DNA from: Podospora anserina | Taxonomy: Eukaryota | NCBI GenBank assembly: GCA_017654855.1 | Contig: CM030335.1 | Span: forward strand, 2,294,001 to 2,358,000 | DNA: 64,000 nucleotides | Direction: 5' to 3' | Shown: piece after piece, positions 1 through 64,000 of the stretch | How positions within the stretch are numbered: the first letter of the stretch is position 1 | Layout: each line of letters opens with the position of its first letter | The notes under the pieces: generated by a model | Told to the model about the DNA's origin: nothing | The model's input: the letters and a program-made list of their open reading frames with translations, nothing else | The model's database searches: none | Made by a program: the position numbers and the translations under genes

Positions 1-241
1 ATCCGTGGGCCGTTATTCTGGGTTTGGGGGCTGGGTACATTTGTTTGTATACTACGACTTTGCATGTGGTTGGCATGGCGTTTGAGCTTTTTGATGTTGG
101 GGATTTGCATGGTCCAAGCATTGTTTGGTAGAGCTTTGAAGTATAAAGCAGAGTGTGCAAGCGTTGATGATGTTTTCTGTGGACTGTTTACTTGAGTGCT
201 CAACTATGTCTTCTGTGATTTGAGGTTTGCTTGGTGACCCC

Positions 242-460
242 ACGTCGTGGACAAAATAATACAGACTGCAACGCATAATGAAGGGCTTAAAAGATGATAG
301 AAAACATATTCGACTATCTTTTCAAGGCCTTTGGGCTCTCTTTTCAATGCCTTTCGACAATCTGTAAAGGTCGATTAACTGTGACTGAATACCTATCATG
401 TTGTCTTCAAGTCCTGTTGACGATCTTTTCAGGCATACTGGCTATCAGTAAAGGTCTATT
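242..460. repeat. Degenerate 21-bp-period array (AGGCCT-core family), copy 1
   Basis: Core hexamers at 283 GGGCTT, 325 AGGCCT, 347 ATGCCT, 368 AGGTCG, 389 ATACCT, 410 AGTCCT, 431 AGGCAT and 452 AGGTCT, spaced 21-22 bp. Spacers right of about 304 are reverse complements of the family spacer (e.g. 416-430 GTTGACGATCTTTTC). The left boundary is approximate. Confidence 0.75.
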
Positions 461-1224
461 TCTTTTCTATCCGCAGCATGGTGACTTACTCAGGAAAAGT
501 GACAACCTGTTGACTTCTCTATACTTCGCCAGGTACACGTTCAGGCACCAACGTCATCCGCGGGGGTCTAATCTGCATTTCTATCCAGCTCCCAGTCCTC
601 TCCCACAGCATTGAACTCCCCTCTCAACATCATGTGAGAGTGGTCACAAGGTCAGTTGGATTTTTCCTCCTCCTCAATTCAGCGTAATGATTGGTTACTT
701 CATCGCACTGTGCCATAATGTACCTACTTGGAGAAGTTGGGGTAAGTAAGACTCGGGGTTCTTCCAAGCTCTCTGTATGGTGATGACGATGTTGACTTTC
801 TGCGGGGTACCTGTAAAACCAAGGCTGTATTCATTTGTTGAAAAGTATCTGTAAAGGAAAATACCTAGTAGGTATAGACATCGCACAAAGACATACGTGG
901 GCTGTCGAAAGCTGATGATGCACTTCCTAAGGTATGCTCACTATACAACATAATGCTTCCGATATATGAGAGTATTCTCATGCCAGTGTATGCTTCCTCC
1001 ATGCTCATGCCATGCTGTCATGCTGTCATGCTCTAGTATATCCCTTGAGACCGCTTGCTATACCTGTTTCCCTTGCCTTGTTGCCAATGACACCCAAACA
1101 CCCCTGTATAATACAAAACTTTAACCTGATAACCTCTATCCTAGACTGAATCCCCAATAATGATTACCAAACATGAATAACAGTATACCCTAACAAACCC
1201 CCTCCCCAAACCATACCCATAATC

Positions 1225-4200
1225 CTAACCCATCAACTCATTCAAAATATCCCTCACCACCGGCCCCCCCTTAGTCAACATCCTCTCCCCAATCCTCTTC
1301 CTCCCCATCGTCGGCTGCTTCGACACCCCCCCCCTAATATTCTCCTTATTCCTATCCCCGACCCTATTCACCCCCACCCCCCCAGCAACAAACCTCTCTA
1401 TCAACTTCCTCCCCTTCAACGGACTCTCCTCCACCATCTTCTTCACCACCGCCGACCTCCTCACCGGCGTCCTCCCCTTCGCCGGACTCAAATAATCCTC
1501 CACAAACGAAAAATAATGCCCCTCAAACTGCTCCCTCCCCAAATCATACACCCACTGCCTCTGCACCATCAACTCCACAAACCGCTTGATCATGTCCTTC
1601 TCCCCTTCTTGTCCCTGTTGTTGCTCTGACCCCTCCCCCAAAAGCGTCTTCTTACTCCCTACCACCAATAACTTGACCTTCGCCCTGGTAAACGCAACAT
1701 TGATCCTCCTCCAATCCTTCAACAACTCGCCAATGGAGCCAGAGTCATTGCTGCGGACGAGAGAAAGTAAAATAACAGACTTGTCCCGACCTTGAAAACG
1801 ATCGGCGGTGTGCATCTCGACATCTCTCCCCCCGGTGCTTCCCCTCAGGTGGTACTTCAGCAGCGCGAGCTGAGAGCGGTAGTGAGTCATTACTCCGATT
1901 TCTTCCGCGGGGACACCGCACAAAACAAGGGAATCGACCAGCTGGGTGATGATTTTGGCTTCGGTGGGGTTGACGATGCGGTTGCCTTTTGCTTGCTCCT
2001 GGCTATCGGGGAGGAGATCAGTGTTGATAAACTTGACGCGGGTGGAGGGTGTGATGAGATCGTGTAGCCAGCAGCTGTTTGGTTTTGGCGCAGGGCAGCA
2101 GTGGGTGCCGGCGGGGGGTTTCTGAGAGAAGGTCTCCGCGTCATGATGCCGCTGCTTCAAGGTTTCGATATGAGGAACGTGAAGTTCCGCGTTGCGGAGG
2201 GATTCAGTCCCGCATTTGAGTCTGCCTTTGTAGATGAGCGTGTTGGAAAGGGTCATGATGTCTTCTGACATGCGGTATTGATGCTCGAGATTAACCACCG
2301 AGGATGGGTGGGCGTCGGAGAGGAGTTTGAAGAGGGAGACATCAAGACCACCAATCCGGGCCTCGTTGTTTTGGACCAGAGGCGGGAGTTGGTTGTGATC
2401 ACCGACGAGAACAAAAGTGCGGGCCATTCTGATCGGGCCAAGGCAGATGGGCAGGGTGATCTGAGATGCTTCGTCCACAATACAATAGTCGAATACCCGC
2501 TCGTTGAAGACGGGATGGTTGACGCCTAGACAGGTGGTGGCCACCACAGGGGTGCCATGCCAGGCTCTGCGGATCTCGTCAAACGAGGACATGGGTTGAC
2601 TGGCGAGAGTAACAAAGTCGCGAACCTCGGGGTGAACCTTGGCTGGCGCTCCCAGACGCAGAATGGGGATTTTATCGTCTTTCAGCTTGAGGAGAATATT
2701 GTCCACAGCGGTGTGGGTGTACGACGTCAGAAGAAGCGTCTTGCCTTGACCGATGAGAGCCCGGATGATGTGCGCGATGGTAGTGGTTTTGCCAGTACCG
2801 GGCATGCCCAGAACCAAAGCGTAGTCCTTGGCACTCATCACCTTCTCCACGGCTGCCTTTTGGTCGACGTTCAAGCTGTTCTTGCCCGGAACCGAATACT
2901 GAGTGGGAGCAGACTTGAAGCTGGGGGGTATCAAATCTACCACAAGCTGACGTATCCGCTGAAAGCCCCGAGGACCATTCGTCATGATCTGAACAAGATT
3001 ATTCCGCACCGTCGCCATTCCGTTGCTGAACTCGTCCTTGTCGAGTCTGTACCGAATAGGGGGCTCTTTGATCTTCCCCTGACTTTGTGCCGGAGCTGCC
3101 CCCTCGGGCGCCACCTCCATGATACTCGCAAACACCTGATTATCCACCTCGTCGAACCCAGGCTGTCGAATGCGGGCATTATGTAATCTCCTGTCAACCG
3201 CCACGCTAATCCTTTGCTTCCTCACAGCCGTAACGTACCCCAACGCAAGCGCGAAATGCCCCTGCTCGTCAGACACAACAATCGGCTCTCCAACCTGAAG
3301 CTGCGAGTCCATGAAAGAAAACCCAGCCGCCGGACTCTCCTTGATAAACGTGTACGTGAACCGGTTAATCTTGGCCTGGTTTTCATCCTCAAACGCCGAG
3401 CCCTCCTCGATGATGACATTAGCAAAACATCGACCGACCTTCTCGCGTTCGGTGCTGACCATAGTCCAAAGCTCGCGGCGGAGTTTCTGACTTTCCTTTT
3501 CTTCCTTGGTCAAGAGATCCTCCCACTTCAAAAAGAACTCTTGATGCCTCGGAGAAAGATGTTGAACGGCAGCCTCGAATTTCTCGTTCAGCCCACTCGT
3601 GTCGCCATTTCCACCATCGGCAAGCTTATGGTAGATGAAACAGGACGTCCGAGCATAACATCTTTCGCAAGCATTCTTGCTTCTCTTCATGGGCGGTAGC
3701 TGAACACTTCTTTCGCGGATATAACAGGCCAGCGCGTTGCGCTGCATAATCATATGCCGAAGCTCATGTCTGATGGCGGGAATTCGGAGAGTCTGCGACG
3801 TCTCCATATAGTACAGAATACCGTAGGCGATTTCAATATCGTATCGATCCGACAGCAACAGATTGTACAAGACAGTTTGAGCCTGGTGGTTGGCGGTGGC
3901 GTTCTTTCCGGTTTTGACCTCAAAAGGTACAGTCAACGTCTGTGAGACATTGCCTTCGCGCATTGTGACCTGCACTGTCGCATCAATGTTGCCTTTGAGG
4001 CCATACATGGGAGACCAGACATGCTCCTCAACATCCAAAAGCTTGCTGACACACATGTTGATCTTTTCGCCGTTTCGTCCTTGAACGTTGGCATTCGCCT
4101 GGGGTGCCGCAGAAACAAATGCCTGGGCCCAGGACCTGAGCTCCGGCATCTTCGAAACAAGATGATTGCGGGCATCGTCCATGCTGACCTTAATGACATA

Positions 4201-6241
4201 GATATCCTCCATGTGCTTCTGGAGCGTCTTGTCGATGACATCCCGCAGATAGTCCATAGTCCATTCGTTGGCCATCAGAGCCGCCTGAAACACCTCGTGG
4301 AGAATGGTACCATAGACCAGAGCAGGCGTCGCTTCGCTGGTTGCCTTGACGCGATCCTGGAGGACAGCACGTCGCATGCACGTGAAAGAATCCGCAATCA
4401 CTGTCGAGGAAATGAGCTGGTCTGGGTGCAAAATGATGATGTTGTGGTTGTTGTCGATGATGCATCGGCGAGAAGGCTCAAAATCACCAATGATATGAAC
4501 ATAGGCTTTGGGGTTGGCCTGTGTATCAACCCAGTCACCCCTGAGATGGACCATGTATGTTGTCTTGGTGCCCTCATGCTCTACCCAAAGGACCTATTGT
4601 TGTCTTAGCGGCATATAATCACCTTTTCTGAGCACATGGCATACCTTTTCCTCGGATTCACGTCCACGGTCATCGACATAGGAGCTCTCCAGCACATTTG
4701 TAATCAAATACCTCTGGATAGCTTTTGGCTTTTGACTTGGCTACACCAAAGAAAGTCTTAGCATACCTCGTCGCGGTGTTTTCATATTGGCTACCGTATG
4801 ATACGTACATGTGTTGGCAGGGCGTGGGCAGATGCCCCTTGTGTGGCGGCTAGCTCCATCGCATCAAAGTCGGCATCATCAAAATCATCGTCATCAAAGC
4901 CACCCCCATATGCACCATCATCATCATCCCCCCCACCGTCATCAAGAACGGGCTGGGCTTGCTGCTGCGCTGGGGCTTGACTTTGGGAAGCATGTTGTGC
5001 TTCTATTTGTGTAATGAGATTTTCTGCGCCCTCCAAAAAATCCACATCAAAATCATCAAACTCGTCGTCGTCGAATTCGTCAGCTGCGGATTTTGGCTGT
5101 GGTTTGGCGCTTGGGACTTCCTCCCTTGGAGGGTCGACCTCTTTCGTAGGAAGTATTGTAGCGTCAAGCTCCATGAGAGTATCATCGTCGAAATCGTCAT
5201 CGCCGTAGTCCGAGGAAGTCTTACTTCTTGCGGGGGCGGCGTCCGGGGCGACTCTGGAGAGCTTCTGGGCGAGTGGAGAACTTGTAGGAGGTTCTCGTGA
5301 AGGAGATCGGCTTCTGCTGGTGTCGACAGTTTGCGATCCTTGTGAGGACGACTTTCGGGCTTGGACCTCGAATGATCTACTAAGCTCACCACCAACGGTT
5401 TTCAACATTTCTTCAACCATGACCGATTTGGACTGTGAGGCGTTCGTTCGGGTGCCAAGCTCTGTTTCGTCCAGTCCCCCAAGCTTCCGTCTCTTGGGCC
5501 AGTTCCGGCCCAGACTGAGTGTTTTCCTCAAAGACCGTTGGCTGCCAGGTGCCATCCCATCCCGGGCGGGGCGAGGAGACGAAGACACCATCAGATCGGC
5601 AGGTGATGGATTCGCAAGGCGAGATGGACTAGCGTCTGTCCCAATAATGTTGTAGGAACCCCAGAGCGCTGATGTTGGGTCGTCACGAAGAGGTCCGAGG
5701 CCTTGGTAGGTCTTCCTGACACCAGCGGCGGGTGTGGTACCCTTGGTGATGGGCGAAGAGACTGGCGACGAGCTTCTAGCACGCCTTTTCCGATTTTGAT
5801 AGAGCAGTATAGTCGATATTCCAGATTCGTGGGGGTTAATGTCGTTTGCCCACATCAGCCGTTCGCTAGGGGAGTCCTCTTGGTCGGCTTTTGGGGCGGC
5901 TTTTGGGACGTCATCCAGGGAAGGCGAGGACTGAGGAGCTACTTGTGGAATCGAGTCGACGATCTCTTCTTTCTTGAGGAAGTCGACGGTAGAATCGGAC
6001 TCGGCGGCTGACTCGCAGTCTTTGGCATCAAACTGAAATGCCTTGAGCTTGGTCTTTGTTTTGGAGGAGACCCGGAGGGCAGGTCTGGGTTGAGGAGGGT
6101 TGGGGTGCGTCTTCGATCTTTGCCATTGCGATCGCTATTCACCTGTTAGTTACCATCTGCAATCATGTGGGGTTGGGATGGAAGACCAACCTTGGAGGGT
6201 AACTTGTTGCTGTCCGAATAGGACTTCTGTAGTGGAGGCAT
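1225..6241 (-). CDS. DNA2: DNA replication ATP-dependent helicase/nuclease Dna2
   Basis: ORF 1225..4554 has the Fe-S cysteines (CMRR; CERCYARTSC), the PD-(D/E)XK nuclease motif (KGNIDA..EVKTG) and SF1 helicase motifs (GMPGTGKT, VDEASQ, LVGDHNQLPP, QYRM, TADRFQG, RRINVAFTRAK). Upstream exons join in frame through GT-AG introns at about 4594-4644, 4741-4808 and 6135-6190 to an ATG at 6241. Confidence 0.95.
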
Positions 6242-6482
6242 GGTATCGTGTGGTAGGGGCGTCACCACATGGATGATATAAATAAAGACCAGAAAAAAAC
6301 ACAGTGCGGAAGTGGGCAAGACAAAACGAATGGAGGACCAAATTGGAGATGCAAAAGTGTATGGAGCAAAGCCAGGTTCAAAGTATCTAGCAATTGAGTC
6401 GACAGGACTCGTCTGTGTCTTGTCCTGGTGGCCCGGAGACCGGGGGGAGGAAGTGCCTTTTTCGACAACGCACTTAGACGGT

Positions 6483-6499
6483 ACGCGTCGGGGTCGCGT
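6483..6499. promoter_or_regulatory. Putative MCB (MluI cell-cycle box) pair in the divergent DNA2/TRAPPC11 promoter
   Basis: ACGCGT at 6483-6488 and TCGCGT at 6494-6499, about 250 bp upstream of the DNA2 ATG. MBF-bound MCB elements are typical of fungal DNA replication genes. Function is inferred. Confidence 0.5.
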
Positions 6500-6870
6500 G
6501 TGTTGACGTGCTGCCATGCTGCCCCTCCCAACATTTGGCCAGGTACAATGCCACTGATAAGATAAGCAAATACCAGGGGTCCCTGGAAACTCCACAGAAG
6601 CTGGCAGGGACAGCTGCCCCGTGTGCACCACCAACCCCTCAAGGTTCCTCTATTTTGAAGATGGCTGAAGACAGTGGCTGCTGAAGGTTACCAGAAAATC
6701 TGGGACACATTGCAAACGTCAAACGCTACCGATGAAACCCACCAGACTTGCATCGCCGAGCTTCTAGGGTCATTTCTCGTGGGCGAATTTGAGGGGTTCC
6801 ATGTTGAGGGGAAATCCCAACCTCCACTCTGGTCAACCTCGTTTCGCGCACCAAACGACAGCACTACACC

Positions 6871-9800
6871 ATGGACGAATACCCAGCTGGCAGTCTGGAC
6901 CATAGTGTTCCGTTCCTGCTCACACTCGGCACATCTGGCGATCCAACTTACCAGTCAGGCCTGAGTGCAGTGCTCAAGGAACAGGCCATCCTGATCCGTT
7001 CCGAGCTCCCACCTCTCGATTCAGACCAGGCGCATGCCCTCTTGCGATATATCCAGAACCGCGATGCGTCAAACCTGCCCTGTAATGGCCGAGATGCGCC
7101 AAAGAAGCACCGATTCCACGTCAAGACGGCCGAGAGGGTAGGTGGACGATTCCGCGCAAATGTCTATCTTGTCCAAGATAGGGACCTGATGTTTATGTGC
7201 ATACCTAGTCAATACTCCTACCGCCTCGCCGCGCGCGCCTCCCAGATGGCATCGACATGCCCTCACCAACTGCTGTGCTACACTCTCCCTACTCTCCCCT
7301 GAGTCCCATCTCACCATTATACCCCGACGGTCTGATCGATACGCAGTGGATTCGCAAACACCAGGACCTCGTCCCCAGTGTGTTACTGTGCTTCTATACC
7401 CTTACTTCCGACCCAACACTTGCGACGCTTAATGACAACAAAATCAAGACGGATGTGAACAACATCAGGGCCCTTCTCAGCCAGTCCGGCTATAAAACGC
7501 GCTTGGCTGTTGTGCTCTTGAGTGACAAGACATCTGCCTCAGGTGATCATGTGCAGGACCGATTGGAGAGTCTCCGAAGAGGATGTGGCATAGATGCAAA
7601 ATCTTTGTTTCTTGTACCGCCCGGTGATTCGAAGGAGGAGCTTGAGCGCATGGCTGAGAACATGCTGACAACGCTCTACACAGCCTCACTGGACTACTAC
7701 CGGGACCTTGGGAGGCATTCACGGAAGAAAAGGGGCAGGGGAGTGGCACCGCAGCCGACGGTACCACCGACCTCGGGCACATCACAAACACTCTCGCTGG
7801 CGGGATGGAATGTGCGCTATGACTTTAAAAGCGCCGTATTCGCGGAATATCGGCAGGAGATGGATGTTGCCCTAAGATCATATGAGCAGGCCTACGAAAA
7901 CCTGCTCAGCTCGGAGCTGATGGAAGTGATTCCAAGTTGGAGTCCACGGTGGAACGAGGCTAGGTTTCTCGCCGATGTCTTGGCTGTGCGCTGTCTTCGA
8001 TGTCTGTTGTGGAACGGTCAGCACAGCGCGGCTGCTCGACGATGGCAGTCCCACCGGGAGAGGATAGCCGACTTTCTCGACCGTCGAGGTCGGGGCACCG
8101 GAAACTATGGATGGGAAGCTTGGGAATCTCGATGGGCGCTTCTCATGGCCAATCTGATGGAAAAGGCCAGCATCCCCGAGTTGGCTCCGGTGACCCACAA
8201 GCTGTACCTCCAGCCGGAGAAGAATGTGATGGGGGAGCGGTTGCAGCCATGGGAATTTCTGCATCACACGGGATATTGGTATCGTCTGTCGGCAAAGCAC
8301 ATGCAAGCTAGGAGGGACTTTGCACATGCGATACCCGAAGACGATAGGAGGTCTCCAAGCATGTCGCCGGCGTCTTTTGTGGCCAAATCAGCGTTTGCTT
8401 ATGACACTTACATGTGTCCGGATCCTTTTGAAGAGTATCCTCTACATCGTGGTGGCTTTGATCACGGCCGGTTTGTGGTGGAGAGGTTGATGAAGGCACG
8501 TTCGGAGTTTCTCAAGCGGGAACAAGTACGTCTGGCCGCAGAAGTGTCCCTGGAATGTGCCCGAGAACTCGGCCTGGCTGAGGAGTGGTCCGGCATTGTC
8601 AAGCTGCTGCGTCCGTTGTGGAAAGACTTGCCATTCAGAAGTGAGGGCTGGACCACAATTGCGGAATTGTTGAGCTGGAATCTCCGGGCTGCCGCAGTGG
8701 AACTTGACGATGCTGAGTTGGTGGTGACTATTGATTGGGAGCTGTTGAACCAGAGTACGTTCTTATGGCAGGTTCACGTTTACGTTGTGTTGACTTTGTT
8801 GCAGCTTTCCAAAAACGTCCCAACTGGGAGTATGACATTACCAAAGCTCTTGACCAAATCGATACCGAGTCCAAGCCAATAGTGTCTCTAGCCGACGGTC
8901 AAGTACTCCCCTTCATCTGGACGTCTTTTCTTTTCCGAGAAGAGGAAGGCAAAGCGGGCCAGAACGTGCGAAGTCAGCTCACGATCAAGTCCAATGCGCA
9001 TCAGGGGTCCACTCCTGTCTCTCTGACCAGTCTCTACCTCAACTTCAGCGGCAGCTTGGACCGGGTAGTTATAGAGCATGATGATGCTGCTGCGGTACAG
9101 GAAAAGAGGGGCAACACATCAATATCTTCGGTCCCGCTAACGCGCGATGATGCCGAGGCCGAAGTCACAGACCTGGGCGCTACCAACAAAAGCGTCATAC
9201 TTCAAGGCGCTGCTGACCTGACGCTTGCCCCTGGCCAGACTTTGGTATTCAACCTTGAAATTCCATTACGGGAACCAGGCGAGACGGAAGCTCAGTCATT
9301 GGTGGTGAACCTGGACACTGAGGAGTTCGACTTGCACCATGAGTTGAAGTTTCATCAGACGCCAAAAACCAACTTTTGGTATCTTTCTGGCTCTGCCACG
9401 AAACGCATTGCGCGTCCGAATCCACTCGCGATCAAGGTGCAACCTAGGCCACCGAAGCTGGAGATCAAGTGCCCGGTCTGGAAGGATCAGTACTACACGG
9501 ATGAGGCCATCGTCCTCGAATTCGAGCTCACCAATGGCGAAGATATCGAGGCGCTGGCCAAACTTGATGCTACACTGTTTGGCGAGAATCCCCCAGCGTT
9601 CACTGTTGATATTGCAGGCCATGAGTCTCAGACATCATCCAGTTCCCGCAGCGAAGAGAGCAAACTGATAGGGGCACCCCTGGGCACCATTGAAAGCTCC
9701 AAGACCTCATCAGTTCAACTTCGACTTCCACCAGTTGATCGCTCCAGCCAGTACGACCTCACCTTGAAGGTCACTTACTTTCTCCCTACCAACCCTGGTA

Positions 9801-10699
9801 CGCCGATCACCCAAACTACGACGTTTCAACTCAACATTGTCAACCCGTTTGAAGCAAACTATGATCTCCTGCCGCGGGTTCACCCGGATCCATGGCCAAG
9901 CTTGTTTGATGCGGATGGTGTCCGGAGTGCCGCTCCAGACGATGACGTTCCTTTAGCCTTCAAGGGTCTATCTCAGTCCTGGTGTCTGTTGACTCGTTAT
10001 GCCTCCTTTGCATCAGAGCCACTACGGGTGGTAGACATCGACGTGGTGCTGTCTTCCCTCCCATCAGTCAGATGCCACGCAATCAAGCACAACAATCTCC
10101 CCTCCTCGGGCGAAGGCCGACTAGTCGCCCCCAAAACCATCGAGGAAGCAGCCTTTGCGCTCAAAGCCCAAAAGGCCTCCCTCGACGAGCGAGGTCCATC
10201 ACCATTGGACGTCTCCCTCGTCATCAAATGGTCTCGTCCGGAGGTCTCGGATCAAATCAACAGCACTACTTTACCAGTGCCACGGTTCAATCTGTTTGGT
10301 ACGGAACCGCGGGTTTTGGCGACGGTCTCGCATATGTTTACACCGCACCCGTTGGTGGTCTTGACGGTGTATATTGAGAATGCGTCGAATCATCTGTTGA
10401 CGTTTGGGCTGACGATGGAGCCGAGTGACGAGTTTGCGTTTTCGGGGCCGAAGCAGACTAGTCTGAGCTTGTTGCCTGTGCAGAGGAGGGGGGTGGAGTA
10501 TAGGTTGGTGCCGTTTGATGATTTGGGGGAGGTGGGGAGGTGGGTGGGTGTTGGGTTGGTGGTTAGGGATAAGTATTATCAGAAGGTGCTAAGGGTTGTG
10601 CCCGGGGGCGAGGGGGTTAGGGGGACGAAGGAGGGGGGTGTGGAGGTTTGGATTCCGGGACGGGGGGAGGTGGAGGGGGGGGATGGGAAGGGGGAGTAA
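6871..10699 (+). CDS. TRAPPC11: Trafficking protein particle complex subunit 11 (Foie gras/Gryzun domains)
   Basis: Three exons joined by introns 7138-7208 and 8755-8804. Family-like motifs include SPLSPISPLYPDGLID..W..KH, GWNVRYDFK..FAEYRQE, and a Gryzun-type C-terminus (PFEANYDLLPRVHP, NASNHLLTFGLTMEPS.EFAFSGPK). Confidence 0.88.
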
Positions 10700-10841
10700 G
10701 GGGGTTAAAGAGAGTGATGGTGTAGATGTTTGGTCTTGTGTTAGTTTGAGATACCTATGAATGAGATGTTAGTGAGATTTGTAGACGTAGATATTGCGCA
10801 GCAGGTTGTGGGCACGGAAGTGAAACTGCTATGTGGAATAG

Positions 10842-11121
10842 ATGCCTGAAGTGTAGTTAAGAGGCCTTTCAATATGTTAATATGGCCTTTTAACGTGATT
10901 GATATGCCTTTCAACATGATCAACACGCCTTCCGATATAAATAAGTGATAGACCTTTAAAAATCATCAAGAGGCCTCTGGACATGATTGATAGGCTTCAA
11001 AAGATAGTTAATAGGCCATTCAAAATAATCAATAGGCTTTACAACATAACTGACAGGTGTTTTAGGACAATTAGGAGGCATGTTTATGAGATCTTGAGGT
11101 CTTCAGATTAGGTCAAGGTCT
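10842..11121. repeat. Degenerate 21-bp-period array (AGGCCT-core family), copy 2
   Basis: Cores at 10842, 10862, 10883, 10904, 10925, 10950, 10971, 10992, 11013, 11034, 11055, 11076, 11097 and 11116. All steps are 21 bp except one 25-bp step and the two terminal steps (20 and 19). Spacers resemble TTCAACATGATCAAC and CAAAAGATAGTTAAT. Confidence 0.85.
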
Positions 11122-12489
11122 CTTTTATTTAGTCCTCTACACGATATGTAATTGTAGACGTAATTCATCATGCCCTGTGAGTTTAGAAACTTCCAGGCAT
11201 ATCTATCCACACCAGCCAAAATTATACCCCTGAATAACCCCTTAGTACTTTGGATGTGCAGCTGGCACACGAGACCAGTATCTTTTCTTTTTCAGGAATC
11301 AGTTCTCACAAATTGTTGCTGTTTGCAGGTGAGAGACAACAAGATGCTATCCACACTGCCACATGCTCATCGTTCTTTCAACCGTAATTAAACATGGAGT
11401 ACTCGAACCACATTCCAATTCCACCACCTCAAAGGGAATCATCCGATGGCAATTTCCATTCACTCTTCCACAATAGCAATTTATGGACTTGAGATATTGC
11501 CCAAATGTGAATGACAATAACACCTTAACAGGTAGGTGATTGACAGTGCCTGAATGCCAACAAACACAGGGCCAGACATTCACTGGTGGGCCGTGCGTTG
11601 CCGCTAACAGCCGCTACTGCTACCTGTGTGAGAACCAACGCACAGCCAGCGAGAAACACAGCGCAACCCAAGCCGCAGGCGTCACCACTCGGGCTCTTAT
11701 TTTCCGCTGCTTGAGTAGTCAGCCTCATCTGGACACCCCTCAACCTGGCAACGACAGGAAGAGAGAAATTGCCAACTGAATCGCGACATCGGAGGTGTGG
11801 TTGGTTTCTGGATCGACAAGATATCAGAAACACCGTCGTATCAATTCCTCGGCTTGCTCAGGTACCATCCGCCATCCCCTCCAGGTCAGCATATCCAGCT
11901 CGCCTTGCCTGCAGCAGCCAGCCCAACCGCCAACGCAGACCCCCGCCAGATCCAGTTTCGGCACCGTGCACCTGCCAGGTCCTATTTTCTTCTGCTGGCG
12001 ACCATTCTTCCGAAATTTGATCTCGTTCGGCCGACTTTTGGTTCAGCTTGAGCATATCCCCCCCTCTTCTACTTCCTACACCGTCTCTCTCTCTCTCACT
12101 GCGACCCGCTTCGATTAGTCGTCGACAGAGCCACTCTTTCTCGGCGACCGACTACTACAGACAACAAAACAGATCCAGCCTACCCCTCGATCGACGACCG
12201 ACCGACCGCTTCCCCTTACCCCTCGCTACGCCCAGACTGTACGATAGCGTCACCGCTTTCACACGGGCAAGCACACAAATTAGAGGAAATCATAGACAGG
12301 ACAAAACCAATTTAGCAAGAGTTGGACCATAGAATACCAGGGCGACTCTCTCCCGACCATTCCGACCACCAGATCGTGTGCGGGGTTCATAGCCAATACC
12401 TACCTACCTACTACCAAAGTAACCAGCTCCGGATTTCGGGGCCTCATTCGTCTTCTTCTACAAGAGTCGCCACCTTTACCGCCGCAAAC

Positions 12490-14406
12490 ATGCCCTGCTA
12501 CAAGGGCATCGCGGTGAGCATCCATGCAAATGGTGCCCCGGTGCCCGAATACGGCATCCAAAAACAGTCTCGGCTGTCACGTATCAACACTTACATCCCG
12601 GTCCCGCAGCCCCAGGTCAACCCAGAGAATAACAAGCCTGAGCCGGCCAAGTTCGCCATTTCCATTACCCTCCTGACCCCCGGCCTCGCGATACCCTACT
12701 CTGCCCCCAAAGCCACCGAAAGTAACCCGTACCCGAAGCCGCAATATGTCGGCGCTCTCCCCTCGAGCACTGGGGAGCGGGGCAAGTTCCACGGCATCGT
12801 GGCTCCGTACATTCCTATGACTCAGAGCGAGAATGAGACAATTGCCGCCTATATATACTTTGATGGTCGTGCCAAGGAGGAGGTCGCTACGCTTCTTCGC
12901 CCCGGTGAGGAAACGTGGGTGAACAGCAGATGGGTCCAAGTTCCTGAGTCGGAAGGCGGCGGGCTGGCTGAACGGGAGTTTTTGTTCCGCGAGGTTGGCC
13001 TTGAGCGCTGGCTGAATGGTCTTGATCTTCAGGGACATGATGCTGCCGAGAAGCTGGAGCGCAGAAGGCAGAAGTTTGAGAAGCGCAGAAGACGCCAAAA
13101 GAAGCTCGAGGAGGAGGCGGGTTCTTCCCACCATGGGTCTCGTGGTGCTGCCCTTAGGTATGGCGCTGATGACAAGGCCCCGCTGGAGGCTGTCGACGAC
13201 TCTCTTTCGTCTAGTGATTCGGATGATGAGCCGCCCGAGGCTACTGGCCAGATCAAGGTGGCCATGTTTAGGGTGATTGCGTCGGGCGAGATCAAGAAGG
13301 GGGAGTATTCTCCTCAGTTTGATGCTCACGACGACTCGGAAGAGGAGGGCAAGGGGAACAACAATGGGGTCGATGCCGATGTTGAGCACACGACTAGTTT
13401 CGCGAAGCCCAAGACACTTGATCCGAAGACTATTAGTACTCAGACCGTGACCGGTATCGACGGGCCGGATAAGCCTTTTGCGGTCTTCACTTTCTTTTAC
13501 AGAGGCGAACGTGAGTATTTGGCTGTTCTGACTTGTATGGTCGTGGCGCTGACGCTGAAACAGGTCAACTACAAAAGATGGGAGTCCTCGCCCCTCCAAA
13601 GCCCCAAGTCACTTCGCCCAACCTCAAGAGACGCTCTGGCCAGCTCGATTTCTCTGGCCTTGGGCCCTTGAAGACAAGCGGCACTGTGGGCTTTTCCGCG
13701 TTCCGGGACAGGGACTCTCAACCAGCAAGACGGAAGAAGTCGAGGACGAAGAGCAACGGGGGTATGAGCATAGATGCCGACAGCGATGACGATGACGACG
13801 ACGAGGACTTGAGCGAGCAGATCCTGGGCAAGATGGAGGATGTTGACACCAAGTATGACAAGTCAAAGTTGGGCCCGGAGGACGCCAAGTTTACGGGCGA
13901 GCTGGCGGATGGTGTAAACAGGATCAGGGTATGTTTTTCCCACTCTGTTGCATTTTCCTTTCTTGAACTATACTGACTTATTCTCCGCAAAATAGCTCAA
14001 GAGAGCCCACTCGGCCGAACCAGACGCCGCCCCAAGCCCCAGCAAATCACCCAACACGGGAGCCGCAACCCCTCCGGACGGAACTGGCGTTGGTTCTGCT
14101 GCCGCTGGTAGCATGCCTACGGGGTTGGCGGCCATGTTTGGGAAGAGTCTGCCGGATGACACGAATATTATTGGGAGCCCGATGAAGAAGGCGAGGCCTA
14201 GTCTGGGGGATATTGGGGAGTTAAAAGGGGGGCTGGGGGGGAGTGGAAGCCCAGGGACGACAAGCGGAGCAGGGTTCACATCTGCGCTCGGTGATATACT
14301 CGCCAAGGCTGAGGCTGCTCAGGCAAGCAAGGGTCAAACGGGGGTTGCGGCGGGGCAGGTAGCGCAGCCGCCGCCTATGTTGATGGAGGAGGAGGAGGAG
14401 CTTTGA
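12490..14406 (+). CDS. Conserved fungal hypothetical protein
   Basis: ATG at 12490 in good context (AAACATG). Introns 13511-13563 (GTGAGT..CTGAC..CAG) and 13929-13995 (GTATGT..CTGAC..TAG) link three coding-like ORFs. A globular N-terminal part (AYIYFDGR, GQIKVAMFRV, PFAVFTFFYRG) is followed by a low-complexity tail. Confidence 0.85.
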
Positions 14407-16290
14407 GTGGATATGAGCGTTTGTGGTTGTAAGCGAGTGTGTGTACGTTCTGTCTGCGTGGGGGGTGGGGGGGGGGGGACAAACTAGGAAAGGAAAAACA
14501 AGATATAAAAGAAGACGACCCAGCGAATCTCAGTTTGTTCTTGAGAGCATATATTACGACAGTTGGGTGTGTGTGATGAAGTGGAAGGAAATTGAAAATA
14601 CATGAGGGGGGGTGGGGGTTGAGGTTATATCGCAAACTGATTAGGAGATATTATCTTGAGATAAGAATAAGCTGATATTGCCAGGACAGGAGTTTGGGAG
14701 GAGTTGGGAGGGTTGCTATGCTATGCTGGGAAATTGCTTTGATGGTGGTGGTGGTTGGTTGGTCGAGGTGTGTATGTTTTGGGGGGGAAGGCATAGCGGT
14801 TTTTTCTTTTCTTGCGGTTTGGGGATTTGGGAAGGGGTTGGGCTGATAAATGGGAGGGAATTGGGTTTATGTAGAGTAGTTTGTTGTGTGTGTAAAAGAG
14901 AATGTCAAGGGGGGGTTGAATGTCATTGGTGATGTAGCTACTCGTGATGTGTGGAAGATATGCTGGCTCTCATGACTAGAAACTTTGGTTAATTTGGAAC
15001 TCGACACCATCTTATAAGCACAGAGGCTTGCTATCCGGGAGAGGTGTTTCAACCTCTTGTATCGAGAAAGGTTGAGGACCGGAGACTAGGAAGGGAAGGA
15101 AGCGAGTGAGATTCCTGAAGCATGATCAAGAGTGCCGTAATCAGTTTTACGAGGGCCTTGATGGGTGCTTGAGCTTGACCAGGCCGATGTACCATGGGCC
15201 TGAACACCTCATCCAGGACGATTCCAAAATCAGCAATACAGGTATGGCTTTGGCCGTTGGGCTGCACAAGAGAACAATATCACGGCCAGGCAAAGCGAAC
15301 AAGACATGGAAGTGTGGAAAGATTTGGTTTATTATTATCCATGGTGTAGCACATGAGCGGGAGAGCATCGAACTTGCCCAACACCCACACGCCAATCCAG
15401 CCCACCATCAGCCAGTGAAAAATTCCAACCCGCAGCGATGAAGCCCAAGAAAACAAGCATATGGACACCCCCTTCCGCCTTGAAAAACCAAGGCTGACTT
15501 GAATGTCCACCCCACGCGAGTGAAGGGTTTCACAAGCTGATGAATGGGCCGGCCCAACGCGGCGGTTGGTTGTTGGGCTGGTTCGATTGCCTCTTTCCTC
15601 CAAAACCCAACTCCTGCCTTGCTCAAAGTCCCAATCCAGACCGGCGGTGTCAAGATGCCGAAGTATATGCGATCTAATTATCCAATTGTTAGCGCTCCTG
15701 TTTTTAATGTGAAAACAGTGAAGTGTGTAGTGTGTGTTGGGTATAATGTCAGACTGTTGAGTTTGATGATTTTTTTAATCAACATGATTTATTCTGTTGG
15801 CCGTTCTTAAGAGCAGTTTTTGTCATCATGGTAAATGGTGTTTGTTTGTTGCAAAGGCAAAGGAAACAGGGTGCTGTCTTACCATTCAAGATGCGGGTGC
15901 GTGAAAAGAAAGGAAAGAGAGAGGAAGAAAGTGTCTCCAAAAAAATTGGAGTTGAAATTTATATCCAATGGAAAAGTGCGGACTGGGGGGACCGGGGAGG
16001 AGGGGTGACCAAGCTTAATCCTCTTTTTTTTTTCGGTCGGTGCCTGATCGATAAGGCTGTCAGATTCACTTTGTGAGTGACACAGGAAACCCCACTTTTG
16101 AACTTGGGCTGCGGCGGGCGGTGGGACTGGGCTCCTGCTGGCCGGGTGCCTGGTTCGAAAGTGATCTTCTGATATCTCCTCCCTCCTCCGTGAGGAACTT
16201 GCCGCCCTTTTTTTCTTTTACTCGCCAACTACATTATCACAAAAAATCCCAAGGTTGAAGTCTGCTGCGAAGCAATCTAATACCGTCAAG

Positions 16291-17166
16291 ATGGCTTGTA
16301 AGTTTTATACCGACTTCCCCTCTGGAAATATGACAAGGCTGTGTTGTGCGCGCGCGCAAAAGGAGAGCTGGAGGAGGGGTTGGGAAATCGAAGATGTCCG
16401 GGTTACCCCGCCATCGCGCTATCGAGGAGGAGAGGGCGGATGTGTTTGCGATGCCCTCCTCTTTGCGCGCGCAAACTTGTTTACGGGTTTAAATGAAGCA
16501 AAAGCTAACCAAATGGTAAACAGTCGATTTCCAGGGAATTGCTAGTGAGTTTCCACCACCACCAGAGCTCCAATGAAGCCGGTTACATACGATCGCGAGA
16601 AGAGAAGCTAACGCGCGCTGTTTTTGTGTTCCCCCCGCAACAGCGCAGTTCGTCACCCACTACTACACCACCTTTGATACCGACCGCAAGGCCCTGGCTG
16701 GTCTCTACGTATGTTCTCGATCGAGCGAGCTGTTGGGGAATTGGTGACTAATGGAGTAAACAGAGAGAGAACTCCATGTTGACCTTTGAGTCTACGCAAG
16801 CCCTCGGTACCGCCAACATTGCTGAGAAGCTCACCGTAAGAGATGCTCTGATTACGCGACACGATGAGGACGGTCGTTGACTCGATTTGTTACAGAACCT
16901 CCCATTCCAGAAGGTTAAGCACCACTTCGACACTGCTGATGCCCAGCCCACCGCCACTGGTGGTATTGTGATCTTGGTCACCGGCCAGCTCTTGGTATGC
17001 TTCAAACATGATATGTAGAAGCGAGGCTGAATACTGATACGAATTTCTCACACAGGTTGACGAGGAGGCCAACCCTCTCAAGTTCTCCCAGGCTTTCCAG
17101 CTCGTTCAGGATCCTCAGGGCCAGTGGTTCGTTTTCAACGATATCTTCAAGCTCGTTTTCGGTTAA
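16291..17166 (+). CDS. NTF2: Nuclear transport factor 2 (six exons)
   Basis: Manual splicing gives MAFDFQGIATQFVTHYYTTFDTDRKALAGLYRENSMLTFESTQALGTANIAEKLTNLPFQKVKHHFDTADAQPTATGGIVILVTGQLLVDEEANPLKFSQAFQLVQDPQGQWFVFNDIFKLVFG*. All five introns are canonical GT-AG. The gene is absent from the ORF track because the exons are short. Confidence 0.95.
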
Positions 17167-18390
17167 GCGGTTGCGACGAGTATGATGGAGCGATATTTAC
17201 ACCACTTAGACGGAGCCGTGAGCATATCATAGCCAAATACACCAAAAACACGTGAAGATACCAGAAAAGGAAGCGGCGGCATCTGAACGTTTGCTGTGGG
17301 CGGCGTCTGGAGATGGACTGACGGGAAAGAGGGAGGGGACTTTGATTTTTTCGCCAGCATTAAGCAGCAGTAGCTACACCTTGGGGTTAATTAAACCTTT
17401 TAAACGTCAAGAGGTGAATTCGCATTGATGGAGCTATGCCGCGCAACCTCTTGAACCTCATGGCCAGGTAGGTACGTCAGCAGGGGACCTCGGAAATCGG
17501 GTGCCTGTTTGGCGGCCACTTATTAAAAGCTGGCCATTTGGTCTGGTCTGCGAAAAGGATGTTGTCAGTTGGCTCGCTGTCAGGGCCAGCATTCCTCACA
17601 GAGAACACTGTGGAATAAATACCAACACCCAAACCAAACAGCACACCACTATTTCATCAATACCTCTGAAGAATAGAAACTCCCTCCGTCTCCGTTCACA
17701 ACAGAAAAAGAAGAAGCGGCAGCATTGCACCGATCCCTGTCAGGCCTGCTGTCACCAGTGTTACAGCCACAGATTATCCAATCAGCGCTTGCGGAACCTC
17801 ACCATTAGCCCCACTTTGGACCTCTTCTTGCGTACCGGGAATCCGAAAAGACCAACGGTGTGTGTGTGTCAGTGCTTTCGCTTCAGAAAGTGTGAAGGTG
17901 TTTGTTACGTACGACAATAGCTCTCTCTCTCTCTCTTTCAGGCTCTACTACCTACCTACCATTAGAACACTGGCTCACTCCCTCTGCTAGACAGACAAAG
18001 GAGAGCAGTTTCCCCCCCCCCTCAACGACCGAACAAACGCGATCAACGAAGCCACGTTTTAATTATCCCATCGATCTTTCTTCTGGATTGAGGCGCAATC
18101 GAACGAGTCGTCAATTGTTGCCGTCGCCCGTCGCAACACGAAGCCACTACCACCGCCAGCAACGACGAAGGGCATAGATACGTTCTCAGGAGGGATAATC
18201 AACTGCACGATTTGTATCGACAGGAAAAGGGATAGGCGCATTAAAAAGACAGGACAAGAATAGTTCGTGAATAGCTACTGCAACTACCCGCCAAAGCAAG
18301 CAAGCTACCGAGCTTCGAACCGCGAAGAAGCACCACTATCCACCACCACAATCCTCAACATCACCACCCGGTGATCCAACAGCCGTCAGA

Positions 18391-18918
18391 ATGACCCTAA
18401 AAGAAGAATTCCAAACCCGCAACTTCAGTCCGTCCCTTTCCCCTCCCCCTTATCCCCCCTTTCCCCAATTTACTGACCCTCCCCCCCGTGTAGGCATCTA
18501 CGGCCAATGGCTAGGAATCCTCTCCATGATCCTCTGCTTCGCCCTCGGCCTCTCCAACATGATCTCCTCCATCTTCTCCCTCAACATCGTCATCATCGCC
18601 TTCTCCATCCTCGCCATGGTTTTCTCCTTTGTTATCCTCTTCGTCGAAGTCCCCCTCCTCCTCCGCATCTGTCCTACTTCCTCCTCCTTTGACGCGGCAA
18701 TCCGCAAGATCTCGACAAACTACATGCGTGCGGGCGCGTACGGGGTTATGGCGCTGGTGATCTGGCTGAGTTGCATCAGCACCCGGACGAGCTTGATCGC
18801 TGCGGCGGTGTTCTTGACCTTGACGGGGGCGTGTTATGGGTTGGCGGGGGCGAAGGGGCAGGCTTTTGTTGGGAGTAAGACGCTTGGCGGGCAGGGGGTG
18901 GCGCAGATGATTGTGTGA
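18391..18918 (+). CDS. TVP18: Golgi apparatus membrane protein Tvp18
   Basis: MTLKEEFQTRNFS-IYGQWLG...FVEVPLLLRICPTS...NYMRA...KTLGGQGVAQMIV matches the Tvp18 family. One intron at 18428-18493. Confidence 0.9.
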   Translation: MTLKEEFQTRNFSPSLSPPPYPPFPQFTDPPPRVGIYGQWLGILSMILCFALGLSNMISSIFSLNIVIIAFSILAMVFSFVILFVEVPLLLRICPTSSSFDAAIRKISTNYMRAGAYGVMALVIWLSCISTRTSLIAAAVFLTLTGACYGLAGAKGQAFVGSKTLGGQGVAQMIV

Positions 18919-19615
18919 GGTTGTTGAAGGATGATGGGGGAGGGGAAGAAGCTGGCTGGGCCGGAAAGTTCAATATGATTACTAAAGGGGAGTTGGATGG
19001 GAAGAGGGGACGGGGATGGTAAAGTGATGTTGATGAAGGAGCCGCTCCTTGTCTTTTATTGTTATTGCTACTACTATCGAGATGCTTAGTTGTGAGGGAA
19101 GAAGACGAAGAAGAAGCAGAGACAGAACCTCAAATATGGATTACTTTTTCGCTTTAGGCAAGGAAAAAAAGAAAGAGGGAACCAACGAATATTGGTGTTT
19201 TTGGCGCCGGCTTTTTGTTTTTGTGTTTTTGTTTTCTGTTTTGAGTTGAGTTGTTTTTTGTACGGTTAGGGTAATACCTTCGCTTTTTTGTTTAGGGTAA
19301 TGGGGAAGCATTTTTTCCTATTACCTTCTGCCAGGTACTGTGTTTGAAGATGTGATATTTCAGCTGGATCTGTTCAACGAGTCTATCAGAGTTCAATGCC
19401 CACCCAATAATATCTAGCAAGGGACTTACCAATCCAGCCAGTTTTCAGGCGTATATATTGATCTATCTGTGTCTGGGAATCATTTGGTCACGGCTTACAT
19501 AGTGAGTATATCTATCTATCTTGGCAGATTTCATAACCTATCCCTCAACCCCGCAAAGCATAAACGATGGGGGGAGAAAAGAAAAGCAATAAAAAGAAAA
19601 AAATAAAAATTGAAT

Positions 19616-19720
19616 TTCCCACACCGGGAATTGAACCCGGGACTTCAGGGAGTATCAGATCCTGAGATAATCTCAAGGATGACTGAAAGCCTGATATGCT
19701 GACCACTACACCATATGGGA
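19616..19720 (-). tRNA. tRNA-Glu (anticodon UUC) with a 33-nt intron
   Basis: Minus strand reads TCCCATA-TGGTGTAGTGGTCAGCATA-TCAGG-CT-TTC-A-[intron 19651-19683]-C-CCTGA-AGTC-CCGGG-TTCAATT-CCCGG-TGTGGGA-A. The cloverleaf is complete, the intron is at canonical position 37/38, and a T-rich Pol III terminator follows. Confidence 0.95.
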
Positions 19721-20556
19721 CTCTGCGGCCTTCTTCTTGGTTTTGGGATGGAAGGAGGCGAGGAGGATTGGATTATATGGGGGTTGTTGAGGGAGGGAGG
19801 GAAGGAAGAGAAGGCTGGCTGCTTGGGTGGTGGGGAAAAGGAAGGGAAGGAAGGAACGGGGGTTCTTCCCTGAGTAAGGGGTGTTGGGAGCCATTACCGG
19901 CGAGTTTGGGCCATTTGGGAAGGGAAAAGACTGCTAAAGAAATCTGCGAAATGGCAAAACGATCACAGGTGTGAGGGAAGACGGTACGGTGGGTAGCTCG
20001 ATGTTGCTTTGAGATGGAGAGTGGGTTCATCAGTGGCAATGTTGAAGGCCAGGGGTGAAAGAGATTCAGACGTATCTACCTTACTGTGTGGGCAATGCAT
20101 ATACTTTTCAGCAATAGCAACGTTTTAATACCGGGCGCAGCAAGCAAGGCTTGTTCCAAGATTCAAGACCAAATCTCATCGATCCAAATACTCCTTCGAC
20201 ATTTCATGGCTAGCCTAACAGCTTATCCAGTCCCATCCCACACCCCCAGCCCCATCCCACACCCCCAGCCCCATCATAAGCAACTCACACATCACACATA
20301 TAACACGCAGAACAAACAAGAGTTGATGTCTCACAAAAGAACGAATAATCTTCATTATATCAACTTTTATACCACCCCCCCACACAAATCAGCGACCGAA
20401 GCCTTTCTTTTCTCTCAAAATCCCCTCCCCATAACAACCAAATACCACTCGACGCTAAAGCTTAGAGTAAAACAACAAAACAAAAGCAATCAAAGGAGTG
20501 GATTTCAACAGCTTTCAAAAATCACAAAGTCATCACAAATTATCTGCCAGAAGAAA

Positions 20557-23316
20557 TCACTTCTCCTCAGCAGTAGCAGACTCAACCGTCTTCTTCTCCT
20601 CATCCTGCTCCACCTTCTCCTGGACAATCGTCTCCCCAGCCATGTTGGTGACCAGAGACTTGACCGTCTCGATGATGCCCGGTTTCGAGGCGGGTTCTTC
20701 TTCCTTTTCAGGCTCCGCCTGGGGTTTTGGTTTCTCCTCCAGTTCTTCCTTGGATTCTTCAACCTTGGGCTCCTCCTTGGGCTCCTCAGCCTTAGGTTCC
20801 TCGGCCTTGGTCTCCTCAACCTTGGCTTCTGGCACCAGTTCTGACTCCTTCTTCTCCTCTACAACAGGAGTCTCCTCCCTCTTCTCCTCAACAAGAACCT
20901 GCTCCTCCACCGTCTTCTCAACCGGCGACTCAGGCTCTCCAAGACTGGGATGCCCACCACCAACACTGAGCTCACCCTCTTCAGGATCAATCTCAAAGAA
21001 AGTAAACGCCGATGACACACCAAAGATGACAGTAGGTTTAGGCGCTTCCTTGGGAGGCTCCTGCTTGGCACTGGGTGCCCGTCTCTGCGGACCCCTAGCC
21101 CTCCCCTTTCTCGCATCAACAAGCGGCGCCTTCTCCTTCTTCTCTTCCTCCTCCTTCTCCTCCGCCGGCTCCTCCTTCTTCACCGGCGCCTGAGGGCCGA
21201 GCTGCAGACGTCTATTAAGATCATTCATAAACCCGGCCTGCAACGCCGCGATCTTGCCACCAACTGGTCTAGCCGGGACAGCAGGCTTTTGCTTTGGGGG
21301 CGCAGCCGCCTCAGCAGGTTCTAGCCCGCCAGAGGTAGGGCCCGCCTTGACGGGGCGGACAGGAATCGCGGGTTTGGGACGCTCGGGGATAGCGGGCTTG
21401 TTGTCGTCACCGGAGACCTTGGGCTTGGGACGAGCGGGGATCTCGGGCTTCTTGGCGGCAGTGGTAGGAGAAGAGGTTTCAACTGGCGAAGGAACAGAGT
21501 CGTCTTGCTGGGGAGTGGAGACGGTGGTCTCGAGCTGGAGGGACTCTGGGCTATCCTCCCAAACGTCCCGACTAGGGAAGCGGTTGTGCATACCGGGACG
21601 GCCCGCAGCCTTGGTTTCGCTGGCAAGATGGGGCTGGTGCTTGACCCAGAGCGGCTTCGCGCTCCGGCCGGGGATGAAGCCATCGGCTCCACGTTCCCTG
21701 ACCTCCTTCTCGGCCAGTTCCTCCTGGTGGCGGGCAAATGCCTGAGCGGGAGTCTCTCCATCTCTGGTGGGAGGAACAATGCTGGCGGCATTTTCTGACT
21801 TGTCTTCGCCTTCAAAGAGATCCGGAGTAGACACCTCAGCCGTGTAGTAGACGGAGCTGGGTGCGTCCTCCCAGATATCCGCGCTAGGGAAACGCTGCTT
21901 CTTGACGCTCTTGGGCTTCTCCTTGACGGGCTCCTTCTTGACAACCTTGTCATCGTCCTCAAAAAGGGGCTCGTACTCCTCAACATCCTCAAGGGGAGTG
22001 GAGCGGTGCTCAAAGGAATGCTCCTTGTAGATGCTGGCAGGCCTGCTGGTGGGGCGGCTAGTAGGCTGATCTTCGTTGGGAAGCTCAACAGCAGGCTGGT
22101 GAACATAGGGTGACGGGTCCTTGGCAACCTCGTCCTCGGCCAGGATGGGCGCGTCGTAAGCCTCCTCCTCAACGGCGGGCGACTCGTTGTCGCTGAACAT
22201 CACAGACCTCCGGCGGTTGGGCTCCTCGACGTGAATGACGTCACTGATGGAAGAAGGGCGACGGGCTTCCTTGTCCTTGTCTGAGTCGGAGATCACTGAA
22301 GAGGGCTTCTTGGGAGAAGCAGGACCAGGCGAGGCGACACGGGAGGTCGACTCTTCCAGGGCTTGCCAGGCGACCTGATCGGTGGGGGTGCCAGAGTAGT
22401 TCTTGACGCCAAGACCAGAACCACGAGTGATGGTCTCACGGACGATCTTGTTCAGCTCCTCACTGCTCATGGAAAAGTCCTTGACACGATCATAGTGGTG
22501 GAGTACATGCTCCTTCTTGAGAAGCTCGGGGTGCTTCTCGAAGTAGGCCTTGTCGAGCTTGTCCTGGGGACCAACACCATGGCCGTGCAAGCCGTAGCTA
22601 CCAGGAGGCAGGTTGCCACGACTGGACGACCGACGACTGTGGTGCTTCTTCTCGACGGTGGAAGGAGCAGGTGAAGGAGCCTGCACATCACCGGCATGCT
22701 TGAGCATGGGAACCTGGATACCAATCTCGGGAATGCCATGCTCGTCATCGATATCACTCTTGGCGGACAGCTGACTGGTTGTGCTGGCCTTCTTCTTGAG
22801 GCTGCGGTTCGAGGGCAAGGCGCCGGCGGAATCGTCGTTGCTGCTGGGTCTGCCAATGCCAAAGGCGGCAGCACGGTCGCTGTCGGTACGGGTAACCGCC
22901 ATCACGCGCTGCTTGGCGCTGGCGGCAGGCAGAGATGGCTTGGGCGCATGAAGCTTGACATCCTCGCCGACGGTGCGGGTGTGCTCGGGACTGGTGCTCT
23001 CCTCATTGGAAGGGCTCGATTCTTGGGCCAGGTTGGCATACTCGGCACCCTCTTCGCCGAGAGAGGGGAGGTCGACGGAGGTGGAACGGGGAATGGGATC
23101 GCCATAGGTGCGGCCGCCAGGATGGAGGGACTTGGACTTGACGAGGGGGCTCTCGTTGAGCGGCGAGGGAGCAAATCGGTCCGGGTTGGGACTTATTGAG
23201 CGCTGGAAGCGCCGGTTGGCAGGGCGTGGAGGGACCATTGGAAGGGGTGCTCTCTCTTGACTCCTCGAGGGTCTCGGGGGTATGACAGGAGGTTGCTGAG
23301 CCGTTGTAGCGGACAT
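20557..23316 (-). CDS. AIM21: Aim21-like proline-rich actin/cytoskeleton-associated protein
   Basis: Single long ORF with repeated FPS(A/R)D(I/V)WED(A/S)P motifs, PxxPxRP SH3-ligand repeats, KIAALQAGFMNDLNRRL and PLVDARKGRARGPQRR, as seen in fungal Aim21-family proteins. ATG at 23316. Confidence 0.75.
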   Translation of the reverse strand: MSATTAQQPPVIPPRPSRSQERAPLPMVPPRPANRRFQRSISPNPDRFAPSPLNESPLVKSKSLHPGGRTYGDPIPRSTSVDLPSLGEEGAEYANLAQESSPSNEESTSPEHTRTVGEDVKLHAPKPSLPAASAKQRVMAVTRTDSDRAAAFGIGRPSSNDDSAGALPSNRSLKKKASTTSQLSAKSDIDDEHGIPEIGIQVPMLKHAGDVQAPSPAPSTVEKKHHSRRSSSRGNLPPGSYGLHGHGVGPQDKLDKAYFEKHPELLKKEHVLHHYDRVKDFSMSSEELNKIVRETITRGSGLGVKNYSGTPTDQVAWQALEESTSRVASPGPASPKKPSSVISDSDKDKEARRPSSISDVIHVEEPNRRRSVMFSDNESPAVEEEAYDAPILAEDEVAKDPSPYVHQPAVELPNEDQPTSRPTSRPASIYKEHSFEHRSTPLEDVEEYEPLFEDDDKVVKKEPVKEKPKSVKKQRFPSADIWEDAPSSVYYTAEVSTPDLFEGEDKSENAASIVPPTRDGETPAQAFARHQEELAEKEVRERGADGFIPGRSAKPLWVKHQPHLASETKAAGRPGMHNRFPSRDVWEDSPESLQLETTVSTPQQDDSVPSPVETSSPTTAAKKPEIPARPKPKVSGDDNKPAIPERPKPAIPVRPVKAGPTSGGLEPAEAAAPPKQKPAVPARPVGGKIAALQAGFMNDLNRRLQLGPQAPVKKEEPAEEKEEEEKKEKAPLVDARKGRARGPQRRAPSAKQEPPKEAPKPTVIFGVSSAFTFFEIDPEEGELSVGGGHPSLGEPESPVEKTVEEQVLVEEKREETPVVEEKKESELVPEAKVEETKAEEPKAEEPKEEPKVEESKEELEEKPKPQAEPEKEEEPASKPGIIETVKSLVTNMAGETIVQEKVEQDEEKKTVESATAEEK

Positions 23317-25922
23317 GGTGGGCAAGCTCGGCGGAGGTCGGGCTGGTAGATATGTTATGCGGTGGTGGTGTCAAGGGAGCTGTCGTTGGTGGCTCGGTTG
23401 CGATAGCGGAAAGAGGGAGAACGAGCAGGTAAGACGGAGAGGATGGGTAGGATCGGGTTCGTGCGGAGTGCGGTACCACGAAGACAGTCCTGTGTGTGAT
23501 GTCTGGGGAAGTACACTAGGGTAGCTCGTCTGGAATAACGGCAGAGACTAGGTTAGCACATGCAGCAGGAGGATCGGTGAATGTGTAGAGAGAAGGCTTG
23601 GAGCTGATGCGAGATAAGCGCGCCCAACGGTTGAAGCTCTCGACAATCCGACCCAAGATGTTCGACCGCCCCCCAGACAGACGTGATAACACGGTACATG
23701 AGCCGCGCAGCCTTGTGCCTGCAGATAACGAGTCACCGCCAGACCGAGGCGAATGGCGGGTCGATAAGAAGCGAGACAGGTAGAGATAGTGAGGAGAGAA
23801 AAAAACAGCTTCTAGCTAATGCGGTTACATGGCAGGAAGATGTGGCTCCGCGTTACAGAGCGAGCTGGAGAAGCGGCATGCTGCTATCGCGGATATAAGT
23901 GTGCCTCAGACCTGCTGCAACCAAGGAAACAGCCGGAATGGCCCACGATGTCGCACAATGGGAGATCAACGACTCGTCCATCCCCAACTGGGCGCATGGT
24001 GGTTTGGCAGACCGCTTGCATCTATCTGACTGGGAGAAAAGGGGCTGATGGAGGGGCAAGGAGCTGCCTCATAGGTGGTGGGGAAAGGCCGCGAGTCAAA
24101 ACTTACTTTGGAGGAGGTTGGCGGTGAGGTTGCCTTTGATTAAAAAGAGAACAGAAAATGCAATTGAATGAATTATGAGAATCACAGCGGTGTTGGATGA
24201 GAACGTGAAACTTGTTGTGTTCTCAAACTGGGCGGCGCTGGCGGGCCACTTATATCGCTACTTGGATGCCTTCTTCGTCATTTGGTACAAATCCGGTCTC
24301 CAGCTGTGGGGTGCGGGACTCGAGTTCGTACTGTGTTACGAGAGAAGCTCTCCAAATTCCAAAGCGGCAGACGCTTGCACCACCGGGATCTCGTGGTCTG
24401 TTTTGTCCGCTTCAACCGGCTAGCACGTCCGCAATTGATTCGACCCAGTGGCTACTCCTGTTTCTCCTCAGGAGTCAACAGCAGAGACATGTATGTACCT
24501 GTACGTACCACCTCGTACCTTGAAGCAGCCACGTCGTTTTGAGGCGATGTTAGAGTTCAGCTCTCCTCGCCCGATCATAGTCTCTCGTCCCGCCAACGTC
24601 TTTGATCCCGCAAGTTTAAATCTGGATGGTGAGCTGGCTTGTTTCCTTTGCTTGCTTTCGAGACACAGCATAATAGACTACAATCACGCCTTGAACACAA
24701 TAAACATCGAATAATAATCCAGATTGCCAAAAGTCATCAAGGTACACAGTCTAGCAGCACGGACCCAGGTGCCCTTTTCCCCTGGCATCTGGGCTGAGGT
24801 CTGTCATTTCTTCCCCACCATTTCCCCACCTCGCGATGGGCATCCACCTGGCGTGCTGGCCAAGATGGCTGACAGAAGTTCTGGAATTGCCCAAATATTC
24901 AAATGACCAGAAGAGATTTCCTCTCACCGACGAGACCTGCTCGATTTATCGATGAGCTGTTCCCTTTAGCGTAGCAGATACACCGTTGGAAAAAAGCCTG
25001 TTGAGGACCGCTTCTCCAGAATGGCGGGGTATCTGAATCTTTCACTGACGTGCGGGGCCTGCTGGGCGATCGAGCTTGGATATTCACGTGATGTGATTGG
25101 CCCGCTCTGAGATCCACGTGTGATGATGCCTCCCTCGAGACGAAGACACGAAGACTCCGGGCCATCCATCCATCATCTTTGTGGCATATTGCATTGTTGC
25201 CTACTATTTTGATAATATTGCAGTCTGCTAATGCAAAATCAGAGAATTCCTCCAACTCCTGCCAATCACGGCAACCCCACCGGCCTCGTCTCCCGGTGAC
25301 CGCCTTTTCCACGATACAACACCATTTTTTTCCAGCATCTTTTTTAGGCCTTCACAAACCGGCCGGCATCCAAGCCAGTCCGCTTGGCGTTCCTATCCAG
25401 CCTGGGCGTTTTCAGCAGGTCGAAAAAATCGAAACTCCACCCAGATCTCATCGAACTGACGACGATATTCGTAGGGCCGACCGGGTCATCTCTCTCCTGT
25501 TCCTTCGTGCTCCTTCGAGTCCCTGCGGAGAACTGCAGTCTAACGTGCCAAGAAATACCGCACCCATCAATCCAAGCAGCTCAGCAGATTCATGACGCAA
25601 TCTTCGTTGTGTTCGTGGCAGCCGTTGCCCACGCCGTATACTGTACTCTGTGGCAACACAATTAGCAACAGAAACGACACATTGTTGATATCCTGCAGGA
25701 CCTTGGGAACACAACAGCAGCAGCCCGAGTGGGATGTCCTCCTGATGTCACACAGGAGCGATTCATTCAACCACCAACCACCATCCTTGCACCTGCCCAG
25801 GATTTATTTCTATCCTTCTAGAAGAAACGCACGGACCATCTCACTTACACGCTCAAGGAGCATCACCACTTACAGCAACTGAGATCAAGGCTTGATTAGT
25901 TATCAGATATTGCAGGGTCACC

Positions 25923-27019
25923 TCAGACGATGCAAGTGCATCTCCATCTTTTCTGCGTTTTAAAATCAGATACCATCCATTACATCCCACCTCATCTGAC
26001 AGTCTATACTTGTGTTACCCTCACCAACATTTCACAGCCTTCCAGTAGGGGGCCCCATTTTCTTACAAAGCCTTCACTCATCTCCCATCCCTGCTCGCCC
26101 CACGGATCACACAGCACCATGTCCACCTCGTCATCCTGATACCCCTGAGACCCGCCGTTCGCGATGTCATTGTAAAATTCAGTCGTGTTATACACGTCTT
26201 GGTACATGATCAGGTTATCTCGAAGCTTGGGAAAAGGCACCGAGTCGATCCAACACTCGTGTGGAACGCTTTTCTGCAATGATGTCGGCCGCAGGGAGCT
26301 TCGGTCCATATTTAGGGGTATGAGAAAGACGCTCACGACCACGTCGGTCATATACGCCCTCGACGAGTTATATTGATCCAGCGGTATCCAGGAACGGTCC
26401 GCCAAACCAGAGTCTGCAAGCGGGAAGGAATCAGGAGAGACCGACGAAGACCCAGGGAACGACGCATTGTAGATGTCTGTTGGTGCCGCCTGAACTGGGG
26501 CTCTGCTGCTTGACGGGATGCAGGTGGCCGGAAATGGCATGAATTCGGCGATAGAGGATGGGTTGAAGTCGGAGAATGCGGTTGGACTAGTCATCGGGGC
26601 CGATGGTGCAACGAAGAAATCGGACGCATCTGCCGGCAATGGATATTCTGCAGCCGTCTCCTCGCGTGGTACCCCTGTCTGGTCCTGGTCTTTTTGTTTT
26701 GCGGCTGCCTTACGCTTGCCTGCACAACATATCAAAAGCCTTGTGTCAGTCACTCAAAGCATATGGGTTGTCCTCGAGCCAGGACCACCACTCTGAAGAC
26801 TTACGCCATGCCCGCTGATGAAGCCGATTCTGACGACGCCTACGCTCTGCCGGATCAGTTACTCCAGTCCAGTCATCTGTGATCTCGAGAGCCTGTCATC
26901 AATTCAGTGTTAGCCCAGGCAGCAATTTGGAGTCGGAAACATCAGCATCAACGCACTTCGGATAGTTCTTTTTTCCGGCCAAGTACCAAACAATGCATTC
27001 TTTGACTCGGACCTGTCAT
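25923..27019 (-). CDS. bZIP transcription factor with C-terminal DUF3425-like domain
   Basis: An exon near 26805-26893 encodes DDWTGVTDPAERRRRQNRLHQRAW (basic region) and is spliced to RKRK. The C-terminal part has SLRPTSLQ..VPH..WID.VPFPKLRDNLI and DPWGEQGWEMSEGFVRKWGPLLEGC. The first and last exons are inferred from splice signals. Confidence 0.8.
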
Positions 27020-27656
27020 GATTTGGGGTTCGGTGTAAGTGACTAATACGCTGACGAGTTTGCTGATAGGGCGAGGGACGCTCGATTCAAATAGGAAAAG
27101 AGAAGCTGATTCCCTGACGGGCTATGCGTCTTGGGCAGCTTTAGAAGCATTCTGCATATATATCTACTTCTCCTCTGTTAACCTTGAACCCCTGATATCG
27201 AAGATGGAGAAAGCTTCTAGGACTACGCCTTGAGCTTCAAGTACCGCGGAAATGACATCTGATTGGACGCTTGGCCGCCAGCAGAAAGGGGTCACATTGG
27301 TTGGTCTCGTTCGCACCTAAGCAACCTCGCATTACCGCAGCACCCTTCACTAGCCTGCAACCAGCTTATAATCCGAGCTGTGGACACTACCAAAGTCCGA
27401 GATGTTAGTCTCAAAATGGAGCATTTTGAGAATGGGTGACAAGGGCAGTAGTACTAAAAGGGCGTTGCTCCTGGGATCTGATGGGATGAGTAACGAGATA
27501 CTTTGCTGACTTGTTCCCTTGTTTGGAAATCGAATTGCAAGTTTCTGATAATAGAACATCGAGAGGCATCACATCGAGCGCAGCCAGCATCATCAGCATC
27601 ATCATACCACCACGCCCGCTACTACCCGGGAGCCACCCACTCGTCGCGACACCACA

Positions 27657-27914
27657 ATGAGCGGCAGTACTGACCAAACCACAAACTCCTCTGGTTCATC
27701 TCGGCCATCACTCTCACAGCAGCAATGGGTATCCTCACCAGCTTCACCACTCGGCATCGTGTTTCTCTCCGCCTGCAATGAAGCCCCTACATCTCAAGAG
27801 ACCTATCTGCAGAATCATCTGAGTAACTACGCCCGAAGCTTCTATTCGACGCCACCGGGGTCATCCAGCCCACCGGGTTCCTCCTCACAAGTGACATCCT
27901 CTTCCCGTCCGTAG
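27657..27914 (+). CDS. Small Ser-rich hypothetical protein (85 aa)
   Basis: ATG in good fungal context (CCACAATG) after a C/A-rich leader. No recognisable domain. Confidence 0.35.
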   Translation: MSGSTDQTTNSSGSSRPSLSQQQWVSSPASPLGIVFLSACNEAPTSQETYLQNHLSNYARSFYSTPPGSSSPPGSSSQVTSSSRP

Positions 27915-29441
27915 GGCTATAGCACCAGCGGGTGTGGACAGATGACGGCATACTTGGCAGTACCTAATCGAATCTCGTTTTCTTTCCGGTGCGTGGCAGA
28001 ACCCAATCATGACTGCCAGAGACGTGACCACTCGATGCGGCCTACACTGCAGAGAAAGTCTATCTTTTGCTGCATGTCATCAATTGAGCCCTACGCTTTG
28101 TGTCTCTGCTGCGTTTTGAATCGGGTAGAAGTCAGCAGTAGTGATGTACTGGGACTAAATCATTCGCTTAGGCAAGGTTCTTTTTTGGGTGTTTATGGGG
28201 CGGTTTTTTGGCACTTGGTTATAGGTTTCAGGGGTGGAATTGTTTCTTTTATTTTGGGACAGGGCCTAATCCGAGTTGGGGGGAGGATGACTGAAGAGGG
28301 TCCAATGGTTTGGATATCACCATCACGAAACTCACCACAATCACACACATTTCTCGCCGAAACTCTTCGAATCTCGAGGCCGGATGGAGCAAGAATCATC
28401 ACGGGAAGGACCAATTCCGGTGGGGTTGAGCGGCGGCAAAGGGAAGGGCGGAGTGTGTTTGTGTGTGTGGGGGGGTTGGTAAACTCTAACTACTTCTAGA
28501 AGCAAAAGATGGGAGGGAGACTCTAGGACGCTTCTGCGGCGGAGACGGGTATAATCACCGTCACCGGTGGTCCGGTTCCTCCTGGAAAGTGCGGTGGTAG
28601 CAGACATGCATGGCCCGTTTCATTGGGTCGACGGGAGGATCAAGAGGCGTGTTTCTTATTCATGGGTGGTGTTTCTTGGGGTATTGGGTTAGTTTGGGGG
28701 GCGAAGTCCGAAGGCGGCGAGGTATACGGTCAGGACTTGATATCACTTGGGGGGATGGGGCAAGACTGGAAACAAGGAACAAGGCGGCGAGCAAACAGGA
28801 AGCCAACAACCAAGACATCAACAACAATATACACGAACTTTTTCAACGCGATTTAGAAACTCTCTACAGGACATGGGTGTTTGAAATGCAGATATGATTC
28901 ATCCTTACATTTATCTGCCCGCGAGCTTACTCATCTCTACGGCGGTTGGCGTTGAATTGGCTGACGGCATCACACGAAGGTTGTATTGTAGCCTGGCCTT
29001 GGCTTTCTACAGCCCGATTTGGGGTATATCTTTCGAGCTGAGGCCGCAACGTTGCGGAGAAGGGGAGCAATGAATGGGTTGATCTCGATGCTTTTAAGAA
29101 GCGAAGAGAAGAAGGTGCATGGAGGGAATACGCTGTTTTGGTAAACTCCGGTTGCTGTCGGGGAAATACCGACTGATGATTTTGTGGTGATGGAGTCAGA
29201 AAGGGTAGCTCGTATTCTGGGGGTGGAGAGGATGTGCACTTGAATGTGTGTTATGGACCAAGTCTGCCTTGTGAGTTCACGGGAATGCCGATTGTTTATA
29301 CGTTCTGGGCAGCATGAGAAAAAGAAGGGGGATCGTCAACATGTCAAACTTGGCCTGCAATACTCTGGATGTAAAGACTGGGGTGGCAAAGTAAGTTGAC
29401 ATGTCACCATCCTCTAGATTGCGTGACAAAGGTTGGCCAAA

Positions 29442-29615
29442 ACTCCTCCAGAGATAGTGTATAGCTTTTTCAAGATAGTTCATAGACCTTGAATAATAAG
29501 TGATAGCCATTCAAAGATAGTGGACATGCCTATCCGTGTCTTGAGGATGCATTCAATAATAAATAATAACCATTAAATGATAGTGAACAGGCCTATCTGT
29601 ATCGTAAGGAGGCGT
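29442..29615. repeat. Degenerate 21-bp-period array (AGGCCT-core family), copy 3
   Basis: Nine cores exactly 21 bp apart: 29442 ACTCCT, 29463 AGCTTT, 29484 AGACCT, 29505 AGCCAT, 29526 ATGCCT, 29547 ATGCAT, 29568 AACCAT, 29589 AGGCCT and 29610 AGGCGT. Spacers include TTCAAGATAGTTCAT and TCAAAGATAGTGGAC. Confidence 0.75.
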
Positions 29616-29713
29616 AAGTCGATCGCCCATCTAAGTACATTTGCTAACTTACAGCACTGCTGATATTATCTGGGGCGGGCCCCTTCCCCAGATACCAGTC
29701 CTCTTTATAATCC

Positions 29714-31136
29714 CTAGTCAGAGCCGCCCTCCTCGTTACCCCCATATCCACACTCACGAGCCATACGCTCCTCGTACTGCCCATCCTCCTCCGCCAGCCG
29801 TTCCAGCCGTGCCAGCCGTTCAACAGACTCGTCAACGTCACTGGTGCTAGGCGAAGGGAAACTAGCCCGTGGCACTTGCTTCCTTTTTATCCCCTCCACC
29901 CGCTTCCTCACCACCTCGCCAATCCCACGTTATGAGACTTCCGCAGGGAAAAGCCAAGGAGGCAGCGGCATAAAACCCTCTCCCTTCAAGTCAGAAAACG
30001 TATTCAACAACCTTCCGGCAGCCAAATTCACATTCCCAAGCCACCTTTCGGGAACCCACCGCCGAAGTGCAACTTCCGGACCGAGGGCACCTGTCCCCCT
30101 ATCAGGCCAGCCCAGAATAATCGGCGACTCAGGCTTCAACCTCTCCGCGGGTAGGCCCATCATCGCCCTATCCCCACGGTGATAAGGATGAGCAAAAACA
30201 TCCTGGTCCACCCATCTGTACACAAACGCACAAGTAAACCCAAACAGCTTGACACTCCCATCACTCAGAATCAACACCTTGCCCAGGCCAAGAGCATTGA
30301 CCCCAATCTCAACATTCCACCACATTTTATTACTCGCCTCCGACACCTTCCGTGGAATATCCAACCGAGTCTTCTCATCAGGAAGCATACCATGATCCAC
30401 CGTCCCATCAATGGTACGAGCCCTCCCAATCTTCTCCATCGTCTCCGCCCCCTTGTAATGATCCATCAACACCATCCTCACCCACCTCGCCGTCCTCTCC
30501 GGGACGTGCGTCTCCACCTCAAAATTAAAACTTCCATTAAACTGGGGGACGATAACCATCAGACCCTTCCCCCCCCAAAAAAAAAGACGAAAAACACTTG
30601 TACGCGTGCGTCTCGGTAGCGTAATCAAGCTCCGCCCTCGCCATGCAGTCCAGATACTCCTAGCACGCCTTCCCCTCCATCCGAAGATCACACCCTGGGT
30701 TGCCGTGGGGTGGGTAATCCACCCCGTCGTATATCTTCGCGACGGACGTGTTGTTGGGTTTGTTGTCCATGTAGCAAATCACCACGTGCGGTCCCCCTTC
30801 GTTTTCCAAATCGTTAAATTTGCGGGTGGCGATGTCTTGAGGGATGGTGATCTCGTAGATATCCCCAAAGTCGATAGGTTTTGTCTCCATGGGGGGGGGG
30901 GGGTTGTCAAGCGCAAAGTTGATACGGTCGGTGAGGGAGCTGCTTTGGGGGCCAGGGTGCTGCTGGTGGTTGTGGCCGACGTGGGAGTAACGACGGGGAG
31001 GTTCCCCATTGTAGTGTGTACCCCATGGTCCGGGTGCTCGATGTTTGAAGAGGGTGAGGGCGCGGCCGGGGCGGTAGCGTCCATGTGGACCAAGGCGGTC
31101 GGGCGAGGTGGTGGTGATGGTGTTGTCTGTGCTCAT
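29714..31136 (-). pseudogene. Disrupted fungal protein-kinase-like gene, paralog A
   Basis: Kinase-like family motifs VAKIYDG, DCMARAELDYATETHAY, IVPQFNGSF and RWVRMVLMDH. It is interrupted by an in-frame TAG (30660-30662), a frameshift in a T9G8 run (about 30569-30585) and an in-frame TAA (29930-29932), after which similarity to paralog B continues. Confidence 0.7.
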
Positions 31137-31809
31137 GGTGACGAACGGGTTTTGTCTTGTTGATAGATAGTGTGGGAAGATGTCAGGTATGGAAAAGATT
31201 GGCAGTTGAGAGAGGCAGCTAAGTGTGATGTGTCGGGTAAGAAGGAAAAGTGCGGGCTGGGTGTGAGGAAGGGTGGCTTTATAGATTTGCTAAACTCTAC
31301 AGGGAGCAAAAGACTTCAAGCCACTATGGAAAGTTCAGCACATGAGAGAAAGTTCAACACAGAATCAAAGTCTAAGGAAGAGAGAAAACCTTCAGTGGTG
31401 GAAAAGATGGCTTGGTTTGCCGCACTGTTGTCTTAAGCTTAGATGCTAGAATGTGTTAGAATTAGACTGATAAACCTACATGATTTTGCAAACACCTGTA
31501 ACTTTATGGGTATCGTTTCGTTTGCCATTTAGTATCCCAGTGTATAAATAAGCGGCAGACACTTCGGCAGGCCACCTGGTTCCTAACCTCCTCAATTGAA
31601 CCAAGATAAATCATTATGGGGGCTTGGCACTAGAAACTAACGACTCTCTGAATGCCCAGAATATCGCTCTGGCCACATATTGAACCACCGTTTGGCCGAT
31701 CATATCGCTATGTGAAAAGTGTCGCTATACTTCGTATGGCTGTGTATAGGTCTGACCGTAAAGCTCCAACCTCCCCTAATCTTCCATGAATGAAGATGAT
31801 AAGCCCCCA

Positions 31810-33288
31810 TTATGACTTACTCACCCTTCTCCTCCTCGGCCCTGCCTCCCCCTTTGCAGCATCACTATAATTCGTACTCGTCCCAATGCCCGAGTCCTTC
31901 CAATCGCTCCCCTCCCCATCCTCCTCATCATCCCCCTGTTCACCAAAATCTGGCAATTTGGTCATTAAGAGGTCCAATCCCTCCTCGCCTTCCTCCTTCT
32001 TAATCTTCCCCTCCAGCCCCGACGAACTCTCATACCTCAACGGCGGTTCTCCCGTCCCAGTAGGAAATGTTCTTTCCGTATCCGACATCTCATCTTCCTC
32101 CTTAATCAGACTATGTTCCAGCGTCGGTTCCTGCCTCGGTTCCCAGTCTTCAATCTGCTTTTGTTGATCGCTACCACGAATACCCCCGAGAAGCAGAATC
32201 CCCAACGCCAAACACCCCATCTCTACCGCCCAAAAGAGCCCCGTGATTCCAAAAAACGACAGGATACGCCATTCATACATCACCCACCTCAATCCCCTCA
32301 ACCTGGCCACAATTTCGACCCGGCATTCATATACCCCCAATCCCTGCCCAGCCTGCACCTCCACCACCATACTCCTTGGCATCTTCTCCCCCTGTCCCTG
32401 TCCCTTTCTCAACCAAGAGTCACCCCTCCCACTCCCAAAAGCCACCCCCTCCACCATCTTCACCTCCAACATCGTCGCATCCGCCCGTTGCGTAAACAAC
32501 ACGTGATACGGCAAAAACAATATCCTCTTCGCCAAGGAAACCAACGGATCAGTATAAGGAATAATTGCCGGCCTCGCACTTGTCAATAACACCGTCGAGG
32601 ACTTCATCAACGGCCCCAAACTGAGACTCGTCACCAAATCCGTCTGCCCGGTCGTCTTATCCATCAACACAACAGGATTATACATCCCCGCCCCCCCAGC
32701 AGGTGTGTGCTCCGTCAGGTCCGTATCCAGCAAGTGGATCAGCACCATGAAATTCCCCCTCTTTGTATTCTCCGGCGTCAGAGGCAGCGTCAACGAAACC
32801 GATATATCGTACGGTTGGTCAGGGAGGAGCTTCAGGCTTGTTAACGCGACCGGGTTTTGGCCGTATCTGCCATCAACAGTCAGCCACAGACTTTTAAGAA
32901 AACAGGGGAGAAGGGAGAGGTGGGAGAGCACACCCATAATGCAGATAAACCTCCTGCTCATGCACCTGTTTGGGCAGGTAAACATAGTAAGAGGCCACGT
33001 AGACCACCGCAGCAACAAGATATAGTATGACCGCCGCGGTGAGTAGCAAAATCGACCATATCAAACTCCTCTGAACAGTCCTAGACGTCAACAGGTAAAC
33101 AACCCCCTTCTTCGTCTCCCTCAACAACGCGCAGAGCCCGGTCGTGATCTGGCTCCATTGGTGGGATAGGAGGGCAAATTCGTCGTCTTCGCCGGCGGCA
33201 ACAGTGTTGCGTTGGGCCTGGCCACATCAAAAGGTTAGCGGTCCAGATAGAGAACTTATGAAACTCAAGGGAGGGCGACGCGTACCAT
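31810..33288 (-). CDS. Seipin (adipose-regulatory protein family; lipid droplet biogenesis)
   Basis: N-terminal TM helix then YLP..HEQEVYLHYG, QPYDISVSLTLP.TPEN..RGNFMV, and ARLRGLRWVMYEWRILSF plus a second TM helix. An ATG-only first exon (33286-33288) is followed by a GTACGC..GCTAAC..CAG intron. A second intron lies at about 32868-32933. Confidence 0.88.
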
Positions 33289-34391
33289 CTTGTCACAATT
33301 ACCTGGATCCAATGGCCTCGCGTGGATCAAAAAAAAACCTAGTGTATCTCCAGCTTGTGGTGTTTGTCGCTCTCTCTACCAAACGTGGTTCATTCTCCGG
33401 ATGTAATATTAAGATGTGATGCTGAAATCGTCTGGAGGAATTCGCTGCCCTCTCTTTATTACCACATACCGTGTCCGTTCCGTGGTTCCTGCCCAACTGA
33501 GGTAACTTCACTCACACACGAAAAATGTCAGGCGCATTCTCATTGGCATGTGAAGTGCGAAATTGCAGCTGGCTGTTTGGGGGAAGAGCTAGGGACCAGG
33601 AGCTTTCACCCCCCACCCCACCCCCCCCACTTTTTGGCATCCCTGCAGCGCCTGATGTCATCCCAACTTAGCGCTTCACATGGGTCTTGGCATCCAATAT
33701 CCGATATCCACTACTTGGGTCTTGCGAATAACTTCACGTCGTTGCGGTAACCTTTGGTGTGGCTGAATGAAGGCGTAACTGGAACATGGTCGTCTGAGTG
33801 TGTTCAAAGAACACGAGCAGATGGCGTAAACGCCCATCTGTCAACAACTGATGACTCCGATGGTACGAACTACTACCGGCCTGGCAGCAGGAAAGATAAA
33901 TATCTCTCCCGACGCACATGCAACTGGGTAGACCACGTTTATTTCCATCTCTGTCTTTAAACTAAACAACAACATAGCAATGGGGTAGTCGTAGTAGCAG
34001 TAACCGGAAAATGATCCCAAGCAGAAGAAAACAAGCTGAAAAAGAAAAAAAGTAAAAAATAATCCATCAATCAAAATCAGAACAAGCTCGCTCGAGCAAA
34101 AACCCCCAATACAAACCCCATCGTTCCATGTACACATTTCAGACATCCCAAATCGTCACCATCCCCTTCCTAAGTCCAACCCAAGCCCTTGGTATCCCCC
34201 ATCATTATAAAACAAACCATGACAGATCCACCAACCCAACCCAACCCCAACCATACCGCCGTGAAGAAGTCGGAGGGATTCACCCCTTTCCCACATCTTC
34301 TTTTCCACCTCCATCCCATAACCTCCTACTATCCTCCTCTCGCCATCTTCTCCTTTCCCCATCATATCCCGTTTGCCCTGTTGCAACTCCC

Positions 34392-37300
34392 CTAACTCAG
34401 AGGCTGCAAATAGTTACTGGGCACCAACCCAACCTGCCCATTCCCACCCTGCACCGTCGCCTCCCACCACCCATCATCCTGATGCCTCAACACAGCCAAA
34501 ACATCCCCCTTTGCAAACCCCAGCTCCTCCGGAATCGCCGCTTGGTACATATACAGTGCTCGAGCTACAACCAACGTTAGCCAACATCCCCCAAATGAAC
34601 TTGTCACCGTTAAACTCACCAAAATGCATAATAGCCCTCCCATCCCTAGTGTACGTCCCCGGATCCCCCACCTGCCTATCCCTCCCCCCAGCCCCCCCAG
34701 CAGCAACACTCTTGCTCCTCGCCCTGCTCGCCCCTCCATTCCCACCACTCCCCTCATACAAACTCATATTGCTCGCCACCACATTCCCACTGCTCCCCGC
34801 CCTGACGTTCCCGGCCGTATTGCTCCTCGCATGCCTCCCCCTCTGACTCCCCCCATACAAACTCCCCTCATCCCCACCACCACCCGTCGGGATCGACCCC
34901 GCCACCGAAAGCGCCATCGAATGATTCTGGTGTCCCGACATACTACTCGCCGGCCTCTGACTATACGGCGCCGGGCTCGCACTCCTCCCATCACCCATCA
35001 CGCTCGGCGACCCCCTCCCGGGCTGCTCATACCGACCAGAATAACTCCCCCTATGCTGCTGCTGCGACGACACAGACCCCCGATGCTGCTGACTCTGATG
35101 CTGACTCCCCGTCGAACTCGAAAACATATTCGGACTCGCACTCCCATTCCCATACCCGACACTGGGACTAGCCCTCGACCCCGGCCTAGGACTAGCACTC
35201 CTCGTCGGCGCCGGACTCGCCGCCCTGACCGTATCATTCCCCCTCGTCCCCGGCCTCGACATACTCCTAGCATAATCCCCCCACCACCCCCCCCAGACCC
35301 CGGCCGTCCCCCATCAAACAAGCTCCTCGTCTGCGTCTGGAACTTCTCCGAAGCCGCCTTCATCGCCTTGGACGTGACCGCCGGCGGCGGCACCCCCAAC
35401 CGCTGAACCTGAACCTGCTGATCATAACTTGGCGGCGGCGTCCCCCTCATGGCAGCAACAACAGCGCTGTTCCCGCTTACACTCATCGCTCCCGACCTCC
35501 CTCCAGGAGCGGGCGTGGCAATACCATGATAGTGATCTGCCGACACCCTTCCCCCACCCCCGCTACCATTCATCTTGTTACTCCCCGATGTCACCCCCTT
35601 CAGCTCCGCAAGCGCCATAGCAATTGGGTCGTCTTCTGGTGTAGCCGGCGAAGCTTGCTGTTTTTGACGAGCAGTGTCGTCAACCTGGAAGACGTTTCCT
35701 CCCACGTTGAGTGCGAGGCTAGCATTGGCAGCAATGGGATCGGGACTGACGCTTCGGTCGGGGGTGATGACCTGGTCGTTGCTCTTGTTAAAAGCCCCCG
35801 TGAGCTGGGGACGCTGGTTGTTGGTGGGGTGCCAGGTGTTTCTGCTGTTGGGGGCGACTTCCTTGATGCTCTTTCTGCGGAAGGGACTGTTGTTTCCAAA
35901 GAACCCGCTCTTCTTCTTGAGGACCTTTTTGTCGGGGGACTCACTGCCTTGTTGGGGCTGTTGCTGTTGTTGGAGTTGTTGAGGTGGTTGCTGTTGCTGT
36001 TGTTGGACAGGGGGTTGGCGCTGTTGGGCTGGTGGCTGCTGCTGCTGCTGCTGCTGCTGTTTGACGGGCGCCATGGCTTGCTGGGGCGGTTCTTGACTAG
36101 AGAAGGACGTCTCGCTGTGGGAGCCTCTGCTAGAGGGTCGGGCCGATGTGGCAGATGGCGCCGTGCTGAGGTCTGAAGCTGTGGGCCGGCAGAGCATGGT
36201 CATGCCATCCATTGGGTAGGGATCGTGAGGAACAGGCGCGAACTCGTTGGGGTCGTAGTCCATGTTGCTGGCTTGAGGAGACTGATAGCCTCTAGGCGCT
36301 GCCCTCCGTTGATCTTGTTTCAAGTCTTGCTGGGGAATAACCGGGACCGCAGCAGCAATCGCCTTCTGAGGCAACGCCGCCGCTTGGCCTCGTGCCGGCT
36401 CAGGATCACCATGAAGCTTCCGTGCCAATGCCGAGTTCGGATCGTGATGAGACTCAAAAGTCGAGGGTTGTGGCGACGAAGAGCGGAAAGCCGGGTTTAT
36501 ACTCCTCGAAAACTGCGCGACCGAATAATTATCATCGTCCGACACCTCCGACTGGGAATCCATATCCCCCCGGCAAAAGTTGATGTACTTTGGCGCATCC
36601 GGAATCTCCTGGCCAGTCCCCTTCTCGGTGATGAACGTTATTATGTCCTTCTCCACCTCCATATGTTCCAGGGACAGCCTGATCTTTTCGCAGGAAGAGT
36701 CGTCACTAACGCAGACAGTCGACGCAATATTCGCAAACTGCCAGAGGCTGCTCTTGGTGAAATCCAAGCGCTCCTCCTCTAAATCCTGGAACTTGTCAGC
36801 CGCCGCCTTCCACTCCCTGTTCCACCTCGCCGTTGTCTCCTCCAGCGCCCTGACCGCAGCCTCGTACTCGGCGTTGGAGGCAGCCAAGCTGATCTGTGTC
36901 TTCTCCAACTTCGCCTTATTCTTTCTCTCCTCTTGGCCCATGACCATGTGCCCTTGCGCGAGGTAGCCCTTGATCTTGAGACACTCCTGCTCGTACTTGT
37001 CTCTCGTCTTGTTGACCATCTGCGTCTGCTGCACCTTGGTCTTGAGCAGCTTCTCCACCGTGTTCTGCACAATCTTTCGTCGCTCCTTCATCCCACCAGC
37101 AAACGCAGCCAGGGGTTCCTCGAGTTCGCTCTTCATTTGCTGCGCGATATGCTGATGCTGTTTGCCCATCGACTCGACTTCAGCCCGGACAATATCCAGC
37201 GACTGTCTCAAAGTCCCCGTCTCCTGCGAACCCAGGTTCTTGCGGCATAGCGAGAGTAGTTTTCGGGCGTAATCGTCTTCGATAGATGCGCGGGCTGTTT

Positions 37301-37574
37301 TTTTTTCCCCCTGACTGTCAGTCGATTCTCACCTGGCCTGAAAGGGAGAGAAACTCACCGCTGTAGAAGTTCTTGAGTTCATCGCATGTGAGCTTGGCGT
37401 TTGCCATGCGCTCGAGCAGGGGTCCGACACCGGCATCGTCTTTACCCCAGAAGTTGTTGGCGACTATTATTATCGGAAAAAGTCAGTCGTTGAATCCCCC
37501 TTCCGAAGTTGTCCAGCTTCATCAAACTTACAAGAAAGGGCGACGGCCGGCCCATCGTTGTAATCGGCCGTCAT
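34392..37574 (-). CDS. F-BAR/SH3 septation protein (Hof1/Cdc15/Imp2 family); one apparent frameshift
   Basis: N-terminal FANNFWGKDDAGV and F-BAR helices (FQDLEEERLDF), a polyQ linker, and a C-terminal SH3 (ARALYMYQAAIPEELGFAKGD..DDGWW..GLVPSNY). Three introns. The frame changes in G-runs at about 35277-35294. Confidence 0.88.
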
Positions 37575-39064
37575 GGCGCCTGACGGAGAAGCGAAACTGA
37601 GATTGACCTAGTTTTTTCTCCTTTCTGCTTCAAGTGAAAATCCCCGGAAAATACTAGGAAATTTTGCTTTGCCGCCGCAGCGTCGCGGGCAATGTGCTCT
37701 TCAATCTGATATAGTGTTGCAAAAATCGATATGGAAAACCCGCGCGCAAAGTCGGCCAGCGAGACAAGACACACAAAAGGAAGATTGCCGCTGCGGTAAA
37801 AGGGCTGGTAAAGACAGTTTCAATATGCCGGGTGAGTTAAGAAGGGGGGGTTGGATCTGGAATGTATAATGGGTGTTGAAGAAAGGGAAAGAGAGCAACA
37901 GTTCTTGGTTTCCTGCTGCACAAGTGTTGACTTCCTTTGCCGCTGACGCCGGGTTGGATGGATTGGTCGCGAGGGGCAACCACACTGCACAAGCGCCGAG
38001 CCGCTCTGACTTGCATGATCAGCCCTCCCCCACCATTGAAGAAATGATGGTTAGCGGGGGACTTTTACTCACTTTCTTGCTTTTGTGGTGTTTTGGCGAC
38101 GGTAAACCAAACTCAAGGCCTTTTGTCAAGATTGAGGATGGTTTCTCGAGAGGGAATTGTCGTCGTGGGTCAGACAGAAAAGTGGGAAGACCCTCACAAG
38201 CTGATGATGTGTTAAGGAGGGGCTGGGAAAGCCTTGCTCGATTGCTCCCTATTCGTTGGTTGTCCTGCGCTAACAACGTGGTGCTCAGATCCGCCTTCTC
38301 TTCGGAAAGGGGCACATTATCCAAGGTCAAAATTGTGCTTCTTTAGGTATTGACGGGTCCTAAGCGTCTATCGCTCGGGTTCCAGCTCAGTCAACATCAC
38401 TGGTAGTTGAGTTGCAGCAACCAAGTCGCTCGGCTTATGGGTGCTTGGGCGGATGGCCAAAGATCCCTCGCCTGCAAGCTCAAGATCTCTCGCCCGCAAG
38501 CCCGCTATGTCGTCTCTAACCGCAGTCGCCCAGGCCTTTAACAATCGGGTCAACGCAACCCCCAAAAGCATCATCTTGGGCTTGCGGGCGAGGAATTTCG
38601 GGCTTGCGGGCGATTGTTAATCGCGATAGCTGCAGAATACGAAAAGAGGGAAGAGAACGACTGCATTTCTTTGTTTGCTTTTGGCTTTCACAGTGCGCTC
38701 CTTCCTTTAAATACGACCTTGTTCGTTCCTTCCCCAAAGTGACCCTTCGTTCTTTCCCCCAAATCAGCCTGGTCAAGGCCGTAAAAACACCGTAGTCTCC
38801 CATTCAGCCTTGTTTACTACTTATATGAAGAAAGCTTAAGACTTAGTATAGTATGGCTTTGAAGGGCTCGGGAGGACTTGTCCAGTTTAGTTTAAGAGAT
38901 GTTTGGACTATAGAGAGAGGCGCTTTGGACATTGATTTGGTATGTGTATGGTCGATCAGATCATGAAATCTTCAGGATATGAGGTGGGGGCTCTGCCAAA
39001 ACTCAATACAGTTACACAGTATGGTCAAACCTCAAGTTGGGATTCTCTTTCCTGATCTCAAAAT

Positions 39065-40843
39065 TCATGACTGATCCCCTCGTCTCAGCTTTAGAAGATC
39101 CACCAACTTCACCGACCCCTTCCCACCCCAGCCATTTGGGCCACTATCCACCTCTGGACGAATGGCGCAGTACCAAGCCCACGCCCTCCTATCGAGTTCT
39201 GCCACATCAAGATGATCCGCCCAGCTATCAAAAAGCAATCTCAACGCCCCAAGCAACAACCCCAAATTCTCCTCCCTCTCCGCCTCCAGTACTTTGGCCG
39301 TTTTATGCACCGCTTTTTTCTTTGAAGGGCTCGTCGCTGTTTCGTCGGCTGGTGGTGGTGATGGCTTCCCAAAACTCCTCAGCAGATACGATCTGGCCGC
39401 CTCGGGCCGGTGAATATGCATCCCCACCACATGGGTTAGCGGCTGCAGCTGCTTGCCTGACCCGTAACCTCCAACTGTGGTCCCAGGCTGGGCTTTTCTC
39501 ATGGCCTCGAGATCCAGGCCCCAAAGAGCCTCTCCTCCGAGTGAAATACTTCCTCCCGTCTTTCGCATTCGTTCACCGAGCGCAGACGTAACCGCATTTC
39601 TCATCAACCTCCACCTGTCCGGCCCTAACATCGTCCCTCCGAACCAACGGGTGAGAACGACAAGTGTATCGACCGCCCCAGCCTCCCGCATAACCTTCAG
39701 CATGAGATCCCCACACCCAGTCTCCCCATCATCAAACGACTCCTCCCTCATGGTCCTCTGAGTGAGCCAATTCGCATTCTCTGGCGGCTTCAGCCGGAAA
39801 GCCCAGGCATTATGCGTTGCACTCTTCAACTCAGGGTGATTATGCATCAAGCTCTCCATCAAGTACTTCCTCTGCGACGGTGACGTTAAATGAATGGCCC
39901 TCGCCACAAACTTGGAGTCCTTCATAATAATCGGCGGGCTCGTAGACCAAGTAGCCGTAGGTGTAGGCGCCGGGTCCAGCGTCGAGGCCGTCGTTGCACT
40001 CGTCGCCTGTGACCCTCCCGCTCCATCCTTTTTTTCGTCGCCGGACCTTTCCTCACCTTTCCACTCATACCCACTCCTTTTGAGAACCGCAACCTCCCTA
40101 CCCATTACCTTCACCCTCGGCTGACCTTCCCCATACCCCTCCTGATCCGCACTGGGGCCTTTGTCCAGTCCCAAACTCACAGCCTTGGACCGAGAGTTGG
40201 CGCTCACCACCGCCTGACCGAGGCTGAGTCTACTCGATAACGGCTGCTCAGGCATGGTATATCTAAGCATCTCCACCGCAAAGGCAAGTACGAGTGGCGC
40301 CCGGTTAGTTTCGATGACCGTCTCCTTTATAGTATCCTCGTCTGTGCATATTGGCAGCTCCAGGGAAGCCTCCAATTCCTGGGGGGTCATTTCAACAGGG
40401 CCAGTCATGAAAACGTCGCTTTTGGCGCGTTTGGATACCGGTGATGTGGATGATATTGATGATCCACGCTTGAGAACACCGCCGCCAGAGGGTGGTGATG
40501 ATGACTGTGTGGCATTTCTCTTGATGACGGCCTTGCAGGCGTTTTGGAGAGCGCGTGCGACCTTGTCGTCTTTGAGAGCTTCCTGAACGGTGGGGAGGGA
40601 CGCTTCGGATATTTGTTTGATGCTGTTTTGACTTGTTAGTTGATATTGAATCGGTATAGATGTCGATAAAGTCGTATATTCCCAAACGAATATGAGGTCG
40701 AGGCTCAAAATCAAGCCGATAGCTCACCTCCTGAGATCAACTGCCTGGAGGGCTTTGATTGATGTCATAGCTTGGAGCATGGGCATTTTTCTTGTGACGG
40801 TCATGAGCCGTATGAGGTCTTGGAGATCCTGTTGGGTAGCCAT
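39065..40843 (-). CDS. IMPACT/UPF0029 (YigZ-like) domain protein
   Basis: SKFVARA, ATHNAWAFR, DDGETGCG, and VVLTRWFGGTMLGPDRW are UPF0029 motifs. ATG at 40843, intron 40623-40727. Confidence 0.85.
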
Positions 40844-41066
40844 CTTTGCAATGTGACTGACTGCCTGGAAAACGATGAGGCCGGTAGACGTCTTCGTGAG
40901 AAATGTCGTGAAGACGAAGTGATGGTCGCGTGTGAGTGCCAGGAGAAGGGGCGAATCAGGATACCCCTGGCTAGCTTTGTGTGGGGAATCTAGGCACCTG
41001 TGGAGCCGTGTGCGGGAAGGTGGGGGGGTGGCATCATTGACAGAGAAAGACTGCAACAAGATAGCA

Positions 41067-41302
41067 AGGCCTTGAAAGACAATCAACAGGCCTTCAAACA
41101 TAATTAACAGGCCTTTAGGGATAGTTGATAGGCCCTGAACACGTATCAAAAGGCCTTGAAAATATATTAAAAGGCCTTCAAAACATATTAATAGGCCTTC
41201 GAAGATATTTACAGTCATCTCAATAGAGTTGAGAGGCCTTGAAAGACAGTCAAGAGGCATGCTAACCATCTTCTAAGGTCTGTTGATTATCTTTCAAGGC
41301 AT
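41067..41302. repeat. Degenerate 21-bp-period array (AGGCCT-core family), copy 4 (best preserved)
   Basis: AGGCCT-type cores at 41067, 41088, 41109, 41130, 41151, 41172, 41193, 41213, 41234, 41255, 41276 and 41297, with 21-bp steps and one 20-bp step. The approximate unit is AGGCCT-T(G/C)AAA(G/C)A(T/C)A(A/G)T(C/T)AAN. Confidence 0.92.
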
Positions 41303-41550
41303 TAATTATTTTGTCCATGACCTGACAAGGTGGGCCTTTACCGTGGTGAGCGTTGATTATGTAATCTCCACATTCGACACTCAACAAGAGTCTGATTGGC
41401 TGGAAAGCTCTGGCTCACTCAAGCTTCACAAATGACCATCAAGGGTGAGTGAGAGCTCACACCACACCCGCCCAGGCCACCACCGGATCCCGTACCCGGA
41501 CTTATATGAGAGCAGGGCAACACCCATCACCCCTCTCTCACACCACAACC

Positions 41551-42932
41551 ATGGCCTCCCGACTAAGGCTGTCCTCAAGGACACCCTTCTCATTACACCC
41601 TCACCTCTATTCACCTTCCAACCTGCCCAGCTACTCCCGCCAATTAACCCTCTCTTCAGCCCTTCAATACGCCAAACGAAAACCATCCCCATCCTCACCA
41701 CCCTCGCCACCCCAAAGCCCCCTCCGCTCCAAAAAGTCCCCCCTCCCCCCACCGAACAACTTCGTCCCCCCAAAACCAAAACTCTCCCTCTACCGCGACG
41801 ACACCCCCACCTCAAAACCCCCCCTCACCCTAGAAGAAAACATCCAACGCCACCGCAAAATACCCCTCTACGGCGCCCTCGCAGTCGCCTTCCTCGCCTC
41901 CTTGTACATCTCAGCAGTAGTAACAAACACCTTCAAAAAAACCCCCGTCTCCGACCTCTCCCCCCCCTCGGCCCATCCCTCCCCCAACCTCACCCCTCCT
42001 GCTGCCCCCCAACTGGCCTACCCCCCTCATTAACCCCCGTCTCCGCCCTCGAATTCGACACCTCACTCAACACGTCCGAAAGCCTCTCCCGTATCACCGC
42101 CAACAGAACCTACCTCGCCAGCCGCGCCAAAGGCCACGTCTTGGAAGTAGCTTGTGGCACGGGGAGAAATCTGCCGTATTACAGCTGGGAGTATGTAGTT
42201 CACCCGTTCGAGGAATACTCCCCCGAGGAGCAGCTCGCCAAGGCGAAGAGTAGGATGGCGAAGATATTGGATATTAAAAGGGGGAGTTCATGGGGGTATG
42301 GGACAAAGTCCAAGGTTACGGCTGGTGAGAGGAGGGTGGGGGGGATGGAGGGTGAGGTTTTGTCATATACGGCGGTGGATGTCTCGCCTGAGATGTTGTC
42401 TGTTGCACGCAATCGACTAAGGGAGTCGGTGCCGGGGTTGAGGCAGGTGATGGCTAAGAAGAGGGCTGAGCCCTACCCAAAACTGACGAACCCTGAGGAG
42501 GTCGTGCCGGTGGTTGCTGCGCTGGATGGGAGGGTTCAGTTACTGCTTGGGGATGCAGAGGCGGGACTGCCAAGGGGGAGGGAGAGGTATGATACGGTTA
42601 TTCAGAGTTTCGGGCTTTGTTCGGTGAAGGATCCACAGGGGTTGCTGGTGAAGATGGCGGGGAGGGTGGTGCCCGGGACGGGGAGGATTTTGTTGCTGGA
42701 GCATGGGAGGGGTTGGTTTGGGTGGATTAATGGACTGCTAGATAAGTACGCGCCGGGGCATTTTCAGAAGTTTGGGTGTTGGTGGAATAGGGATATTGAG
42801 GGGTTGGTGAAGGGGGCGAGTGAGGAGCTGGGGGGGAGGTTGGAGGTGGTGAGGATGGATAGGCCGTGGTATCATGCGGGTACGACGGTGGTGTTGGAGT
42901 TGAGGGTGAAGGAGGAGGGGGAGGGGAAGTGA
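41551..42932 (+). CDS. OMS1: Mitochondrial SAM-dependent methyltransferase Oms1-like; one apparent frameshift
   Basis: An Arg/Ser-rich presequence (MASRLRLSSRTPF) and a TM segment lie in one frame. The methyltransferase motifs (AKGHVLEVACGTGRN, YDTVIQSFGLCSV, GRILLLEHGR, FGCWWNRDI) lie in the -1 frame. The junction falls among C-runs at about 41955-42030. Confidence 0.82.
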
Positions 42933-44919
42933 TGTGTAGGATTGGGAGTGATGAGCAAATGTGTACGATCTGAATAACAAAAGGCAGATATGTGTGATGG
43001 AGTACTCTCGTGTATTTGTATCACTGGCAAATAGACAAACGATCCAAAGCTTTTTGAGCTAGACAAAATAAAAAAAACCGGATAAAATCCCCTATATATC
43101 ACCATCTCATTCCAACCAAAGTCATCCACCAAAACCACCCGCAAACCCGCACCATCCACCAAACAGCAGCCCAAGATCCCCCATCTCAGCGACGCTTTTC
43201 CACCATCCGAGCTACCAAGCAACTGTCGTCGTGAAAGGGGATCAGGCATCTCTGACCCCCACATGAGACACTCTCTAGGTCTATGCCTCCGCCTCATACT
43301 GGTTACTGCGCCGCACCACCCTTTCAAGTTTGGCCTCCATGCCATGGACGAAGCACACATCATCAAGAATCCTCTCAGGATGTGCATGGTTATTCCTGTT
43401 GCTACGTCCCGGACAGTGAATCTGCCATAGTTGTAAAAGCCGTCAACTCGTAGTCTAGGGCAGTGCTGGTTGGAGAGCGAACGCGCTAGTTATCTTTCGT
43501 TGCATCACGGTAGGATCCTCGGATAATAGGGTCCAATTGAGCTGGGTGAGTTGGTCCCGTTGTAGCTACTTGCGTCCATCTGGATCCGGAGGCCACAAAA
43601 CGCTCACAAACAGCTCCTGTTCGATGAGCGTTCGCAGGCGCGCGGGAATTTCGTCCCCACTGGCGCGGTCAAGTATGGGTTTCTCAGACGGGACATAGTT
43701 TTCGAGTCATCAAACAAGCCGTTTGTAATCTGCAAAGGCGGTGGGTTGGTTATGCTTTAGTTGTTAATGATCCAAACAATTCTGGTCAACATGCTTGTGG
43801 GCAATATCATTGACGTGCCCAATCATCAACTCCGACTCTAAAGATGCCCGTCTAATTTCAGAATGCAACCTAACTTGTTTGTTCAAGCCTTGCTTGGGTA
43901 CTCCATACCCTGTTATAGAGTTGGAAAAGAAAGCAGAGAGTACAGTTGATGGGCCTCATGTTAAAGAGACCTATAACAAAATGGACAGCAAGAATAAGGC
44001 CCGTCGGAGATTGGAAGGAGACTCTCCAACAATAGGTAGCAGTACTGCTTCCGACCAAAGGACGGCATTGAGAGAACGATAAAGTGATAGGAGACTATAT
44101 TGTATTTCTAACGCCCTCATTCCCTTGGCACCAACGGCCTCCAGCCAAGCCGGACATCTAGGTCTCACTTCTTCTCCTTTCTATCATCATCACTCCAATG
44201 AGTAGAAAGGATCCGTGCACTCCCGTCCTCTGTCGTCTATAGCCAGTAGGTGGTATCTAGCAACTGCCTCCTAAAAACGACTCCATCCTCATCGTCCTGC
44301 TCGGAGGGCTGAATAATAATACAAAATAACGGAGAGAGCTGAGTTCGAGATCAAGAGCTTCTTCCATCTCCCTTTCCTGCTCCGTAACAAAACCCTCCTT
44401 TTTTGATCCCATCGCCCCCTTTTGTGGTAACAGATTGAGCAGAAAGAGTAGAGTCGAAACTGCATAAGCACACGTCAAAAAGCCAACAATAAACGCCGGA
44501 TATAAAGAAACCGATCGCAAAGCCACCCCCAACTAAAAGCCAAGATAATACAAATCCCCTGTAACGCCATATGCAACCCACATCAGCTAAGTAGTCATAA
44601 AACGCCATGCCATGCAATATCGCCATGATGGTACCGTTCCAAACGACATAGCTTCGTCTATGGGAAGACCTGGCCCATTTTTGCCGTCCGTTCCCACCAA
44701 CCGCCCAAGAGAGACAAAATAAGAAAGAAATAATGAAACGGTAAGAAACGTAAAAGCATCGCGGACAAGTCGTAACAGGCCACATGTGACCCAAAGGAAA
44801 TGCTGCCGGCAATCACCCGGATACAGCCAATACTGCCAACCCCCAGATCGTACACAACGTCATGCATGCTCCCATCCTGTCATACGTACACCAAACCGGA
44901 GCCTTGCGCGTCTTCGAGC

Positions 44920-46342
44920 TCAGTAATCGCTCAATAGCCCATCAAGCTCGTCAAGCTCGATATTTTCAGGGCTGCGGTCCCACTCCAGCATGCTGTCCCA
45001 TTTATTCCAGCTTTCGGTCTCGAGGTCTTTCCTGCTGACGGGGAAGTACATTGTAGACCGGATCGCGGGACTTGAAACAAACGACAGATTGGTCGCATTG
45101 TTATTGCTGGTTGTGTTGTTCCCGCCAAAGAGCGATCCCTCTTCTTTTTCAAGATCCAAGACGGGCAATGGCTCGACAATGGTAGGCGGGTTGGCCCTGA
45201 GCAGATCGCCATTGAGTTTCCTCTTTTGCAGGCCAGTAGCCGTCTGAGTGAACTCCTTCTCGTCCTTTTCGAGAGGAGGCGAGGCCGCACGACGGCTGCT
45301 GCTGCGGCCATTGCTGTGGTGGGCAATGAAGCGAGAGGTTGGGGGCAGGCAGAAGCCGGGAAGCGAATAAGAGCCGATAGGCGTGCTCGGCATTTCGTCA
45401 TCCATATCATCAAACTCTGGGCTTGAGAGATCCACCTCCGGGCTGGGCGACAGCTCGCGGCGCCGAATGGCGTCGGAGTCGGCGTCCTCAGAGTTGGAAG
45501 CTCCACTGGACAGAGAGGGAGAGATGATGGTGCGACTGTGCGCAAGGTGGCTCAAGGTGGCCGCTTGCGCCGGGTCCGGGAGCGGCTGGTGCGGGCAGGT
45601 GGTGAGGTAAAAGTATGTGCGCCTTGGGTGGACAGACTCGAGCTCCTTGGCCAGCGGGCAAGGCGACTGAGCTGACCAGCCGCTGCGCTTCAAGTAGGTG
45701 GCTAACCTTGATGAAATGATGGCGCACGGGTTGGCGGACCTGAGAGGAAAATGGTGAGCAAGAGTGACTCTGAGGTGGGGGAGACCGAAACTCTAAACGG
45801 TTCAGAGAAAGAGAGAGGGGGGAAACATACTGTTGAACGATCTTGAGCTGCTGCATGAGGACAGCAGCGAGCTCCTTCACCAAGTGTGGTCTGTTGCCCG
45901 TGTTTTGGAGCTGAACGATGACAGCCTCGACGATCTCATCGTTGACGGCGTCCATGTCGATTGGTTTCGAGTCCTCCTCGTCCATCTCGATGGACTGTTG
46001 GGCAGCAGGAGGGGATGGCGGGGGAGTGTCTTCGAACTTGACTGTCTGGCTATCGCGCCTCTTGGGCAGCGGCTCTGAGGTGTGCGCATCATCGTCATCC
46101 TGAGTGTGCGCGCGTTTTAGCCTCCTGGAGGGGGCTTCCTTTGTGTTTGATGAAGCCATACTTGACTGAGTAGAAGAGTTGTTGGAGGAGGAAGAAGAAG
46201 AAGCTCGGCTGGCAGCAGCGGCGGCGCGGGCAGCGTGAGTTACAGGAACGTGGATTCCCAACGAGTGCAACGACAACGACTTGCGACGAGTGTTGTATGG
46301 ACGCTCCGAACGCTCGGGGCGCATGATTGTGGTTGGGGCCAT
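44920..46342 (-). CDS. GDS1: Gds1-like winged-helix domain protein
   Basis: YNTRRKSLSLHSLGIHVP, LQNTGNRPHLVKELAAVL, SANPCAIISSRLATYLKR, HPRRTYFYLTT and a C-terminal SPENIELDELDGLL. Intron at about 45740-45831. Confidence 0.75.
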
Positions 46343-49300
46343 CGGGGGCAACAGCGAGACTTTAAAAAAGATAACGAAAGGGTTTGAAGTGGGTAGGTAG
46401 TAGATACTAGGCTATCTCCAGACCAAACCTTCTTTTTTCTTTTTCTTTTCTTGTTTTGTTGCAACCGCGCTTCACACTTCGTTACCTGCAGGAAGCACGA
46501 AATACCCGTTCCGTCACTTGTTGGAACAAGACAAGAGCAAGGGAAGACAATAGACAACAAAATGGGCGGGCGGAAAGAGGCGGAGGGTTCGGAAGGTGGT
46601 GGAGGTGGTGGATGTGGTGGATGAACCCTTCATTGAAAACGGCAGAAAAAAAAAAAGTTGGTGGGACTCCCCGGCTCTGTTTGGATGATGGAAGGGGCAA
46701 CGGCAGTCGATGCGACCCCAGCGAGTGGCAGCCAAGTTCCTAGACGACCGCTGCGACAGGGGGGCCACAGCAGGATCCGGCAGGGATGGTATCACAATCC
46801 GTCTAAAAAGGCGGTATGGGCTAGGGAATCGGCGCTAGAGGTGGGGTAAAAAAAAGAAGAAGCTCCCCGACGTGCGCAAAAACCTGCAGTCGCATGCACT
46901 TTCTTGCCTGCAATGCTGCGCTCGACTGCGCTCTTCCTCATCATCCAGCTGCGCGGGCCCACATAATTTTTCTGACTGTCACGAATCCTGTGTTCCCTCG
47001 CGATGTCAGAGCTCACCACCACCAACTCAGGTCGACTGGGTTTGTTGGTTATCGCGGGGAAATCGCATGGCCTCCGAGGGGCAGTCACGCCGAAAATGGA
47101 CATCCGCCAATAAGATAAAGCAGTTAACCAGGAAAGGCAGTTCTGATCGCCCCCCGTCGAAACAAAAAAGGACCCTGTTCTCGCTCATCCGAGGCACGGC
47201 GAACGATGGCAGGCAGAATTGCTCCGTCATCAGAGCATCAGTGGACATATTACATACATAGCCCGCCGTTGGCGTTGATAAGTGACATCAAGACCCCGCC
47301 ATCAACAAAGAGCACCGGCAGAACCATCTCGACAGACCAAACAACAAGCAGCCTCGACCAAAATCTCGCGAGAGTCTCACGTGCTGTCGTGTGTTTCGCG
47401 TCCGGGACCCGGATGGACAGATGAATGATTGATAATGATAAGACTTTTTCGGGGTCCAAAAACTGACGAAAAGGCCGCATCGGAGTGGATGGCAGGTGGA
47501 TTTTGGCCTTGTCAGTGTTCCCTTCGCCCCTGATGCAATATCCCAGACTTTCTCCACAAAACGAACGTCCCAGAAGCCGACTAGACCGGGCTCGCTCACT
47601 CTGGTTGTCGTGACCACGCGAAGCGCAAACAATTCCATCCCATCACCGAGCCTCTTCAACGGCGCTCCATTATTCTGCCGCGACGATTTGTCCGCAGCAC
47701 AGCACCGGTTCCAACGCCGTACTCGGTCACACCAGCAGGCAACAAGCACCACCAGCCTTCCCCGGATGACTCTTTTTTAATTTTATATATATATATATTT
47801 GATAAACTTGGTGGCATATACTGCGCCAGCCGCGCCAAAGTTTTTTGTAACCAACCCTCTTCCCCCAGTCAACCGTTCGTTTGCCTGGTTGCCACGGACC
47901 ACAGTTTATTAACAGTTTCCCCCCCACTTTTACACACACAGACCCCCACCTCCGCCATGGCGCTTCTTGCGGTAAGTGGGCCCGGCTAGAGAACGGCGAG
48001 AAAATTAGATCTGGCCAATCACGGCACGTATATTGGACTGGATTTCCTCTTTTGGCCGCGGGGCACCAATCATACCCCGCTCAGATTTTCAACGCACCGA
48101 CCACCGCCGATGTCGTTACGTGAGACCCGACCACCACCCTTACGTCCATCATGAGACATTTCCCACTGCCGTTCCAGATGTTCGACCCTGATTCAGAAAG
48201 AGGAGAGACCCCGAGACCCCTAAACTCCAAGTCGGAGTCTCGACCAGTTGATCAATTAATCAATGTGAATATGTCTGTTGCCGATAGACAAGATTGAGCA
48301 ATCAGAGGCAACAGATGCAAGTCTGACCCAGAGCGTCCCAGCTGTAACCCACCTTCAAGGATACCCACATCAAACACTGTCTCTTGAGACCCGAGAATCA
48401 AGTTTGTCTCTCGCTCATCTCTCGAGCCCAATTAGCCCATTCCAAACCCCTACACGAATGATCTCATAAACTGATCACTTTAGCTGAGAGAGAAAAGAGA
48501 TGGCTGGTAGTAGTGTGCCGCTCACTCACTTACACCTACAAACGGAGAGCATTGCAACCCCAACTTTTTTTTTTTACCCAGCCAGTGACAGCAGCAAACC
48601 ACACGCGACACTGCACCCCAAATTCTTCTTCTCAGCCCGTCCCGGCTTCGAGGAACCAATCAACCCGACCAAATATTGGGTAGGAATTTACATTACACCG
48701 AGCTCGAAACAAATTTGGGGTTTTCTCGGAAACTCACCGCCTTTGGGAACTGGACCTTTTTCCCCTCCCCCTCATCCATCTTTTTTTTTGGGTTTCCCCT
48801 CACCATCCATCCCGCTTCCACACATCGATCAAGTTTCACACCACCTTCGCTCACCGCCTTACAAGACGATTGGGCTAGTTGGTGCATGACAACAATCCGG
48901 TCTTTTTTTCCTTGTTTAAGCGCTAATGCTAGGGTTAAGTATCTTTAGCTAAATAAGGGTCGGTTAAAGTAGTATGCGCATGTGGGTAGTCGTGGCAGTA
49001 TGAACTCCAACGGTCTGGATTCATGTGATCGGGGAGAGGACAGCGAGGAAGTAAACAAAACAGGACAAAATATTTGAGTCGCTTGTGGCGGCAGAGATAA
49101 TATCATGATAGTTTGCAAGCGATGGTTCATTTTGGCAAGTGTTTGAAGAGGGAAAGCCTGAGGCTCATGGTGTGGTCTTGGCTTTGCTGCACCAGCCAAC
49201 GGCTCACACGGCACTTGACTTATACATTCAAGTAAGGTTGTCTATGCAAGTCTTCACAACTTACACTTCAGAAGTGCCTGTGTGTCAGACTTGTGGTCGA

Positions 49301-49912
49301 GATAACACCAGACATCCCGCGTAGGGCCACAACCTTGGAACAGCAGTTCTCATGTCTGAGTCTGAAGCCTCGCTCTGGAAGTTATTAGCACGCTTGAAGC
49401 ACAAAATGCCAGGCAAAAGTCCCCCAAAGGGAAACCCATGATGACAGGAAAACATTTGGGAGATGTGACACCCGAGTACTCATGAGAATTAGGTGACGCC
49501 AGCGTCGTTCTCACTTACAGCCATTGAGCTGTCATGTTGAGGTTGTCATGAACTCTGGGTTCCAGGTTTATACGTCTTCTTTTCTGAACTGGGCTGACTG
49601 AACAAATCCCGTCTGCCTGCACGTGCCGGGAAAGACTCAAAGTTTCTTCTGGATGGCTTCTACATTAAGTTTGGTTCACGACTCAGATGTGGAAATTTGG
49701 GCTTGCAGAGTCTGTAAACTTTGAAACAACAACTTTCTAAACAGATACTTCCTTTATATAAACCTCGACCGTGCCATTCTCTCTCTATCGAATCGTCTCC
49801 TGCTCCACATCCAACAAGGGAACCGATATCTGATCAAGCTATTCGACACTACACGCACACACAATAAACAGGGCGCGACTAACACAGCATCCTCCGACAT
49901 CAATCCATCGCC

Positions 49913-51198
49913 ATGAGTTCAACCCCAACTGCGAACCTTGGTTCACATGAGCGTTACGCTGTGGGAACCAGACTCAAGCTCCACAAACATCGCGCCCCTG
50001 AGCCGTTTTGCTCGAATTACAGGGGACCACGCCCCAGGCGCGAAACATGTCGAGGCTCTGGCCGTCCAGACGATGACGAATTTACTCTCAAGGGCCGTGT
50101 CAACTTTGTCCTTCACAACCCCCCGTTGGCAACCGAACCCCCCCCAGACTCCTGGTGAGACCGTCATGACCATCACCGGCGACCTGAGCACCCGCGACTT
50201 CAAGGATGTCGAGCGTAAAGGAGGCCCCCGTGTAGTCACCTGCTACTCGGATGGCGACCCAACAATCAAGCACATGGCCAAAATATTCGACGCTTTGGAT
50301 CACCCTTTGATGGGTGATCCAAACTGTGACCTCCGCCCCCGGGAAACCTGCGTCGAGTGTATGGATTGCACAGCGCGCGCAGATCTGGACTACGCGATGG
50401 AAGCAGCTGTTTATGAGGGTTTTCTGCGCCTGGGAACGAGAAATTCAGGCACATCGTCCCGACGTACCATGGCAGTTGGACGTTTGCCCTGCCGACGCAT
50501 CAGGCTGGCAAGCCTCGGTGGGTGAGGATGGTGCTGATGGAGCATTTTGAAGGGGAAGTGATGGATAAAATCATGGGCAAACAAGTCATACCCAAGGACG
50601 ACGACGACGACGACGACTACAGCGAACCAAACATTAAATACACCCTCGACTACGGCAAACTTCCCCCCGAAGCAGACCGTCTCTCCATCATGAAACAAAT
50701 CATCGAAACCGAAATCAGGATGATGTGGAACGTCGAAATTAGCATTACACCTTGCAATGCGAGGCTCAAGACGGAGAATATCTTTGTCTGCAACGACGGA
50801 TCCGTCAAGTTCATCAGTTTTAGAGAGGCAAAGGTGTACCGCTATCTTGACGAGACGGAGGATCACCCAAACCAGATCTATGATGGGCGGTGGGACTCAG
50901 GCGTGCCAGCGGCGGAGATGAGGCCGATGAAGTCTCCGATTGAGAGATACTGGTCTAAATGCTTCCTCGAACCTTTCGATCGTTGGCTCCCAGAGGCCTG
51001 GGAAAAGAACGAGGAGTTGGCAAACGAGTGGTTGATTGACACGTTCGGCTCGGAGAAGGAGTTAGAAAAGTATGAGCCGATCAAAGACGAGTGGTTCTGG
51101 GAGAGAGAGCCTATAAGGGACAAGGCGAAAAGGTGCGCAAGTGGTTGGAAGATCATGATCCGGACGAGAGGCCCTCCAAGAGAGCTCGGCATGTATAA
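49913..51198 (+). pseudogene. Disrupted fungal protein-kinase-like gene, paralog B
   Basis: Colinear with paralog A (KHRAP, GGPRVVTCY, AKIFDALDHP, CDLR, DCTARADLDYA, IVPTYHGSW, RWVRMVLMEH, DGSVKF, SPI). It is broken by three frameshifts: C8 at 50138-50145, GGGTTTT at 50417-50423, and about 51095-51110. A TATA-like TATATAAA lies about 155 bp upstream. Confidence 0.7.
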
Positions 51199-51397
51199 TT
51201 CAACAGGACTATTACTACTAGTTGGACTTCTTGCAACATCTTTCAAGGCCTTTATATTTTATGTCAAATCTTCCCCCATGTGAACTTCAATCATCCCCCG
51301 TATCTTGCCCCTTTTCTTGGTGCGAGTAGGGTGTGTTCCGCATACCTCCACACATGAACCCACCTTCCGAGCAATTTCTCCAACAAATCAAGTAACA

Positions 51398-51468
51398 GCA
51401 TCAGTGGTTTAGTGGTAAAATCCATCGTTGCCATCGATGGGCCCCGTGTTCGATTCACGGCTGATGCA
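51398..51468 (+). tRNA. tRNA-Gly (anticodon GCC), intronless
   Basis: GCATCAG-TGGTTTAGTGGTAAAAT-CCATCG-TTGCCAT-CGATGG-GCC-CCGTG-TTCGATT-CACGG-CTGATGC-A forms a complete cloverleaf, followed by a T-run terminator at about 51481-51494. Confidence 0.96.
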
Positions 51469-51613
51469 ACTCAGCTTCTCTTTTGCATTTTTTTCTACCT
51501 CTCTCTCATCTACGCTCCTTCAGGGGCATTTATTTCCTCACCTTCTTTTTCTTTTATTTCAACCACACCACAAATCCCACCCTTGGATCCCTCTTGACCA
51601 CAAAACCTCCCCG

Positions 51614-53044
51614 TCAAATCTTCTCCCCCTCCAAAATCCCCCTCGCCTCCTCCCCCCTCCACCAACTCTTCCCCTCCTCCCCCGGATACCCAAACCGCTC
51701 CATACTCTCCCCCCTCATCTGAACCGAATACCCCGGCTGCGTAGGCGTGACATAATACCCCTTTTCAATGACACTCGGCCAGACAAAATGCTCATGCAAA
51801 TGATCCACATACTCCAACACGGACTTCTGCCCGCTCACCACCACATAGTCAATCGTCGACAAGTGCTGCGTATACTCCGGCAGCCCGACCCCACCACTAT
51901 GCGGCACGATCGGAACCCCAAACTTCTTCGCCATCAGCATCACCGCAAGAACCTCATTGACACCACCCAGCCGACAGGCGTCAATCTGGCAAACGTCTAT
52001 GGCGCCCGACATGAGGAACTGCTTGAACATGACCCTGTTCTGGCACATCTCCCCCGTGGCGACCTTGATGCCGTAGGGTTTCAGCGCAGTTCTTATAGCC
52101 AGATGCCCCAGGACATCATCAGGAGAAGTCGGCTCTTCAATAAACCAAGGTTTGAAACCCGCAAGGGATTTCATGTACTCGATCGCCTCGGGCACGCTCC
52201 AGATCTGGTTGGCGTCCACCATGAGGATTTTCTCTCCCGGGGTGGGTGATGAGTCGAGGACTTGACGGGCGATGGTCAACCGTTTGATGTCTTCCTGTAG
52301 TGACCCGCCTACTTTGAGCTTGAAGTGCCTGTACCCCTGTGCGACTGTTTCCTGGAGCAATCTCCTCATTTTGGATTCGTCGTAACCAAGCCAGCCCGCG
52401 GAAGTGGTGTACGCGGGTACAGCTTCGTTTTTTTCCGCCTGGGCGATTCGTTCGGGCTTACCCTCTTGCATTGACTGCAGGAGGGAGAGGGCTTCCTCGG
52501 GGGTGATGGCGTCGGTGATGTAGCGGAAGTCGATGCAGGCGACGAATTCTTCTGGGGTCATGTCTGCTACTACCCTCCAGACGGGTTTGTTGAGGGTTTT
52601 GGCCCATAGATCCCACAACGCGTTGACTACCGCGCCGAGGGCGAGGTGGATGACTCCTTTTTCTGGGCCTATCCAGCGGAGCTGGGAGTCGTTGACTAGG
52701 TGGCGCCAGGTGGCGCCAAAGTTTGTGCCGACGAGGGAGGAGAGGGGGGTGTGGAGGATGCGGGGGGCGAGGTGGGAGATGGCGGCGCAGACGAGGTCGT
52801 TTCCGCGGCCGATGGTGAAGGTCTGTGATGGGGGTTAGCAATAAGGGTGGCTTATAAGGGGAAGGGGGGGGGGGGAGCGGACCATGCCATGGCCGGTGAG
52901 GTCGGAGTCGGTCTCGAGGATGCAGTAGGCGGCTGAGTAGTCTCCTGCCGCGTTCATGGCGTCGGAGCCGGTTTTGTCTAGGGAGGTGGGGAAGCGGACA
53001 TCGCGGGTTGAGAAGGAGGTTATGGTTATTTCTTTGGGGGCCAT
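51614..53044 (-). CDS. lgd1: L-galactonate/L-fuconate dehydratase (enolase superfamily, mandelate racemase subgroup)
   Basis: [52 protein letters not shown], the KxK motif FKLKVG, metal ligands in DANQ/EEP/ATGE, and PHSGGVGL. Intron at about 52823-52882. Confidence 0.9.
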
Positions 53045-53939
53045 CTTGGGGGTGTGTAGATTGTATCCTATATCTGGCTCTTTGAGTGTGCGGTTTTGAG
53101 CTGTGTACGAGGCTGTGAGACGGTGGCTAGGATGTAAGGTCTAAAAGAGCGTATTCTTGAAGAGTTAAAGAAGAAAGCCAAGTAAACATATCCAGGAACT
53201 CATCATAATACAGCTCCGATCCAGGAACGCGGGGCAGCTTGGGGATAGCTCGGGTTAGTGAGGGGAACAGTGGGGTGAACTGGGGAAACACCAGTTGAAG
53301 GAGCGCCGTTTGATTGACGGATAAATCGTGGGGGGTTGGTACTCTGCTCCATGACATAACCGTTGACTGGGGGTCGGGTCAATTGATTACGAGGTTGTGG
53401 TTGTGGATTGCCCCTTTTCAATTCAGGGGTAGTAAGTCCCAAGCGTGATCTCGGTATCCTACCGAATAGCACGTGGATGGACGGCTGCTTCTACCCCAAG
53501 TGAGCAAAAGTAGAGTCCGACATATTTACGGAGTTTATTTTGGTCAAAAGGGGCTGCTGCTACTGATGCAACACCAGTAGGCTAAGTTCCGAAGGCGACT
53601 CGGGACAAACAGAGTGGAAAACTTGAGCTCCCACAAGGGCAAGGAAAGCAAACTTCTCTGAGATGAACCACAGCTTCTTTTGCTGGTGGTAGAAAAATAT
53701 TGCGAGGGTGGACGCGTGGACCCTCGGACTTCGTGTATAAGCCGTGTTCAGATCGGAGCGTCCTGGTCAGAGACAATGCTGGTCGAGTTCCGACGATCTT
53801 TGGCCAGATGATAATGTAGGCAGTGATATTTCGACGAGAATAAGATTAAATAGTCCCATCATCTCCTTTCTAAGATCCCCGTCACTCACCTCATTACCGC
53901 ATCAAGATCACACTACTCACTGCACAAACCTACTTCAAG

Positions 53940-54707
53940 ATGTCTTCCAAGACTTTCAACCTCTCCAAGCCAGACCGGACTGTGCAAGTCGGTGTGATCC
54001 TTCTCGGCGGGTACGTCCCTTGTAACAGTTCTAGAATCTGACACTGACAAGATGGTATCAGTCTCACCGAATTCCTCGACGTGGCACCTGTCGACCTCTT
54101 CAACAGCCTCACGCCCAGGTTTCTTCAAACCTTGTCAAGCGCTTTCCTTCCAGCCCATCTCTTGCAACAAGCCATAGACATGGAATTTCACTGGGTGAGT
54201 GAGACAGGCAAAACCCCTTCAGTCAGCAACCTTACCGCGCGCACAACCATCGTGCCGACCGACTCCTTTGCAACCTGTCCTGTCTTGGACATTGTCCTCA
54301 TCGGAGCCTACCACGCTGGGTATAACCCGACTGAGGCAGAGTTGGCTTATGTCCGCAAGGCGTACGACAACTGCTCTGCCTTTATGACCATCTGCGGCGG
54401 CATTGAGGTCCCCTTGAGAGCTGGCATCTTGGAGGGCAAGACTGCCACGGGACCGAGATTTATGTTGGATATTCTGAGACAGCTGGCACCAGGAACGAAC
54501 TGGATTGAGAAACGCTGGGCGAGCGATGGCAAGTTGTGGACGAGTGGAGCTCTGCTGAACGGGACGGATATGGTGGCGGCCTTTCAGAGGGAGGTTTGGG
54601 GTGGGAAGTCGCTTACAGAGGAGGATTCCTTGGTTGAGTTCATGGCCAGGGTGGGAGGCGTTCCCGTGAGAGACGTTGATTACAAGGATGTGGATTGGAA
54701 GCTGTGA
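53940..54707 (+). CDS. DJ-1/PfpI (class I glutamine amidotransferase-like) family protein
   Basis: TEFLDVAP, LDIVLIGA, nucleophile elbow TICGG, AGILEGKTAT, KRWASDGKLWTSGALLNG. ATG at 53940, intron at about 54011-54061. Confidence 0.87.
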
Positions 54708-54927
54708 TCTTCTGGACGTTTCGGGCTTGTTTGCTTCAGAACTTCGTGTTAGCTTCCGTGCTTTGCTGTGGAGGTATCACATGACGATAGTTAGGCAATG
54801 GGAGAAGGAGCAGCTGAGGGCTGATGTCACGTTCCACTCGCTCAAATAGTCACGACTGATCGGATCACACTCTCTCAAAACCTTTTTCCCTTCCCACATC
54901 CAAGGCTGCCGCATGCCCCTTCACCAC

Positions 54928-54991
54928 AATCCAACATTTATCACCATGTTCGTTGAACGAATCCAACATTTATCATCATGTTCGTTGAACG
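54928..54991. repeat. 32-bp tandem duplication
   Basis: AATCCAACATTTATCACCATGTTCGTTGAACG (54928-54959) is followed directly by AATCCAACATTTATCATCATGTTCGTTGAACG (54960-54991), with one mismatch. Confidence 0.9.
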
Positions 54992-55545
54992 GTGCACTCG
55001 GCTATCCCATCTTCGCGTCATATCGTGGAAGCCATGACAGTCGTCCACGTACAACGGTACGTCGTCCGAACGAAAAATTTCATCACACTTCAAACCTGGC
55101 ATGTCCCTTTTTACGCTCTCACCAGTAAGCGGTTGATCGATTCCAGACACCGATCTCGAGCAGGATTGGCCACTCCTCATCTATTCAGAACTGACAGGTT
55201 CCACCTGAACTACCAGGACACGTACTTCGTCTTGCCGTACACACGTCCACCCCATCTACCGAGCCACAGAGATTGCCATATACCGTGCTCTGTTTTACGC
55301 TGCTCAACAGTAACCCCCACAGTTCGGGAAGCCTCAATATCTTCACGTCGTTTGTTCAGCTCTGGCAATCCCGTTGTCCTGTTCGAAAGTACGCAAGTTG
55401 CACACTCCCCATAACCCAAGACTCCATGGGTTAGCCGTCGACGCTGGCCATGTCAGGTCGGTATTCAAGTATGCCTCCAAAGTCCCCAAAGTGATAGATT
55501 GTCCTCCCGTTCTCGGTTGGATATCTTTCGAGACCTCAGACCAAA

Positions 55546-56556
55546 ATGTTCGCCGTGCCGATAGAGGAATTCAGAAAGATAAGGGAAAATAGGCGTAAGC
55601 TGGCAACATCGACCAAGTCATCAACACCACCACCACCACCGAGTCTCGACAATGTCTCGACGGATATAGAGCTTCAGCTTCCCGCTCCTGCGATTATAGA
55701 TGATGCCCAGGGGCCCGACGCTCACAAGCCATTGATCAACCCCCGTCTTATATCCGACGCTACAATCGGTCTCTCAGACGGCCTCACTGTCCCCTTTGCT
55801 CTCACAGCAGGACTTACCGCGCTAGGAGACACCCGCACAGTCATCTATGGTGGTCTGGCAGAACTGATAGCAGGCGCCATCTCAATGGGACTAGGAGGTT
55901 ATCTTGGAGCAAGGGGAGAATTGGCAGCATACGAAGAGTCACACTCTAGGCTGATGACGCTCCTGCAAGAACCTGGGCCGCCTACCAAGTCCGCCATCAC
56001 CGCCGGCCAAGACGCTGTCATTGAGGCGTTGCAGCAAGCCTTGTTTCCTCTGCAGGTACACAGACTGGACCTGAAACACCAGCTTATCGAGGGCGAGAGT
56101 GAAGAATGGGTGGGGTTACTGTTGAGGTTACAAGGCATTTCCCTTCCTTCAACATGTACCGACGACGACTGTACGAAAAGCCATGACCAAAAGGCCGAGG
56201 AGAAACGGAGGAGAAGGAGACAGAGAGATGACAGCAGGACGAGAGCAATGCAATCGGCCGTCACAATAGCGGCCGGGTATTTCCTCGGTGGGCTCCTACC
56301 GCTTATACCGTACTTTTTCGTGGCAGGACATATCGGAAAGTTGATGACGGGGCTGTACATCTCGATCGGAGTCATGGGGGTAGCGTTGTTCACGTTTGGC
56401 TATGTCAAGACGGCTGTGGTGGTTGGGTTTGGAAGGCAGCACGCAAAGAAGAGTGTGCTAGGGGGTGTGCAGATGGTGATTGTAGGGGGGATGGCGGCCG
56501 GGGCTGCTATGGGTTTAGTTAAAGTGTTTGAAGGGGTTGGGACGTTTGGGTCATGA
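55546..56556 (+). CDS. VIT1/CCC1-family vacuolar Fe2+/Mn2+ transporter
   Basis: DATIGLSDGLTVPFALTAGL, GGLAELIAGAISMGLGGYL, and YFLGGLLPLIPYFF are VIT1-family signatures. Confidence 0.9.
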   Translation: MFAVPIEEFRKIRENRRKLATSTKSSTPPPPPSLDNVSTDIELQLPAPAIIDDAQGPDAHKPLINPRLISDATIGLSDGLTVPFALTAGLTALGDTRTVIYGGLAELIAGAISMGLGGYLGARGELAAYEESHSRLMTLLQEPGPPTKSAITAGQDAVIEALQQALFPLQVHRLDLKHQLIEGESEEWVGLLLRLQGISLPSTCTDDDCTKSHDQKAEEKRRRRRQRDDSRTRAMQSAVTIAAGYFLGGLLPLIPYFFVAGHIGKLMTGLYISIGVMGVALFTFGYVKTAVVVGFGRQHAKKSVLGGVQMVIVGGMAAGAAMGLVKVFEGVGTFGS

Positions 56557-56736
56557 TGTACGAGAGAGAAAAAAATCGGAAGAGCTCATATAGACAGTCA
56601 GTACAGAGATATAAAGTGGGTTTTAAAAAGGGGGTATTCTTGCTATCAAGGCGTTTGTGTGAATTTCATTTACACCTGCATATCCTACACATGTGTGACC
56701 TCTCTCCAGGGTTGTGATATGGTGACGAGGGAAAGC

Positions 56737-56958
56737 TTAGGCACCACCCTCCCGCTTGGCGTACTCCTCCTCCATGGCCTCTTCGTATTTCCTGTCTGCT
56801 TCCTTTTCGGCTTCGGTCTTGGGGCGGGTGACACCGGCGCCAGTGTTGACGCCAGCGCCGGTGGGGACGTTGGAGGCTTGCTGGGGGTTGATGTTGGAGG
56901 AGGAAGAGGGGTTGTTGGAGGGGGCCGAGGAGGTGGAGGAGGTGATTTTGTCAGACAT
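56737..56958 (-). CDS. Small conserved fungal protein (73 aa)
   Basis: ATG in good context (CATCATG). A low-complexity N-terminus leads to a charged C-terminal helix KTEAEKEADRKYEEAMEEEYAKREGGA, a motif I recognise from small ascomycete hypothetical proteins. Confidence 0.7.
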   Translation of the reverse strand: MSDKITSSTSSAPSNNPSSSSNINPQQASNVPTGAGVNTGAGVTRPKTEAEKEADRKYEEAMEEEYAKREGGA

Positions 56959-57942
56959 GATGTTTCTTTATTTGGTTGTTTGTAATGTTTTGAGAAAAGA
57001 GGTAGCAGATAGTTTGTGTATTGTGTGATGGATGGATGATGTGTTGTGAAAGCCGTAGTGAGTTGTGAAGTCTTCTTATAGCTCTTTGTGAGGGAGAGCT
57101 GGTGGCAAAAGGTGGCGTACAGCGTGCGTAATTGCCCAACTGAGCATTGGGATGGAGCGCTGAAGATGACTCCGAGAGGGGTGGGTTATAGCGGGTGATC
57201 CCGCATTTTCAGGGACCAAAACCAGAACTCCACAGCAGGTTGTTGGGTAGAACTGTTTGTCAGGTCAAGTTCCTCACTTGGGTAGAGGCTATATCCAAGA
57301 ACACTCGAGTGTCGTCTCTTTTTTCGCGGAGATGGGAATTAGGAAGGTGGGTGGTGGGCTTGGTTTTGTTCGTCGAGTCTCAACCTCACCTTCAACCCCC
57401 TTCAAAGAAGATTCAAAAGACTACCTACACCACTTACTTGAATATACAGCATCTCATCACAGCCATCATGTCCTCACATCATCAGTCACACCACCCGACA
57501 CTCCAGCACAGCACAAGACTATTTATTCTCACTCGCTTTTCCCTCTCCTGACAGAATTCTACAAGCACAACCCCTCAAAACCTCAACGCAAAAACCCCGC
57601 TTATATGAGCGCTCAACCCTAAAGCCTAATACTACACAGCCACAACAAACTCCCCGCCCTTAAACATTTCTTCCCAACCCAAACGCCCCAATCCATGATT
57701 CACGTATACCTCGTCTAAGACACACCCCAAAATGACCATAAACGCGCGCATCCGTGAAGAAAAATAAATATTACGCCATGTCATTATGCAAGTAACAACT
57801 CCCTCCGGTACCCGCCTGGGTGTTTCTTGGAAAATCTCCCTCCCAGCCGTGCAATGCAACTCTGCCTTGGCCGTGCAGAAGCACGAGGTTCCTCCTTCGT
57901 CAAGGTTTGAGAAGCCGGAGTTGTGTACTACATTACAACGTT

Positions 57943-60900
57943 CTACGCCACAACGGGGCGGAGGATAGCCTCGAAGCGGGCGGCAACCTAGAAAACCCAT
58001 GTTAGAAGAGATTCAAGAGTGGAGGAAAAAGGATGACGTACCTCAGGAGCCGCCTTGATAAACGGCAGCTCAAAGAAATGAAACTTTTCATTCTTGAGCA
58101 ACTCGAGGATCGTGACCACGAGACCCCATGGCTGGGGCCAGTACCCAACCATGCGCTCCAAGAGAACTCGCACAATCTGCTGCCGAATCTCTGTCTCCTC
58201 CGGGTCGTCAAGATCGTGACCAAAAATTTCGACGATGGCATGGCTGAAATAGTTTGTCGACGCGTTGGCGAACCGGAGTTCGTTGACCATGCTGCTGAGA
58301 AGATAGTACCGTGTCTCGGCCGGCACCTCGGTGACCAGCATGTGCAGAGTCTTGACGTCGGGAGCCCCGGACACGAACACGGGCGCGTCACTGTTGTTAA
58401 CAGCGCGTTGGGAGGCCGCGTTGGCGATGTGGGAAACCACGGCGTCGACAACTCGGCGGTCGACATTGACAGGCACAAAGCCAAACGTGGTCAGGTCGGT
58501 ATCGGCGTGGTGCATCGCGTGCGTAATTTGGGCGATGGCGTCCTCCGAGGGTCCGTTTTGCAATGACTGCTCCAGGATGTCATAGAGCCCTAGTTCCTTG
58601 AGCTGGCCGGCGCAGTCATAAAAGCTCACCACCGGGTCCTTCATCTCGGGGATCCGATCAATCTTGAGTCCCGGCCGAAATGGATCGGGCACCTTGTCGA
58701 ACGGCGTCGTGGACGCCGACAAGATCATGTTGATGAGCTGTGTGGCATGCGAGGGCAGGCACTGGCATAGCTGCACATAGTTGGCAGAAAGATACTCCGG
58801 GAAGTCGTGGAAAAGCACAGCCACAAGCTTCACCGTGCCCGAGTACAGGTCCTTAGCGGCAAGGGACACTTCGAAAGCTTTCAGCATGTTGCCGAGATAA
58901 GAGAAGAGATGGGTGAGGAGCTTGGTGAAGGGCTCCCAGCCTGCCTGGTTGGGCATGCGCATGATCGCTGGGAGAAAGGCGCGGTGAGCCAAGAGACCCA
59001 TCCATTGAAACAAGAAGCCAGGGTACACAGCCGGCCGAAGGTCCCATAGACGTGCCGCAAAGTTGAGCACTATCTTTTCGCTCTCACTGTCTGAGAATCT
59101 CTCCGTCAGGTTCATAATCTGGTGGAAGAGATTGGAGAAGAAGCGGAAGAACACGCGTGGGTTGAAAGCGTCCCCGCGTCTAACGTGGTGGTTGTTCAAC
59201 ACAAGCACACCAAGAGCAAGGACAGAGTCCAGGAAGGCGACACGCGATGATTCGCTGGTGCCAGGAGCGTCGTGGGACTGAGTGAAGATGAGGATCATCT
59301 TGACGAGAGCGTCAACTGCCTGGAAGCTCTCGTTGCTGAAGCCTTCACCAAGGTGGCCACTTTGCTCAGCACGGTCGACGGATTTGTCGATTGCTTGCCT
59401 CGCAAAGACGAAAAAGTCCTCCTTGGTGACAATGTGCCGCCGCCAGTTCAACTGTTGCACAAACTTTGTGGCAGCCTTTTCCGAGGCGCAGTCGTTGTTG
59501 CATAGCTGCACCCATTCCTCAAAGATGTAGTCAAACTGCTCGAACTGAGCCTCGGGGGTTCGGTCAGGATGAATCTCGGGCGAAGGCCCCAGCACCTTGG
59601 CCTTGAACCGCTGGCCACCTGGCACTTCGGGCTCTTCAGTTATCCACGCCCAGGCTTCCTCCAAGCTCTGAACGAAATCGGTATAGAGATTGACAGGGGC
59701 CTCGCTGAACAGCGTAAGATCCATCAAGGACTCCAGAAACTCAATGGAACCGCTGCTCCGTTCATTCAACGCCTTGGCCATGGCTGCATCGATGCTGTGC
59801 CAATCAATGAGGTCCGTTCTGAGCAGCGCCGAGATCAGGGGCAGATTCAAAAAAGTACTACCTGACTGCTGGTAAAACAGCCAGCGGATCTGTTGACTCG
59901 TCGCCGGGCCCGCAACCTTTCGCAGCGTCTCCAGCACGTGGACCAGCGTCTCCAAGAGGAGGGAAGTGGGTTCGGGCTGCGGGCGGAAGAGAAGACCGGA
60001 GATTTGGGTCGCCACATAGACTGCAAATTCATCAGATGTCTGTTGAGTCTTGATTGTAAGCTGGACGACGGCGTCATGAATGTTGATAACTTCATGGGTC
60101 CGAGGGAGGTCCTCAAAGTGCTCCTCGGCCGTGTTGCTGACGGCAGTCGCCAGCTTTTCCAACAAGCTGTTCACCCGTTCCGCCACGTTCCGAGCGTCGA
60201 CAGGGCTGATGCCAGGTTGTCGGCCATTGACCATGCCAGCATGAACCGGAGGGTAATGCTGAGGTTGGACGCCCATGTGGGGAAGCGATGGGGTTTCAGC
60301 AGGGGTAGGAATGGTGGACACCGAGTTGTACTGGTCACCGAGGACTTCGTTTGCAATTGATCTCGCATCCGACGATGAAGGAACGTGCGAAGGCGTAACA
60401 GAGGCGGCGGCGGCGGCAGCGGCGGCAGCAGCCGCAGCAGCAGTCACCCTTGATTGCCGAGCAAAATCATCGTAGATGGCCATTTGCTCATCATTGAGGC
60501 CGCTCAAGCTGGGCTGCAGCTTGAAAGGAGCGGGGATAGTCCAGGCCCAGCGGTTCAGGCGGGGATCCATGAATGGGTCGTTGGGTCGGTTGATGCGGTG
60601 ATGGCGGCGCGCCTCGAGATCTTCTGCGAGTAAGTCCTCAATCTCGGGGACACCGCGCTCCTCAGCCGACTTTTCGATGATGCTGGAAGCCAGCTCCATG
60701 TTGGAGTTGACACACAACATGATGATACCTTCTGGGAGACCCTGAGGAAGCTCCGAGGCGAGCTGGCGGAGATAGTTGGTGAAGTTGGCGCGCAATGGCT
60801 CCTTGGAGGTCACAAGTGCCAAGCTCCCAGCAGTAGACTTGACCATGTTGACGGCAGCCATCCGAACCCTGTCCGGGTCGCCCTCGGTTGCGAAGTCCTT

Positions 60901-63900
60901 GCGGATCATTTGCTGCGTAGAGATGGCGGCGATGGTCACAGACCTATCCACAACAGGCTGGATGATCTCTTGCAGCGCGCGCGTGAGAGCTTGACGGACA
61001 ATGTCGTGCAGCTTCGCGGCGCTGACAACCTCGGTGGACGGGACGCTCAGGTTGGGCCCCAAGTCGGGGATGGCAAGAGCCGGGTGCGAGACAAGTGAGC
61101 TGTTCACTCCCGTCATGCCGTTGAGGGATAGGCTCTCAAAACTGTCGAGATTATCTGGCCCAACCAAGTCACCCACGTCCTCGAGAGGAGGCCGGTTCAA
61201 GATCTCACCAGATGGCTCGATCGCCTCATGATCGAGATCGAGGCACTTGCAGAGCACCTCGATCTCAAACTTGAGATTGAGCTTGAGCTCGGCGTTGTGA
61301 TAGAGTTCAATGAGGAGGTGGATAATGTCCATGAGCCAGGGGTTCGGCGGTTTGAACACGTTCGAGTTGGCTGCCTGGGTCAAGACCTTGCAGACAAAGG
61401 GGATGACGACAATGAGACGCTTGGTATCGAGGGCTTCGATCAGGAGTTGCCTGAAGGCGATGTTGCTGTGCTTGATAGGCTTGTCACGAGCAAGGGTCAA
61501 CAGGCCAAGCCAGCCACCCAGATTCTTGAGGTGAGTCCTCTCGGTCGAATTCGACTGCGTCTGCTCCGAGTTGAGCATGCGCTGGACGCTGACATAGGTC
61601 TCCCTCAGAACTTCGGTCCACAGCAGCCTATCCTCAAACTGCTTCACCAGCTCGAGGTAGACATGGTGGTAGTTCGGCTGCATCTTGGCGCGCTCCTCTA
61701 CCAGGTGACTGGCGAACCACTGCTGGTGCTTGACATCCAGCATCTTCTGGAGCTCCTTGAATATCGACTGTAGGGTCGTGTCGGTGGCGTTATTGAGAGC
61801 AAACTGGATTTTGCCCTGGGCATCGGGTGTGGGGTCTTCGTAGCTGATCCCGGCGGGAGGTGGGCCAACATTGATGGACAGGAACGGGGGAGGGTGCTGT
61901 TCCGAGCTGAGACTGTCCTCTAGACCGCCATTGGTCAGTTGCTTGTCACTGCCGGCGATGGCTGGAAGACCGTTGCGAAGGGTTCGGGCCAACTCCTCGT
62001 CATGCTCACGAACCACCTCTTCCGCCTTCCTGTACGCCTCCGTTCCCTGTAGTCCGGGTATCAGGATCAAGTCCTTGCAGAACGCAGGCCATTCCCGCAG
62101 CCGGCCAAAGAGCTGCATGAGCGCCTGAAGACCGAACTTGTACATGGGCTCCTCGGGACGATTCTCCTTGACGGCCTGCAAGATCATACCCAAGCCAATT
62201 TTGAGGGGGAGTCTCGATATCAACTTGTGAGAGATTATCCCACCGAAGAGCACTGCTGTAGTGGCGAGGGCCTCGAGAGGATAGTCGACATAATGGGCGT
62301 ATTCGTCAAACAGACCGTGAATCATGCACGCGAAAATGTCCTGCTCCAGCGGCACACGCGAATGTTTGTAGTGTTCGAGAACCTCGACCACACTGCGAAC
62401 CTGCAATTCATCGCCGTACATTTTCTTGTAGTGCTCTTCCATCCTGGTCGTAGCTGCTGGTGCAAGCATATTCCCGCCCCGCCCATTGTCATCGATGATG
62501 TCGTCGTAACCTTCCCCATAGTTAATCAGGCGGGGGTAAGCTGTTATGCAGTGTCTCTGAACATTAATCAGATCCACAACAGGGGCTTTCAGGTTGAACC
62601 TGTCCAAAATGTCGAGCATCATATAGACTGTTTTGACCTGCAAGGGTGTGTGGGCTTGTCCATTGTCTCCGCTCCGCTGATACGTCTGCTCCAGGTTCGT
62701 TTTTATCAACAGAAACTGATTTATGGCCCTGGCCATCTCGCCGGGTCGCTCAGCGTTCTGGCTTGCCCACTGCTCCAAGTTCAGAAAACCTTGCGCATGC
62801 GCATAGGCAACGAGATCAAGCCCGAAGCCAGTGGGAAGGAAAACCAGCTCCTGGAGCCACTTGTGCCTCACCGCAAACTCGAAGATGGTTGGCAAGACAA
62901 TAGGCTTGAGAGCATGCTGTTCTTCCAGCCGCTGCATGACCCACACCTTGTCCCGTCTCCAGAGGCTTTCCATCACAAAGTCGGAGGTCGGTGTCTTGTT
63001 GATCAGAAACCCCTCGAATAGCGACGCCAGCGTCTCTTCGGCCATTGTGGGCCACGGCTTAGGAACCCCAAAGGCTGAGGTGACAAAGACATGTAGATTA
63101 GGCACAACGACGTCTTGAAACAGGCGCTTCGCCTCTGTGCTCTGTGAGGCATGCATCGAGTGCAGAGCCACATTGAAGACAGCAGACAAAGCAGCCTCGG
63201 AGACCAGTGGGTGTCTAACGGCGAGGGCAGCTATTTCCTGAATTGCCCGGTCGGATTGTACGTATTCGTCCACCGTAAACGTCGGCTTGAGGCCTGGGAT
63301 GGTTGTGGCATCCAGTTGCTCCGGGGTGAGTGAGGCATAGGCGCAAATGAAGGACAGCTGGGTTTCGGGATTCTCCCATTCTCCGCCCCACAGCCGTTGA
63401 ATGTTGAACCTGTCGAGATGCTCGAGCGCGATGGGTAATAATGCATTGTATAACCGCAGAAACTGCGCCGAAGTTACGCGTGCATTCGCATGGTCGAAAT
63501 ACGAAACGACATCCTGCCACTGGAAGCTGTCGGGCAGTATCCGCCTCAGGGCCGCAACGAGAATCGAGGGTTTGTGTGGCGGGGTCTGGCTGATGGTGGT
63601 GTACAGAAGCGCGGCAGATACTTGCTCTTCGGACAGTTGGATGTTGGAAGGTCGGTTCTGGAGGTAGCTCACGCATGTCTCCTCGTCCTTGGTGAAGGCT
63701 GACCCGACACGGTATATGTAGAGGGCCAGTGCATTCGGTGGCCTGTCGGCGAGGAGGCGAATCAGGTCCAGGGCCGCCAGAACCTGAGAGGGGGGCGGCT
63801 TTCCGTCTCCTCCTTGTGAATACCGCATCGACACCTTGTACTCCAACTCCTTCTTGGCGGCAGCATTGAAGTTTGGCGGGTGAAGTTGTATGAATCGGTC

Positions 63901-64000
63901 GAGCAGTTCGGCAACGAATTCGGCGGGCATGTCCATGTGTTCCCCAGTCGGTCGACTCAAGATATTCACAAAGGTTGGGTAGTTGGTAGACAAAATGGCA
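57943..64000 (-). CDS. NOT1: CCR4-NOT complex scaffold subunit Not1 (5' end outside the window)
   Basis: An ORF of about 2000 aa with CMIHGLFDEY..YP..AL.TTAVLFG, LKNLGGWLG.LTLARDKPI, LKLNLKFEIEVLCK, PVVDRSVTIA, LFHDFPEYL and QPWGLVVT. The final intron at about 57988-58041 leads to VAARFEAILRPVVA* (TAG at 57943-57945). Confidence 0.96.

Follow-up and report, generated by a model that had tools for sequence, protein, structure and literature searches.

A stretch of 64,000 nucleotides from Podospora anserina (assembly GCA_017654855.1, contig CM030335.1, positions 2,294,001 to 2,358,000), hereafter called the window, contains four intergenic arrays in which a palindromic hexamer and an AT-rich spacer recur every 21 bp, although the individual units differ at many positions both within and between the arrays. 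Such a combination of a locked period with a loose sequence raises the question of the nature of these arrays, which could be minisatellites, protein-binding lattices maintained by the host, or remnants of a mobile element. We therefore analyzed the units, the boundaries, and the genomic surroundings of each array.

Four degenerate arrays, their unit and their surroundings

The four 21-bp-periodic arrays of the original prediction were all recovered at roughly their expected coordinates, and all four are located between genes, as had been proposed. The predicted extents were about right for the periodic parts, but the repeated entity is larger, with non-periodic shared ends extending each array; the entities containing arrays 1 to 4 are referred to as copies A1 to A4 (Table 1), and their length by candidate bounds is 240–362 bp. 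The number of degenerate units per array is 8–13, slightly lower than the predicted 9–14. The claim of a near-constant spacing holds: among the 38 distances between successive cores, 33 measure exactly 21 bp, and the five others deviate by −1, +4, −2, +1, and +1. The last core of A2 has its true start at position 11116.

The unit consensus derived from 33 hand-registered units is AGGCCTTNAAAGATAATYAAN, where an AGGCCT-like core is followed by an AT-rich 15-nt spacer to complete the 21-nt register, and the best-kept positions are 1, 6, and 7. Mismatches to the consensus affect 35 of 231 core positions and 131 of 396 spacer positions, a contrast that is partly due to ascertainment because the units were chosen with a core-seeded matrix. 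The four elements (1187 bp) contain 36 AGGCCT hexamers with at most one mismatch, against 280 in the remaining 62,813 bp. Pairs of core-like hexamers at lag 21 were found exclusively inside the elements (20 pairs, versus none elsewhere in the window), whereas in 2000 shuffles of the elements such pairs averaged 0.0075 and never exceeded one. Tandem Repeats Finder reported a period of 21 for A4 (41066–41200, 6.4 copies, 70% matches) and in three rows for A2 (10856–11049). Arrays 1 and 3 were not detected by this program in the window because they are too degenerate. The self-identity of A3 is higher at lag 63 (0.46) than at lag 21 (0.39), and therefore this copy appears to contain a higher-order duplication of three units (63 nt). 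The top Tandem Repeats Finder score of the window (121) belongs to a separate locus at 54928–54991, which consists of two tandem copies of a 32-nt unit with 96% identity.

The copies A1, A2, and A3 are located 3' of a Dna2-like gene, a Gryzun/TRAPPC11-like gene, and an unnamed gene, respectively, whereas A4 lies between the divergent IMPACT-like and methyltransferase-like genes and fills half of that promoter. A Pfam scan of 19 long open reading frames (ORFs) identified Dna2, Foie-gras/Gryzun (TRAPPC11-like), Aim21, Seipin, UPF0029/IMPACT, methyltransferase, VIT1, and Not1 domains. This housekeeping-rich region did not reveal any transposase among the 19 scanned ORFs. The exon at 39065–40621 (minus strand) shares 99% identity with a cluster of IMPACT-domain proteins named from Podospora pseudoanserina and 89% with proteins of Apiosordaria and Triangularia, which places the window in the P. 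anserina species complex. In the 5' part of the methyltransferase-like gene, four sequencing runs lack 2 nt at position 41956 and have G for C at 41961, so either the source of the assembly differs from these runs at 41956–41961 or the sequence contains a local error.

No Rfam families or tRNAs overlap the four arrays. Elsewhere in the window, an Rfam tRNA match spans 105 nt at 19616–19720 (minus strand), is presumably intron-bearing, and is absent from the ARAGORN output; conversely, ARAGORN places a tRNA-Trp at 60127–60208 (plus strand) inside the Not1-like ORF without support from Rfam. A dispersed repeat of approximately 190 bp is located at 33741–33933, where the contig depth reaches 195–284 versus about 68 in one DNA-like run and 101–188 versus about 50 in another. 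Many contigs end or branch at this repeat, and the contigs guessed to derive from RNA branch there as well. A short hairpin (cagatggcg...cgcccatctg) lies within this repeat, which has no Rfam match at the gathering score and may represent another small mobile element. In the two contig sets guessed to be RNA-derived, none of the listed pieces extends over array 3 or array 4, which is uninformative as to their expression.

Table 1. Coordinates of the four copies and of their parts in the window (position 1 is the first nucleotide of the window).
Feature	Position	Strand	Remarks
Copy A1	239–478	+	approximate bounds; terminal motif, one ACTGCAAC-type unit, 1 forward and 4–7 reverse units, decayed end
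Copy A2	10790–11151	+	approximate bounds; about 10 forward units and two of uncalled orientation
Copy A3	29416–29698	+	most decayed copy; outer bounds uncertain; periodic part 29442–29630
Copy A4	41025–41326	+	decayed left end, ACTGCAAC unit, 10 forward and 2 reverse units, intact right terminal motif
Left arm of A4 inverted repeat	41066–41114	+	partner arm 41255–41303
Terminal 20-mer CACGTCGTGGACAAAATAAT, A1 left end	241–260	+	2 matches in the window, 0.01 expected
Terminal 20-mer, A4 right end	41305–41324	-	outward-facing; 18/20 identical to that of A1
Candidate target-site duplication of A1, GC[T/A]TGGTGAC	229–238		9/10 (7 exact); partner 476–485
Candidate target-site duplication of A2, TTGTAGACGTA	10779–10789		11/11; partner 11152–11162
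Candidate target-site duplication of A4, AAGGTGGG	41017–41024		8/8 (9/11 extended); partner 41327–41334
Solo fragment corresponding to the A4 right-end module	51238–51261	+	last reverse unit and start of terminal motif; 21/24 identical

Shared ends, opposed arms and flanking direct repeats

We searched the 64-kb window with nhmmer using each array with its flanks as a query. The alignment of copy A4 with A2 spans almost the whole element (E = 2.2e-17; 270 nt, query positions 28–297 against 10868–11140), and A4 also matches A1 on the reverse strand (E = 7.6e-11) and itself in reverse (E = 2e-17). The weakest member of the family is A3, which is matched at E = 0.00056 by A2 and at E = 0.011 by A4, and these searches have not identified any further matches in the window. 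Besides the periodic parts, the copies share terminal sequences. The terminal 20-mer CASGTCRTGGACAAAATAAT was found only twice in the window, marking the left end of A1 and, in inverted orientation, the right end of A4, whereas the right end of A2 possesses a 10/13 version of the motif (P = 0.005). Overall, the terminal 13-mer is significant at three of the eight ends, and the other five ends score a non-significant 7–8 out of 13. At the left side, A1 and A4 have in common a unit containing ACTGCAAC. The solo fragment scores 31 against the A4 right-end module, while none of 4861 random stretches scored above 22. Judged by these alignments, the arrays are evidently copies of one bounded element with a common descent and not independent minisatellites.

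The orientation of spacers was assigned by scoring each of them in both directions (F, forward; R, reverse; ?, uncalled). The resulting strings are FFFFFFFFFFRR for A4 and ?F??RR?RR for A1, while A2 (F?FFFFFFFFF??) and A3 (?FFF?FF??) demonstrate a forward run only, with uncalled ends. The element therefore appears to consist of a run of forward units followed by reverse units, with arm lengths specific to each copy. The arms are very unequal, with forward-to-reverse ratios of 10:2 in A4 and 1:4–7 in A1, and the total unit numbers also differ between the copies. The core lattice remains in phase through the flip because the last spacer of the forward run and the first of the reverse run share one palindromic core. 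In A4, the two 49-nt arms are 80% complementary, and the single strand is predicted to fold into a hairpin of −47.4 kcal/mol (z = −5.63; none of 100 shuffles was as good). The folding of A1 and A2 is no better than that of shuffled sequences (z = −1.74 and −1.44, respectively), and the outer 45 nt of both ends within a copy are significantly inverted in none of the four copies.

We further checked the 45-nt regions outside the motif-defined ends for direct repeats, using 4000 placements as a control. The longest exact repeats were TGGTGAC (7 nt) for A1, TTGTAGACGTA (11 nt) for A2, TCCTCT (6 nt) for A3, and AAGGTGGG (8 nt) for A4; in the controls, repeats of at least 7, 8, and 10 nt had frequencies of 0.11, 0.033, and 0.003, respectively. 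The in-register repeat pairs match at 9/10 positions for A1, 12/13 for A2, and 8/8 (or 9/11) for A4, and thus are non-uniform in length. Their Fisher combination, computed by hand, is about 1e-3. The copy A3 has no credible target-site duplication, as its 6-mer is reached by approximately one third of the controls (0.34). At the two best-kept ends, A1-left and A4-right, the duplication and the 13-mer core of the terminal motif are 9 nt apart, whereas the worn ends show distances between 5 and 19 nt. We conclude from these comparisons that the 8–11-bp flanking repeats at three of the four copies are probable target-site duplications. This range of lengths is compatible with Mutator/foldback-type and hAT-type insertion alike. 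Members of the hAT superfamily are characterized by a uniform 8-bp duplication, YARNG-type termini, and the target preference nTnnnnAn. An 8-bp duplication is perfect in A4 (8/8) and nearly so in A1 (7/8), but A2 has 11/11, and the best-kept ends, CAGGT and CACGT, differ from the hAT termini in their fifth base. The 8-mers of A1 and A2 would fit the target preference and that of A4 would not; no assignment to hAT was based on it.

Divergence of the units and competing explanations

The units are off the consensus at 27% of the defined positions (155/570). These changes include 78 transitions and 77 transversions, and the sum of C>T and G>A is only 21 of 155. Repeat-induced point mutation was thus rejected as the source of the divergence, as there is no excess of C-to-T/G-to-A changes and transitions are about as frequent as transversions. 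The identity between units is 0.58–0.59 within an array and 0.54 between arrays (permutation p = 0.0004), while adjacent and non-adjacent units are nearly equal in identity (0.59 and 0.58). Colinear unit-by-unit homology between the copies was not found in their interiors, the exception being the last two or three units. Arrays 3 and 4 are unchanged in contigs of two DNA-like runs with the same organism label; in these runs, no contig joint skips either array, and there is almost no extra depth over them at 90% or higher likeness, of the kind that near-identical sibling copies would produce. The family therefore looks old and inactive. Such an age is in tension with the intact 8–11-nt duplications. 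Divergence of the units after insertion would make intact duplications unlikely, suggesting that most of the heterogeneity either predates insertion or reflects in-register turnover of the arrays; the lack of interior colinearity sits awkwardly with intact duplications unless the arrays turn over faster than their flanks.

The most plausible scenario, which we consider likely, is that the arrays represent four decayed copies and one end fragment of an old foldback-like family of MITEs (miniature inverted-repeat transposable elements), with the AGGCCTT cores as putative transposase-binding sites. The original prediction had listed a relic of a repeat-armed non-autonomous transposon among its options, and this option is the one supported by the shared terminal motif, the orientation flip, the A4 hairpin, the flanking direct repeats, and the solo end. 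The copies also occupy intergenic sites of unrelated kinds within a transposase-free housekeeping region, which is in line with it. The element would be a short (about 240–360 bp) non-coding class II transposon of the foldback/MITE type, each copy of which would have outward-facing terminal motifs of approximately 20 nt enclosing AGGCCTT cores every 21 bp, with AT-rich 15-nt spacers pointing in one direction in the left arm and in the opposite direction in the right arm, and with unequal, copy-specific unit numbers. An autonomous element would reside elsewhere; the repeat length and the foldback architecture suggest that it could be Mutator/foldback-like or hAT-like. Its transposase would possess a DNA-binding domain reading the AGGCCTT core, and sites spaced by two helical turns would allow multimers to assemble along a single face of each arm and draw the two ends towards each other. 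By analogy, multiple transposase sites in repetitive ends should look like a 7-nt core that recurs in both arms at intervals of two helical turns. The predicted arrangement of binding cores on one helical face thus survives as an idea of binding sites, but we infer their reader to be a transposase and not a host factor. Only the lineages that retain both cores and phase would stay mobilized, whereas the spacers would drift, and units would be gained, lost, or converted in whole 21-bp steps. Selection for mobilization combined with such whole-unit steps would explain the locked period with a loose sequence. The copies in the window are probably immobile intergenic relics. Weighing against this scenario are the outer ends, which are not significantly inverted in any copy, the motif that is significant at three of the eight ends, the ordinary folding of A1 and A2, and the absence of a credible duplication at A3; moreover, neither an autonomous partner nor an empty site emerged from the sequences searched.

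An alternative that we regard as unlikely is that a shorter mobile or seeded sequence, comprising the ends and one or two units, was inserted first, and that slippage or unequal exchange later multiplied the 21-bp unit on the spot, giving rise to locus-grown minisatellites on a transposon scaffold. This scenario agrees with the higher identity of units within than between arrays, the three-unit duplication of A3, the interior units without colinear counterparts in other copies, and the variable unit numbers. However, recent local slippage is not visible in the comparison of adjacent with non-adjacent units, all four copies are of similar size (8–13 units), A4 and A2 align end to end, and the in-phase flip of spacers in A4 and A1 is not a product of slippage. 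Independent origins are extremely improbable: the degenerate tandem structure and the detection of two of the four arrays by Tandem Repeats Finder could suggest four unrelated neutral minisatellites with a unit similar by chance, but this is contradicted by the full-length homology and the shared non-periodic terminal sequence, by the absence of lag-21 core pairs elsewhere in the window, and by the presence of a solo end fragment. The hallmarks of a locus-grown minisatellite, namely unshared non-repeat flanks and a greater likeness of neighbouring units, are not seen here, as the ends are shared between copies and adjacent and non-adjacent units are nearly equal in identity.

We also give little credence to a host-selected protein-binding lattice, transposon-derived or not, in which a factor would read the AGGCCTT cores on one helical face and the arrays would serve as boundary, nucleosome-organizing, origin, or recombination elements at gene ends. 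This was the option favoured in the original prediction, and nothing in the window speaks for it specifically. The phase kept in 33 of 38 intervals despite 27% divergence, the approximately twofold better preservation of cores than spacers, the unbroken core lattice across the orientation flip, and the location of all sites at gene boundaries are in line with this explanation. The features of phase and core, however, would equally follow from selection for mobilization, and the contrast between core and spacer is in part ascertainment; moreover, transposon-like ends and flanking duplications are present at the copies, whose sites are mixed, comprising three 3' regions and one divergent promoter. 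A bolder variant, very improbable in our estimate, postulates present-day host selection, where a domesticated transposase domain or a host factor coats the AGGCCTT cores on one face and the elements have been co-opted genome-wide as gene-boundary or chromatin-phasing modules. Such selection would explain how the phase survived although the units have diverged by 27%, the approximately 40 units having just five small indels.

Related elements and searches in other genomes

The original prediction knew of no named element that matches the arrays. Although no named family was matched in our analysis either, the architecture matches that of the foldback-like elements, which include Tm1, FB, and Galileo. 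One of the closest descriptions is that of Tm1, a Mutator/Foldback element of root-knot nematodes, whose terminal inverted repeats (TIRs) are formed by variable numbers of 13–15-bp tandem repeats with unequal arms and asymmetric end motifs, and which has 8–10-bp target-site duplications, MITE-like members, and a known transposase-bearing member (PMC3169594). As described there, Tm1 resembles the putative Podospora element in its non-coding MITE-like members, arms of short tandem units whose numbers vary between arms and copies, non-inverted short stretches at the extreme ends, and a decaying, probably inactive family. The differences include the unit, which in Tm1 is 13–15 bp long and unrelated in sequence, whereas the unit in the fungal host Podospora has 21 bp and a palindromic AGGCCT core, as well as the very unequal Podospora arms (10:2 and 1:4–7), known here from non-autonomous copies, as opposed to the transposase-bearing member of Tm1.

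A parallel for repeated binding sites is provided by the Galileo THAP domain, which was reported to bind sites in the tandem repeats of the TIRs by footprinting; for Galileo and Foldback, the authors proposed that repeated sites give binding specificity and a higher-order synapsis (PMC3688188). The Drosophila Foldback and Galileo elements thus share with the Podospora family the tandem repeats in inverted arms, with multiple transposase sites that in Podospora would be deduced by analogy. Both are described as kilobase-scale elements, and Galileo belongs to the P superfamily, whereas the whole Podospora element is only about 300 bp. Tetris from Drosophila virilis (PMC4079207) is likewise presented as a non-autonomous, foldback-like, modular element that exists in many rearranged forms and has tandem repeats inside; these have a length of about 220 bp and expanded into satellite arrays, and no such expansion was seen in the Podospora window. 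The Emigrant MITE and Lemi1 of Arabidopsis (PMC1636448) offer a further likeness, as the TIRs and subterminal repeated motifs of the MITE are bound by proteins of the related autonomous element, but Emigrant is pogo-like (Tc1/mariner) and is not known to have a regular 21-bp lattice.

In P. anserina itself, the annotated MITEs are described as shorter than 500 bp and located in euchromatin (PMC8105982), and a curated Podospora repeat library, PodoTE-1.00, is available (PMC10936905; Enterprise preprint 10.1101/2020.03.25.007153). As described, these MITEs are similar to our elements in belonging to the same species complex, in their size below 500 bp, and in their euchromatic location. The main texts of Espagne 2008, PMC8105982, PMC10936905, the Enterprise preprint, and the 2025 centromere preprint do not appear to describe the family, but their supplementary repeat tables may list it. 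Our literature search found no paper on foldback MITEs in filamentous fungi or on foldback transposable elements in Ascomycota, which does not prove that there is none. The foldback-like MITE family would thus be new unless it is already included in the Podospora repeat library.

We scanned metagenomes for three AGGCCTT cores at a spacing of 21 nt and obtained at least 120 loci. When 287 pattern matches were rescored on the spacer alone, the best score was 13.1, compared with 37.9 and 23.6 for the two matches from the window. Two contigs matched by nhmmer, L007 and L015, were rejected as relatives, as they contain arrays of a unit of approximately 10–11 nt, AAAGGCCTTTAA, and a third locus, L120, was rejected as a homogeneous 21-nt array in an unrelated context. 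The metagenome matches listed thus included unrelated AGGCCTT-bearing repeats only and no relative. The arrays of AAAGGCCTTTAA extend over hundreds of base pairs (960–1273 in L007 and 3610–4500 in L015) with degenerate units of about one helical turn each, and have a palindromic GGCC centre as in Podospora, but are not homologous by the spacer score.

Because 21 bp correspond to seven codons, arrays 1 and 4 contain long open frames (291–614 on the plus strand and 40724–41272 on the minus strand) reading as FEGLLI-type heptads. The open frame of array 4 is continuous and in phase with exon 1 of the IMPACT-like gene, which a gene caller could wrongly extend. A word-indexed protein search with translated array 4 (77 aa, minus strand) returned no candidate, whereas a HMMER search against 1.84 billion representatives returned 34 matches at E ≤ 0.001. 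Among the 23 of these matches that were inspected, most are homogeneous, unrelated heptad repeats, and three (P0136, P0142, and P0152) are heterogeneous. The interpretation of the arrays as coding heptads was rejected because these searches yielded no homologues. The predicted 102-aa P0136 from a Logan contig of 17428 nt comprises heterogeneous FEGLLM/FKGVLA/FQSLLI heptads (E = 1.5e-05 against translated array 4), and its sequence may represent a related array in another genome.

Under the preferred interpretation as a foldback-like MITE family in a model fungus, the phase-locked lattice becomes an ordinary, testable object, and the two-turn spacing of its 7-nt core provides a clean substrate for studying how a transposase recognizes internally repetitive ends. 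The location of A4 in the divergent promoter of the IMPACT-like and methyltransferase-like genes could affect the expression of both genes. If the family is absent from the Podospora library, its addition would allow the arrays to be masked and not mistaken for regulatory elements or coding heptad repeats.

Follow-up and report, generated by a model that had tools for sequence, protein, structure and literature searches.

Genomic Context of the Arrays

The stretch of Podospora anserina DNA analysed here (64,000 nucleotides, hereafter the window) is gene-dense fungal nuclear DNA, and its long open reading frames (ORFs) include those of Dna2, a TRAPPC11-like protein (Foie-gras/Gryzun domains), Aim21, seipin, an IMPACT-like protein, a methyltransferase, a VIT-family protein and Not1. 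The product of the IMPACT-like ORF shares 99% identity with a Podospora pseudoanserina protein, and its further relatives belong to other Sordariales, with 89% identity in Apiosordaria and Triangularia and 65% in Cercophora scortea. Dispersed among these genes are four arrays of a 21-bp unit, which we call copies 1 to 4 (Table 1). They occupy unrelated intergenic sites on both strands, are 190–330 bp long (238 bp for copy 1) and are separated by 10.6, 18.6 and 11.6 kb; three of the four have an end module in common.

Copy 1 is found ~750 bp past the 3′ end of the Dna2 ORF. Copy 2 begins ~140 bp past the end of the TRAPPC11-like ORF, with the next ORF 1.2 kb further on, and copy 3 lies between two unnamed ORFs without Pfam matches. 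Copy 4, the best preserved, is central in a 662-bp divergent spacer, of which it fills 295 bp (45%), with ~185 bp left to each ATG. The flanking starts are the ATG of the IMPACT-like gene at 40843 (minus strand), which was set from the N-terminus of a homologue, and the first ATG of the methyltransferase ORF at 41506 (plus strand).

The arrays are non-coding. The one frame that is open through copy 4 had no relative in a search of 5.8 billion proteins, no frame is open throughout copy 2, and Rfam and tRNA scans returned no match at the arrays. Small size and lack of coding capacity, as expected of a MITE, thus hold for the copies examined.

Table 1. Features of the 21-bp arrays in the window; positions are counted from its first nucleotide.
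Feature	Position	Strand	Description
Copy 1	241..478	-	Opposite strand to copies 2–4; short arm 241-308, long arm 309-478
Copy 1 tail	249-259	plus strand	GGACAAAATAA; one clear inward unit at 282-302
Direct repeat flanking copy 2	10779..10789 and 11152-11162	+	TTGTAGACGTA; candidate target-site duplication
Copy 2	10841..11142	+	~11 forward units, one 25-bp step; AGGCAT 11076, AGGTCT 11097, AGGTCT 11116, tail TTATTTAGTCC
Copy 3	29442..29630	+	Decayed forward-unit array; 63-bp (3-unit) higher-order repeat
Direct repeat flanking copy 4	41017..41024 and 41327-41334	+	AAGGTGGG; weak candidate target-site duplication, p = 0.09 (shuffling)
Copy 4	41029..41323	+	Best-kept element; ~10 forward 21-bp units, centre core, 3 reversed units
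Copy 4 terminal inverted repeat, putative left member	41056..41106	+	Pairs with 41263-41314
Copy 4 long arm	41067..41254	+	Forward units; diverged 84-bp (4-unit) internal duplication
Copy 4 switch core	41255..41260	.	AGGCAT; left spacer forward, right spacer reversed
Copy 4 short inverted arm	41261..41323	-	Three reversed units; cores 41276, 41297, 41318 (TGACCT)
Copy 4 terminal inverted repeat, putative right member	41263..41314	-	Pairs with 41056-41106
Possible tail-only relic	51225..51270	+	One reversed unit, AGGCCT + TTATATTTTATGTC

A Phased 21-bp Unit with a Palindromic Core

A forward unit consists of an AGGCCT(T) core followed by a directional, A/T-rich spacer of 15 bp, and the consensus over 31 units is AGGCCTTTAAAGATAATTAAT. 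The AGGCCT core is palindromic, i.e., its own reverse complement, and orientation can therefore be read from the spacer alone. For this reason, spacers were scored without their cores, using a matrix trained on a different copy.

The arrays stand far above chance. A position weight matrix (PWM) of the unit, built from 17 units and scanned over the 64-kb window, gave 30 matches at ≥12 bits against 3.7 expected per shuffled window, and these matches fall in four clusters (282-457, 10862-11117, 29463-29567 and 41052-41302). At ≥8 bits there were 54 matches against 24 expected, the excess being mostly within the arrays. Self-matching at a lag of 21 gave z values of 7.3 for copy 4, 5.5 for copy 2, 3.5 for copy 3 and 2.6 for copy 1, and Tandem Repeats Finder reported a 21-bp period at 41066-41200, 10856-10931 and 10990-11049, with 6.4 copies in the long arm of copy 4.

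The arrays have 37–39% G+C in a window of 53% G+C, and conservation along the unit is uneven: positions 1, 6 and 7 are intact in 28–29 of the 31 units, against 11–15 for positions 8, 12 and 21. We rejected RIP as the cause of this contrast between core and spacer, given that the CpA+TpG/ApC+GpT index of the arrays (1.3–1.8) is not RIP-like and that substitutions from the unit consensus are split between 95 transitions and 94 transversions. Selection on a binding motif, as opposed to neutral decay, could underlie the uneven conservation.

Orientation Switch within the Arrays

According to the first-pass annotation, the units of copy 4 face forward as far as the core at 41255 and are reversed from there on, with phase maintained, and our scores agree. 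The cores of this copy start at 41067, 41088 and so on to 41234, 41255, 41276 and 41297; all steps are of 21 bp, including those across the switch, with a single exception of 20 bp (41193 to 41213) well before it. When a spacer-only PWM derived from copy 2 alone was applied to the 13 spacers of copy 4, seven were forward, two ambiguous and the three past the core at 41255 reverse; the AT-rich, near-palindromic spacer at 41157-71 leans reverse. Among the reversed spacers, 41261-75 scores 7.5 in reverse and −11.6 forward, 41282-96 scores 11.9 and −13.2, and 41303-17, which is weak when taken alone, scores −9.2 and −14.4. Random 15-mers of the window reach a score of at least 5 with a probability of 0.0044, a figure obtained with a PWM pooled from copies 2 and 4 and not with the copy-2-only matrix.

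The spacer at 41282-96, the reverse complement of TGAAAGATAATCAAC, had been singled out earlier as an inverted version of the first forward spacer of the copy. It is in fact the sole match to that spacer (TGAAAGACAATCAAC) in the window on both strands at one mismatch or fewer, the query aside, and it lies on the opposite strand.

The forward–centre–reverse layout reported for copy 1 was recovered as well: a single forward unit at 282-302 (score 11.9) precedes a degenerate centre at 303, and the spacers beyond are reversed, with scores of 6.7 to 8.2 for four of them. Steps in this copy are 21, 22, 22, 21, 21, 21, 21 and 21 bp, with two 1-bp phase slips right past the centre. The same annotation had noted in copy 2 the core pair seen in copy 4. 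The pair is present, AGGCAT(G) at 11076 and AGGTCT at 11097 corresponding to 41255 and 41276 of copy 4. In copy 2, decay prevents the reversed spacers from being scored as such (best reverse score −2.4). No flip and no demonstrable inverted arm were found in copy 3 (29463-29610).

Flips in copies 1, 2 and 4 have identical polarity and an identical place relative to the tail end described below, and according to the spacer PWM the units of copies 4 and 1 point inward. The flip centre itself is conserved only as AGGCATG, in two of the three flipping copies. A hairpin is predicted at the flip in single strands, strongly in copy 4 (z −4.3), weakly in copy 1 (z −2.4) and not at all in copy 2 (z −0.3), and this uneven distribution of the predicted fold makes a hairpin function unlikely.

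A Short Arm and Tail of Common Descent

The reversed stretch of copy 4 is an arm of three units and not of two, ending in ...TTATTTTGTCCAYGAC. From the switch outward, it reads AGGCAT, GCTAACCATCTTCTA, AGGTCT, GTTGATTATCTTTCA, AGGCAT, TAATTATTTTGTCCA and TGACCT. The outermost spacer, TAATTATTTTGTCCA, is the conserved part that we call the tail; it is a reversed unit lengthened by a 1-nt insertion. Copy 1, in reverse complement, and copy 2 have three units in the same order as copy 4, closed by the motif TTATTT(T/A)GTCC.

No copy-to-copy match among the arrays was found by blastn. Despite this, copies 4, 1 (reverse complement) and 2 can be aligned with one another at their short-arm ends. In Smith–Waterman comparisons against 2128 overlapping window segments on both strands, the tails were reciprocal best non-self matches in the right orientation. 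The tails of copies 4 and 1 align with a score of 21 (unrelated loci reach up to 17 in the scan with the copy 1 tail), and the copy 2 tail scores 16 with that of copy 4, its best non-self match, and 14 with that of copy 1, against at most 13 for unrelated loci. The sequence TTATTTTGTCC occurs seven times in the window at one mismatch or fewer, against 0.95 expected, a count reached in 0 of 100 shuffles; copies 1, 2 and 4 each have one of these matches at their corresponding end, and the other four lie in unrelated sequence. What the copies share is limited to the phased 21-bp motif and an end module of 60 bp, with no similarity detectable by blastn.

The possible relic of an isolated tail, which a tRNA-Gly gene follows ~130 bp downstream, was recognised by eye together with one PWM match (51231-51251, minus strand, 15.8 bits) and is absent from the top Smith–Waterman matches of the tails among the 2128 window segments.

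The short arm occupies homologous positions in copies 4, 1 and 2. The flip was therefore inherited once from a founder, together with its polarity and the arm that follows it, i.e., as one event and not three.

Inverted Ends, Flanking Repeats and Turnover of the Long Arm

The reversed arm of copy 4 aligns best with the outermost regular units of the opposite end (41056-41106 with 41263-41314). This local alignment has 40 identical columns out of 52 and a score of 27, while shuffled sequences gave 9.6 ± 1.5 with a maximum of 15; the next-best register, with a score of 22, corresponds to the internal 84-bp duplicate of the 41056-41106 block. On this alignment, the reversed arm of copy 4 reads as one member of a terminal inverted repeat. 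That both spacers would belong to this repeat explains why the reversed spacer at 41282-96 resembles the first forward spacer.

Inverted similarity between the arms is not above shuffles in copy 1 (12 against 10.0 ± 1.7) or copy 2 (14 against 10.2 ± 1.9). Smith–Waterman comparison of the outer ends of the long arms revealed no cross-copy homology above unrelated loci. Given both results, the second terminus, that of the long arm, appears loosely defined, and this in the best-kept copy 4 alone. An outer module, AGACTG-CAAC, which seemed by eye to be shared by the outer ends of the copy 4 long arm and the copy 1 short arm, gave no Smith–Waterman signal above unrelated loci and was discarded.

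Direct repeats flanking the copies were sought as candidate target-site duplications. In copy 2 the longest flank match is 11 bp, equalled in none of 500 shuffles, and the pair is not flush with the array, being 24 and 9 nt outside recognisable units. Copy 4 is flanked by a repeat of 8 bp (p = 0.09 by shuffling) and copy 1 by one of 7 bp (p = 0.44), and no flanking direct repeat was found for copy 3. The candidate duplications are therefore unequal in length (11, 8 and 7 bp), and one alone is significant.

Long arms differ in their number of units (~10 in copy 4, ~11 in copy 2 and ~7 in copy 1), while the short arm has three. They carry traces of duplications of several units. Within copy 3, identity is 48/63 at lag 63 against 25/63 at lag 21 and 24/63 at lag 42; within copy 4, lag 84 gives 44/63 and the other lags 33 to 41, and a gapped blastn alignment of 41066-41115 with 41150-41199 has 84.6% identity over 52 columns. 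Between copies, no in-register homology of the long-arm units was found; for copy 4 against copy 2 the diagonal averages 12.4/21 and the off-diagonals 10.8 to 12.2. The long arm thus undergoes local expansion and contraction, the short arm remaining stable, which explains the asymmetric arms that had been noted earlier.

Discussion

The four arrays, which are of common descent, dispersed, non-coding, inverted in their end structure and subject to local turnover, stand in our estimate an even chance of being old, degenerate copies of one small (~240–330 bp) foldback/MITE-like dispersed repeat in a genome of the P. anserina complex. This reading has its limits in copy 3, which is without an inverted arm, and in the inverted termini, which are significant in copy 4 only.

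The founder would have been built of 21-bp subrepeats pointing inward from both ends, one end being the three-unit short arm closed by ...TTATTTTGTCCAYGAC and the other a longer run of units. The flip would then be the meeting place of the two inward-pointing arms. Phase is kept across it thanks to the palindromic core and the common unit length of 21 bp, which let an inverted unit fit the same lattice. Copies may have spread by cut-and-paste transposition, with the 21-bp units as putative repeated binding sites of a transposase; a spacing of two helical turns would set such sites on one face of the DNA. After dispersal, long arms changed in length through unequal exchange or slippage of blocks of several units, and the short arm kept its place.

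This model bears on the interpretations offered in the first-pass annotation. That the flip is part of a defined element architecture common to the copies is borne out by the homology of the short arm in copies 4, 1 and 2: the orientation flip was inherited with the element and does not represent a special control site. The suggestion of a symmetric nucleation site with bidirectional spreading does not hold, considering that the centre is conserved only as AGGCATG in two of three copies and that the flips are a single event. The alternative suggestion, foldback-like arms, fits, and in copy 4 the reversed arm inverts the far end of the element. The element as a whole does not fold back on itself, since a partner exists for the three-unit short arm only. 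Simple tandem amplification had been set aside in favour of such an architecture; the inherited inverted arm supports this, but the contrast was drawn too sharply, as tandem duplications of 63 and 84 bp did take place. The annotation had further proposed to count switch polarities over many arrays. As the three flips are one inherited event, such a tally would mostly count ancestry.

The main rival, which we hold to be rather improbable, is that the arrays are platforms for a host protein, either exapted from an element or never mobile. A putative factor would occupy a ~19-bp site (ATYAAY-AGGCCT-TSAAAGA) every two helical turns and act as promoter, terminator or boundary between packed genes, with the inverted end units forming a convergent pair of sites. 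The strict 21-bp phasing suits this proposal, as do the preferential retention of the core and a few spacer positions (28–29 of 31 units against 11–15), for which there is no RIP signature to account, the islands of 37–39% G+C in a 53% G+C window, and the location of every array in a short intergenic spacer, copy 4 in the middle of a divergent promoter. Gene contexts are nevertheless heterogeneous: three copies follow genes, one separates two promoters, and the neighbouring housekeeping genes are unrelated. Decay is heavy in copies 1 and 3, where cores include AACATA, ATACCT and AGCTTT, and isolated units outside the arrays are not clearly enriched. Uneven conservation would be equally expected if the units of the founder already differed from each other. 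No known factor could be assigned to the site, and among the motifs of GATA, PacC, Rme1, Ste12, forkhead and AbaA none fits consistently. Least probable, in our judgement, are minisatellites that arose independently and in place from an AGGCCT-containing seed, with units reversed by local inversion or template switching during replication. Multi-unit tandem duplications do occur within the arrays, long arms lack positional homology between loci and blastn finds no similarity across them, all of which such an origin would allow. However, it cannot yield one three-unit inverted arm with its tail at the same end of three loci, nor the common AGGCATG/AGGTCT core pair, and the shared tail thus disfavours independent origins in place.

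It is also unlikely that the arrays are fragments of a larger known Podospora repeat with 21-bp subrepeats, be it part of a solo LTR, an "unclassified" family or one of the MITE families discodeles, mantella and altiphrynoides. Table S3 of PMC8105982 lists many solo-LTR, unclassified and MITE features of 60–600 bp in P. anserina, and its full-length discodeles rows, at ~230–245 bp, are close to copy 1 (238 bp). Against this, the chromosome 4 rows of that table, covered for all MITE rows and for all TE rows from 1.91 Mb to the end, contain no set of four short features spaced by 10.6, 18.6 and 11.6 kb (PMC8105982). The window probably belongs to chromosome 4, judging by the locus tag of its closest homologue (QC764_408430), although the strain may differ. 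LTR-type TG...CA ends and 5-bp duplications were not found at the arrays, and by-eye comparison with end signatures of the hAT, Tc1/mariner, Helitron and LTR types gave no fit. We attach a similarly low probability to an abundant family that was missed by standard annotation and is kept in gene spacers by a predicted protein, perhaps a domesticated transposase, that would bind an AGGCCT-centred site every two turns and on a single face of the helix.

Returning to the foldback/MITE-like reading, its closest parallels in architecture are found in FB- and Galileo-like elements of Drosophila, whose inverted terminal arms consist of short, inward-pointing tandem subrepeats, are unequal and variable in length, enclose little or no unique middle and shift in length by unequal exchange. 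The arms of the Podospora element are likewise inward tandem subrepeats, unequal and variable between copies; they too leave little or no unique middle and shift in length by unequal exchange. Unlike FB and Galileo, it is about ten times smaller, has one arm of only three units, and keeps a strict 21-bp period with a palindromic core, and neither a coding relative nor a consistent target-site duplication was found for it. Foldback elements in fungi did not turn up in our literature search, which is no proof of their absence. Subterminal transposase-binding repeats in opposite orientation at the two ends, and in asymmetric numbers, are a feature of hAT, CACTA (En/Spm) and P elements, where the motifs measure 6–12 bp and are irregularly spaced. 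The Podospora units differ from them in being contiguous and phase-locked at 21 bp.

MITEs provide other points of comparison. DTC84 of the clam Donax trunculus is described as a MITE with internal tandem repeats (PMC3879986), and degenerate MITE families with 49–90% pairwise identity are reported in the fungus Epichloe (PMC3227409). As far as these reports describe them, the Podospora element resembles both in being small, non-coding, intergenic, multi-copy and highly diverged, and in having a tandem-repeat core between end modules; it differs in that its tandem units and its putative terminal inverted repeats are one and the same 21-bp unit (PMC3879986, PMC3227409). P. anserina itself has annotated MITE families, described as short and without the H3K9me3 mark, and Table S3 of that work gives ~230 bp for discodeles, ~300–380 bp for mantella and ~400–460 bp for altiphrynoides (PMC8105982). 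These belong to the same species complex and the same size class as the Podospora element, in a comparison made by coordinates only (PMC8105982). Four copies per 64 kb is far denser than the at least 62 MITE rows of chromosomes 1 to 6 in Table S3, and in density and spacing those rows are unlike the four arrays (PMC8105982).

The literature search turned up no report, from Podospora or from other fungi, of an AGGCCT array with a 21-bp period, and section 10 of the Podospora genome paper makes no mention of such arrays (PMC2441463). A metagenome scan for three AGGCCT cores at 21-bp spacing found no relative among at least 124 loci, which were scored with the PWM and five of them inspected. Two (L044 and L024) carry ~10.5-bp AAAGGCCTTT repeats and two others (L019 and L084) different 21-bp repeats, probably coding heptads; none of the four is a relative. 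The element most probably belongs to a known kind of small mobile repeat, as a member that is new or not recognisably annotated.

A recurrent "dyad" across arrays may be one inherited feature and not repeated evidence of a mechanism, which we consider a lesson of this locus. As copy 4 makes up 45% of a divergent promoter and the other three copies lie at gene ends, the arrays are a plausible source of cis-regulatory variation. Should the reading as a family kept by a binding protein prove true, they would be elements organising gene boundaries or promoters, with the convergent end units defining polarity. The finding would gain interest if the family were abundant and unannotated genome-wide, or if its cores were under selection. 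If confirmed genome-wide, a foldback-like element built of subrepeats would join the catalogue of a model fungus regarded as repeat-poor, and very diverged families could be seen to escape BLAST-based annotation in gene-dense regions.

Layout of copy 3 and the open frame across copy 4

The third array of the element, whose units are 21 bp long and consist of an AGGCCT-like core and a directional 15-bp spacer, is laid out between 29484 and 29609 as a 63-bp higher-order repeat of three units. There, every third spacer belongs to a type that fails to score in either direction, forward or reverse (table below).

Spacers of copy 3 without a directional score and the frame open through copy 4
Feature	Position	Strand	Sequence
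Copy 3 non-scoring spacer	29532		ATCCGTGTCTTGAGG
Copy 3 non-scoring spacer	29595		ATCTGTATCGTAAGG
181-codon frame, open through copy 4	40724-41269	-	

Across copy 4, the open frame is read as heptads (FEGLLIx) and runs on into a real first exon, that of the IMPACT-like gene (MATQQ...). The frame looks accidental because a search of 5.8 billion proteins returned no relative and because in copy 2 the frames are closed.

Low-complexity tracts with a strong strand bias adjoin copies 2 and 4. The one before copy 2 (10620-10700) is G-rich and forms the end of the TRAPPC11-like ORF; the one after copy 4 (41440-41720) is C/A-rich.

Other repeats and tRNA calls

In two loci from the metagenome scan for AGGCCT cores, L044 and L024, which lie on unrelated contigs, AAAGGCCTTT-type repeats recur every ~10-11 bp over long stretches; their units are palindromic and score on both strands. 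These stretches are an AGGCCT-centred array of a different kind from the Podospora element with its 21-bp units.

Within the window, a 32-bp unit stands in two tandem copies at 54928-54991 (96% identity, TRF score 121; 96.9% by blastn), and 30457-30486 matches the distant 50517-50546 in inverted orientation (30 bp, 93%).

A second tRNA, at 19616-19720 (-), was found by Rfam, missed by ARAGORN and probably contains an intron. The ARAGORN call of a tRNA-Trp at 60127-60208 (+), which falls within the Not1 ORF and is absent from the Rfam scan, is probably false.

A possible fifth copy

Approximately 130 bp upstream of tRNA-Gly (51398-51468), a single reversed unit stands together with AGGCCT and TTATATTTTATGTC (51225-51270). 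This stretch may be a fifth copy of the element, surviving as a tail-only relic, the tail being the conserved outermost spacer.
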